From assembly GCA_951406725.2 (NCBI GenBank), contig OX597819.1, positions 38,316,001-38,380,000 of the forward strand: DNA of 64,000 nt, in the 5' to 3' direction. The DNA comes from Octopus vulgaris. Lineage: Eukaryota. Both the position numbers and the translations under genes were made by a program. The notes beneath the pieces are model-generated. The model ran no database searches and was not told where the DNA came from. It worked only from the letters and a program-made list of their open reading frames with translations. Below are positions 1 through 64,000 of this stretch, piece after piece. The first letter of the stretch is position 1; each line of letters begins with the position of its first letter.

Positions 1-41
1 TGCTATGCCTATATAAGTATGTTTAAAAAAAATTTTTTTTA

Positions 42-425
42 ATACTTGTTTCAGTTATTAGACTGCAGTCATGCTGGGACACCACCCTGAAAAAGTTTAG
101 TCAAATGAATCACCTCTTTTGTGCTTTTTTTTTTTTTAAATCTGGTACTTATTCAATCAATCTCTTTTACCAAACTGCAAAGTTACAGGGACATTAACAC
201 AACAACATTGGTTGTCAGGTGGTGAAAGTGGATACACACGCACACACAAATGTATGTATGAATATATGTATGTATATGATGGGCTTCTTTCAGTTTCTAT
301 CTACCAAATCCACTCACAAGACTTTGGTTGGCCTAAGGCTATAGTAGAAGACACTTGCCCAAGGTGCCATGCAGTGGGACTGAACCCGGAACCATGTGGT
401 TGGGAAGCAAACTTAGTACCACATA
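42..425 (-). mobile_element. tRNA-derived SINE, family A (CORE-like), diverged copy
   Basis: Reverse complement matches the recurring element GGCGCAGGAGTGGCTGTGTGGTAAG..GGTTCAGTCCCAC..CCTTGGGCAAGTGTCTTC, with A/B-box-like head and internal CA/TA tract. Confidence 0.8.
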
Positions 426-566
426 TCAATGCCTGTTTAAATATTTCCTTACTTAGAAAGATGTGATCCTTCTAAATACACTGCGCCTCCATCATTGTAG
501 TATTCCCTTGATAATTTACCATTGGTTTTTACATATAACTCATTCCCATCTCTCTATCTCTCTCTT

Positions 567-932
567 CATCATCATCATCATTGTTTAACATCCGCTTTCC
601 ATGCTGGCATGGATTGGACGATTTGACTGAGGACTGGCGGACTAGATGGCTGCACCAGGCTCCAATCTTGATCTGGCAGAGTTTCTACAGCTGGATGCCC
701 TTCCTAATGCCAACCTCTCCGAGAGTGTAGTAGGTGCTTTTACATACCACTGGCACAAGAGCCAGTCAGGTAGTACTGGCAATGCCCATGCTCAAAATGG
801 TGTTTTTTACGTGCCACCTGCACAGGAGCCAGTCTAGCGGCACTGGCAACGACCTTGATCGAATGTTTTTTCACGTGCCAGTAAGGCAACGCTAGTAACG
901 ATCACGCTCAAATGGTGCTTATTACGTGCCGA
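567..932 (-). mobile_element. Short retroposon family C with (GAT)n tail and internal ~55-bp repeats
   Basis: (CAT)n followed by TTTAACATCCGCTTTCCATGCT..GGATGCCCTTCCTAATGCCAACC; homologous to 13255, 20544 and 22975 copies. Confidence 0.8.
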
Positions 933-1404
933 CACCAGACAAAACTATTCAATTAACCAATAGATATTCCTTCATAAATATTTAGTCTGTGTTCTTTCAT
1001 GATGATAACTTTTAAAATTCAAAATTCTAGCCAAACCATACAAAAATATGCTTTACTTTACAATCAATATTCTACCAATCCCTCATCTCCAATTTTATGC
1101 ACTTTCCTATCCATTTTTATTTAGATTAATCTGTAAAGCGGTTTTTAGAATTCAATAAATTGCATCAATCAGTTAACTTTTATATTTTCACTGGGGCTCT
1201 ATTACCAAACAGATATCATTGTCTTCCTTCTCCTCATCTTCTTTGTCCTCCTCCTCATCGATGTCATCAATGTCATCATCATCTTATCACAGTTTTGCCA
1301 AGTTGGTAGCATGGTGTACATAGGCTATATATCACATTCTACTAGCATTTTGATACACAATAAAGATAAAACTGCCATTTTCTGCTGTTGAGTTTGACAT
1401 TTTT

Positions 1405-1484
1405 TGGTGGTGGTGGTGGTGGTTGTGGCAGCGGTGGCAGCAGTGGTGCTGGCGGCAGTGGTGCTGGCAGCAGCGGTGGTGTGG
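1405..1484. repeat. Degenerate (GGT)/(GGC) trinucleotide tract
   Basis: GGTGGTGGT..GGCAGCGGTGGCAGCAGTGG visible. Confidence 0.8.
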
Positions 1485-1609
1485 CTTTTGTCCCTTAATG
1501 TCCTTATCCTGAACCATTTTACATTCAAGGGAAATGTTGTGTTCTTGGTCACTTGTACACCAAGGAAATCAAGTAACCTGCCTGATATGTCCTTGGGCCC
1601 AAGAGAGAG

Positions 1610-1659
<50 letters not shown>

Positions 1660-1674
1660 GCTGCTGCTGCTACT
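1610..1674. repeat. Compound microsatellite (CTA)n(CTG)n
   Basis: Directly visible. Confidence 0.95.
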
Positions 1675-1874
1675 CAGTTTTTATTCAGGGTCCATAGGCA
1701 AAATATGATTGAGAATCACTAGTTTATCATTTTGTGTTAATTCATTTCAGCACAAAAGTAGCAGTCAAATTATTCACAATTTGTGAATAACTTAAATATT
1801 TTGTACCCTGAAGTCAATTTTTTTTTTTATGATTACATTATTTATTTTGAGATGATTACATTATTTATTTATTG

Positions 1875-2080
1875 AGATGCAGCACGGAATTTTGTCAGTG
1901 AACAGGTCGCGGTCTCAAAGCAATGAAAATATTTTGACAAATTAAATTTAAATGTCGAAGTGAATTTAACGGTTTTTGTGTGTTTCTTAAATGGCTTATA
2001 AACACCTTCCATGCTACAATTGTTTTCGTTCCAGCACACGATCTCAGATCTGGTCACTTGCTATGCAAGTGCATCTCCAT
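1875..2080 (+). mobile_element. Short dispersed repeat with hammerhead-like fold (probable Penelope pseudo-LTR derivative)
   Basis: Homologous to 19093-19285; TTTGTCA-GTGAACA-G-GTCGC..GCAAT-GAAA-ATAT-TT-TGACAAA at 1891-1941. Confidence 0.6.
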
Positions 2081-2593
2081 AATTATTTATTTTATAAACA
2101 ATAATCTTAAAAGCACTTTACAACATTTAAATTGTTTGCTTTTGTTTAAGACACATTATTTCTTCTAAACCTCTGCCATAAATTTACAACATTAATACAA
2201 GCAGATCTTCATTGGTTATAGTGGAAGAGGGCTGTTTTATATTTTATTTAACTCCAGGTCAACCCTGATTAAGTACACCTATAATGGGATGGTCACAGTA
2301 TTCCAATAGTGGCCATCCTATCTTTTCCCTATGTGTGAGGAATGCAAGGCCATGTTATCTTGCATCCCCCATTTGTTCAAGAGAATAAGACACGATTTCA
2401 GAGACTTAGCTGTTTTTTGTAGCAAGTCAAATTATATGTTAGTGTTATTTAGTCCCAAGTCAATCTTCATAGGCTGCTAACCTATGACCAAAGACATTCC
2501 CATTGTGATCACCCTGTTTTTTTTTTATGGTTATGTAGAACAACATTGTCTCATGTACCCTTTCCTTACTTAAAATGGTAAGGTGTGATTTAA

Positions 2594-3088
2594 CCCTTTA
2601 GCGTTCAGGTTGCTCTGTAAAATATAGTGCTTGTTTATTCACTTTGTTTTGAGTTAATCATGTATTATTTTGTAGCCAGTGAAGGCATGTGGCTTAGTGG
2701 TTAGGCTTTTTGGCTTGTGGTCATACGTTCAATTCCTGGTGACTGTATCTTTGAGTGGGGCACTTTATTTCATGTTGATCCAGTCCACTCAACTGGCAAA
2801 AATGAGTAGTACTTGTATTTCAAGAGCCAGCCTTGTCACACTGAACTCCCCTGAGAACTGCATTAAGAGTATATGTGTCTGTGTATGAGCAGGCTGTTCC
2901 GTTGATCAGATTAACTGAAACCTTTGTCATCGGAGCCAGTGGAGTGTCATTTTGTAGCCTAAAGATTTTGATGATGTGTTTGTTTGTTTTTAGAATGACA
3001 TTGTAGAATAGATGTGAGAGACTGGATCTGGTCAGTTTGAACATAAAACAGGTTGACTATTTGGGCTGGGTTTGACTGGTTTAAATGA
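2594..3088. mobile_element. piggyBac-like MITE (right end lost), interrupted by a SINE
   Basis: Begins TTAA|CCCTTTAGC; sequence resumes after the duplicated target site of the nested SINE. Confidence 0.5.
2678..2948 (+). mobile_element. tRNA-derived SINE family E with 11-bp TSD
   Basis: Head GTGAAGGCATGTGGCTTAGTGGTTAGG..GTTCAATTCC; ATTTTGTAGCC duplicated at 2667-2677 and 2949-2959; body homologous to 63440-63670. Confidence 0.8.
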
Positions 3089-3529
3089 AATTTGACTGCT
3101 TCCTCTTGCAGGTCAGTCAACCACTTTGAAGTTTCCTTGTCAGCTTAATAAATTATTGTGTAAGTGTGGGAGTTGGTGGTGGTGGTAGTGAGTGGGTGTG
3201 CATGTGGAATGGGAAGGTGGTGTGTGTGGTGGTGGTGTGACTGAATGATTGTGGGTGGATGTACAATAGTTTAATCCCTCCTCGAATGCTATAATAAATA
3301 TATTGTGTTAACTATACCTATAAAACATCTTTTTAATGTCATTAATCACACATTTTATTTTTATTCCTCTGTATGACACACAAAACATATAATTACTTAT
3401 ATGCACATGCTCTTATAGACTTGTGTACGTCTTATAATAGCATCCAGAAATCTCGTATATCCACAATATAAATATAAAAGTACCATAACTGGTTTGTTTT
3501 TCTTCTTAAGCATTTAATCTACAAAATCT

Positions 3530-3915
3530 TTTATCTTTTACTTGTTTCATTCACTGGACTGTGGTCATACTGGGGCACCATCTTGAAGGGGGCTTTAGTT
3601 GAACAAATCAACCCTAGTACTTATCTTTTAAAGTTTGCTACTTATTCTATTGGACTCATTTTTGCTGAACTGCTAAGTTACGGGGATATAAACAAACACC
3701 AATTGTCAAGTGGTGGTTGGAGACAAAGACACACATGCACACACACATGTATGCACACACATTCTTTCCATTTTTGTCTACCAAATCCACTTAGAAGGCT
3801 TTGGTTGGCCCAAAGCTATAGTAGAAAACACCTGCCCAATGTGTCACATGGTGGAACTGAACCCAAAACTATGTGATTGGGAAACAAACTTCTTACCATA
3901 CATCCATGCCCACAC
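3530..3915 (-). mobile_element. SINE family A, diverged
   Basis: Same conserved blocks as other family A copies. Confidence 0.75.
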
Positions 3916-4559
3916 CTTTATTTCATTTCATCTATATACATATATTAGTATTTAGCAGAAGCAACAGAGTAACTCATGGACCAAAATTTCTGTGCATTGG
4001 CACTTATCAAAGTTTGGTAATTGCTATACTCATGTTTTGAGGTCTATTTTTCCTATTTGCATCACCAAGCCTATTCGAAGAATTAGCATTGTCCTATGTG
4101 TGAATTTTCCATTTGTTGTGTTTCTATTTAAATCTTTGGAACATATTTGTATACAGGTGAAATAGCACAAATTGAACAAGGGCAATGAAAGATAGATTGA
4201 CAATGTGAGAAGTTACAATGGGTGGGCAAATTTTTTGAAAAGTGATAAAGAAAATGTAATCTCATGCACCCACAGACATAGATAAAAAAATTACAAGTTT
4301 TGCGCAGGGACTAATCAGCAAAAGAGCAAAAAAATGTAAAAAGGAAAAGAAGTGTGGTGTCATTTCATGTAAACCTTTTATCAAAATAGAATAAAGTACA
4401 AGATAAAAGAAATAAAAAAAGACACTTATCACGCATTCACATATGCATACACACAAACACATACCATTTATATGTTTGTGTGTGTGCATGTGAGTGTGCA
4501 TGTGTCTGTGTGTGTGCATGCATGCGTGTGTGCATGTGTATCTTGTGGGAGAAGCTCAG

Positions 4560-6445
4560 AGGAAACTTTTTTGTAAGAGTTATATCCCTTGATTAAGGAT
4601 CAGCCTGTACCATCACTGTGTATGAGATAAATGTCTGTTGAGTGGGGTTGTGATCTGAGGTGTGGGTAGGATGGTTTTAATATGTGTGGAGGTCAGAAGT
4701 GCAGATGAAGGGGAGAGATTAGTCAATCTTAAAATCATATATAAGCCTGTATGTTTAGGTGTATGAGTGTCCTTGTATGTCATAAGTTGAGTACATAAGT
4801 ATTGTACTGAATCCTCAGACTGATGATGGGAGGTGCTGATGGTGGCAAATCTGAAATTTATGTTCATGATATATGTCTGCCAGTATCCAAACAAATATCT
4901 CTAATCATAAGGGCTTGGAAAATTTTGCTTTTACACTTTAGGTAGGTATCCAGGTGATGAGAATTCTTTAGTATGATTATTTTCTTGTCACGCAGAGTCT
5001 ACTGTCATTATTGAAATAAGCCTTACACCTTTCTGGTAATCTCCACTTGATGCTGTAATCTATGGCACTTACATTCAATGACCATATATGCCTAGCGAGG
5101 GCTACAAAACCTCACATCTGGTTTGTAAAAGAAGATTTGTGGATGTTAAATCTAATTCTGAATGGACTGTCTGTCATGCCTGCATATTTCCACACATCCA
5201 TATGCCTGTTGGAATCCTTGATATCACTTGTGCCTAATATACAATGGTTTCTGTGTCGCACTGGTGTTAAGTAGACATGCTGTGTTGCCTCTGGCTTAAC
5301 ATCCTACCTCTGTCTCAAGTATGGGCCTACTTACTAAGATTTTTTTAATACTAGGTGCACAACTGAAAGAGACTCTTAAGTTATGCCTGTTTAGATGTGT
5401 CTCTTTATCTATGTGTTTAAAGAAAGTGTTTACTAATTAAACAAAGAAGGATCTTATCTACACAAGTTTTTACCTTCAGGAAGAAGTGGAGTGTGAACCA
5501 CAAAATTTTCTGGTGGAGTTTTCCCTTGGTGGGGTTAGGGTTGGTTGTATAGTTAATCTTATCCTTAAATTTGCTAGTTGCCAGGGCCTCATAATATGGA
5601 GCTGTGATGTCAAAAATTTCTTTACTGAAAAACAGGTTGAAGATTTTTCTGCTGGACCTCTTAATCAGGTTCCTTAACACTATGGCTGGAAAACAGGAAG
5701 CTGTATTAACATATGCTAGTCTTACATTTGGTTTCCTAAAGGGTTTTTAAGGAAATTAACATTAAGGAAATCAACCACCTTCAAGTTGGTTTCTATTGTG
5801 ATCATGAGTTCAAGGATTCAGGGTATTGGTTAGGTCTTACTTAAGCATATTGAGTTTGACCATTCACCCCTATTAATATTACTAAAGTATCATTTCTGTA
5901 TAGACCAAAACTAGCTGAGGAGAATTGCTTATTTTGCAAACCCAGAATAAAAATACCAATATGGTCACATACATAGTACTGTCAAAAGATCTCCACTGCA
6001 ACATCAAAGGAGTCCTGGGGTCAGTTTGCAATACCAAGGTCAACCTGTTGTTGAAGAGCAAGTTTTTCTAGCATGCATGATGATGCCTATGCTCCTGTCT
6101 TTTCTCTCATTATAGGCCCTTCGAACGTTTAGCACATTATTTAGCAAATTCCTTAATGTCAACAGATAAAAGTCCAATGTATCAAATTGGGTAAACCCTG
6201 TCCTAATTCTGATGCTATTATTTTTAAACCATTTGGCAACCTCATTGGCATTGCACAAAAGCACAAAGCCAGTGGGTCTTCTGTTATTCGTAAGGAGCTG
6301 TTTGATTGTGAAGTTACCCTCTGACTTTGTAGGGTTGATCAGATGTTTCTTGGAGGCATAGGTAGAGTTCACTTTCGTGGTCTTCAAGGGTGTTTTTTTT
6401 TTCCCCCAGAGCTTCCAACCTATCTTCAATGCCTAGTTTAACAAA
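4560..6445 (-). mobile_element. Penelope-like retroelement relic (RT + GIY-YIG endonuclease, frameshifted)
   Basis: Minus-strand translations FTQFDTLDFYL (RT), FDITAPYYEAL, TIVY..KYAGMTDSPFRIRFNIHKSSF (GIY-YIG-like); colinear with the 51900-53915 copy. Confidence 0.85.
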
Positions 6446-6790
6446 CTATGCATGTTTGTGTGACAGTGTTGCTTAGTAGCTGTGTGTGTGTGTGTTTGTT
6501 TTGTATTCCATTGATGTAAAATATCCTGGTTCAATACTGATATGTAGTATTATATGTAGGTCTAACAACGTATAATGCTTGACAGTCATATAATGACTGT
6601 ATGCAAGTCTGATGATGTATAAAACCACAAATACATTGTAACATTCCATCTGGAAGTTTTGCATGCAATAATGTTAAAAACAGAGTGTAGTGAAGCAATT
6701 GTAACTGGTCGTTAAAAATGTGCTAAGCGTTTCTACATCTTCTTATTTGGATTTTATTTGTGTGTATGTGTGTGTGTGTATAGATATAGA

Positions 6791-6827
<37 letters not shown>

Positions 6828-6930
6828 TGGCAGATGGACAGACAGTCAGACATATACCATTATAATAGTTTTTATTATTGGATAACTCTAGTATATGCAG
6901 AACTTTGATAGATATTGAATATCCTCAGTA

Positions 6931-7352
6931 AATACTTATTTCTTTATTGCCCACAGGGGGCTAAACACAGAGGGGACAAACTAGGACAGACAAAGGGATT
7001 AAGTCGATTACATTGACCCCAGTGCATAACTGGTACTTAATTTATCGACCCCATAAGGATGAAAGGCAAAGTCGACCTCGGCGGAATTTGAACTCAGAAC
7101 GTAACGGCAGACGAAATACCTATTTCTATACCACACACAAGGGGCTAAACACAGAGGGGACAAACAAGAACAGACAAAGAGATTAAGTCAATTACATTGA
7201 CCCCAGTGCATAACTGGTACTTAATTTATCGACCCCAAAAGGATGAAAGGCAAAGTCGACCTCGACGGAATTTGAACTCAGAATGTAATGGTAGACGAAA
7301 TACCGCTAAGCATTTCGCCCGGTGTGCTAACGTTTCTGCCAGCTCGCCGCCT
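6931..7352 (-). mobile_element. Tandem pair of SINE family B (one 5'-truncated, one full length)
   Basis: Two head-to-tail copies of the reverse complement of GGCGAGCTGGCAGAAACGTTAGC..GAGTTCAAATTCCGCCGAGGTCGACTTTGCCTTTCATCC..AAGAAATA. Confidence 0.9.
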
Positions 7353-7689
7353 CAGTACATTCTTGAGAACCTGATTTTCTCAAAACCAGAAAAAGGATGC
7401 AACTAATTGGGAAATAACTATTACAAGCTATTAAAGGGACTATGAAAATATGTACAGCATTCCATGAGTTTAGCACGTACTGTGTACATAATCTGTGTGT
7501 AGACATTAGTCAGAACATACAGATCCACACTTTGCAATGTCCTGATTTATATACCTATATACACAATTGACTTTGTTGGTGTTATCTAAATTCAATGAAA
7601 AGGTTTGGTCGATGGGTTAGAAATCAGCTCCACATTGAATGAAAAATACAACAAATAAAACTAGGATGTGTGTGTGTGATTGTTTTGAC

Positions 7690-7938
7690 GAGCCTTTCAG
7701 ATGTTGCCATGCACTGCTGGTCATAATGCACTTCACTGCATTGTTGTAGCTTTCAAATGATGCCACCTCACTGGCCAGGTGGTCAGGCCAACATTTCCCC
7801 TGAACAGAACCCCTGTCCATCATATGAAATGAAGTATTTTTGCTCAAGAAAACAACACACTGCTTATCTAGGAATCAAAACCACAATCTTGCAATCATTA
7901 ATGTAATGCCCCTCACCATTAGGCCATATGCCGTCACA
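7690..7938 (-). mobile_element. Older SINE related to family D
   Basis: Shares GCTGGTCA.AATGC..CATTGTT.TAGC.TTC.AATGA.GCCA and a tRNA-like head with 40516-40791. Confidence 0.6.
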
Positions 7939-8285
7939 AACGCACATATGTATAGATAAGTGTGTGTGTGTATGTGTACTTATGCATGCATAAGTTTGAG
8001 ATGTTCAGAATTTCCTAAGAGCATTTTATCATATTTGAAGTAAAAAAGCTTCAACAAGGATATGAACCAGAGTCACAAAAATAGCTTTCTTCCATTTCAT
8101 TGGTGTTAACTATGTATATTATTTATAAGCATTCATGCATGTTTGAATGTATTTGTGTGTACATATATATATATATATATACACACTTACATATTATATA
8201 TGGTATATATATCATATACACACACACACACAGATATGCATAAATCTCTCTCTCTCTCTCTCTGATGATATATATATATATATAT

Positions 8286-8392
8286 CTGACTAGGCCTGAT
8301 GAAGCCATCCGGCTTCACAGACCCCAGTTGAACTGTCCAACCCATGCTAGCATGGAAAACGGACGCTAAACAATGATGATGATGATGATGAT
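8286..8392 (+). mobile_element. 3' fragment of family C
   Basis: CCAACCCATGCTAGCATGGAAAACGGACGCTAAAC(GAT)n. Confidence 0.75.
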
Positions 8393-9713
8393 ATATATAT
8401 ATAGAGAGAGAGATGAAGTTCTCTGTGTTTGTGTAGCTAAATGGGTGTGTGTGCATGTTTGTATGTGTGTGTGTCAGTATGCATGAGTGTGTGCGTGTAT
8501 CTCTGTGTGTGTATGTGTGTTTGTTAGATTAAAAAAGGATTGTTCTTTTTATAGCAGTTTTGTAGAATTCTTATTATTAAAATCATTCTAAATTTAGTTT
8601 GCTTGAAACTGGCTGGTAAGTTTGCTTTAAAGTGACAATATTGAATCATGTAGAAAATGAGTTTTCTATTAAGAAAGAAAAAAAACATACCTGTCACCCC
8701 CTATATTTGCAATGAGATCTGCTGAGCTGTTTATTGCTTGACTGATACTGACAGAAAGTTGTACATTATATGTGTGTGTGGAATAGTAGAGAGCATGTAT
8801 ATAGTCACACAGCAATGAGGCATATCAGGCTGAATGTATAGATGTGTTGATAGCAATTATGTAATGTAAATTAACGATGTATTCGTAAATATATATATAT
8901 ATATATGTATATATATACATGTATACATATATATATATATGAAGATGAACCAAGATACTAGTTGTCTAGCAAATATTACTTATGTTTGATAGATAGTTTG
9001 CCAACATAAATACTTCTCATGGTTGAGCAAAATCTTATATTTGCCTAATTAGAGGATATACCGTGAGACAAATCTTTAAAAAAATATTATTTCAGTTTTC
9101 ATTTACATTTAATATGAATGCATTATCAGTAGGATAATGTTCTTACCTACATTAATAATTACAGGTGAGTTTTAACAACAATGTATTTTTATTTCTTTGT
9201 TTCTTATTAATTAATTTGTTTGGAAGATAACTTCCTTTTCTTTCAGTTATACTCTCCTGCACTAATCTCTTCATCTGTTGTAATCTAAATATTTTTCTTT
9301 TAATTAATTAAAACTTTCATAAGGTAGATTTCTTTTCTGTTTTTGTAAATATATATGTTGGTTACTAGGTAAATCAGCACATTTTCACCACAAGAAAAGT
9401 ATTGCTTTACTAATATTAACAAGTATTAAGCATTTAAAATACATGGAAAAAAATAACCCATGAGAATAATATTCAAACTTTATAATTAAAAGTTTCAATT
9501 ACAATGTTATTAAATGATTGTTCTTCTAATATAATTGGATTGCCTCTGTAAATTTTAACTACCAAGAAAAAGGTTTTAAATGCTTATTTATTTGATTAAT
9601 ATATAATCTACTAATATTGTTTTAAACAATTTTATTCATATATACTAACACAGATGCTTATATATGTGTGTATACATGCATATATTTATATATATACACA
9701 CACACACACACAC

Positions 9714-9755
<42 letters not shown>

Positions 9756-9759
<4 letters not shown>

Positions 9760-9927
9760 AAATAAGCAACAAGAATATCCAGAGGTAATGCTGCATTACC
9801 TCTGGATATCCTTGTTTCTTATTGTGATTGTAATCAACCCATTCTGAATTATATGGATAATACCATACCAAATTCTGGTGCCTTTAACTTAAATACCATA
9901 TTCAACTGAATCAAAATTTTTACAGAA

Positions 9928-9930
<3 letters not shown>
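9756..9930 (+). mobile_element. (TA)n-embedded foldback+tail mini-element
   Basis: 36-bp arms 9756-9791/9793-9828 (3 mismatches, 1-nt loop), then tail GGTGCC..TATTCAACTGAATC; homologous to 25047-25202. Confidence 0.7.
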
Positions 9931-9998
<68 letters not shown>

Positions 9999-10027
9999 AA
10001 ATATATTTATATACATACATACATACA

Positions 10028-10060
<33 letters not shown>

Positions 10061-10250
10061 TGTAGAATGAGAAGCAGAAAATCCTTGGTACAGTATTATA
10101 TACTTTAAAAAATGAATAGAAATGACTTTTCTGATAATTTTTCCACTGTAATATTTGAATGTTTATAAAGTTATAAGGTGTACCAAATAACTTATAGACA
10201 TTTAATTATTAAAGTGGAAAATTATCAGAAAAGCCATTTCTATCCAATTT

Positions 10251-10289
10251 CTCACTCACTCACACACACACATGTGTGTGTGTATGTAT

Positions 10290-10371
<82 letters not shown>

Positions 10372-10392
10372 CAAAGATAAATGCGATACAAT

Positions 10393-10440
<48 letters not shown>

Positions 10441-10520
10441 CATATATACATATATATGTGTGTGTGTGTGTATAAATATAAATAGATAGATAGATAGATA
10501 AAGGGAGAGAGAGATACATA
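10251..10520. repeat. Compound (CA)/(TA)/(GATA) microsatellite
   Basis: Directly visible; source of the YIYI ORFs. Confidence 0.95.
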
Positions 10521-12559
10521 TCAAAAATGCTTGGTGAAATTGAGGGGATGAATATTATATTAAATGAATTTCAACTAATATTTTAAAAAATTTCTCCCTT
10601 CATCTCCATATTTGATATGAAACCCTTATAAATCCATATAAACTTAAAATATATCTTTTATGAAATGAAATTGAAATTTATTCACATATAGTCATTTTAT
10701 TCATTATTATATTTATTTTAATTTTGTAAAAAATTCTATATTTAGATGTTGATAATACATTAAAAAAATTTTCTGACTAATATCCCAACCCTAATCACTG
10801 ACATAAAATGTCATTTTGCTTTATTTCTACTTGTTTTTTTATTTTTACTTCTTTGGAAATTAAGTGTTCCACAAATTAGTTATTTTTAGACAGATATTAA
10901 GTTCAATTTATTGATTTCCTTCTTTGGGGGATATTAATTATCTTATAGTCAGACTTATTTCTGTTCTTTCTATTTAGCTTCTTCTAAGAAGAGCTGAAAT
11001 TTGGGATATCTGTGTGTATCAGTTTTCTTAGCAAAAATCAAATGATTTTTTTTTTTTCTTCATCAGAAAATAATCTAGTTCTATTTGATTTTAATTATCT
11101 TGTTCTCTACATGAATATTCTCAAATCTTAAATTAACCCAACAAAAATGTTCTTAAAAGTTACAATTTCCAAGAAATAATCTTGTGTATTTTCTTCTGCT
11201 CAGTGCAAGAAATAGTGGATGAGCTTATTAATGAAGAAGTAGGTTATGAAGATGGTGGTACTGGAGGTGGTTTGCAATGAACTAAGGATAATTTGGAGGT
11301 GTCAATGCTAATATTATCTCAAAAAAGAAAGTCTCAGACGAATAATTTTTCCCAGTATTTGTTTTATCTCTTTTCAAGTAATTTACAGAATTCACACTAA
11401 TAAACTGGTTCAATAAAGTCTTCAGCTAATTGATTCTTCTTTACCTAATGGGAAATTTTATGACCTGTCAAATTTTAGTCTCTCTGATTGTTATATTTAA
11501 ATTATACCATCACTTGCTGCATCAGATATTGATGGGTAGTCAGGTCTCAGCTATTTTCCTTCCTTGGAACTAATATTATTTAGGAGAATTTAACACTGTC
11601 TTCCAGTGAACAGTACCGAAAAATGATCCACCTATAAGAAAATAGATATATTTTATTGATTCTTACCTTTTGCACTGTATGAGTTTAAGGAAGTGAGTGG
11701 ATGTGCTATAACAAAATGTTGAAGCCTAGTAGATACTGCGTAATCTGTTCTGATAATGTCAGATTGGTACTTGATTGTAGTTTGTTTGTTTTTTTTTATA
11801 TATAAGTTGATCCTGTTATGTTTTTATATCTTTACATAAGATTTATTTTCAATCTTTTTCTATCCATCTTTGGATTGTTTGTTTCATATTATAAGTATCT
11901 TGTAAAATATTAACTCTGTTAAAAAAAAAATGAAGAAATAATAAATTCTAGTGTGACATTGATTTTTCTTTCTCTTTGTGAATTTGTTTCATTATATGAT
12001 CTCTTAATAAAATAACAAATATTAGTAACTCTAGTTTGCTAAAATATATTCTTGCTTTTGCTTGCATTAATTATATAATCTTGAGCATTAGGCATAATTT
12101 GTTGGATGCAAGTGTTGCAGTTATAAATTATTATTTGTTGTAAAAAAAATTCTACATCTATTAATATTAAAGCTTTAGCTAAATCCTAATCACCATGTTT
12201 TGCATAGGAATATAAGGATGTTTAAGAAATCATATTCTCATATGAATTGTTATATATTTATTTATATTATTTATATTAACCACTTGCTGTTGATGTGGAA
12301 ATGGTGTATTTGTCAACAAGTTAAAAGAGTAGGGTAATTTGCCTGCTTAGCGGTACAGAGGAACTTATTTTCAAACCAAAGAGTTGGCATGAATTTTTGA
12401 AAAAGTGTGTGCTTTACTAAAAGCATCCTAGCAATGCTTGGAGAGTAGGTTAACTGGGTGACACACTAAGTGTACCACTAAAGAACAGAAATGGTCATCT
12501 GATGGGGTTTCTATAGCTTTTATCTAAATTTCAGTCACCAGGCTTTGATCTTATGTCCC

Positions 12560-13950
12560 ACAAGAATGTAATGACCAGTTCTAAGTGTCCCTTGGTGTCA
12601 TGAATATCATTAGAGTACAGATTAAAGTCATCAACATAAAATGTGTGAGTGACATTAATTTTTCATTCATTTGCAGATTCTGTCATGTAGCCTTTGTATT
12701 TCCTTAACAAGGCTAAGAAGGATGTTAAAATGAATAGCATTACATATAAGCTATCACCTTGAAATATTCCCATTGATAGCCTAATTCTGTTGATGACTAT
12801 GATGGTTGCTTCAATTCTTACCAATTACTGTGTGGACCATGAGGTTCATTACTTAATGGCTTGGGCTGTCATATATGGAACATTAACAAGACATAATGAA
12901 TCTATTATCCATGAGTGAGGAACAGAGCCAAATGCTTCAGTCAGTAGATTTTGGTGATGCTATTTGACATCCATAAAGACAGCTTTGTTGATGAGGAGCT
13001 GTTCAGTACAACTTTAGACTCCTTTCCTTCCTCATATACGCACATCAGTCACTACATTGTATGTTTCACAGTGATACTTGAGAAATGCATTCTTGCAGAT
13101 CCACCTACAATTATACATCACATTCAAGCACTCTATGTATGGGGTTGTAGTTTCTGGACATATGCACCTCCTGGTTTTTAGTTTTAATGTATATGCAACT
13201 ACTGACCTGTCTGACATATCAATCTCAGGATCTGTTGTTCTTTTGAATATTTTTGGTGGCACGTAAAAAGCACCATCCGACCGTGGCCGTTTGCCAGCCC
13301 CGTCTGGCACCTGTGCTGGTGGCACGTAAAAAGCACCCACTATACTCACGGAGTGGTTGGCGTTAGGAAGGGCATCCAGCCATAGAAACATTGCCAGATC
13401 AGACTGGGCCTGGTGCAGCCTTCTGGCTTCCCAGACCCCAGTTGAACCATCCAACCCATGCTAGCATGGAAAGCGGATGCTAAATGATGATGATGATGAT
13501 GATGAATAAAGGCTGCTTTTGAAGAATGAGAATTTTCTGTACAACTATCAGATATCATTCAAGTGAATTTCCATTTGATAGTTTTGCAACAACCATTAGG
13601 AGAGTTTCATTGTTGATATTCCTAAGTTTTGGGAGAGATATTTGCATAGTACTCACATCATGGCTCATCTAATCACATTCTGTCATAGTTGTGATACAAC
13701 TGAAATATCTTTTGGCTGGAGTAAACACTTATTGTTTATATTTTTAATTCTGATATTCTGCAAATTTACATAATTTTTCAGATGTACAAACCAAAGTACA
13801 AATTGATGAAATTATTTCAGTAGGATTGAAACAATCCTACCGCTCTGTAATACCATCATCTTCATTCTTTTGTCCACAATCGATGCCTCAAATGTTTGAT
13901 CAGTAAATTTACTCGGATTTATAGTTGGGTCAAATTAATACGGATTCTAA
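12560..13950 (-). mobile_element. Non-LTR retrotransposon RT relic (R4/Dong-like RLE clade), interrupted by family C element
   Basis: Minus-strand motifs AFGSVPHSW (12909-12935), GIFQGDS (12750-12770) and THTFYVDD (12627-12650) in correct order. Confidence 0.75.
13255..13504 (+). mobile_element. Family C element nested in the LINE relic
   Basis: GGCACGTAAAAAGCACC repeats, GGAAGGGCATCCAGC, (GAT)n tail. Confidence 0.85.
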
Positions 13951-14059
13951 TTTTCTTACTTTTACACTCTGTTAGCTAGGTTTTATACATGAAATCTTAA
14001 CTGATTTATTCGCCCAGATTTCCTTAACTGCTACCCTCTTTCAATACATATGAACATAT

Positions 14060-14292
14060 AAGGTGGCGAGCTGGCAGAAACGTTAGCACGCTGGGCAAAA
14101 TGTGTAGCCGTATTTCGTCTGCTGTTACGTTCTGAGTTCAAATTCCGCCGAGGTTGACTTTGCCTTTCATCTTTTCAGGGTCGATAAATTAAGTACCAGT
14201 TACGCACTGGGGTCGATGTAATCAACTTAATCCGTTTGTCTGTCCTTGTTTGTCTCCTCTGTGTTTAGCCCCTTGTGGGTAGTAAAGAAATA
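14060..14292 (+). mobile_element. SINE family B, full length
   Basis: tRNA-like head with B box GAGTTCAAATTCC, central GTTGACTTTGCCTTTCATC..GATAAATTAAGTACCAG block. Confidence 0.9.
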
Positions 14293-14504
14293 TATATACA
14301 TACACATATACATATGTACGTACAAACATGGGGAATTGTGTTTAAATCACTTGTTCTTATGTATGTTTCCTCATTGTGGTTGCTTGGAACTCTTCATTGG
14401 ATATTCCAAGTGCAAATGGATGCTTAATCTCAACAGATCATTGGGGTACACTTTATTGGATTATGTTACAAAGAACACATACATACATATGTCCGTACAT
14501 ACAC

Positions 14505-14930
14505 ACCTATACTGAACTACTGAGAAATTTGCAGTTACTCTATCCAGATTACAAGTTCAAGTTTATACCTGTAATTATTGGGACCCTGAGATATGTAACA
14601 CACTGCCTTAATACCAATCTTGAGAAATTAGACTTCTCAAAACCAGAAATGAGAAAGATAATTTGAAGACTACAGATCCAATCCATCACTGGAACTGAAA
14701 GATCTGTAAAATTTTCCGGAAGTTTATCATTTAAATATATATATGGCCATGTCTAGATATGCAACTATATGCATGAGCATACATAAAATAAAACATACCA
14801 ATCTATGCATATACATACATACAAAAATACCCTGTTGTTGATGTAGAAATTCCTACGAAGGAGCTTTGGATCCAAGTTAGAAACTGGCTCTTTCTCTTGA
14901 CAAGAAATCTTGAAATAAAACTGAACAATG
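14505..14930 (+). mobile_element. 3' end of an RLE-type (R4/Dong-like) LINE in a (TACA)n tract
   Basis: YTELLRNLQLLYPDYKFKFIPVIIGTLRYV...LEKL..RLQIQSITGT resembles the R4/Dong C-terminus (VPIVIGALG..LQK...GT); flanked by CATA repeats. Confidence 0.7.
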
Positions 14931-15078
14931 ACATACATACATATAAATATGTATACACACACACAGATATATATGTATATATACACATACATAGGTATAG
15001 ATATATATATACATACATATGTATATATATATACATGCATACATATACATATATATACATACATACATATACATATAT

Positions 15079-15132
<54 letters not shown>

Positions 15133-15182
15133 ATATATTCATACATATATATACATATATATATATATGCAAATACATATAT
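14931..15182. repeat. (TACA)/(TA) microsatellite
   Basis: Directly visible. Confidence 0.95.
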
Positions 15183-16072
15183 ATTATATGAAAAAATGTG
15201 AGCAAGAGAAATAACATTTTCAGATTATAAATCTGGAAAAGTACAGGAGAAGGTATTACACTTGAAAAAGTTCACGACGGGTTATTACATCTGGTAGAGT
15301 ACTGAACAAGAAAACTTTTACTTAAAATATTGCAGCTAAGGATGAAATTTCAAATAAAATATTTTAATTTAGAAAATATCAGTTTTTATTAAAACTAAAA
15401 ATTTTATTACAAGTTATTACTTCTATTTGTTATTAATTGTTACTTCTATCAAAAATAAAAAATAACTCAAAATATTCTTTTGCACTTTAAAAAAATTAAT
15501 TTTTTTAATTATCAATTAATAATTAGAAATTTGAAAATGGGTTATAAAAATGATAGTTGTACATAATTAGTTAGTATAATAAATAGACTAATAAGATTAG
15601 TTATATATATATATTACAGTAAAACCTACCTATAACTACAAATTCACAGTAAAATTTGCTTGAGTTATTATCTAAGTAATTGCCAACTCTTCGCAATTTT
15701 AGGTTTGCCCCGATGCCTATTTTTTGTATAAGGAATTTGCTTACCATATATACTATTTTACTTTGCATAAAACTTTAGCTGTACTAATACTTCTGGCTCT
15801 CATTTTCAAGTATTCTAGTGTGTCAATATTTTAACAAAATGATGGTACCTTTTTAAATTATAATGTTACTTTGTAATTTAAAATAAAATAACTTTTAATA
15901 TTCAAATTTTATCCTTAGCTGCAATACTTTAAGTAAAAATTTTCTTGTTCTGTACTTTACCAGATGTAATAAATTGTCCTGAACTTTTCCAAGTGTAATA
16001 ACTTGTCCTGTACTTTTCCTGGTTTATAATCTGAAGAATATTATTTCTCTTGCTTGCATTTTTCAATGTAAT
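15183..16072. mobile_element. Foldback/MITE-like element with ~170-bp imperfect terminal inverted repeats
   Basis: 15183-15356 is the inverse of 15898-16072 (e.g. GCAAGAGAAATAA/TTATTTCTCTTGC, ATTGCAGCTAAGGAT/ATCCTTAGCTGCAAT); AT-rich non-coding centre. Confidence 0.8.
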
Positions 16073-17249
16073 TCATGTCTTTTGCAGGCTACACTATTAT
16101 GCTAATTAATAATGTGTCAATTGATAATTTAAGATTTTACCTTATTAAAAATTGAATAATAAATTTAAAGTGTGTGTATGTGTGTGTATGAGAGAGAGAG
16201 AAAAGGTGTGTGTTGTTGTTTGTGTGTGTGTTTATTTATTTTATTTATTTACTTTTTCTCGCAATTTTTAATGTATGTTTGAGAGAGAGAGAAGGTGCCT
16301 TGCTCTGTGTCTGTGTGAGAGAGAGAAATGATAGTGTAAATTTTTTTATTTATCTAGTTTTTCTCGCATCTTTTTTTTTAGTGGTTGAGTGTGTAAGTGA
16401 TTGACTGAGAGAGAGAGGTGTTGTCATGTATATGTAAAATACCTAGGCTCAGTCACACAAACACATACATACACCTATTATCTGTTGTATACACATACAT
16501 GCATAAATACATATGCATACATGTTCTTTATATGTGTGCATGTGAGGAAGAGAGAAAAAGTCAGTCACTGAGTAAAGGTGTGTGTTCTCATGACAAATTC
16601 TTTTAAATGTGTGTATAAGTTGAGTAGTAAAATTTACTCTATCACTCTCTCTCTCTCTCTCTCTCTCTCTGTCACACACAGCAACACACACCTCTCTCTC
16701 TCTCTCAGTCAATCACTCACATTCAACTTGTTTAAGCCTATCTGTTGCCTTAATTTTATGTCGCATTTGAATTTTGTAAGCATGCAGTCTTAGGTGTTTA
16801 TGCAGGACATTTTGAATAGTGTTTTTGGCATACGAAGTTCCAAACTGCATCGAGTTATGGGATTAACTTAGGTTCCCCATCCATATAGTGTTAAGATTCC
16901 AAAACTAATTGGCCCAAAATGTCTTAAAATATATACATATATATAGATATATATATATCTTGTCATCTGCACACATATGTGTATTATATATATCAGATCC
17001 TTAATAAATTTCTCCTTCACTTAACTACTTGTTATATGTTATTCATTAACTTTTTTATTTATTTTTGCTGGGGATTATTGTTATTGGTAGTATATTATTC
17101 TACTATAAAACAGTTTATTGAGTATATCACAGGACATTACTTCCAACAACTGACAAGTCTATTCCAATGCCTCTATAATTCCTATCTATTCAGTTTATTA
17201 TATCAGTTTTATTATCCCACACAAGTCAACAAATATATATATGAGTGTA

Positions 17250-17290
<41 letters not shown>

Positions 17291-17735
17291 CTGGCCATAT
17301 ATATATATCTACACATATGTATATATATATATATATATACAAGATAAGAAAATGGAGAAATACATCTAAATCAAATATCAATTACCAGATAATACTCAAT
17401 CACATACTTTATTAGACCAGCACATAAGAGACTGTAGGGTTAAATATAAAAAGCAGAACAAATCAGTGTACATAAAGGAATGTACATAAAAAAAGTATAC
17501 ATAAAAGAGTAATGTTGTATAATAATTAGAATATATATAAAAAAGAATATAAATACAAGTAAATATAAATATAAGTATAAATTAGATCTTACAGCTGTTT
17601 CGGCCATGTCTATAATTATGTCTCATTTTACCAAAATTAGCCCTTTATGTATTAACTTTGTTGGGTACTTCACTAGCAGTATATTGGATATACGTTATCC
17701 CATAGAGGATTGCATTTACAACCCCTATCTCAATT

Positions 17736-17770
<35 letters not shown>

Positions 17771-18319
17771 TACCCATGTATGTATGTGTATATGTATGCT
17801 TGTTTTTATATATATAAAAAATTTGTAGTTTGAGCTATGGATTCAGAAAATCATGTGGCTATCATAAAGCTTCTCTTATAGATTCAGTGTAACAATGATG
17901 CTCAAGTGATCTGATGAGCCAGCTTTCTTTATTTGCATTGGTTTGTGAATATTCCACTGTATAGTATAGTGCTTAGCATTGTATATTAATACAAACATGT
18001 AAACATAATTTTATTCCACAGTGAAATTATTACTACATGAAGAAGACTGTTAGAGGTGAATAACATTTAGTATTCACCTCTCATACCTCCTCACTTTTAT
18101 GCTTTGGAGGTCTAAGCATAAGTATGCATTGACAGGGTTTTTGACCCTAGTATCAAAGAATCAATATAGCAGCCATATATATCTGGTTTTTCAGTTTCTT
18201 AATTTCTGCTAAGCAATATCAATCTTATTTACCCAAAAGCCATAACAACAAAAATATAAATTTGAACATTTCTAGGGGTAATAAGTATATATATGGTTGG
18301 GATTACCCTTCACATTTTA

Positions 18320-18712
18320 TTGGCAGAATCATTAGCACACTGGACAAAATGCTAAGCAGCATTGATGATGGTTTTACTTACTGAGTTCAAATTCCAGAGT
18401 TTGACTTTGCTCTTTATCCTTTTGTGGTCATTAAAATAAGTACCAGTTGAGCACTGGTGTTGATGTAATTGACTTACCCCCTCCCCCAGACTTACTGGCC
18501 TTGTGCCAAAATTTGAAACCATTGTTAGTGTATTTGTGTCTTAATATTTATATGTCTGTCTAAGGCAGAAATGTTAACTGGCAGAAATGTTAGCATGCCA
18601 GGCGAAATGCTTAGTGGTATTATGTCTTTCTGTACATTCTGAGTTCAAATTCCACCGAGGTTGGCTTTTCCTTTCATCCTTTTGAGGTCGATAAATTAAA
18701 TACCAGTTGCCT
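18320..18712 (+). mobile_element. Two diverged SINE family B copies
   Basis: GAGTTCAAATTCC and GATAAA..TACCAGTT blocks at ~18385 and ~18640. Confidence 0.7.
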
Positions 18713-18947
18713 GGAGTAGAAAAGAATATTTATATGTCTATCTGAGTTGGTGTAGTTGAATGTATTTGAAAGTGCCTAATTTACATAGCTGTATTCACAT
18801 GTGTAGGTTGTGGTGGTTCTATGACATGAGTCACAGGTACAAGATGTAAAGTGCCTATGAACCTGGTAACCCTTCAACTAAAATATGCAATACTTCCTCC
18901 TCTCTCACTCCTTCACCCCTTTATTTTCTCATTTCTATTCTTACATC

Positions 18948-19285
18948 AACAATTGCAACATGGAAGGTGTTTGTAAGTTATTTAAAAATACCCAAAAACC
19001 ATTAGATTCACTTCAACATTTAAATTTAATTTGTCAAAATATTTTCATCGTTTTGAAATCTCATCCAGTTCACTGATAAAATTCTGTGCTACATGGAATT
19101 TTGTCTGAACAGGTCATGGTTTCAAAGTGACGAAAATATTTTGACAAATTAGATTTAAATGTTGAAGTGAATCTAATGGTTTTTGTGTATTTTTAAATGA
19201 CGTACAAACACCTTCCATGTTGCAATTGTTTTTGTTTCAGCACACCATCCAGATCAGGTTGCTTGCTATGCAAGTACATGTCTGT
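18948..19285 (+). mobile_element. Inverted dimer (partial inverted copy + full copy with tail) of the 1875-2080 repeat
   Basis: Arms 18948-19090 and 19093-19230 are imperfect reverse complements; tail continues to ~19285. Confidence 0.8.
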
Positions 19286-19439
19286 AATATTCTTACATTC
19301 ATAGGTATAAAAACAATATTTTGCTCTCATAAAATTGTTCTTACTTGGTGTTATTTTTATATATATATATATATATTTTTTTTTTTTTGAAAAAAGAGCA
19401 TGTTTGTTTATCACCACTGCTAATGGATATAATCTACAA

Positions 19440-20110
19440 TTTGAGATGCTTAGAAAGAAGCCACCAAGTGAAACTGATCACAGGAATGCAAAAAGGAACC
19501 TAATAGGGATTACACTTGATATTAAAACTGTTATTTTACAATGGTTTATACATGAGAAAAAAATCAACCATATTGTCAAAACATTAAAACTTCAACATGT
19601 ACAGTGGGAGCAATAGACAGAAAATTAAGTCAAGTGTTCAAGAAGCTAATCAGTTAACTGCTTGGATCTCAGATATAAATTTATGTTTAAATTGGAATAG
19701 CTCTTGTGCATATGAATCCAGGATCAGAATTGGTATAATGTACTGATAAGCAATATGGTAATTCAAAATTAAACCAAAAGTCTCTTTGAGGTTTTGAAGA
19801 AAAGAGGTGAAATTTCTTATTGAAAAGCCTTTATTTTGGCTAATAAAAGCTGGTCTGAAAAGTTTAAGAAATGCTTGAATTTGTATTACATATAAATGAC
19901 TAATGAAGCTTCCACTGCTGATACAGAAATAACTACTAATTATTCTGAGTGAGTAAAGAAAACAATTTCTGAATGGATCAGCACACCAGAGCGAGTATAC
20001 AATGTTGATAAAACTGCACTTGTCTTGGACATGCATGCATGCTAGAACTTTTAATTTTGAGAAGGAAAATCAACTTCAGAATTTAAAGCTTGAAAACATC
20101 ATCTGATATA
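19440..20110 (+). pseudogene. Tigger/pogo-like DNA transposase relic
   Basis: Decayed motifs ITLDIK..IL (psq HTH-like), W.EKFK....MTNEASTADT (CENP-B HTH end), YNVDKTAL (first catalytic Asp motif). Confidence 0.65.
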
Positions 20111-20543
20111 TCAAGCAGGTGGCTCCTGTGTGTGTGTAAACATTTATATACATATATATATATGTATATAAATGTTTACACACACACACATACATATGTT
20201 TTATCTTAAGAATTTATAATCTTTCAAGAGAACATGGAATAATTCTCTTTTGGAATTGTTTCTCAAAGAACAAACAAAGCAGAAAATAATAGCAGATAAA
20301 TATTGGATTGAAAATCCTTTTTGGATAGAAAAGTCAAACGTTGCCTGTAGGACAAAAGCCACATATCCTGTAGGCAATGATAGGTGTTATCCAAAAGGGT
20401 TAGGGTTACTTGCTATTATTTATAACTTTATATCTTATTCAAGAAACAATTCCAAAAATGAATTATATATATGTATATATATATAGTTCTATTGATTTAA
20501 GTTAATGTTTGTCCTAGTTCTGATTATGAATATTTTGTACAGT

Positions 20544-20884
20544 ATCATCATCATCATTTAACGTCCGCTTTCCATGCTAGCATGGGTTGGAGAATTTGAC
20601 TGAGGTCTGGCGAACAAGATGGCTGCACTAGGCTCCGATCTTGATCTGGCAGAGTTTCTACAGCTGTATGCCCTTCTTAACGCCAACCACTCTGAGAGTG
20701 TAGTGGGTGCTTTTATGTGCTACTGGCATGAGGGCCAGTCAGGTAGTACTGGCAATGGCCATGCTCAAATGATGTTTTTTACGTGCCACCTGCACAGGAG
20801 CCAGTCCAGCGGCACTGGCAACGACCTCGTTCAAATGTTTTTTCACATGCCACTAGCACAAGTGCCAGTAAGGCGACGCTGGTA
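20544..20884 (-). mobile_element. Family C element
   Basis: Near-identical to 567-932. Confidence 0.85.
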
Positions 20885-21392
20885 TCTCTTTGTAAATTTA
20901 CAGAATTTGTAACTAGGCAGGATTAATGCAGTAACTTTATGTGTTGTGTTAATATTTGCATCATGATCATTATTAATATAAGTAATTTAGTTGGGTAAAT
21001 TTGCTTTTTATTAAAGCATAATTATAAACTGACATTTTAATTTCACTAGGTTTATTTTATATATTATTTTTTATTGAAATCATAACTGAACACTCATTCT
21101 CTGCATACTACATCAGTCTGCCATCTCTCTCCCGGTAAACAGTTCACACAAAATCATCCAGCAAACAGTTCACACGAATAAATAAATAAGGGAAAGGGAA
21201 CCCTCAATTCATTTGCAGAATAACTAATGTATTGAGTCCCCTCTTATTTATTTATCTATTTATTTTTAATGTAGTAGTACACACACACGTCTTTCACTGG
21301 TTTTACAACAGGGGCTTATTGTCATATTGGGGCACCATATACATTCATAAAGCTTACACACACATACACATGCATACATACTCACACATAAG

Positions 21393-21735
21393 TGCAGGCA
21401 TGGCTGTGGTAAAAAGTTTGCTTCCCAACTACATGGTTCTGGGTTCAGTCACACTATGTGGCACTTGGGCATGTGTCTTCTGCTATAGCCTCAGGCTGAC
21501 CAAAGCCTTGTGAGTAGATTTGATAGACAGAAACTAAAAAGAAGTCTATTGTATATATATATGTGTGTGTGTGTTTGTGTCTATGTTTGTCCCCCATCAC
21601 CACTTGACAACCAGCGTTGGTGTGTTTACATCTTTGTAACTTATCAGTTCAGCCAAAGACCAATAGAATAAGTACCAGGCTTTAAAAAAATTAAGTACTG
21701 GGATTGATTTATTTGACTAAAAATTCTTCAAGGTC
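21393..21735 (+). mobile_element. SINE family A, older subfamily
   Basis: GCAGGCATGGCTGTGG..GGTTCAGTC..TTGGGCATGTGTCTTC. Confidence 0.75.
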
Positions 21736-21781
21736 TTGAAATTTTACTTGTGTTTTGACAAATGCAATATAGAATGTTTAA

Positions 21782-21987
21782 CCTTTTCATTACCAACCCA
21801 GCTGAAACTAGCTCTGGCTCTGTAGTAGAAATGTTTTGAATTAAAATCTTCCACCAAACCTTAGCCACAATTTATGTTCCTATCACTAGATTAATGATAA
21901 CTAAGTTATTTTACTAAATTCTTTGTTATATATAAAGTAATTGAAAGAAACACAGAGCATCTCAAAATAAATAAAGTAACGAAAGGG
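21782..21987. mobile_element. piggyBac-type MITE with TTAA TSD
   Basis: TTAA|CCTTTTCATTAC ... GTAACGAAAGGG|TTAA. Confidence 0.75.
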
Positions 21988-22974
21988 TTAATGTAATGTA
22001 AAAATGGTTTAATACACATAAATATCATACAAAAATATTTTCTTTTATTTAAATAGTTTTGACATTTTATTAACTGCATATTGCATAAGACTAAAAGAAT
22101 TTTTTTTTTTTTTTCAAACTAAAAAAGTTGCTAGATCCTGAGTATCTGATGTTTAGAAAATAAAATCCAAAGATTGCTCTTAAAAGAAATGCACAATTGA
22201 AAAAGAGCTAGAGAAGTTTTAAACATGCACACTTAATAAATACTTTGTTCTCCTGCAACAACACAGCCATGATGTTTCACCTTATACTCTGAATAGTAAA
22301 ATTGAGTATAAACTTATTTAAGTAGAATATCATTATTAAAATCAAATTGATTTTCTTCAAAAAAAAAAAAAAAAAAGAACAAAAAGCATAATTGTGTGAT
22401 TTCAGCTATACTGTACTAACAACAGGAAAACTTTTACAGCCTACACACTTGTAAAGTTTAAAGCTCACTTTTGAATTTGCTTTTTGTGTTATTTAAAATT
22501 TGTGATTTTTTAATGTATGTTTTATACAGCAGTTATAATAAATCTGGCTAAACACCTTTTCTCCACTAAAATGTCGACATAATGTATGAGATATATATTT
22601 TCTGGAATTTTTATCACCCATTATTGGTGGTGCACATTAGAGACATGTGCCTTTGTATGTGAAGAAATTAGGTCATGATTACAAGTACTAAACAGATGAA
22701 AGCATTCTCTGTTTTGATGTATAAGCAACTTTAATAACAGTTGAATTTAGTATAATAAATGATAAAATTTCTGATTTCAACTTTAATGTTGTAGACTAAG
22801 TATTTTTCCATTATTTGAAACTATGAATTCAAATCTTTTGAACAGCCTGTTCTTACTCTAGCTGCTACACTATCAGAGTATCCTCTTCCACTGCTAATTA
22901 GGTCATCTAGGTAACAGAAACAATCTATTACATGTAGAGATCCTCCTGGTCTATATTCTACATTCATTGTAGCA

Positions 22975-23493
22975 GGTTGCAAAGAGCACCATACGATTGT
23001 GATCAGTGATCATTGACAGAGCGGCTAACTGGCTTTCGTGCCAGTGGCACTCAAAGGGCACCATTCGAGCGTGATCGTTACCAGCGTTGCCTTACTGGCA
23101 CTTGTGCCCATGCTAGTAGGGTGCCAAGAGCACCATCTGAGCGTGATCGTTGCCAGAGCAGCCAACTGGCTCCCGTGCCAGTGGCATGTAAAAGGCACCA
23201 TTTGAGCATGATCGTTACCAAAGTCACCTTACTGGCACCTGTACTGGTGGCAAGTGTAAAAGGATTCGAGCGAGGTTGTTGCCAGTACCGCCTGACTGGC
23301 CCTCATGCTGGTGGCACGTAAAAAGCACCCACTACACTCTCGGAGTGGTTGGCGTTAGGAAGGGCATCCAGCTGTAGAAACTCTGCCAGATCAAGATTGG
23401 AGCCTGGTGCAGCCATCTTGTTCGCCAGCTCTCAGTCAAAATCGTCCAACCCATGCTAGCATGGAAAGCAGACGTTGAACGATGATGATGATG
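22975..23493 (+). mobile_element. Family C element with ~6 internal tandem units
   Basis: Repeated GCACCATTCGAGCGTGATCGTT..ACTGGC units, then conserved 3' body and (GAT)n. Confidence 0.85.
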
Positions 23494-23639
23494 GTATTTT
23501 TAGTATTTATTGCTCCTGCACATTTGCCTCATTACAAAGTTTGTTTTCTCTTTCAACCCTACAAATATATCACTGCACTTCATGTGTTTTCATTGTTTGC
23601 ATTGAATTCACCTAATGGAACTTCTACCCACTCTTCACA

Positions 23640-24330
23640 TCTTGAACAAGTCCCATTACCCTGATAAAAGAGCAGGGTGCTGTCTATATTCCTACATACA
23701 CTTTAGTCTGTACCAAGTTAACTTTGAGACTATTTAATTCCAGGTTTTGCTTTCAAACCTGAAATTTCTTCTCTTATCCTTCCACAGATTCAGTTATAAG
23801 AATGTGGTTAATGGCATATCAGCACTCCTACGGACATCCAGTTTCAAACACTTTTGTTAATGTGCTGGTGAGCTATGATAAATAGGTGACTGAGAGGTGA
23901 GCTTAGATGGATCCCTACCTCTACACTAAATACCTTGCTGTTTTCATTGCTGATTCTCACCTTACTAACAGTACCTCTGCTGCCTAGCTTCTTCAGCAGA
24001 ATGAAGAGTCCTTTTGAAAGCTTTCTCAGACAAGCACTTGGTACAGTGACATACTTTTAGTTAAGTACATTTTTTTTGCTGGTGTCTCATGAGAAAGATA
24101 ACATCAACGGTACTTCTTCCTGGCAAAGTACTGAAATGCATCTCATCTAGGCTAACTCTCTTCCTAATCAGTTGAGCTACAAATCTTTGTGTAAATTTAA
24201 TGACCTGGTCCAGCAAATTGCTACCTCTGTGATTAGCTCTCTCTCTAAGGCATTTCCCTTTGTAACAGTTGATGTTGATACTACTATGCTAGTCATTGGA
24301 TATGACAACTTCCTGTATAACCTGATTGAC
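23640..24330 (-). mobile_element. RTE-clade LINE RT relic
   Basis: Minus strand VEVGIHLSSPLSHLFII (VGVHQGSVLSPLLF-like) and GCP*EC*YA (GCPWELLYADD-like). Confidence 0.6.
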
Positions 24331-24412
24331 TACATATGTGTATGTGTGCATGTGCATGCATGCATATGTGAGTATGCATCTTCTCTAATGAGGATGCAAT
24401 TCTTTCTAAAAT

Positions 24413-24620
24413 ATATTTCTTTACTGCCCACAGGCGGCTAAACACAGAGGGGACAGACAAAGAGATTAAGTCAATTACATTGACCCCAGTGTGAAACTGG
24501 TACTTTATTTATCGACCCCGAAAGGATGAAAGGCAAAGTCGACCTCGGCGGAATTTGAACTCAGAATGTAACGGCAGACGAAATATGGCTATGCATTTCG
24601 CCCGGCGTGCTAACGATTCT
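24413..24620 (-). mobile_element. SINE family B
   Basis: Homology to 14060-14292. Confidence 0.85.
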
Positions 24621-25046
24621 AAAATAGATATGCATATGTCTTCAGTTTTATACATAGTTGGTGTCAAAGTGGGATAATGGCTTTGCAGATGAGGCTTAAT
24701 GAAACAGAAACACAATTTCACATCTATTATTTTGTCTCCAGAAAAGTAAGTCTTTTCCTAGATGACATGTTAACTCTGGGAGAATTGTTGATTCCTTAGA
24801 TCATCTTTCTCCCTAATTTGGCATTGGTCACAAATGGCAATATAGTTTTCTTTACCTTCTCTCAAAGCAAAGTTAATCTGAATATGTCAAAAATTAATCT
24901 TATGACATTTAATGTATTTTTTCCCATTTTGTGGTGTGTTTGTCTGTGTGAATACACACACATATACACACTTACACATATATATGTATGTATGTGAGAA
25001 TGTATATGTGTGTGTTTGTGTGTGTGTTTATATATATATATATATA

Positions 25047-25202
25047 AAAATCAAAATAAGCAACAGGATATCAAGTAGTAATCCAGTAGGACAGTTGCTT
25101 ATTTTGATTTTATTCGCCTTAATTTAAGCTATGTATATAGTACTAGACTGACTTGGTGCTTCAACTTAAGTACCTAGTTCAACTGAATCCCAATTATTTC
25201 TT
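25047..25202 (+). mobile_element. (TA)n-embedded foldback+tail mini-element
   Basis: AAAATCAAAATAAGCAAC (25047-25064) / GTTGCTTATTTTGATTTT (25094-25111) perfect inverted pair; tail homologous to 9875-9915. Confidence 0.7.
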
Positions 25203-25213
25203 ATATATATATA

Positions 25214-25335
25214 TTGGCCTGCTCGCTTAGCCAGTGGGGTGGCATCATTTGAAGGCTAAAACAATGCGAAGCGCATTGTGACCAGCGATGTGTAGCAACA
25301 TCTGATAGCCTGGTCGGTCACTGTGTGTGATCACT

Positions 25336-25340
<5 letters not shown>
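25214..25340 (+). mobile_element. 3' fragment of SINE family D
   Basis: Reverse complement of 40516-40602. Confidence 0.75.
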
Positions 25341-25395
<55 letters not shown>

Positions 25396-25525
25396 TATAA
25401 ATGTGTATATATTTATAACTATAGATAGATATCAATATCTATTTGTCTATCTATCTATCTACCTGTATAGGTATGTATCTATCTATATATCTATCTATCT
25501 CTCTATCTAAAAATATATATATATA

Positions 25526-26790
25526 TTGGGTCACCCCATAAATAATGCAGTTCTTTAACACTTTTATTTTATTCTTCTAGTGCTGACTTGAGATAAACAA
25601 AATTCTTTTTAATCTAAAATATACTCTCCTACATTTTCTATAATGCTGTTTCATCTATCTGGTAGACTTACAAAGCCTCTCTTCCAAAATTCATTTGTCC
25701 ATGATGAAAAATACTCCTCCAGTACTGTTCTGACCTTGTCTACATAATTTATATTTTTTCCATCCAAATGATTTTGAAGACTGCAGAATAAATGATAATC
25801 AGATGGGGCAATGTCTGGTGAATATGGTGGGTGGGGCATTGTTTCCTATTCAATTCAAACTGCTCCAGCCTTTGGAATATCATCCTGCTGTATGTGGTCG
25901 AGCATTATTCTGATGGGAGAAACCAAAGATGGTCGTTTTTCTTCTAGCGCTGACTTAAGCCGCTCAAGTTGCTCACAACAGATCTCCCTTGTTATAATTT
26001 GGTTTGGGTTTAAAATGTACTAAAATGTTCTAATGTACTAAAACTTTCATATCTCACCAAACAGATAACAACACCTTACATGGGTGAAGACCATCTTTAG
26101 CCTGAGGTGCAGGTGTTTCTCTTTTCCCTTCCCACTGTCTTCGGCACTTGGCATTTTTATAGGGAACCCATTTCCTATTACCAATTACTATTCAGTCCAA
26201 AAAAGGTTCATTCATGGGACATGACAACAAAGAAGAGCACACATTCACTCTCTGCACACAATTAGACTCAGAAAGTTTGTGCTGACTTTTCCAATGGCAT
26301 GCAGGTGTCAATGAATAGTTGAATGACCAAATCCAAGCTTCTCTGCTTGTTCCTCAACAGTTATGGTGGGATTTTGTTCCACCAGGGTTTGCAGGACATC
26401 CTCGTCAAGCTCTACAGATTTTCCAGAATGAAGCTCATCTTCTAGGCTGTAGTCTCCGGCTCAGAATTTCTGGAACTACCGTTGACACTGGCTTATGCTT
26501 TTTGTCCAATCCCTATATGCTACATTAATATTCCTTGCACTTTCTGTTGTGTTGTTGCCTTTCTTGAACTCATAAAGCAGAATATGCCAAGTATGCTCCT
26601 TTGTTATTTCCATATTAGCTTTGAAAAAGTAACTGTTAAAATCGAACTACACTCCTCAACTCTTCCACTAAGAATAAGTACAAGGTAAAATTACTGCCTG
26701 TTTTTATAGCAAGTTGATGCAGGTAGTTTATTGCATCCTCTTCTGACTTAGTTCATGCAATTGAAAAAACCACATTATTTATTGGATGAC

Positions 26791-26794
<4 letters not shown>
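25526..26794 (-). mobile_element. mariner DNA transposon, near full length, inactive
   Basis: TIRs TTGGGTCACCCCATAAATAATG / CATTATTTATTGGATGACCCAA with TA TSD; ~1.27 kb. Confidence 0.92.
25609..26613 (-). pseudogene. mariner transposase pseudogene
   Basis: Starts MEITKEHTWHILLYEFKKG; HPPYSPDIAPSDYHLF; ends GEYILD*; multiple frameshifts. Confidence 0.9.
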
Positions 26795-27663
<869 letters not shown>

Positions 27664-29119
27664 GAAATTCTTTTGGTGAATAGATGCACATACCTCAGTG
27701 TGTTCATTGATAGCTGAACCAACACAATCACATATTTATAGACACCAGGAAGTCTCTTCGCTCAAAAAGTCATGTCGCTTTGTTGATGAATGTCTGGAAT
27801 TCTCTAAAGAAGAACTTAATCAAAACTCATAGAAAAATCATACATACATATACGTGTGTTACTTTCTGTTCATTTACAAACTTAGGAATAAATCTAAATT
27901 ACAAATTACAACCGTGATTTCTGATTAACTCTCTGTCTAGTCATCTGGTGTTTAGTGTTGTAACAACTAAGCTCTAGTGACAATCAAGAAGTTGTTAATC
28001 CTTTAAATATCTCTAAGGAGCAACAGGTATTCATGTAACTCAGAGAGCTAAAGAAAACTTACTTTATCAGGATAATAAAAATAAAGTGGTTGCCTCTGGC
28101 CATTTATTCATTCAGAAAGAAAATATGTTATGTTAAAGAATAGGAAAAGCATTTTTAAAAAGGGATTTTCTTTATTTAATAATATTCCATCTGGAGCAGG
28201 CTATTTTTGTGGGGTGTTTTTGATATGAATTAAATCTGTATCATACATTTTATTTCATTCCCCCTGTTCTTGATTAGTCACAACTTCTTTGTCAAGATAT
28301 TACAGTTATTTAGAACGACATGTCAAAATTTACTTTTTAATGCAATTACAATGGCCTCTTGTTTATTATCATGGTGGTAGATTTGTTAATGATGCTTGTA
28401 TTCATTAAGTAGTTTTTTATGATAACTTTCGTGCAAAATCTATTTGAAATTTCAATTTGAAATACATTAACTTCACAGGTTTGACAGCAATAAGAAAAAT
28501 ATTTCTAACAGTACAAATAAATAGTAGTTGATCAAATATTAACTGAAAGGAGCTGTGACTCTGATAATTAAGAATGTAGACTGTTGACGTAGATAAAATA
28601 GATTAATACCCTCTTTAGACTGTACTCTTAACAGACACCTGCTCCTTCACTAGCTTTTATATCTGCTGGTAAAACATTGACTATCTTCATTTTGCAGTTA
28701 AGTGTGTATTCAATTATAAAATAATTCAAATTATTATTATCAGCCTCTTTGTTGTTTAAATTTCATCTTAATATGAGTTTGAGTAAACCTGTTCTAAATC
28801 CTTAAAAATGTTTCAGACCAAAGGCTGCGGCCATGCTGGGGCACCATTTTTTATGTAATGTATTCTGATGCGTTATGATTCTTTATTCTCTTATCTTTAA
28901 GGTTCAATCAAATAGCATTTGATTGATTCACTCCTTTCATGTCTTTTTCAGTCTTCAACCCTAAACTTCAGTAATAACAAATAATAAGAATGTATTCAAA
29001 ATTTACTTGAATATATATCTACAAATATCCTGATGTTTTCCAGAATAACGTTTTTTTTAGTTTTGAATTTTAAAAGCCTACATATGTTTATAGTTTTCAG
29101 TTTAATATTTCCTGTATTT

Positions 29120-29336
29120 AAGGCAGCTAACTGTCAGAATTGTTAGCATGCTAGGTGAAATGCTTAGTGGCATTCCATTCGTCTTCGTGTTCTGAGTTTG
29201 AATTCTGCCGAGGCCCAATATGCCCTTTATCCTTTGGGGGTTGATAAAATAAGTACCAGTTAAGTACGGGGTCAATGTAATTCACTCACTGCTCCCCCAA
29301 AACTGCTGGTGTTATACCAAAATTTGAAATCAATAT
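29120..29336 (+). mobile_element. SINE family B, older subfamily with alternative tail
   Basis: B-family head and centre; tail CCAAAATTTGAAATCAATA shared with the 18520, 30590, 38780 and 45200 copies. Confidence 0.7.
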
Positions 29337-30059
29337 TTACTGCCACCACTCTGTACCTTTTGTGTAAGTACCTGCATTTACCTCTGGTAAGTACCTGTAA
29401 GTACCTTCATTTGCCATCAGTGTTTGGAACAACTTATGTCTGTAAACAAACATTTTCAAAAATGAAGTATGTGAAGTCAGCATACTGAACAAGGTTGACT
29501 GATGAATGTTTGAAAGCAATTCTCTAGGCTGGATGCAGCAACATCAAAGCAAATATTGATATCTTAAAAGCTAAACACCAGTTTCACAAATCTCATTAAA
29601 CTTTTTTTGGTGCTTAGTTTGTGAGATTTGGATATGTGTGCACTGGGTGTGATATAACGATATAACTATCTCATCACTGACGTCACCCTCTTTGATAACT
29701 TTTGGGTAAATAAATATGTTGGTTTTTTTTTTTATTTTTTGTGTATTCACGATATTGTAATAAACAAAATAGTTACGCGACCCACGCTTATCATTCTCTC
29801 AGTTATTTGGCCCACCATAAAAAAAGTTTAGTGTCCCCAGGTATAAAAGATGCATAAGCATATTATACACACCCCAGTTTCCACAGGGTGTATCAGGAAG
29901 AAAGGTTTTGGGGTTTGAACCTTATGGGAAGACCCTACTTTGCATATCAGGCCTGGAGTGATTTCTTTGAGACATTTATTTGGAAAAAAGTATGTCCAAT
30001 GTACCATCAGAAATGGTAACTACCTTTTCTATACTTTCATATTAATAATATATCTTTTT

Positions 30060-30432
30060 CTTTTTTACTTGTTTCAGTCACTTGACTGCGGCCATGCTGG
30101 AGCACCGCCTTTTAGTCGAACAAATCGACCCCAGGTCTTATTCTTTGTAAGCCTAGTACTTATTCTATCGGTCTCTTTTGCTGAGCCGCTAAGTAACAGG
30201 GACGTAAACATACCAGCATTGGTTGTCAAGTGATGTTGGGGGACAAACACACACATATATATATATATGACAGGCTTCTTTCAGTTTCTGTCTACCAAAT
30301 CCACTCACAAGGCTTTGGTCGGCCCGAGGTTATAGTAGAAGACGCTTTCCCAAGGTGCCACGCAGTGGGACTGAACCCAGAACCGTGTGGTTGGTAAGCA
30401 GGCTACTTACCACACAGCCACTCCTGCGCCTA
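30060..30432 (-). mobile_element. SINE family A, full length
   Basis: Ends CACACAGCCACTCCTGCGCC (head on minus strand). Confidence 0.9.
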
Positions 30433-30944
30433 TGATGCTTTTATGTTCTGAGTTCAAATTCCTCCAAGGTTAATATTGCTTTTCATCCTTTTGGAGTTGA
30501 TAAAATAAGTACCAGTTGAGTACTAGGGGTCAATGTAATCAACTTACCCCCTTCCCCAAAATTGCTGGCCTTGTGCCAAAATTTGAAACCAGTAATATAT
30601 GATGTCATTTTGTCATATCTATTTAGGGTTAAATGTCGATTTTTGTATGATGAATTTAATCTGGGCTATGTAAACTATTGCCCAACATCCATCATGCACC
30701 ACTCATAATTAGTACCCAGAAAATGGATCAACAGATTCTGTTGACCTGTTGTTAAATATTTGGGTAGTTTCTTTTCCTATTAAATTTTCCTTGTCTTTAA
30801 ATGAAATTGGAATCAGTATTACAAGTAAATGAAACACTTGTTGATCTTGCAGTGCTATGGCTGATGTTGTTTGTATTTTTTAGCACTTGGTCAGCCCTAA
30901 CTGAGCAAATCCATAGCCAAAGGTTTTCTGGTCCATTACTATCT

Positions 30945-31036
30945 CTTTTACTCTTTTATTTGTTTTCAGTCATTTGACTGCGGGGACGTAAACACACCAG
31001 TATTGGTTGTCAAGCAATGGTGGGGGGACAGACACA

Positions 31037-31113
<77 letters not shown>

Positions 31114-31240
31114 GACAGGCTTCTTTCAGTTTCCATCTACCAAATCCACTCACAAGGCTTTGGTCGGCCCGAGGCTATAGTAGAATACACCTGCCCTAGG
31201 TGCCATGCAGTGGGACTGAACTCAGAACCATGTGGTTAGT
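30945..31240 (-). mobile_element. SINE family A with internal deletion and long (CA)n
   Basis: Homology; ~70-bp (CA)n at 31037-31110. Confidence 0.85.
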
Positions 31241-31662
31241 AATTCATTTTTTTTCCTGCTTTTTCCTTATCCTCAAGCAAAGTTTATTACTTTCTTAATT
31301 CAGTTTCCCACCCCTATATAGATACATACAGACAGATAGGCAGACAGACAGACATGCATACACATACATGCACATGCATATGCATGCACTAACACGCACA
31401 CACACACACACATATAAAAGACATATGTATGGCTGTGTGGTTAATAAGTTCACTTTCCAACCACATGGTTTTGGATTCAGTCCCACAGCACAGCACACCA
31501 CTTTGAGCTAGTGTTTTCTTCTATAACCCCAAGCTGACGAAAGTTTTCTGAGTGAATTTGGTAAGCAGAAATTAAAAGATCTTGTTGTGTGTGTGTGTGT
31601 GTGTGTGTACGTACGTACCTCAGTGCATGTGTGTGCAGATAGTTCTAGATGATTTTTCCTCA

Positions 31663-32063
31663 GTGGTTGTGTGGTAAGTAGCTTGCTTACTGACTACATG
31701 GTTCGGGGTTCAGTCCCACTATGTGGCACCTTGGGCAAGTGTCTTCTACTATAGCCTCGGGCCGACCGAAGCCTTGTGAGTGGATTTGGTAGACGGAAAC
31801 TCAAAGAAGCCCGTCATATATATGTATATATATATGTATGTGTGTGTATGTGTTTGTGTGTCTGGGTTTGTCCTCCCAACATCGCTTGACAACCGATGCT
31901 GGTGTGTTTCCGTCCCCATTACTTAGCGGTTCAGCAAAAGAGACTGATAGAATAAGTACTAGGCTTACAAAGAATAAGTCCTGGGGTCGATTTGCTCGAC
32001 TAAAGGCGGTGCTCCAGCATGGCCACAGTCACATGACTGAAACAAGTAAAAGAGTAAAAGAGT
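31663..32063 (+). mobile_element. SINE family A
   Basis: Homology; tail (AAAAGAGT)n. Confidence 0.9.
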
Positions 32064-32509
32064 AATTGCAACATGTCTAATATCTAAAATCGCAGACACA
32101 TTCTGTCTGTAGTAGCTTAAAAATAATTTCTTAAGAAAACATTCAAAATTAATTTCCCCTTATTTTGGAACATTCTCAGCAAATATTAACATTTCTTTTT
32201 TAAATTGTTGCACTTTAACTTGATAGCTATTAGCAGTCATGAAATTTTTCTGTCTCTCTTTCTTCCTCTTATCTTTCTGCCTCCTCTCTCTCTCTCTTCC
32301 ATGCACTCTGTCCCTCATCTTTTAGATGTTATGCTGTATCATTTACCTGAATAACAGGAAACTAATCATCTCAAGTCAGATGCTTCAAGGGTTTCTATCT
32401 GCTTTACAACAAATTTACAATGTTTTACTGTAAATCTAATGGATTCTTAAGAATACATAATAAATCCATTATGAAACCATGAAGACCTACATTGTGTATT
32501 TGTGTGCGA

Positions 32510-32565
<56 letters not shown>

Positions 32566-33129
32566 ATACATATATATGTGAGTATATATATATATGTGTG
32601 TGTGTGTGTACATATATATTGGTATGTGTGTGTACATTTGTTTGTATGGTTTGGTTTCATAGTGTATATTTAACTATTCTTAGGATTACATATTACATTT
32701 ACAATAAAATATTGTGTGTGTGCATGTATTGAATGATAATCTTCAAATTATCAAGTAACATTTGTAGATTACCGTATCTGGTATCTGAGAAATTAACAAA
32801 TTGTAGATAATCGGATCAAAACAAAATAATTTTGGTGAAGCTTGATAAATTTTTCTTCCAAAATATTTTTTTGGTATCCTTAATGAAATGACTGTAAAAA
32901 ATCTCATTTTTGTTAGCATTATTGATTATCTGCCAGTGGTGCTAGATTCTGCTTGTTCCATAACAATTAATTTTTCATTTTATTTAAATATCAAGGTAGT
33001 TTTTCTTAATGTATCATTAAATTGACTAAATAGGCAGAGTCATGAGAGTATTGAACAAAATCACATGCAGTATATCAACTAGCTCTCCAGGGCTCTGAGT
33101 TCAGGTCCTGGCACAAGTTTCCATTTTAG

Positions 33130-33298
33130 CAGAAGGTAATGGCGAACTTCTGCTGACCCTTTTGCCACAACTCTCTCTCACTCTTTCCTCCTGCATCACC
33201 TGCAATGGACCAGCGTCCCATCCAGGTGGGGAACCTATATGCAAAGGAAACTGGGAAACCGGCCCTAATGAGCCAGAAGATTTGAGAAGGAACAAACA
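33130..33298 (+). mobile_element. SINE fragment with V-domain-like segment
   Basis: CCTGCAATGGACCAGCGTCCCATCCAGGTGG resembles the V-SINE conserved motif (from memory). Confidence 0.45.
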
Positions 33299-36115
33299 CA
33301 CTGTTGCAAGCATTTGGGCCTGCTCTCTAATTTGAGGATAACCTCCTTCCACTTGTCTTACTGGTCTTGAAAACTGGTGGGGTTCGGTGTTGTTGCCCTG
33401 CCACTCCCTAACTAAATAAAAAAAAACAATTTATTATCTCTGTATAATTGATATTTAGAATATGCTTTCTGTTGTTAGATGAAATACCTTGTGGTATTTG
33501 ATCCAACTCTTTACATTCTGTGTTCAAATTCCATGAAGGTAGACTTTTTCTTTCATCACTCCAGGGTTGATAAAATAAAGTACCTGTCAAATACCAAGAT
33601 TGATATAATCAACTTAGCACTCCCTGCCAAATTCCTGGCTTTGTGCTTATGTTAGAAACAATTATCCTCATCATCATCATTGTCATCATCTATTGACTAC
33701 AATTTGCACTTATCAAGTATAATAATACATGTACCACATATCAGGGGCGTATATTCTGGGTGTGCTAGGTGTGCACTGTATACCCTTCAGAAATGGCAAA
33801 TTCATTATAAATATTAACCATACTCATTAATTTAACCACAAATCTTAATGGAAAGTTTTTGTTGTACTCCTGCTTGAAATTTGGTGGCATTGTGTGTGGC
33901 AGCACACTGAATACAACAACCACCATACGCCACTGTCACATATCTCCTTTCATCTGTGTCTTGCATTCATCAGCTGTCACAACACCACAATCTTTCATTG
34001 AAAACTATTATTGTGAAGGAAACAATAGTACTGATTCAAAACCATATGAGAATATGGTCATCATAATTTAAATAATTGTTTTGTGTTACTGATTCTAATA
34101 AAATCACTGTATATGTACACTATTTCAGCTCAAATTTCATTTACAAAACATGACATCACTTATTTACTGACGTTTTTAAAAGCTTGCATACATATTTTAT
34201 ATTTCTTTTGGTTCTTGTTTCTATTGGTTACTCACAAGTAAACCCTGATCAAACAGAACTACCATCTAAGACATTCTTGTTGTAATCATCCTATCTTTTG
34301 TCATATTTAAGACAAGGTTATCCAGTGGGTCCTTACAAACTTGATATAATATGGAGAGTGATTTGAAAGAAAATTTAATCCCTATTCTGCATGGATTATG
34401 CAAAAACATAGAGGTTTGCTTGGCATTAATGTCAGAACTTTCTTTGCTTTTAAACTTCATAACCATGAGGTAGTATAATGACTTTAGATATACCAAGAAT
34501 TATTCTATACAAGTTAGAGACATGATTGTGTCATAAAGAAATTAAAGAATCTTAATGTTTATTAAAATTATTAACATCAATAATAATTTTTTAATGCATT
34601 GGATTTACTTGGCTAAATCTTTTAATTTCTTTTTTTGAGAAAAATAAAAGAAATGATAATAATATAAATTCATGTTTTGCATTGAAGGTAATTTTAGAAA
34701 ATTGAACAGTCATTTGGAATGTATCAAAAAAAAAAAAATAATCAAGTATAAAATATAAATAAATAAAACCAAGCATTTAGTAATAAAATACCATAAGAAA
34801 TAATAAACATTAAATATACAAAAATGAGTTATTAATTGTTTATTTTTAGATAAATATAGTTAAAACTGAAATCAGTACATTTAAAACATATGGCATAATT
34901 GATTTTGAGAAGAAAAGAAGTAATCTATCAATAAATGTGAATTATTAAATACAAAATTCTAATTATTAATTTCTGACAATAGTAGAAGATAATTTTTTAG
35001 TAAAATATAATTTTACAAAATTTATTGCTTCATTTTATGAATTCTACTTGGTTTGTTGTTCCTCTTAAGAAATTATGAAATGTATAATACTTAGAGACTA
35101 TAAGCTGGTACTTTCCAGAGGATCTGCACAACAGCAGCTAACAACAAATTATAAATTAGATTAAATGTAGAATCATCAATAGTTTATTGTAATCTGAGGA
35201 AACTAGTGATGTTCTTTGATGACAAAATGATGTGAGGAAGAAGAGAAATCTATTTTAAATGTTTGTCTTTCTTCTTTGGGGAGAGAGGGTAAAAAATATA
35301 ATGATCTTAACACTCGGACACAGACTTGCAATTTTGTATCTTAGTGTTAAGTCTTCTTTTCCTTCTTTTTTCTCAAAGGAAGGATAAATGTCTGAAACAT
35401 TAGGCATTTCTTCTTCGAGGTATTTTCATTGATTAAACTAAGTTCATTGTTATTACTGAGACAAAGTCAAATAAATTTACAATTAACTGTTACAGTGAAT
35501 TGGCAGAGAAGTTAGAGCATTGGATAAAATACCTCATGATATTTGTTCTGACTCTCTATGATTTGGGTTCAACTCCTACTAAAACAAACATTGTGGTTTA
35601 GCAGAACTGTAAAAATATTTGACCAATATTTGTGGTATTTGTTCTGACTTTTTCTGTTCTAAATTCAAATCCAGTTATAGACTTAATCTTTTGTCCAGTT
35701 TAACACTAGAAAGCTTTGATGTCTTTAATGGAATCTACTTTGTTGCAAGCATTTGGATCAGGTCTCCAATTTGAGGATACATCCCTCACCAATTCCTATG
35801 AGTCTCAGAAGCCCTTTAATGGGTCATGGGCATTGCCTTCTCTCCTGCTAAAAAGTAAAGTAATTAACAGGTATTAGATCATACTAAACCTTCTATTTTT
35901 GAAAATTCATACTAAGTTAGATTTATTCTTATTTCACAGGGCACATTTTGTTTTGCAAATAATCAGTTCTTAGAATAGATGTGATTAGAAATAGTTTTTC
36001 TATTCATCAAGCATTTTAGCCATGAAGTAAAGTAATAATTCACATCTGTTCAATTTAATTTTGTAAAATTTATCATTTTAGCCACCTAACATGAAATTAA
36101 ATCAAAATGTTTAAT

Positions 36116-36523
36116 CAATGCTTCTCAAACTCTTTTCAATTTTACCTCTTTTCCTTTACTAACAAATTTTCAATCCCTACCATAATCTCCAACTATAAAT
36201 TCAATAAAATTAAATGTAAGTCATTAATATAGTATGGAATGTATATGTGGTATATATTTGGTTCTGTTTATTTACTTATTCACATTTCAAAGTCTGCTAT
36301 TATTGTTGATGTTGTGATTGTGGCTGTCAAGCCGCTTATCATAGTGTGGACATTAAAAAAAAAATTACGACAATATTTAAACAGGACACAGACTAAGAAA
36401 AAACTGTGCAGGTGTGTGAAGCTGTTCTCCTACTGCATCCCCTTTCACCCAGGACTATACAAAATTTTCCAATGATTCCCCCACCACACCAAGAGACAGT
36501 GCTGCTCACTTTGAGAAATACTG
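36116..36523. mobile_element. Possible hAT-Charlie-like MITE
   Basis: CAATGCTTCTCAAACT ... ACTTTGAGAAATACTG imperfect TIRs; flanks GTTTAAT / GTTTAAAT. Confidence 0.45.
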
Positions 36524-36558
36524 GTTTAAATGAATGGACATTGCTAAACAACATTCAA

Positions 36559-37340
36559 CAGGCGCAGGAGTGGCTGTGTGGTAAGTAGCTTGCTTACCAA
36601 CCACATAGTTCCGTGTTCAGTCCCACTGTGTGGCACCTTGGACAAGTGTCTCCTGCTATAGCCTCGGGCCGACCAAAGCCTTGTGAGTGGATTTGGTAGA
36701 CGGAAACTGAAAGAAGCCTGTCATATATATGTATATGTATGTATGGGTATACACTTGCGTCAGATATTAATTAGCACCCTTGATTTGCTCTTCACTCAAG
36801 GTATGTGCTGTCACCTAGTGGCCATATCTCGAACTATTGCTTTGTTGCGAGTTCACTGTTGCGCAGAACGATGACGTAACTTTGTTTGCAGAGCAATTTG
36901 AGAGTCTACAGCCTTATGATGTTGACATAGCAGTGCAACAAATTGGAGTGTGGATGCAGACAAATCTTCCTTTGTTTAATAGATATAGGTAGCGCCTCGC
37001 AAGGACCGAAATCACACCATACTAAGTTTTCTCATCGCGTAAGACGTTTTGAACAGCTCATAGGTTAATTGATTTAACCTATTTAATGTAGAAATTTGAG
37101 ATGTGCTAATTAATTTCTGACGCAAGTGTATGTTTGTGTGTCTGTGTTTGTCCCCCTAACATCGCTTGACAACTGCTGGTGGTGTGTTTACATCCCCGTA
37201 ACTTAGCGGTTCGGCAAAAGAGACCGATAGAATAAGTACTGGGCTTACAAAGAATAAGTCCTGGGGGTCGATTCCCTCGACTAAAGGCGGAGCTCCAGTA
37301 TGGCCGCAGTCAAATGACTGAAACAAATAAGAGTAAAAGA
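36559..37340 (+). mobile_element. SINE family A split by a MITE
   Basis: Head 36559-36750; tail resumes at 37129. Confidence 0.9.
36752..37128. mobile_element. Tc1/mariner-type MITE, 377 bp, TA TSD
   Basis: TA|CACTTGCGTCAGATATTAATTAGCAC ... GTGCTAATTAATTTCTGACGCAAGTG|TA (26-bp TIR, 1 mismatch). Confidence 0.9.
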
Positions 37341-38802
37341 GTAAAGAGTAGAGTAAGAGTAGTTATAATCAACCAATTAGTCTTATTTTTTTTTTCTATA
37401 AATAAGCTTTATCTTTGATTAAACTTAATTGTCTAAATTGTCAGTATGCATAAAAACTTATTTATATATAAGGAGACATAGGGAGGGCAGGGCAATAGCC
37501 ATGACCCTTTATTTTTTTCTTGCCCTTCAAGACTGGTGGAAGAAAGAGGGTAAGTTAATCTTAAACTGAAGACCTAACTGAAATGCAGCAAAGCGGAATA
37601 TGATCTGCTTAAGGTATCCAAGGGTAAAGTCATGTTAAACTGTCAACATATTAAATCTGCCATTCAAGATCTCAGAATGCAAAGAGTCAGACCAAATATG
37701 CTCTAAAATATTCTGTTATGGCATGGTACTTTATTTTATCAGCCCTGAAAGGTTGAATGGCAAAGTTGCTATTGGCAGTATTTGAACTCAGAGGACAATG
37801 AACCAGATCAAACAGCACAAGGTATACTCTAATGATTCTGCCGATTTACTGTCTAGCAATTTGCCAATCTGGTCTTTTTTCATTTATTTGATCTTTTTAA
37901 TATTTTTCATGTAAAAAAAAAGCAACAAATTTTCAAACACACACATATGCATACACACTTTATCATCATCATCATCATCATCATCATTGTCTTCATTTTA
38001 ACATACATTTTTCAGTGGTTGCATGGACCCAACAAAAGTTGTGTTAAGACAGGTTTTCTATAATTGGATGCCTTTCTTGTCACCAACACTCAAATGTTTC
38101 CAGGCAAAGTAATATATCCTTTAGTCCTTAAACATTGAACAGTTCAAAGGCAGGACATATTTTCATAGAGGATCACAAATAAATGGCATTATTTGCATGA
38201 ATGGTGATTTTGATAATAATCAATGTGTAACTGTCAAAACAAGATGAAGGAACAAACACACACACACAAACATATACATAGTCAATGGGCTTCTTACAGT
38301 CTTTGTCTACTAAATTCACTCTCAAAGTATTGGTTGACTCAAGGCTGTAGTAGAAAACATTTTCTAATGTGCTAGTAACACTGAATGTGAAACTAGATTG
38401 TTGTAAAGTGAACTTCTTTATTACACAGCCATGTCTGTGCCTAAACAAGTCTGGTGTCAATAACTCAGTAACAATCACTACATATCATACATGCATGCAT
38501 GTAATAATGTTCAAATATAATAATGTAAATAATCCTTTGAGCTCATCCTAGGTTTCAATTTGATCATTTTTTTTTTTGTATAAGAATAATATTTTTAAGT
38601 GCCTAAAATGCTTGGTGGTATTTTACCTGTCACTACACTCTGAGTTTAAATTCCTCCTAGGTCGACTTTACCTTTCATCCTTTCAGGGTTGATAAAATAA
38701 GTACCAGTTGAACACTGAGATCAATGTAATTGACTCATCCCCTCACTAAAAATTGCTGCCCTTGTGGCAAAATTTGAAGCCATTATTATTATTATTATTA
38801 TT

Positions 38803-39356
38803 GAGTGAGCGAGCAGAGCATGCCATCAAAGTGACACTGGGGTAAAATATACGAAGCCCAGTATACCCATCATGACTACCCGTCTGATAAGGGTACACCA
38901 GGCACATGCATCACAACCATATGTGCGCGATATGGTGATCTCATATCAAGATAAACAGCACATGACCTTGCAGGTGGAGCCCAGTTAGAATTTTCTTCAG
39001 ATCGAGTAACCCATCCCGCTCAAAAGGTCCCTGAATAAGGGTTGTTTAAGGACGTTGAACGAAACACCCATGTTTCCAGAGGTGAATTATTCAAACCCCA
39101 AAGAATCCTTCTCAACACATGGCTATGATGCTCCCCAACTACTTCTGCTCGTGATCAGAGATGCACATATCGTCAGCCACTAAGGGACATGCTCAACTGG
39201 TTACGGTCAAGCAACTGACAAGCAAATCTGTGGTATTGAGCAGAATATTTGCTGTAGCCCATCTTTTATACCAAGACAAAACAATGTACATGATAACACT
39301 TCCAATCAGTTAAGATCAGAAGCCATGAGAGCCACTGCCTGGTACTGCATCAGGGC
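38803..39356. mobile_element. 554-bp non-coding insertion flanked on both sides by (ATT)n
   Basis: Sharp boundaries with (ATT)n; higher GC and CpG-retaining; no TIR and no clear ORF. Confidence 0.55.
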
Positions 39357-39394
<38 letters not shown>

Positions 39395-39417
39395 GTAGTA
39401 GTAGTAGTAGTAGTAGT

Positions 39418-39464
<47 letters not shown>

Positions 39465-39492
39465 TAGTAGTAGTAGTGGTAGTAGTAGTAGT
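39357..39492. repeat. Compound (ATT)n(AGT)n(AGC)n microsatellite
   Basis: Directly visible. Confidence 0.95.
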
Positions 39493-40267
39493 ATACTGAT
39501 TACATGAGTAGGAGTATGTTCCTTTTATTGAATATAAATGATGAACTTTTAGAAACAGTAAAATGCCCTATAGTGTTGATTTCATGCTTCCATGCCCTGA
39601 GATCAAATATCACCATATTAACCATTACCTTTCATCCCTGACAAGATTGATAAAATAAATACTGGTTATATACTGTGGTTGGTTCAGTCATCTGTAATAA
39701 TCTATTACTAATATGTAGCTTTGTACCAATGGAAGAAATCAATATTTTCACTTCAAATAAGGAAATTGCATTTATATCTTCATGAATGGTCATGAATAAT
39801 TGAACTTTCTCTATAAATACATATAGTCATGTATGAAACAGATAAATTAGATGAGAAAATAGTGAAATGGAAAAGTGATAAGAAAAAATAAAAACTTTAG
39901 ATCCTATAAATATATTAAGCTCTTCCTCCAGGACCTAGCAAACAATTCTGTAAAGACTATTTTTATCCCTTTTTTTCAATGTTTCCATGCCCTCGAGCAC
40001 AGACTTACCTTAAAACACCTAAGACAATGGATTAAAAAGTAACATTGTAGTTCTTATATGAGTGGAAATACTTTACTATCTTTACTGTAACATATATCAT
40101 ATAAAGACACATCCATCGTACGTCAGAACTGAAAAAGCAGACATGAAGGCGTTCACAGTAAATGATGTCATACATACATACATACATACATGCATGCATG
40201 CATACATACATGCATGCATGCATGCATACATACATGCATGCATGCATGCATACATACATGCATATAT

Positions 40268-40469
40268 ACTTTTTTACTTGTTTCAGTCATGTGACTGTGG
40301 CCATGCTGGAGCACCGCCTTTAGTCGAGCAAATCGACCCCAGGACTTTGTAAGCCTAGTACTTATTCTATTGGTCTCTTTTCTCAAACTGCTAAGTTACG
40401 GGAACGTAAACACACCAGCATCAGTTGTCAAGCGATATTGGGGGGACAAACACTGACACACAAACATAT

Positions 40470-40503
<34 letters not shown>

Positions 40504-40984
40504 CATATATATATAGATGTTGTTACGCATCGCTGGTCACAATGCGTTCGCATTGTTTTAGCCTTCGAATGACGCCATCCCGCTGGCTAAGTGAGCAGGC
40601 CAACAGAAGAAAGAGTGGGAGAAAGAGTGGTGAAAGAGTACAGCAGGGGATCACCACCCCCTGCCGGAGCGTCGTGGAGCTTTTAGGTGTTTTCGCTCAA
40701 TAAACACTCACAACGCCCAGTCTGGGAATCGAAACCGCGATCCTGCGACTGCGAGTCTGCTGCCCTAACCACTGGGCCATTGCGCCTCCACTATATATAT
40801 ATATATACATATATATAATGGGATTCTTTCAGTTTCCATCTACCAAATCCACTCACAAGGCTTTGGTCAGCCCAAGGCTATAGTAGAAGACACTCGCCCA
40901 AGGTGCCATGCATGCAGTGGGACTGAACCTGCAACCATGTGATTCGTAAGCAAGCTACTTACCACACAGCCACTCCTACGCCTG
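40268..40984 (-). mobile_element. SINE family A split by SINE family D
   Basis: Two halves flank 40516-40791. Confidence 0.9.
40516..40791 (-). mobile_element. tRNA-derived SINE family D
   Basis: Minus strand GTGGAGGCGCAATGGCCCAGTGGTTAGGGCAGCAGACTCGCAGTCGCAGGATCGCGGTTTCGATTCCC (A and B boxes). Confidence 0.85.
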
Positions 40985-41042
40985 TTATGTATATAACATA
41001 TGTATGTATGTTATATACATTACATACATATGTACATACATA

Positions 41043-41073
<31 letters not shown>

Positions 41074-42032
41074 CATTCACATGCATACATATACACACAC
41101 AAATGTACACATGCACACACATATGCATACACACATATACATATATATATCATTGTATATCGGCATTTATTGTGTGGGTGTGTATGTATATTTATGTGTA
41201 TATGTTTATATATGTATACACATACATAAATTTATGGAAGTATCTATGTACTTTTTATTATTTTGGGTAGTAAGTTCATAAAGTTATATATTAAATATGT
41301 ATAAAGAACATTTGAAATTATAGTTATTTTTCATAATAAAGAATGGAATAGGTTTCTGACTTTAGTACAAATTTAGTTCATGTGTAAGAGAAGTAATCAA
41401 TGCTCTTCTCTTAATCTTTTTTTTTTTTGTTTTTTCAGTAATGAAATATAAATCACTGTTCATCATTAGCAACTTTAATTACATATCATAGAAATAAGAG
41501 ATTATTATTGACTGATCATACAGCACAGCAGGGGAAGAAGTTAGATTAAAAGTTAAGGCTTTGACTTTGAGAATAATCTCATTAGAATGTCTCATTGGGA
41601 GACATCAGCATTGTTTCAGAATAAATTGATAAAAAGATGAAACAGTTACATATATGAAAGAAAGGAGTAAGATATATATAGTCTTTCATAAGAATTATAT
41701 AAGACGTGTATTGTAATGAATGAATTATATGCTTATAGTAATATAAGTATATGCATATGAACAAATCTGTAATTACATGGAAATGACAATTAATTAGATA
41801 TATATAATAAACTCATCTGTATGCATGTACATATATATAATGATATATGATAATGGATCTCTCATTCAGAATTTCTGACCATGAGTGTTCAGTTGTTTAA
41901 TCAACTAAGTAGGACTCCTTAAATTACCATGTAAGTAACTGAGTTTCATCAGATACATGTTGTCTTTATGTAATTCTCAGGTAGAATCAGCTTAACACTT
42001 TTGTGAGAGGCTCGATGTTTGGATTGTAGGTA

Positions 42033-42242
42033 CAATCAAATACATGCACATATAAATTCCATTGTTTGGCATTTATAGCCACAGGTTGACTCATACCTTA
42101 TGAGTAAAATTGGTGTAGCTGGAAGGTGTCAAGAAACCTTTCTTGACACATTCCAGCTACACCAATTTCACTCATAAGGTATGAGTCAACCTGTGGCTAT
42201 AAATGCCAAACAATGGAATTTATATGTGCATGTATTTGATTG
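42033..42242. repeat. 210-bp near-perfect palindrome
   Basis: 104-bp arms 42033-42136 and 42139-42242, 2 mismatches, 2-nt loop. Confidence 0.95.
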
Positions 42243-42451
42243 AATGTAGGACCATTATTACAGATAAGAGGAAAAAGAAGAAAAACAATGACACTACGAC
42301 CAACCCTGACCAGCCTGCCTTCCTATGCAGCATCTGCAATTTTGCCTGCTTGTTCTGAATTGGATTCACTGGGCATCAGCAGGCCTGCAACGAATGTGAA
42401 CACCCCACTCCAAAAGTCTCTGCTCTTGAAGCCAAGTCAAGAGAGAATATA

Positions 42452-42666
42452 TTCTCTTTTACTCTTTTACTTGTTTCAGTCATTTGACTGTAGCCATGCT
42501 GGAGCACCGCCTTTAGTCGAGCAAACTGACCCCAGGACTTATTCTTTGTAAGCCTAGTACTTATTCTATTGGTCTCTTTTCCCAAACTGCTAAGTTACAG
42601 GGACGTAAACACACCACCATCAGTTGTCAAGTGAGGTTAGGGGGACAAACACAGACACGCAAACAT

Positions 42667-42710
<44 letters not shown>

Positions 42711-42852
42711 GACAGGCTTCATTCAGTTTCCATCTACCAAATCCATTCACAAGGCTTTGGTCGGCCCGAGGCTATAGTAGAAGACACTTGCCCAAGATGC
42801 CACGCAGTGGGACTGAACCTGGAACCATGTGGTTCGTAAACAAGCTACTTAC
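42452..42852 (-). mobile_element. SINE family A
   Basis: Homology. Confidence 0.9.
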
Positions 42853-43499
42853 CGTGTGTGTGCGTGCGTGTCCTTTTTTTTTCCGTTCTGGCATGAGTTG
42901 GATGTATCTTTGTATGAATTGGTTATTCTAACGATCACAAAATATTTCCATTCATTTAGAAATTATAATGATACTTTGTAACATTGTTTTGGGTATTTCA
43001 AGTGTTTCTTGAAGGTATAGAAATTTGAAAATAGATAAAAAAGAAAAAAGGGCCTCACTGTTGCAAAACAAGCTTCTTAACCGTTCAGTTATGCTGTGCT
43101 TATATATGTATGTATATGTATTTATGAATGCATAGATTTGTATCTTTTCCATGTATGTGTGAGAAAAATAATGTTTAGATATGCACAAACACATTGAATT
43201 GATAATAACTTATGGTTTGTTGACTGTTTTTGAAGGTTAGTTTTCAAAACATATTTGACAATCCTTCAGCACATGTACTTAACTACTTCACTTTGCTCAT
43301 TTCTTTCACTTGTTCAGCACTTTCTCCTTGCAAGATGACATTATTCAAACATTATTCTTTGTTTTGCAATTTGATAGAATTAAGAAAAATTAATTGGCAC
43401 ATTCTTCTGTTTAATTTAAAGTTAGTTTTGTTTCACTTTTATTGAAAATTTGCTTTCCTTGAATAAGCATTAAAAACATGCAAAAAAATTTACTAAAAT

Positions 43500-44660
43500 G
43501 CTTAAGTCATCAAGATAACTATGTGAGTTAACAAAAGAGCCACTACACAGGTTCTCAAAAGCTTAATGTATTAACTTAACATTCATTTGATAAATATTCT
43601 GTTGTTTTTCAAAAGCTGTCAACTGCTTGAGAGTATTTAAAAGAATTTATCTCATGTGTTCTACTAACTATTCCAGTTCATCTGCTATTTATGAAGCCTA
43701 CCTTTTCTGTCAACCATTTGTATATCCATAGTTTGCAACAGGTACACTGTGTGGAATTACAACCTACTCGTTTTTTGCAACCAAGCATAGTTATTTGTTT
43801 ACTACCCACAAGGGGCTAAACATAGAGGGAACAAACAAGGACAGACAAACGGATTAAGTCGGTTATATCGACCCCAGTGCGTAACTGCTACTTAATTTAC
43901 CGACCCTGAAAGGATGAAAGGCAAAGTCAACCTCGGCGGAATTTGAACTCAGAATGTAATGCCAGACGAAATACGGCTACGCATTTCACCCGGTGTGCTA
44001 ACGTTTCTGCCAGCTCGCCGCATAGTAACTTTTCTAATGGCAGTAGGGTTCTGTCTTGTCTTCTTTCTTACTGAAACTTTGTTAGGCTTACTTTAAGGCT
44101 TCTCAATTCTAGGTTCTGTTGCCAACTTTTGAATTTCTCCTTTAACCACTCCATCTATAAGAAGTAAGATATTGACATACAAGAATTCCCATGGATAACT
44201 AGTTAACTAGTCTTAAGTTCTTCTGTTATGGCTTAAAAAACTATAATAAACAGAAGGATAAGAATTGGGCCCAATCTGCAGACTAAATTGCTCAACTTAT
44301 TCTTAACTCTCACCTTAGACAGAACCTCTGTACATCACTTAAACAACTCTCACAAGCCATTCATTTAGCCCTTAGTTTGGTGACTGTCAGACCACAGAAT
44401 GTGGAATTCTATCAAATATTTTCTCCAGGTCAACAAAAGTTCATTAGAATAGCTTATTCCTAGCTAAATACTTCTGTAATTGCTTCCCTAGGTAAACGGC
44501 ATTGGCAGTATCCTTTCCTGGCATAAACCTGATGGCATCTTGTGTTGGCTGTACTTCTTCCAAATTAGGCGTGCAATACCTCCTTCTGAAACTTTCACAA
44601 TCTGGCTCATTTATTGCATGTTTTTGTAGTTGCTGCTTTCAGGAACATTTCTTTCCCGCT
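43500..44660 (-). mobile_element. RTE-clade LINE relic interrupted by SINE B
   Basis: FMPGKDTANAVY..FVDLEKIFDRIPHS RT motifs; downstream Cys-rich CKKRVGCNSTQCTCCKLWIYK. Confidence 0.7.
43791..44020 (-). mobile_element. SINE family B
   Basis: Full-length homology; flanked by GCATAGT on both sides. Confidence 0.9.
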
Positions 44661-45477
44661 TGTAATGATTAAGGATGATACTGCTCTACCAGTAATTACA
44701 TGTGATACCTTCCTCTACTATCTGGTTGTCTAGGAGAGTAACCAGCATGTGACTCAGTTTGCTATGTTAGTTCATGTATGGTGTATTCTTAATGCAGTTT
44801 TCCATTTCCATGGGAAATTTTTTTGTTTTGTTTCTTCTATTTGACAATTTCATAAGTTGAATTTGTGGCTAGAACAGGTAGAATATTGATAGCTGGTATA
44901 TTGTGCTTGTATTTAGCTTTGTTTTAAGTATTAATTTAATGTGCATCTGTGTGTTTCTGTGTGTGTGTGTGTATGTGTGTGTGTGTGTTTGTGTAAAGTG
45001 GCAAACTAACAGAATTGTTAACACACTAGGCAAAAATGCATAGCAACATTCTTTATCTTCTTAATTCAAGTTCCGCTACAGTCGCCTTCATCTTTCATTC
45101 TTTTAGAGTTGATTAAATTAAGTACCAGTTGAGCTCTGAAGTCAATGTAATTGACTTAGCCTATCCCCCAATATTGCTGGTCTTGTGCCAAAATTTGAAA
45201 TCAGTCTAATGCATATATGTGTTTCTTTTTCTGCTCATTTCTTTCATTTATTTGCCCAGCTCACTTTGGCACTATTCTCTTATCTCTCTTTCTTTATCTA
45301 ACACAATATTATATCTGTAACTTTCTTCTTTTCAAAATTATTTTGGCTCATTTCTCTTAATCCGAATCTCATATAAATTACTCTAATAAATTTATGTACT
45401 GTCTTTGGGGGTGTTTCTAGTTGCTTATCAAATATATTGGACAACTTGAGACCATCCGTATATAAATATTGTAAATT

Positions 45478-45516
45478 GTATCCAAGACCTCACTGTCGTA
45501 TCCAAGACCTCACTGT
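45478..45516. repeat. 20-bp tandem duplication
   Basis: GTATCCAAGACCTCACTGT occurs twice. Confidence 0.85.
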
Positions 45517-45686
45517 TTTAATATGCTGATTAGATAAGGTAACACCATACAAGAGATAGTAGAGAGACATTTTGAAAATTTTCCTCTTTTTATAGATATG
45601 ACATTAGTTTTTAAAATGTTTATTAAAAAAATATACACATATATATGCATACTTATATATATGTGCATATATACATATCTACTTAT

Positions 45687-45723
<37 letters not shown>

Positions 45724-46095
45724 TATATATATATATACATATACATATACTCATATATATTAGAAAGAGAGAATGAACAATCAAAACATGTGGTACCACT
45801 TTAGAGCCTGGAATTTATAACTCCAACATAACTGTAGAGTTGTTTACATTGGAGTTGTTGGAATAAAAGGTATCATATAAACAAGTGACTAAGAAGTTGT
45901 GCATAAAGGTCTCTACATCTGTTTCTAGAATAGCTGTGCATATGGTGCATATCTCAGCAAACAAAGATTTCCATAAAAAAAAAGCCAAATATTCCACCTT
46001 CAGAAAGGAAGAATTAAGGAATATCCTTGATAAGTGATATTAGTTGTTACCAGTTTCGTTATCAAAGAGATGGAACTGGTAATATACATATACAT

Positions 46096-46331
46096 AAGGC
46101 AGTGAGCTGGCTGAATCCTTAGTACACTGGGTGAAATGCTTAGAGGTATTTTGTCTGCTCTTATGTTCTGAGTTCAAGCGCCACTCAGGTTGACTTTGCC
46201 TTTCATCCTTTCGGGGTCAATTAAATAAGTACCAGTTATGAACTGTGGTCGATATAATCGACTTAAACCCTTTGTCTGTCCTTGTTTGTCCCCTCTATGT
46301 TTAGCCCCCTGTGAGCAATAAAGAAATAAAT
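46096..46331 (+). mobile_element. SINE family B
   Basis: Homology. Confidence 0.85.
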
Positions 46332-46654
46332 ATACATATACATACACATACTGAAAAGAGCTGTTGTGAAATTACAAAACCAGAAATAGAATGTCAAAGA
46401 AATGTTTATTTTTAGCAATTTGTAATATCCTCTTCAAAAAAAAAAAAAGACCTGTAAAATGTGTTCTGTGAAGGCCTCTAACATTTTACATAATTGATCA
46501 TTATCTGATGAAGCTTATGCATCCTGTATAGACTTTTACAACTCTTTAATGTATCGCTGACAAAGTTCACTATTTGTATCTCAGTGCACTTTCCATGTGT
46601 GTTCTTACATAGACACACAAACACAATCACACATACATATGTGTAAGAATTTAT

Positions 46655-46832
46655 GGCTGTGTGGTAAGTAGCTTGCTTACCAACCACATGGTTCAGGGTT
46701 CAGTCCCACTACGTGGCACCTTGGGCAAGCGTCTTCTACTATAGCCTTGGGCCGACCAAAGCCTTGTGAGTGGATTTGGTAGACGGAAACTGAAAGAAGC
46801 CTGTCGTATATATGTATATATATATATGTATA

Positions 46833-46881
<49 letters not shown>

Positions 46882-47103
46882 GTATGTGTTTGTGTGTCTG
46901 TGTTTGTCCTCCCAACACCGCTTGACAACCGATGCTGGTGTGTTCACGTCCCCGTAACTTAGTGGTTCGGCAAAAGAGACCGATAGAGTAAGTACTAGGC
47001 TTACAAAGAATAAGTCCCGGGTTCGATTTGCTCGACTAAAGGCAGTGCTCCAGCATGGCCACAGTCAAATGACTGAAACAAGTAAAGGAGTAAGGAGTAA
47101 AGA
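46655..47103 (+). mobile_element. SINE family A
   Basis: Homology. Confidence 0.9.
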
Positions 47104-48658
47104 GAGATAGATAGATATTGTTATTACAGTACAAATAACAGTTAAGTGACAGCATCTATTGACCATGCATTGTGTCAAACGAACAAAGGAAATCAATCAA
47201 GGCATGCTAGTTGGTTTATGATTCCTATAAATCAGTGTAACAGGGAATGGTATCTGTGTCATTGCTCAGTACAAGTGGAACATAAGCACTGATTTTTTAG
47301 AAATATGAGGTCTATAGATTTTACTTTAGTATTTGTTTTGCAAACTGTTTATGTGACACCATGTATTGAAACATGTATTTTGAGAAGGTCATTCTGCCTA
47401 TCAACCACAAAACACATACACTCACTCACACACACACACACACACACACTAGTTGTATATCACTTTTGTATTGATTGCTTGGCATAATCAATTAACCAAA
47501 GTAGTAAATAACACGTGTATGTGTTTAATTATCAAAATATCTCTCTAGTGCAGCAATACACACACCTGCACATGCACGTGCACACACACATGCATACACA
47601 CACTCATACACACACACATGCACATACATACACACAAAACACACACACTCCTACACACACATACACATGCACACACAAAACACACATTTACACATATAGT
47701 ATGTCTAGAGAAGAAGCTCTGAATGAGAATTGACCTGGATCTTGGAAATTGATCCAGCCTTTGTCAACATAGAAAATGGATGTATAATGATGATGATAAT
47801 GATGATGATGATGATGATGACCTATGCAATACCATCAGCCAAACTGATGCATCTGAGTATTATGCAGCTTACAATCCTTTACACATCCCAAATTGCACCC
47901 AGTCTTTTTGGTCCTTTATTAAAAGTATTTTCTCTTCCACTTTTGCTAAATTTTTGACTTTTGTGGTTTCAATGGTGGTTCTATGAGCGGTTCTGCTTTA
48001 GAGAAACCCTCAATATTCAGTACCTGGTTTACGTCCAATCCTTCACTTCATACCCTAGTTAAATCACCCTCCAAAACTATCTATTTCCATTACACAAGGC
48101 TCACCACCATCAATTTTGTATCATCATCATCACTTAACATCTACTTTCAATGCTAGCATCGGTTGGATGGTTTGACAGGAGAGATCTGGCAAGCCAGAGA
48201 TCTGTAGCAAGTACAACTGTATGTGATTCTACAACTGGTTGCTCTTTCTAGCACCACTCACTTTACAGAGTGTAGCTCAGCTAAGCAGTTCATGCTCTTG
48301 TTCAATGGGGCTGGAATCATTACAGTTTGGTGATCCCAGTGGTCGTCTTGTGCATAGAACCAACCAGATCCATCAGGTGTACTGAGTGCATCAGCAGCAG
48401 TGAAGCCACCAAATAACTTGCAAGACAAGATCCCTCAACTGAGAGTGAAGTGATTTTATGCCAGTTGATGAGAAGGTAGAGTATGATTGAGAGACTGTAA
48501 AAAAGTTGTCTTGCTGCATCTATAATCAAAACATGGACCAATAAAATACAGTTATGATATTCTCTGTATATCACAAATTAATAATAATAATCATCGTTAG
48601 AAAAAATATAAAACAAAAAATGGGTTGATTAAATATAATGCATATTAGATTATTGAAC

Positions 48659-48850
48659 ATCATTATCATTGTTTAATGTTCGCTCTCCATGCTTGCATGA
48701 GTTGGACGGTTTGACATGGTGCTGGCTAGCAGGGAGTTGTCCAGGCTCCAGCTGTTTGTTGTGGCATAGTTTCTATGGCCAGATGCCCTTCCTATAATGC
48801 CAATCACTTGGCAGAGTGTGCTGGATGCTTTTTATGTGCCACTGGCATGG
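48659..48850 (-). mobile_element. Diverged family C element
   Basis: CATTGTTTAATGTTCGCTCTCCATGC..GATGCCCTTCCT. Confidence 0.7.
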
Positions 48851-49726
48851 GCTCATTAATGCCTTTTAAGTGACACCAGCACCTGACAGGACAAACCTGT
48901 ATGTGTGGAAGACAGCAAAAACACAGTAAAGTCAACATTTCCAAAAACAGAGACGCATATAACTTATATGTAATACAACCTGTATGCAATTTAATTGTGG
49001 TATGTTTTATATCAAAATTCTTTTTATGTAAAAACTTTATTTATAGTTGACAAAAATAAGTAAGAATTTTATGCACCTGTTGTAATAACTTATTGCAATA
49101 TATTAAAAATAACATGTGAAAAATATATTCAAGTCTTCAGAGATTTTTATAACCATGTTTTTCTATGGTTGAAATATACAAAGATAATGGCGGGAGACAA
49201 TAGGACTGTTGGTTCTTGTATTCATTAAAGACATGTGTTCTTTGAGAAGCAGAGCATTGCATGCCAGGTGTGAAAGAAAATTATAACAATGATTTATTGC
49301 TTTTTAAAAATGTCCTAATACTATTAATGTAATTATGTTTCATTCTTTTATGCTCTTAATGGTTTTGGTTATCGATGGAATTCTGCCTTCAAGTGTTGCA
49401 GTCGATTATATTGATCCCAGTATTTATTTTAGCCTGGGACTTATCTTATTGATTCCTGTTTGTTGACTCATTAAGGTGTAGGATATAAAGGAATATAAAA
49501 GATGCCTGTTTTTATACTGGGACAAACATAATCATGGAAATCTACATGCAAATGTTTCTGTTTTAAGGCAAAAGTGCTACGTACTCTATACATACATGCA
49601 TTAGAACAGTGTAGAATATGGTGTATTTGGTGTACTTACACTTGGGATTGTTTTTTCATACCCACTCTGTGTGTGTGTGTGTGTCTGTGTTAATAAGTAT
49701 TTATGAATATACATATATATATGTAT

Positions 49727-49992
49727 TGTTAAAAACGGTAAGATAACAAAAGAAAGAAAGAGACCTCAATATTATGTAAATAGAGGAAATTTATCTGTAA
49801 AAATATGTGACAATTATACAATAGCCAAGATAAAACTCTGAGTTTCGGATGCCGAGGTGGAAATCCACAACACCATCTCTTCGTTTTCATATGGCCAGAT
49901 AACCGAAGAGATGGTGTTGTGGATTTCCACCTCAGCATCCGAAACTCAGAGTTTTATCTTGGCTATTGTATAATTGTCACATATTTTTACAG

Positions 49993-49995
<3 letters not shown>
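49727..49995. mobile_element. (TA)n-embedded foldback+tail element containing a hammerhead-like motif
   Basis: 92-bp arms 49792-49883 / 49904-49995 (1 mismatch); hammerhead-like fold on + strand at 49893-49963. Confidence 0.8.
49893..49963 (+). ncRNA. Putative minimal type-I hammerhead ribozyme (U4C core variant)
   Basis: Stem I AGATAA/TTATCT, core CCGAAGA, stem II GATG/CATC (one-nt offset), GAAA, stem III CTCAGAG, GUU triplet. Confidence 0.55.
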
Positions 49996-50045
<50 letters not shown>

Positions 50046-50054
50046 CACACACAA

Positions 50055-50089
<35 letters not shown>

Positions 50090-50220
50090 ATGATGAATAT
50101 GTGCATGTGTGTGTAAGTATATATATATATGTTTATGTATTTGTTTTGCAAGATCCTTGATGTGAAATCATGTGTTGAAACAGTTACTGTTATTATTTGT
50201 GGATGGTAATCGTTTACCAA

Positions 50221-50452
50221 GGGCGATGAGCTGGCAGAAATGTTAGCATGCCGGGCGAAATGCTTAGCGATATTTTGTCTGCCGCTACGTTCTGAGTTCA
50301 AATTCCGCCGAGTTTGACTTTGCCTTTCATTCTTTCGGGGTCGATGAAATAAGTAGCAGTTATGCACTGGGGTCAATGTAATCGACTTAATCTGTTTGTC
50401 TGTCCTTGTTTGTCCCCTCTATGTTTAGCCCCTTGTGAGCAGTAAAGAAATA
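50221..50452 (+). mobile_element. SINE family B with ~16-bp TSD
   Basis: GGTAATCGTTTACCAA before and GGTAATCTTTTACCAA after. Confidence 0.9.
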
Positions 50453-50871
50453 GGTAATCTTTTACCAATTAACTGCATGCACTGTTTATTTGAACTTCGC
50501 TTTAGTTTTATTATTATAATCATTACTTTAGTTGTCAGAGTTCTTTCTTCACACATACAGTGACCTATTCAGTGACTTTCTGTTCTTCATGTATCTTCTT
50601 CTCTGTGGTCTCAGCCTGTCTATTTCATTTTGTTGTTCTTTGAGAAAATAAATAAACTAATACTAATAATTGCAATAAAATTAAAGTGAAGATCAAATAG
50701 TGTGTGTGTGTGTGTGTGTGTGTGTCTTTAATTGGCTAAAAACACCTATCCCCAAATATCACGAGGAGAGATTCTTACCGTAGTAGAAAAGGAATTTTTA
50801 ACTCCTATTTCTAAATTTGGTATGTGGTGAAGCAATTAGCTGACCCCTAATTATTATTATAGAATATTTGT

Positions 50872-51096
50872 ACACATACACACACACACACACACACATA
50901 TATACATATATATATACACACATATATATATGTATATATATATATGTATACACATATATATATATATGTATATATATACACAAATATATATACGTATATA
51001 TATATATATATACACACACACATATATACATCTACATATATATATACATCTACATATATATATACATCCACATGTATCTATATATATATATACATC

Positions 51097-51132
<36 letters not shown>

Positions 51133-51187
51133 TACATATATATATACATCTACATGTGTATATATATATATATAACTACACACACAC

Positions 51188-51220
<33 letters not shown>

Positions 51221-51305
51221 TATATATATATCTACACACACACACACATATATATATATCTACACACACACACACACATACACATATATATATATATATA
51301 TATAC
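50872..51305. repeat. Compound (CA)/(TA) microsatellite with higher-order CATCTACATATATATATA units
   Basis: Directly visible. Confidence 0.95.
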
Positions 51306-51616
51306 AAGGAAATAATGGGAAAAGAACAAAGGACAAATAAACATTGAGATCCTCTCATTGGCCATGGAGTCCAAGCTACAAATAAAGTTTCAGTGCATTT
51401 AAACCCTAAGGCATTCAAATTCCATGGTGCTGATTGTCTGGTTGTCTCTTTGATATAGGAAATATCACTGAAGTGATTAGACAAACAAGAGCATGAAGGA
51501 CAAGATTATGAATAGAAACAATACAGTAATAGAATGCGTATGTATGTGCGTGCATATGTGTGTATATATATGTACACACACACATATATTTATACGTAAT
51601 ATATAAAAATACATTA

Positions 51617-51655
<39 letters not shown>

Positions 51656-51717
51656 ATAATAAATTCAGGGTGAATACTTGATAAATGTAAGCACCTGTAT
51701 AGGTGATAGGATATATG

Positions 51718-51794
51718 TATCAAAAGAAAAACAGGACGCAAAGGATTTTGCGGTACATATGTACCGCAAAATCCTTTGCGTCCTGTTTTTCTTT

Positions 51795-51799
<5 letters not shown>
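51718..51799. repeat. 82-bp perfect palindrome, no spacer
   Basis: TATCAAAAGAAAAACAGGACGCAAAGGATTTTGCGGTACAT|ATGTACCGCAAAATCCTTTGCGTCCTGTTTTTCTTTTGATA. Confidence 0.95.
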
Positions 51800-51831
<32 letters not shown>

Positions 51832-51899
51832 CCAACTCCATTGTCTCCCGAGACATAAAGGATGCCAACGCAATATATATATATGTGTATATATATACA

Positions 51900-53915
51900 C
51901 TATCCAAAGTGTACAATATTATATATCCGTCATGGCTGATCTCACCAATTGGTTTTGCTTGAGGTTCAACGGAGTGTTTGGTAACAATCTAGTTATATAC
52001 CTCATCAGAGGTAGCCAATATGGGATTAAATCTGGTGACTACTCTATATTGTTAGAGACGAATGAACACATCTGGTTTCTGGTTGCTGTGAAAAGATGAT
52101 GAAATGAAATGAGTTGGGGATTAAGTTAAGTTATGTCCCTTGATACCAAGACATCACCACTGGGTTGGTTATGCTGCAAGTTGGTAAGAGGTATCTTGAA
52201 GTGTTTGTGGGAAATGAGCACATATTTCAGGTTGGTGTTTTTATGGAAACTGGGTATGTGCAGGGAGTATAGACTTACACAACTGTGTCTGTTAGTGTGT
52301 TTTCTTTCTGTATTGGTTAAGGTAGTAGGGTCTTTATGTGAGGGGGAGTTTATATTTGGAGTGGTGATAAAATAATCTATTTGGTAGGTGTCCGCCATGT
52401 TGGGGCATGTATGTTTGTATGTGGGTGCATTGGTGAATGCTCTGGCCAAACTCTTTGCTAGACTCCAGGGTATTGGTGGAGAGCCAAGGCTGGGAGACTG
52501 GTGATTGTAGTCATGATGGGGCATGCAGGTATGATAGGATGTACTTAAACACTTCACTTCTGCTTAAACAGCCTGTGCTTCCTGCTGCTATTGTAAAAGC
52601 AAAAGTGTTGATTAAACACTTCACTTCTGCTATTCAGGTAAATGACTGGGTGCTGGGTGTTCTTTAAAATCGCTCTTTTCTCTGCCAGGCACAATATGAA
52701 CGTCTTGCTGCTATTGAAATACAGTTTACATTTCTCCAGAATCTTCCACTTTATGTTGTACTTGGTGGCACTTTCTTTCAAAGACCAAATGTGCTTGGCC
52801 AGGGTTGTGACATTGCATCTCTAGGATGTTGAAGGAGGATTGTGGTTGCTAAAGTGGGTTCTGAAGGGGCCTTCAGTTTCCCCCACCTACTGTTGCACGT
52901 TTGGTTGCCCATTTGGTCCTATGGCTGTTACCTTTGCCTGATATATGATGGTCTCCATGTTACAGTGACTGTTCAGTGGACATGTTGTGTTACCCCTACA
53001 TGAGCAATCTGCCTGTCTCAGATGTGGGCCTACCTACTAAAATCTTTTTTATACTAGGTGCACAGCTAAAGGAAATTCTCAGATTATGCCTATTGAATAT
53101 TTTGTTAAATCTATTTGTACAGGGGGAGTGTTTATCAACTAAGCTAAAAAAAAATTTTACCTACTTAGGTTTTAACACTTAAAGAGATGGGTGGTGCCAC
53201 TTTTCAGTGGCACTTTTTCTTGGAGGGGCTAGGTTCTGGCATGTAACTAATTCTATCTTTGAAACTGCTGGCAACCAGCACCTCATTGTAGTATGGAGCG
53301 GCAGTATCAAAGATCTCTTTGCTTGAAAATAAGCAGGAGCTTCTTCTACTGACACCTTTACCAGGTTCTCGAAACTATGGTTGGATGACAGCAACCTGTG
53401 TTAATGTATGATAGCTTCTTGTATGGCTTCCTAAAGGATCTATAGGCACCAGACTCTAAGTCCAGGGTTGCATCAAGGAATTCCACCGTTTTCAGATTGG
53501 TTTCTATTGTGACCTTCAGTTCAAAGGAGTTCAGGGTGCTGGTGGGATCCTTTCTAAGCCTATCTAGCCTGTGACCATTTGCCCCTCTTGATATTGCCAG
53601 GGCATCTTCCCTGTAGAGGCCAAAACTAATTGAAGGGAATTTCTTTTGAGTACATCTAAGATGAAGAAACCAACGAAATCACACACATCAGCAATGTCGA
53701 AGGCACATATTGCCATGTCAAAGGAACCTTCTGGGTCAATTCGTTTAGCCCAGGCTGACCGTTACTGAAGAGTATGGTTCTTCTGGCATGCATGATAATG
53801 TGTATATCCTCATCACTGATTTTAGTGTAGGCCGTAGTGAAGTCCAGTGCCTTAAAAAGGAGCTCCCTTGATACAGATGGGTAGAAATCCACCATATCAA
53901 ATTGGGTAAAACTAG
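51900..53915 (-). mobile_element. Penelope-like retroelement relic (RT + GIY-YIG + 3' pseudo-LTR)
   Basis: QFDMVDFYPSVSRELL, YREDALAI (YRDD-like), EFLDATLDL, VGETEGPFRTHFSNH, KHIWSLK..IKWKILEKC..LCLAEK. Confidence 0.9.
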
Positions 53916-54147
53916 TAGTGGAAGGGGTAGAGTTAGGTTTAGTGACTACTCATTCAGCCCTCTCCTCATCTTGATGTTATATCCTTGATATTCTGCTTTG
54001 TCAAAGGTAGGAGAATGAAGAGCATGTCTATGCTCACAACTACATTGGCACTAAACAAAATTAGCATATATGTGATGCAAGGTATGATATTGCACTAGCT
54101 TGCAAGTGACTGCTTGGCTTTGGTGTGTCTGTATCTTTCAGCCTTTA

Positions 54148-54540
54148 TTTTTTATGTTTCAATCATTAGACTGCGGCCATGCTGGGGCATGGCCTTCAAG
54201 TTTTAATTGTGTGAATCAAATCCAGTACTTATCTTCTTTTTTTAAGCCTAGTACTTATTCTGCTAGTCTCTTTTGCAGAACTGCTAAGTTATGAGGGACA
54301 TAAACATACCAACACTGGTTGTCAAGTGGTGGCAGAGGACAGACACAAACACACACACACACACACACATATATATGACAGGCTTCTTTTAGTTTCCATC
54401 TACCAAATCCATTCACAGGGCTTTGGTTGGCCTAAGACTATAGTAGAAGACACTTGCCCAAATGCCACATAGTGGGACTGAACCCAGAACCAATGTGGGT
54501 GGGAAGCAAGCTTCTTTCCACACAGCCACACCTATGCCTG
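54148..54540 (-). mobile_element. SINE family A, older
   Basis: Homology. Confidence 0.8.
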
Positions 54541-55087
54541 TGTCTATTTTTGTTTACTTTTTATTTTGCTATTTTTATTGAAATTATAATTTTTCTTTTC
54601 CATTTTTCACATTTGCTTGATACTCAGACACACCACAAGCATACATACATGCTCACACATATACATACCTTCTCTAAGCACACACTCACACATGTACACA
54701 CATAGATGTATGTACATTTTAACAAGTGTATAGACACACACACACACCACACATAAACGAAGACACATACACTTTGTTTTATGTATCCACATAAACTCTC
54801 TCTCTTGCACCCCCACCTGCCTGCTCACATTTGCAAGTCTGCACAATTTGCAAGCCAGTATTTGTTTAATTTTCCACTCATGTATGTACATACATTGACA
54901 CAGGCATACATACAGATATGCTCATATTCGCATATGTTTTTCATACGTGTGTAAATGTCCCACAAACGCATACATTCTTTTTGTGCTGCAGTCATCACTC
55001 ACTCTTCTCCAGGTCATGCATTATTGATATCCATCATTTAGTCTCTCTCTCATATCAGTAACTCTGTAGTTCCATTAATATTTCTCT

Positions 55088-55537
55088 GGATCTTTTCAGT
55101 TTGAACGGCAGTTTTTAACATAATTTCTAGGTAACTAAAAAATTTTAAACTTCGTATACTGGTAGAATGTGTTTATAAAACATCTTTTTCTCTTGGCTTT
55201 ATTGAGAAAATTCTATAGTTTGTAAGATATTTGTTGTTTTTTTTTCTTCAATTTCTGCAATTTCAACCAATCAATGACGTCCATTGAGGTAAAAAACATT
55301 CTGTGCCGTATGAATATGTCCCTCGTTTAAGAAACAGATTGGGTTTATTTACATTTGTGAAGAAAAAAAGATACCCTTCCCTCCACCCCTAACCCTAACC
55401 CTAACTAACCATAACCCTAACTAACCCTAACCCTAAAAGAGATTGAAATGCAATAGATCGATTTTAGGGTCATAATTATGGGTGACAATTTCATATGACA
55501 CTGCTAGAAAAAACTGCTGTTCAAACCGAAAAGATCC
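55088..55537. mobile_element. 450-bp MITE with GG-starting 29-bp TIRs and 8-bp TSD (Merlin-like), carrying (CCCTAA)n
   Basis: ATTTCTCT|GGATCTTTTCAGTTTGAACGGCAGTTTTT ... AAAAACTGCTGTTCAAACCGAAAAGATCC|ATTTCTCT; telomeric repeats at 55387-55436. Confidence 0.85.
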
Positions 55538-55779
55538 ATTTCTCTTCTGTTACTCCCTCTAGTTCTCCCCATCTTTCACTACATTCTCTTCCCTACTACC
55601 TTCTCCAATCCAAATGACTTTGTTCTTCCCATTATGTCATCACTCCACCCACCCACTTGGTAGTTAGAAATGGAATGGAAGCTCATCATGTAGGTATAGC
55701 AGGGGTTTAGAAGTTTGCTTCAAAACACTGTGGTTTTGCATCTAGTTCTACTGTGTAGTACATTGAAAAGATACACTAT

Positions 55780-56190
55780 AGGCGTAGGAGTGGCTGTGTG
55801 GTAAGTAGCTTGCTTATCAACCACATGGTTCCGGGTTCAGTCCCACTGCGTAGCACCTTGGGCAAGTGTCTTCTACTATAGCCTCGGGTCGACCAAAGCC
55901 TAGTGAGTGGATTTGGTAGACGGAAACTGAAAGAAGCCAATCATATATATGTATATATATATGTGTGTGTGTGTATGTGTTTGTGTGTCTGTGTTTGTCC
56001 CCCCAACATCGCTTGACAACCAATGCTGGTGTGTTTACGTCCCTGTAACTTAGCGTTTCGGCAAAAGAGACCATTAAAATAAGTACTAGGCTTACAAAGA
56101 ATAAGTCCTAGGGTCGATTTGCTTGACTAAAGGTGGTGCTCCAGCATGGCCACAGTCAAATGACTGAAACAAGTAAAAGAGTAAAAGAGT
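55780..56190 (+). mobile_element. SINE family A, full length
   Basis: GGCGTAGGAGTGGCTGTGTGG head through (AAAAGAGT) tail. Confidence 0.9.
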
Positions 56191-57774
56191 ATAACACTAG
56201 ACTGATGAGTGAAGAAATTTGGCTGATGGAGGCTGAATTAAGACCATCACATAAATGTGTGTATGTACATGCAAATTTATGTAAATGTTGATATCTCATT
56301 AACTTCCGTTTGAGCAAAATGATGGTGATGTTTACATTTGCTTGTTGACATTTATGGCCACTTGCTCTGTGCTTGTGAGGATATGTAGAATGAATAAACC
56401 CCTTCCTGGAAAAATAGATGAGTGCTGGTTGACAGAAAAAGTGTTCTGCTATAAAATCCTACCTCAAAATCAATTCCCATTTTAGTTGTGCTTTCATGGA
56501 AAAGTGGGCATTTGGTGAACAAACACGCTTGTGTGTAAGCTCATATTTGCATGTCTCTATATGTCTTCATGTTGATACCACTTGACCAGCATTGACAATG
56601 TTTATGCCATGCATAATCAACAAGTTTAGCAGTGCAGCAATACTTTACTTGAAAACAAGCAAGTGTTGGTATCAAGAAGGTCTTCTGGGTGTGGAATACT
56701 GCTTCAGCAAGTCTCATCCAACACATGCCAGCATGGAAAAAGCAAATGTAAAAACAACAGTGTCAATGAATTAATTAATATTAATCTTCTTTCACCATCA
56801 TTAACTTCAGTGATTTATTATTTTTATTTATTATCATCCTAAACTTTTCAAACTTACTCATGTATATTATTGCACATCTATTTATTGATTCTCCCATCCT
56901 GCTTCAACAACTTCAGCAAACACCATTCTTTGCTGTGTAGGTCCGATATGACCAGAATTCTCTTCCATACTTCCCAAAATGATTAAAATCACATTAGCCA
57001 TTAAGGTAATGGTGAATTTTCCTCAGTGAATAACTATTTTTAATTAGATTGTTGATGGTCACTACATTTAGTGTGAGAAAACTGTCTCATTCTACTTTAC
57101 CTGATAATATTCCACACATTAAATATGCTTTTACCTACTTAGCTATTATATATCATACAAATGTAGTCTAGATGACAATTCTCTTTTCAATCTTCTATAA
57201 TATATATAAAATTATCTCTTTTAAATTAAATTCTCTAGAAATATCTGAAAGGTAGATGTTTTGACTATGCGTTAACAGTCTCAACTTGGAAAACATTACC
57301 TGACCTATCTTTCTTCTTGCCTTTCTTTAGACATTCATGTTTAAATGCATGTTTGTAAACATAACTTTTAATTCTCAAATGAAAAAAATTTCATTTCATT
57401 TATAACTACTTTTAACTTTGAACATTCAAATTATAATGAAATGCAACATAACTTTGCAATCCTCATGACTTAATGCATTATGCAGTCAATTTTTATCAAC
57501 ACTCATAAATCATCATTAACACATGTACGTGTGTCTGTCTATATGTATGTGTGTGAATATACATAGACATGTATCACTTGTATTGACCAGACCATTGGAT
57601 TTTGTTACACATCACTGATGTGGAGGCACATGGCCTAGTGGTTAGAGCAGTGGACATGGTGCGATATGAACATTTTAGGTGGTTTTTAGAGTTAGGGTTT
57701 GACTGCTATTTCGGCGTGGTGGTGTCTCTCAGATACCCTTATTTATAGTTTTATATATATATATATATATATAC

Positions 57775-58088
57775 ACTCTCTTTTACTCTTTTATTTGTTT
57801 CAGTCATTTGACTGTGGCCATGCTGGAGCACCGTCTTTAGTCGACTAAATCGACCCCAGGACTTATTCTTTGTAAGCCTAGTACTTCTTCTATCGATTTC
57901 TTTTGCCAAACCACTAAGTTACGGGGGACATAAACAGACCAGCATTGGTCGTCAAGCAATGTTGGGGGAACAAACACAGACACACAAATGTATACACACA
58001 CATACATATATATATATATACACGACAGGCTTCTTTCAGTTTCTGTCTACCAAATCCACTCACAAGGCTTTGGTCAACCCGAGGCTAG
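57775..58088 (-). mobile_element. SINE family A, 5'-truncated
   Basis: Homology. Confidence 0.85.
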
Positions 58089-58089
58089 A

Positions 58090-58138
<49 letters not shown>

Positions 58139-58139
58139 T

Positions 58140-58345
58140 ATCATCATCATCATCATCATCATTATCATGACATGAGTTACATAGTTTCACTGGAACTGAT
58201 AAGCTGGAGAGCAGTACCAAGTTCCAGTCTGATTTGGAATGGTTTCCACAGCTGAATGGCCTTCCTAACGTCAACCACTCCAAGAGTGTAATGGGTGCTT
58301 TTTACATGCCACTGTCACAGGTGCCATTTACATAACGCTGGCAAC
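58140..58345 (-). mobile_element. Diverged family C element
   Basis: (CAT)n, CCTTCCTAACGTCAACCACTCC..GGGTGCTTTTTAC. Confidence 0.65.
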
Positions 58346-58379
58346 AGCAACAACAACAATTTCACTTGGCTTGAGAAGT

Positions 58380-59035
58380 CGTAGTAAGAAGTTTGCTTCC
58401 CGACCACATGGTTCTGGATTCAGTCCCACTGTGTGGCACCTTGAGCAAATGTCTTCTACTATATCCTTGGGCCAATCAAAACTTTGTAAGGAGATTTGGT
58501 AGATAGAAACTGAAAGAAGCCCATAATATAAATATATACACACATATAGGGTGGTGAGCTGGCAGAAACGTTAGCACGTCGGATGAAATGCGTAGCCATA
58601 TTTCGTCTGCCGTTACGTTCTGGGTTCAAATTCCACCGAGGTCGACTTTGCCTTTCATCCTTTCGGGGTCGATAAATTAAGTACCAGTTACGCACTGGGG
58701 TCGATGTAATCGACTTAATCCATTTGTCTGTCCTTATTTGTCCCCTCTGTGTTTAGCCCCTTGTGGATAGTAAAGAAATATATAAATATATACACACATA
58801 TATGTATGTATCTTTGTGTGTGTATTGTTGCATTTGTGTTTGTACCCCATTACTGCTTGACAAATGATGTTGGTTCATTTACATCCCTGTAACTTAGAAG
58901 TTCCACAAAGAGACCAGTAGAATAAGCACCAGGTTTAAAATATATTAGTACTGAGTTCAATCTGTCTGACTAAACCTTTGAAGGCAATTCCCCCAACATG
59001 GCTGCAGTCCAATGACAGGAACAAGTAAAAGATGA
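58380..59035 (+). mobile_element. Older SINE family A split by SINE B
   Basis: Halves flank 58549-58780; AAATATATACACACATA duplicated. Confidence 0.8.
58549..58780 (+). mobile_element. SINE family B
   Basis: Full-length homology. Confidence 0.9.
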
Positions 59036-59707
59036 AAGTGTGTGTACGTGCATGTGTGTGTGTGTGTGTGTGTGTGAGGCCTCAGGGAGAAGACAAAAGA
59101 AAGAATAAGAGGGAAGTATCTGGAAATTAGTATAAGTTGAAGACTAAAAAGCTGAAAATGTAACAGAATGTTTATAATAAATTCATGAACAGCTGCAGTG
59201 GGTTACAGCTGAAGTAGATAGTAGTGAGTAGGTGAGTGTTTCTGGTGAATAGTGAAGTATTGATCTATTCTGCTATAAAGAAATGATTATGGAAAGTTAA
59301 AGAGTTAAAAATGTCAAAGAGTACATTAAAACATCATATGTGTATATATATATATAGTGAGATCAGGAATGTCTATTAGTGAGAATACCAGCTAAAGTAT
59401 TAGCATAGTAGTAATCAGGAGGTGGTATGAAGTTCATGTTTCAGGAGGTACTTGTCAAAGTGGACACAGTTTATAAATATTTCTGATTTAACATGTAGAT
59501 AGTTTGCAGTTTTATAAGATTTTTGACTATGAGGCTCTTCTTACAGATAACTATACATATGGGCACATTCATGGCTGTGGGGTTAAGAAATTTGTTTCAC
59601 AATTATTGTGCTTCAGTTTTAGTGCCACTGTATGACACCTTGGCAAGTGTCTTGTATTATAGCCCTGAATTTGGTAAATGGAACCTGAAAGTAACTTCGT
59701 ATTTATA

Positions 59708-60992
59708 TTGACCCATTCCATAAATAATGCATTTTTTTATAGTTCTTTTATTTTTCAAAATTAAGATAAACAAAGTTCTTTTTAATCTAAAATATACTCT
59801 CCTTCATTTTCTACAATGCTCTTCCCTCTACCTGGTAGACTTACAAGGCCCCTCTTCCAAAATTCATTTGTCCATGATGAAAAATACTCCTCCAGTACTG
59901 TTCTGACCTCATCTACAGAATTCATATTTTTTCCATCCAAATGATTTTGAAAACTGCGAAATAAATGATATTCAGATGGGGCAATATCTGGCGAATATGG
60001 TGGGTGGAGCATCGTTTCCCATTCAAACTGCTCCAGCCTTTGGAATGTCATCCTCACTGTATATGGCTGAACATTATCCTGATGGAAGAGCACATTTTGT
60101 CTCAAAACCAAAGATAGTCATTTTTCTTCTAGCGCCAACTTAAGCCACTTAAGCTGCTCACAGTAGACCACCTTTGTTATCATTTGGTCTGGGTTTAAAA
60201 GTTCAAAGTGGACTAAGCCTTTCATATCCCACCAAACAGATAACAACACTTTACGTGGGTGAAGACCTTCTTTAGCCTGGGGTACCAGTGTTTCTCCTTT
60301 CCCTACCTACTGTCTTTAGCACTTGACATTTTTATAAAGAACCCATTTCTCATCACCAGTCACTATTCAGTCTAAAAAAGGTACATTCATGAGACGTGAC
60401 AGCAAAGAAGAGCACACATTCACTCTCTGCATTCTATTAGATTCAGAAAGTTTGTGACGAATCCACTGACCCAATTTGCTGACTTTTCCTATGGCACATA
60501 TGTGTCAATGAATGGTTGAATGACCAAATCCAAGCTCTCTGCCAGTTCCTCAACAGTTACGATGGGATTTTGTTCTACCATGGTTTCCAAGGCATCCTTG
60601 TCAAGCTCTACAGATCTTCCAGGATGAAGCTTGACTTCTAGGCTGTAGTTTCTGGCTCGGAATTTCTGGACTACCATTGACACTGGCTTATGCTTATTGT
60701 CTGATCCTCATTTACTGCATTAATATTCCTCACACTTTCGATTGCATTGTTGCCTTTATTGAACTCATAAAGCAAAATATTCCAAATATGCTTCTTTGTC
60801 ACTTCCATTATAGCTTTGAAAAAATAATTGTTAAAATCGAACTGCACCCTTCGAAACTTGCACTAAGGATAAGCACAAGATAAAATTACTACCTGCTTTT
60901 ATAGTAAGTTGATGCAGGTAGTTTATCCTGTCCCCTCTCCAACTCTTAGTTCATGCAATTGAAAAAACAGCATTATTTACGGGATTACCAAA
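59708..60992 (-). mobile_element. mariner DNA transposon, near full length, inserted into an old SINE A
   Basis: Imperfect TIRs (..CCATAAATAATGC / GCATTATTTACGG..) with TA TSD; same family as 25526-26794; SINE A halves at 59570-59705 and 60995-61205. Confidence 0.9.
59782..60808 (-). pseudogene. mariner transposase pseudogene
   Basis: MEVTKKHIWNILLYEFNKG, IVTGDEKW, HQDN-x34 to YSPDIAPS(E)YHLF, GEYILD*; disrupted. Confidence 0.9.
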
Positions 60993-61689
60993 TATGTTTG
61001 TGTACATATTTGCATTGTGTATGTTTTTATCTGTGACAGTCAGTTTTAGTTTATTTGCATTCCCTATAACTTAGCAATTCAGCAAAAGAGATTGATAGAA
61101 TAAGCACCAGATTTAAAAATAAGTACTGGAGTTGGTTTGATTTGATTGATTTAACCCTTCAAAGCAGTTTGCTGGTAATATCACAGTCCAATGACTAAGA
61201 TAGTAAAAAAATAATAACCTGCAACAGTTTGTCATTTCTGTGTGGTGTGCATCTCTTGAGGATGTTACATGTTCTTTCATATCTTCATTTCCTTTGTTTT
61301 TTTTTCTTTTCTCTTTATATTTTATGTTTTATTTATGTTCTCCAACCGTTATATTTTTAAGTTTTGCAAACCACCTGAGTTTCTAACTACCTGAGGGAAA
61401 TAGCTAATCTCAACAACAGTAATATGTAATGGGTTACACCCCTTACAAAGTATTTTTAATCCACAATGAACTACCTGAAACATTCTATTCTTACAACATA
61501 TACGTTGTTGATATTTGAGTAATTGGGTATTTGACATTGGTTAGCATTGGGTAGGTATGAAACTAGATGTTATAATAATAGGATATATCATTATATATAT
61601 GCATGCATGTGTGTATCACTCAACTATAGTAGTAAGTACTCTTGTTTATTTTTGCAAAGAAATTGTTACTTATTATACTACTACTCCTA

Positions 61690-62300
61690 TGGTGATCATA
61701 TAGTAAACCACATAATATGATGAACACTATGTAGATATTGTAGAAAAGAAATTTAAACAAAGATACTTTAGTTATACTTCCTCCTTCAAAAATATAGAAA
61801 ATAGGAATACAGTGAAAGTATCCAAGAACATGCTACTGATTTCAGTATCAAATGGAAGATCCTCAAAGGGATGCAGGTCATACAGAAATATGACAACTCA
61901 TTGCAAATTATGTATAGCTGAGAAAAAGTTTATTATTCAAAAGCTTAATAAATATTCAAACTATCTAAATCATTGATTAGAGATATTTACTATATGCTAC
62001 CACTCTGACAAGTATTTCATTCTTCTTTTGATAAAATATATTTTTTAAAATTTTCTTAATAAATTTTATTTCATTCTTCTTTTGGTAAAATATATTTAAA
62101 AAAAAATTTTTTTAATAAATTTATCTTCTTTTGCTGAATATTTTATCTTTTCAACTATTTAATCTAATTTCAGTGTGTTTTAATCCTGCTGAGGCATAAT
62201 TGCAATCCAAATATCAAAGACAGCACTGGCCAAACAGCTGCTGATGTGGCTGACCGCTGCTGCCAACCAAGTTGTTCCAAAGCCATCAAAGAGTATCCAT
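61690..62300 (+). mobile_element. Penelope-like GIY-YIG C-terminal fragment and 3' region
   Basis: HYVDIVEKKFKQRYFSYTSSFK..IKWKILK..CRSYRNMTTHCKLCIAEKKFII. Confidence 0.7.
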
Positions 62301-63482
62301 ATAAACCAGTATGTAGTTTGTTTTTTATTTACTTCTCTCATTTGTAACCCAAGATTAACTATGATTATACATGTTATTTCAATACACTTGAATCATAATT
62401 GTTTTGAATTTAATTTGAAGTTACATGAACTCCACTGGCTTGAATTACTATAACTGTAAAATAAGTACAATTTCTATCGCTGTAAGAGTTAAGTGGTTAC
62501 TTTTGAAAGAGAATCCATTCTTAAACGCAGAAAATGCTTGTGTAAATATCCATATTGTTTTAAAATTTGCGAATTCAAAATTTAAATCCCCTTCTTCCTC
62601 ATTGTCTTTCTCTTCCTCATTGTCTTTCTCTTCCTCCCTCTTTCTCCCTATTTCTCTCCCCTCTCTCTCTCTTTCACACGCATCAATATGTACAAATGTC
62701 TAAATATTGATTCATTTGTCTGAAATAACCTATTACATTCAAACGGTTGACTATTAGAAAAGCTGATAAGGCACATGAGCAAAGTCCTTCAGATGTAAAT
62801 CTGTAGGAAACCAGGAATTTTTATGTGTTTTTATTATTCTCCCTTCCAACCTCTTACCAAATTCACTATTTAGGTTTTTGATATCAACAGATGCAAATGT
62901 GTTCCATGATTCAGAAGACATGGATGGCTGAATTAATAGCATTATGTACAACCAGTCTATAGGCCAGTGGTTCCCATCTTGCCACCGGTTCTTTATTATC
63001 CATGTGAAAAAGATGGCCAATAGTTTTCTCATAAAATTTATAGCCATATTGTGTTTAACTGAGTAATATTGGTAGAGGCATCAGAACTAGACAAAAGAGG
63101 AGGAATGACAGAGAATAATGCTGAAAAATACATGAGATTTCAATATCATCTACGTTCAGAGATTTCTTCTCATTGTTCAATATCAATGTTGTTTTCCATG
63201 ATTTCATACTAAAAGACAGAAACTTTCTTAAAATGAGTGATGTTTTATAAGTTTTATAAGCTGGAGATGTACTACAGTGTCAGCTTTTCACTACCAGTGA
63301 ACTAAAGTAACAAGGGGTGGGAGCGTGTAAGGGAGTAGTAGAAGTAGTGGGATAAGTAGTGTGTGTATATATATATATATATATAATTAAATACACAATC
63401 AAAAGTGCTACTATTATGCTATTATGATACTTGAATGGGCATATTTATTTCCCATTGCTCCAATCCACTCAGCTGGGAAAAG

Positions 63483-63858
63483 TGAATAGTGCCTGTATTT
63501 CAAAGGGTCAGCCTTGAAACATTCTGTGTCATGCTGAATTTCCCTGTGAACTACATTAAGGGTATATGTTTCTGTGGAGTGCTTAGCCATTTGCATGTTA
63601 ATTTCATGAGCAGGCTGTTTCTTGATCTGATCAACTGGAACCCTCATCATCATAACTGATGGAGTGCCAGTTTTATTCACACGCAATTATTTTTAAATCC
63701 ATTTCTTCATGCCATCAAGACAACAGCCTGCTCATGAAATTAACATGCAAATGGCTAAGCACTCCACAGAAACATATACCCTTAATGTAGTTCACAGGAA
63801 AATTCAGCATGACACAGAATGTGACAAAGCTGACCCTTTGAAATACAGGCACTATTCA
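63483..63858. repeat. Inverted duplication of SINE family E body
   Basis: ~144-bp arms 63483-63626 / 63714-63858, highly similar, 87-bp spacer. Confidence 0.9.
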
Positions 63859-64000
63859 TGGCATGCACTTTTAGAGTTTGGATTTCTAAATAGATACTCT
63901 TTCTATTACTACTCTTTCATCTGTAAGTTAAAATTAGAACTTGTTGTCAGTCAAACTTACTGAGATGCAATGGATTATGTACCTTTTGTATCAGTCACTC

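Follow-up and report, generated by a model that had tools for sequence, protein, structure and literature searches.

The closest described relatives of the element studied here are Penelope-like elements (PLEs) of the Hydra clade. As described by Craig et al. (2021, PMC8557442), these have a single ORF of about 710 aa, (TA)n targets and a tail of 30-40 bp, and their hammerhead has U at the cut site and a palindromic stem III of four base pairs. That study names two questions as open: what the hammerhead does, and how tandem and inverted structures arise. Pairs of minimal hammerheads on opposite strands, about 100-700 bp apart, have been attributed to truncated PLEs (Cervera and De la Pena 2014, PMC4209133). 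For Poseidon of Anolis, the account of Frangieh et al. (2024, PMC11167929) describes a protein, predicted to be a dimer, that cuts and extends both strands of AT-rich DNA in vitro, with reverse transcription starting at two sites within the RNA that delimit the tail. In Poseidon the hammerhead works with protein assistance, and an element with a dead hammerhead inserts equally well, so that cleavage is not needed (PMC11167929). Non-LTR retrozymes are described as PLE-derived short head-to-tail tandems with an intact type I hammerhead in each unit (bioRxiv 10.64898/2026.07.22.740005).

The window analysed here, 64,000 nucleotides of Octopus vulgaris DNA, contains at 49727..49995 an element that, judged from its sequence, is very probably a heavily 5'-truncated, head-to-head inverted insertion derived from the 3' end (tail and pLTR) of a Penelope-like retrotransposon whose RT/GIY-YIG protein has the motifs of the Hydra clade. 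It resembles the opposite-strand pairs of PMC4209133; in the window family the parent and the junctions are mapped, the core is U4C and an extra base lies on the 3' side of stem II. The family shares with Poseidon an AT-rich target, two apparent internal reverse transcription starts bounding the tail (65 nt apart here) and an uncleaved template. Poseidon belongs to another clade, however, and its ORF begins in the hammerhead, whereas the start codon of the window family lies about 105 nt past the tail (compare PMC11167929). The retrozymes share the type I hammerhead and PLE derivation (bioRxiv 10.64898/2026.07.22.740005), but the window element is a head-to-head truncation product. A retrozyme assignment was rejected on this ground and because the only tandems seen are coding units of 2.6-3.2 kb.

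The insertion in the window and its hammerhead

The element has two 92-bp arms (49792-49883 and 49904-49995) with one mismatch (49853/49934), a 65-bp tail (49727-49791) on the left side only and TA-rich tracts on both sides, as an earlier note made from the sequence had described. The TA-rich target tract on the left spans 49707..49726 and the (TA)n target tract on the right 49996..50043. Comparison with full-length units suggests that the tail, on the minus strand, is the stretch between two reverse transcription start sites; in those units it runs on into the 5' UTR and ORF. Arm alignment identified the left arm (minus strand) as a pLTR copy truncated from its 5' side at position 4, inside the hammerhead core. 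The right arm (49884..49995, plus strand) is a pLTR copy without the tail, and comparison with the full element showed that its first 20 bases are spacer matching the end of the 3' UTR.

By its fold, a hammerhead descriptor and comparison with the published hammerhead table, the sequence at 49894..49963 on the plus strand is a minimal type I hammerhead of the Hydra type, in which the core is U4C and stem II has one additional C. Stem I pairs 49894-49902 with 49954-49963 and is followed by the core CCGAAGA (49903-49909). Stem II pairs 49910-49913 with 49936-49939, and GAAA begins at 49941. A palindromic stem III and a GUU triplet (49951-49953) complete the motif, with the cut site predicted 3' of 49953. 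The earlier note had recognised stem I, the core, stem II, GAAA and GUU and had overlooked the extra C (49940) between stem II and GAAA. The minus strand holds no hammerhead: the left arm carries CGAAGA, but C3 is missing, as is the 5' strand of stem I. The presence of CGAAGA on both arms bears out the proposal that U4C predates the insertion.

The descriptor gave one match in the window and none in reversed and complemented controls, and the isolated motif folded with z = -2.27. When the whole 269-nt foldback RNA was folded, the arms formed one long hairpin and the hammerhead pairs had a predicted probability of 0. The hammerhead of the window copy is likely a passenger, given U4C and its predicted burial in a 92-bp hairpin. 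There was no hammerhead among the 150 best of 178 Rfam matches; this set held only microsatellite-driven miRNA and snoRNA matches, which fell below the gathering score and were discarded. A PDB sequence search returned nothing relevant.

In most copies, a pyrimidine run ending in AG, resembling a 3' splice site, lies one base ahead of the hammerhead (49884-49893 in the window, and also at locus L061 described below). An acceptor-like site has likewise been reported for Penelope of Drosophila virilis. It is altered in the youngest subfamily. In contigs of four runs presumed to be RNA there was no splice joint at this site, though the unit was covered; such contigs give no ends, strand or level and were left out of the evidence.

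The earlier note had also placed several unrelated families in the window. An independent example, a foldback of a second, unrelated hammerhead family, lies at 51658..51806 (minus strand), joined at its stem III palindrome and with a tail on one arm only. This family gave 574 first-look candidates and 222 exact tail matches in the genome, and has a long stem II and, in longer copies, a canonical core. No coding parent was found for it in 38 loci, and this family may be non-coding; a 1,625-bp pair considered as its parent proved to be a local duplication. Decayed Hydra-like ORF remnants, each followed by a hammerhead-like remnant recognised by eye, occur at 4992-6342 and 52614-53910 on the minus strand and at 61728-62021 on the plus strand, and represent other Hydra-like families. 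An inverted repeat at 63483-63858 has 137-nt arms at 97% identity and a 102-nt spacer, without TA flanks. Elsewhere in the genome, ends of the second family and of the window family lie in one TA tract (L354, near 1540-1620), which shows a shared target preference.

The coding parent and its relationship to the Hydra clade

We searched the 2.8-Gb assembly (227 contigs) for further copies. There were 1,620 first-look candidates, of which 40 were scored, and the 29 other loci retrieved matched the element at 90-95%, with centres that differed between copies. The window element is therefore not a chance structure. TA adjoined the tail end in 30 of 30 loci, and 1,182 exact TA-tail junctions were counted genome-wide, consistent with the TA targeting that had been proposed. 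The pattern of the hammerhead 5' side had 562 exact matches; many of them were paired in inverted orientation at distances of 87 to 1,563 bases, and some in direct orientation. Exact C4-type cores (C4 or its CpG decay product) numbered 3,251, compared with 275 U4 cores (CTGAAGA).

One direct pair, at L061, brackets a 3,180-bp unit made up of tail, 5' UTR, a broken RT/GIY-YIG ORF, a 0.76-kb 3' UTR and the hammerhead pLTR. At L189/L190, tandem units of 2,580 bp carry intact ORFs of 708 aa. The pLTR and tail of these parent units match the window at about 90%. The search for tandem copies and linked Penelope ORFs suggested by the earlier note thus succeeded, and its Penelope link held, as longer copies run into the 708-aa RT/GIY-YIG ORF. 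Its description of a non-coding system did not, since the unit, a pLTR with its tail, is the 3' terminus of an autonomous element that carries an ORF.

The 2,580-bp units belong to a younger subfamily and occur in tandem and inverted arrays; 20 copies of the endonuclease region differ by about 1.1%. Two such arrays of 10-14 kb, L189/L190 (G000:C1:57.208-57.223 Mb), which carries the intact ORFs, and G000:C3:37.225-37.237 Mb, are both likely very recent insertions. At L061, an endonuclease fragment of a different PLE type, with cysteines inside GIY-YIG (5814-6296, plus strand), shares the TA tract of the Hydra-like element.

Read directly, the intact ORF contains the RWK motif and DKT in place of DKG, a CxCX5C linker, no CCHH, and CxxC plus CxH around conserved E and N. 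It is a single ORF with the RT followed by a C-terminal GIY-YIG, in a unit of about 3 kb or less. The Pfam GIY-YIG match was weak (E 0.013); Atlas neighbours of the protein carry GIY-YIG and RVT_1. Copies show 5' truncation, partial tandems, an adjacent inverted copy and a tail on one end, the insertion architecture of EN+ PLEs. As the clade is described in PMC8557442, the family agrees with it in the single ORF of about 710 aa, in RWK, DKT, CxCX5C, CxxC and CxH with no cysteines inside GIY-YIG, in insertion into (TA)n, and in the four-pair palindromic stem III with U at the cut site. Stem III is identical to that listed for Penelope-3_HM in File S2 of that study. All 26 Hydra rows of the same file begin CTGA, whereas most copies of the octopus family are U4C; the canonical core occurs in an older subfamily (the 275 CTGAAGA matches) and not in the window copy or the bulk of copies. 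The tail is also longer, at 65 bp compared with 30-40 bp.

By its motifs the family appears to belong with Hydra-clade PLEs. Its nearest listed relative seems to be Hydra-1_Obim, on a comparison made only by eye, in which 27 of the first 43 residues matched. It is nevertheless a family distinct from Hydra-1_Obim (PMC8557442), with thousands of copies and intact young tandem arrays.

Arms and junctions of the inverted insertions

Junctions were examined in the first 90 of the 1,182 exact tail-TA junctions, on contigs 1 and 2; the search pattern misses the youngest subfamily, and one locus was short. We called 51 of these copies inverted and 39 single-armed, although on inspection two inverted calls were spurious AT-rich matches and at least five single-armed calls had a missed partner. 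None of the 51 inverted insertions had a second tail, a rule that also held for a 14-kb array and for the second hammerhead family of the window. The tail-less arm ended at the upstream site in 39 of the 51, and in four more on inspection. The tail arm was the shorter one in 33 insertions, the longer in 12 and equal in 6.

Overlap between the arms was 4 nt or more at 19 of the 51 junctions and 1-3 nt at 11; 3 junctions were blunt and 18 held inserted bases. Only 1.8% of random pairs overlapped by 4 nt or more, a generous comparison in that the null is exact and the alignments tolerate mismatches. Junctions were most frequent at a 6-bp palindrome that precedes stem I, where 14 of 141 ends shared one position; further peaks lay on complementary stem segments.

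Short foldbacks were very common (both arms at most 200 nt in 34 of 51), one junction type recurred, and non-autonomous PLE derivatives are described elsewhere (bioRxiv 10.64898/2026.07.22.740005; PMC8557442). These observations would fit a non-autonomous foldback similar to a retrozyme or a MITE, in which the whole foldback would be transcribed and cleaved and would be mobilised in trans. This explanation is very improbable, and already largely refuted. Copies range continuously in length up to full-length units and 14-kb arrays, the recurring junction is spread over different subfamilies, the hammerhead is predicted to be inaccessible within the hairpin, and no short tandem hammerhead monomers of the retrozyme type were seen. 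The exact centre junction of the window copy had two matches genome-wide, the other one being in a different subfamily and with the tail on the opposite arm. Junctions thus vary per copy, contrary to the earlier view of a foldback element. A MITE or foldback DNA element was likewise rejected, as the centre is variable and the ends are unequal across copies. Among truncated copies of graded length, the window element thus stands at the shortest extreme.

Among 67 arm pairs, divergence was 7.8% within insertions and 11.9% between them. Arms agreed at one site in 63 of 66 pairs, compared with 39 by permutation, and belonged to different subfamilies at linked sites in 4 of the 67. A rare variant carried by the window copy had 32 exact matches; in 17 insertions both arms cover the site, and 13 of these have the variant on each arm. 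Over the 67 pairs, rare variants were shared in 7 cases and confined to one arm in 245, and gene conversion was therefore ruled out as a general cause of arm identity. These data indicate that the arms come mostly from one donor lineage, sometimes from two, and were seldom homogenised later. An apparent excess of U4 on tail arms (7/30 compared with 0/30) vanished in an unbiased set (8 compared with 6) and was due to ascertainment.

The occurrence of one tail only in all 51 inverted insertions, together with junctions that differ per copy, suggests that the two arms are two separately primed cDNAs joined head to head. In the proposed mechanism, the protein would cut both strands of a (TA)n tract, and each target 3' end would prime reverse transcription within an RNA that had not been cleaved. 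One start would lie at the end of the tail and the other 65 nt upstream, and the two cDNAs would stop early and then be joined head to head, often through short complementarity provided by hammerhead stems and palindromes, so that the hairpin-shaped insertion would likely be made anew each time. The observations behind this model are the parent ORF, the (TA)n flanks, the variable junctions, the tail on one arm and read-through of the hammerhead site. We consider it quite probable that the window element derives from the 3' end of a Hydra-motif PLE as a head-to-head inverted copy with 5' truncation, likely built at insertion from two separately primed cDNAs; taken by itself, the two-cDNA mechanism for the arms is reasonably well favoured.

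Some results run counter to parts of the model. Of the 90 tail-anchored copies, 39 were scored as having one arm, so an insertion does not require two cDNAs. The arms usually share subfamily and even rare variants, which fits the copying of one molecule as well, and 18 of 51 junctions hold inserted bases in place of an overlap. The Poseidon data, as far as that account (PMC11167929) goes, offer no explanation for the tail on exactly one arm, as they give no strand difference in start-site use.

In self-priming, a strand would pair with itself at a palindrome and serve as its own template; this has been suggested, with an antisense template, for palindromic junctions between inverted copies of rotifer Penelopes (Arkhipova et al., PMC3846280). 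The top junction peak at a 6-bp palindrome, the strong concordance of the arms and the folding back of the second hammerhead family at its own stem III palindrome are consistent with self-priming. However, simple snap-back of one cDNA does not predict that either arm may be the longer (33 compared with 12). Moreover, where the tail arm is shorter each arm holds sequence absent from the other, four of 67 pairs combine different subfamilies, and the tail-less arm stops at a fixed site. We therefore regard self-priming as unlikely. In a literature search, judged from titles and the opening of abstracts, no other paper pointed to a two-cDNA model; most subscription journals lie outside the coverage of this search.

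Subfamilies, ribozyme decay and read-through

Among the matches listed, U4 was linked to a second variant in 78 of 100 cases, compared with 2 of 100 for C4, and U4 therefore marks an older subfamily from which U4C is derived. Non-CpG divergence in 205 pooled units, three of which fell in no subfamily, was 3.2% in the U4-rich group (n=38), 3.2% in a second older group (n=16) and 3.3% in the group of the window copy (n=69); because differently biased searches were pooled, it does not order these three. The next younger group was at 1.9% (n=55) and the youngest, with intact ORFs, at 0.3% (n=24). The window copy is thus mid-aged, at odds with its earlier description as young and best-preserved. 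In the two youngest groups C11.1U is present as well and stem I is shorter, and the youngest intact copies carry a mutated and, by its sequence, probably weakened hammerhead.

Read-through was scored in arms that extend beyond the start of the ORF. Of 174 such matches, 90 loci were used and gave 91 alignments, four of which were misaligned and dropped; the sample is mostly of the youngest subfamily and counts arrays more than once. At the upstream cut site, 70 alignments read through, 1 ended within a base and 16 stopped before it. Since 70 of the 71 arms that reach the site pass it, the templates were mostly uncleaved. Only 6 of 141 5' ends lay within 1 nt of the predicted cut (1 of 87 in the ORF-passing set), and a pile-up of ends there was not convincing. 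Stem I microhomology explains three of these six ends, and the small excess still leaves room for some cleavage.

Dimeric PLE hammerheads were reportedly described by Lunse et al. in 2017. The U4C hammerhead might still cleave in vivo, as a dimer or with help from the protein, and trim precursors, the cleaved RNAs not being those that are inserted. Conservation across subfamilies extends to the rest of the core and to the palindrome of stem III, and the stem III duplex has an energy of -9.2 kcal/mol. U4C lowers activity but need not abolish it, as a natural U4C variant is described as active enough for viroid infectivity (PMC3088659), and protein assistance is described for the Poseidon hammerhead (PMC11167929). 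Even so, we find such cleavage doubtful. C11.1U and a shorter stem I have been added in the youngest subfamily, whose insertions hold multi-unit read-through, and conservation over so short a divergence is weak evidence, as a role in RT binding may hold the stretch.

Read-through of uncleaved templates agrees with the model of two separately primed cDNAs. Tentatively, every two-armed insertion may be the record of a dimer that used two reverse transcription start sites once each, with ribozyme stems as joining microhomology. The lineage would have spread while its hammerhead decayed stepwise (from U4 to U4C to U4C with C11.1U and a shorter stem I), catalysis being dispensable in vivo. If true, this model would explain at once why there is a tail, why copies are inverted and why hammerhead mini-foldbacks are abundant.

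The window locus itself is ordinary transposon debris of a known kind; its variant aspects are the 65-bp tail and a hammerhead that is decayed in the most recently active lineage. TA-flanked hammerhead hairpins of this type are easily misannotated as MITEs or retrozymes. Thousands of foldbacks, if transcribed, would give long double-stranded RNA, and we speculate that this might serve as a substrate for A-to-I editing or small RNAs. With thousands of insertions, a series of subfamilies with a decaying ribozyme and intact young ORFs, the family is a useful natural test set for both open Penelope questions, the function of the hammerhead and the origin of tandem and inverted structures.
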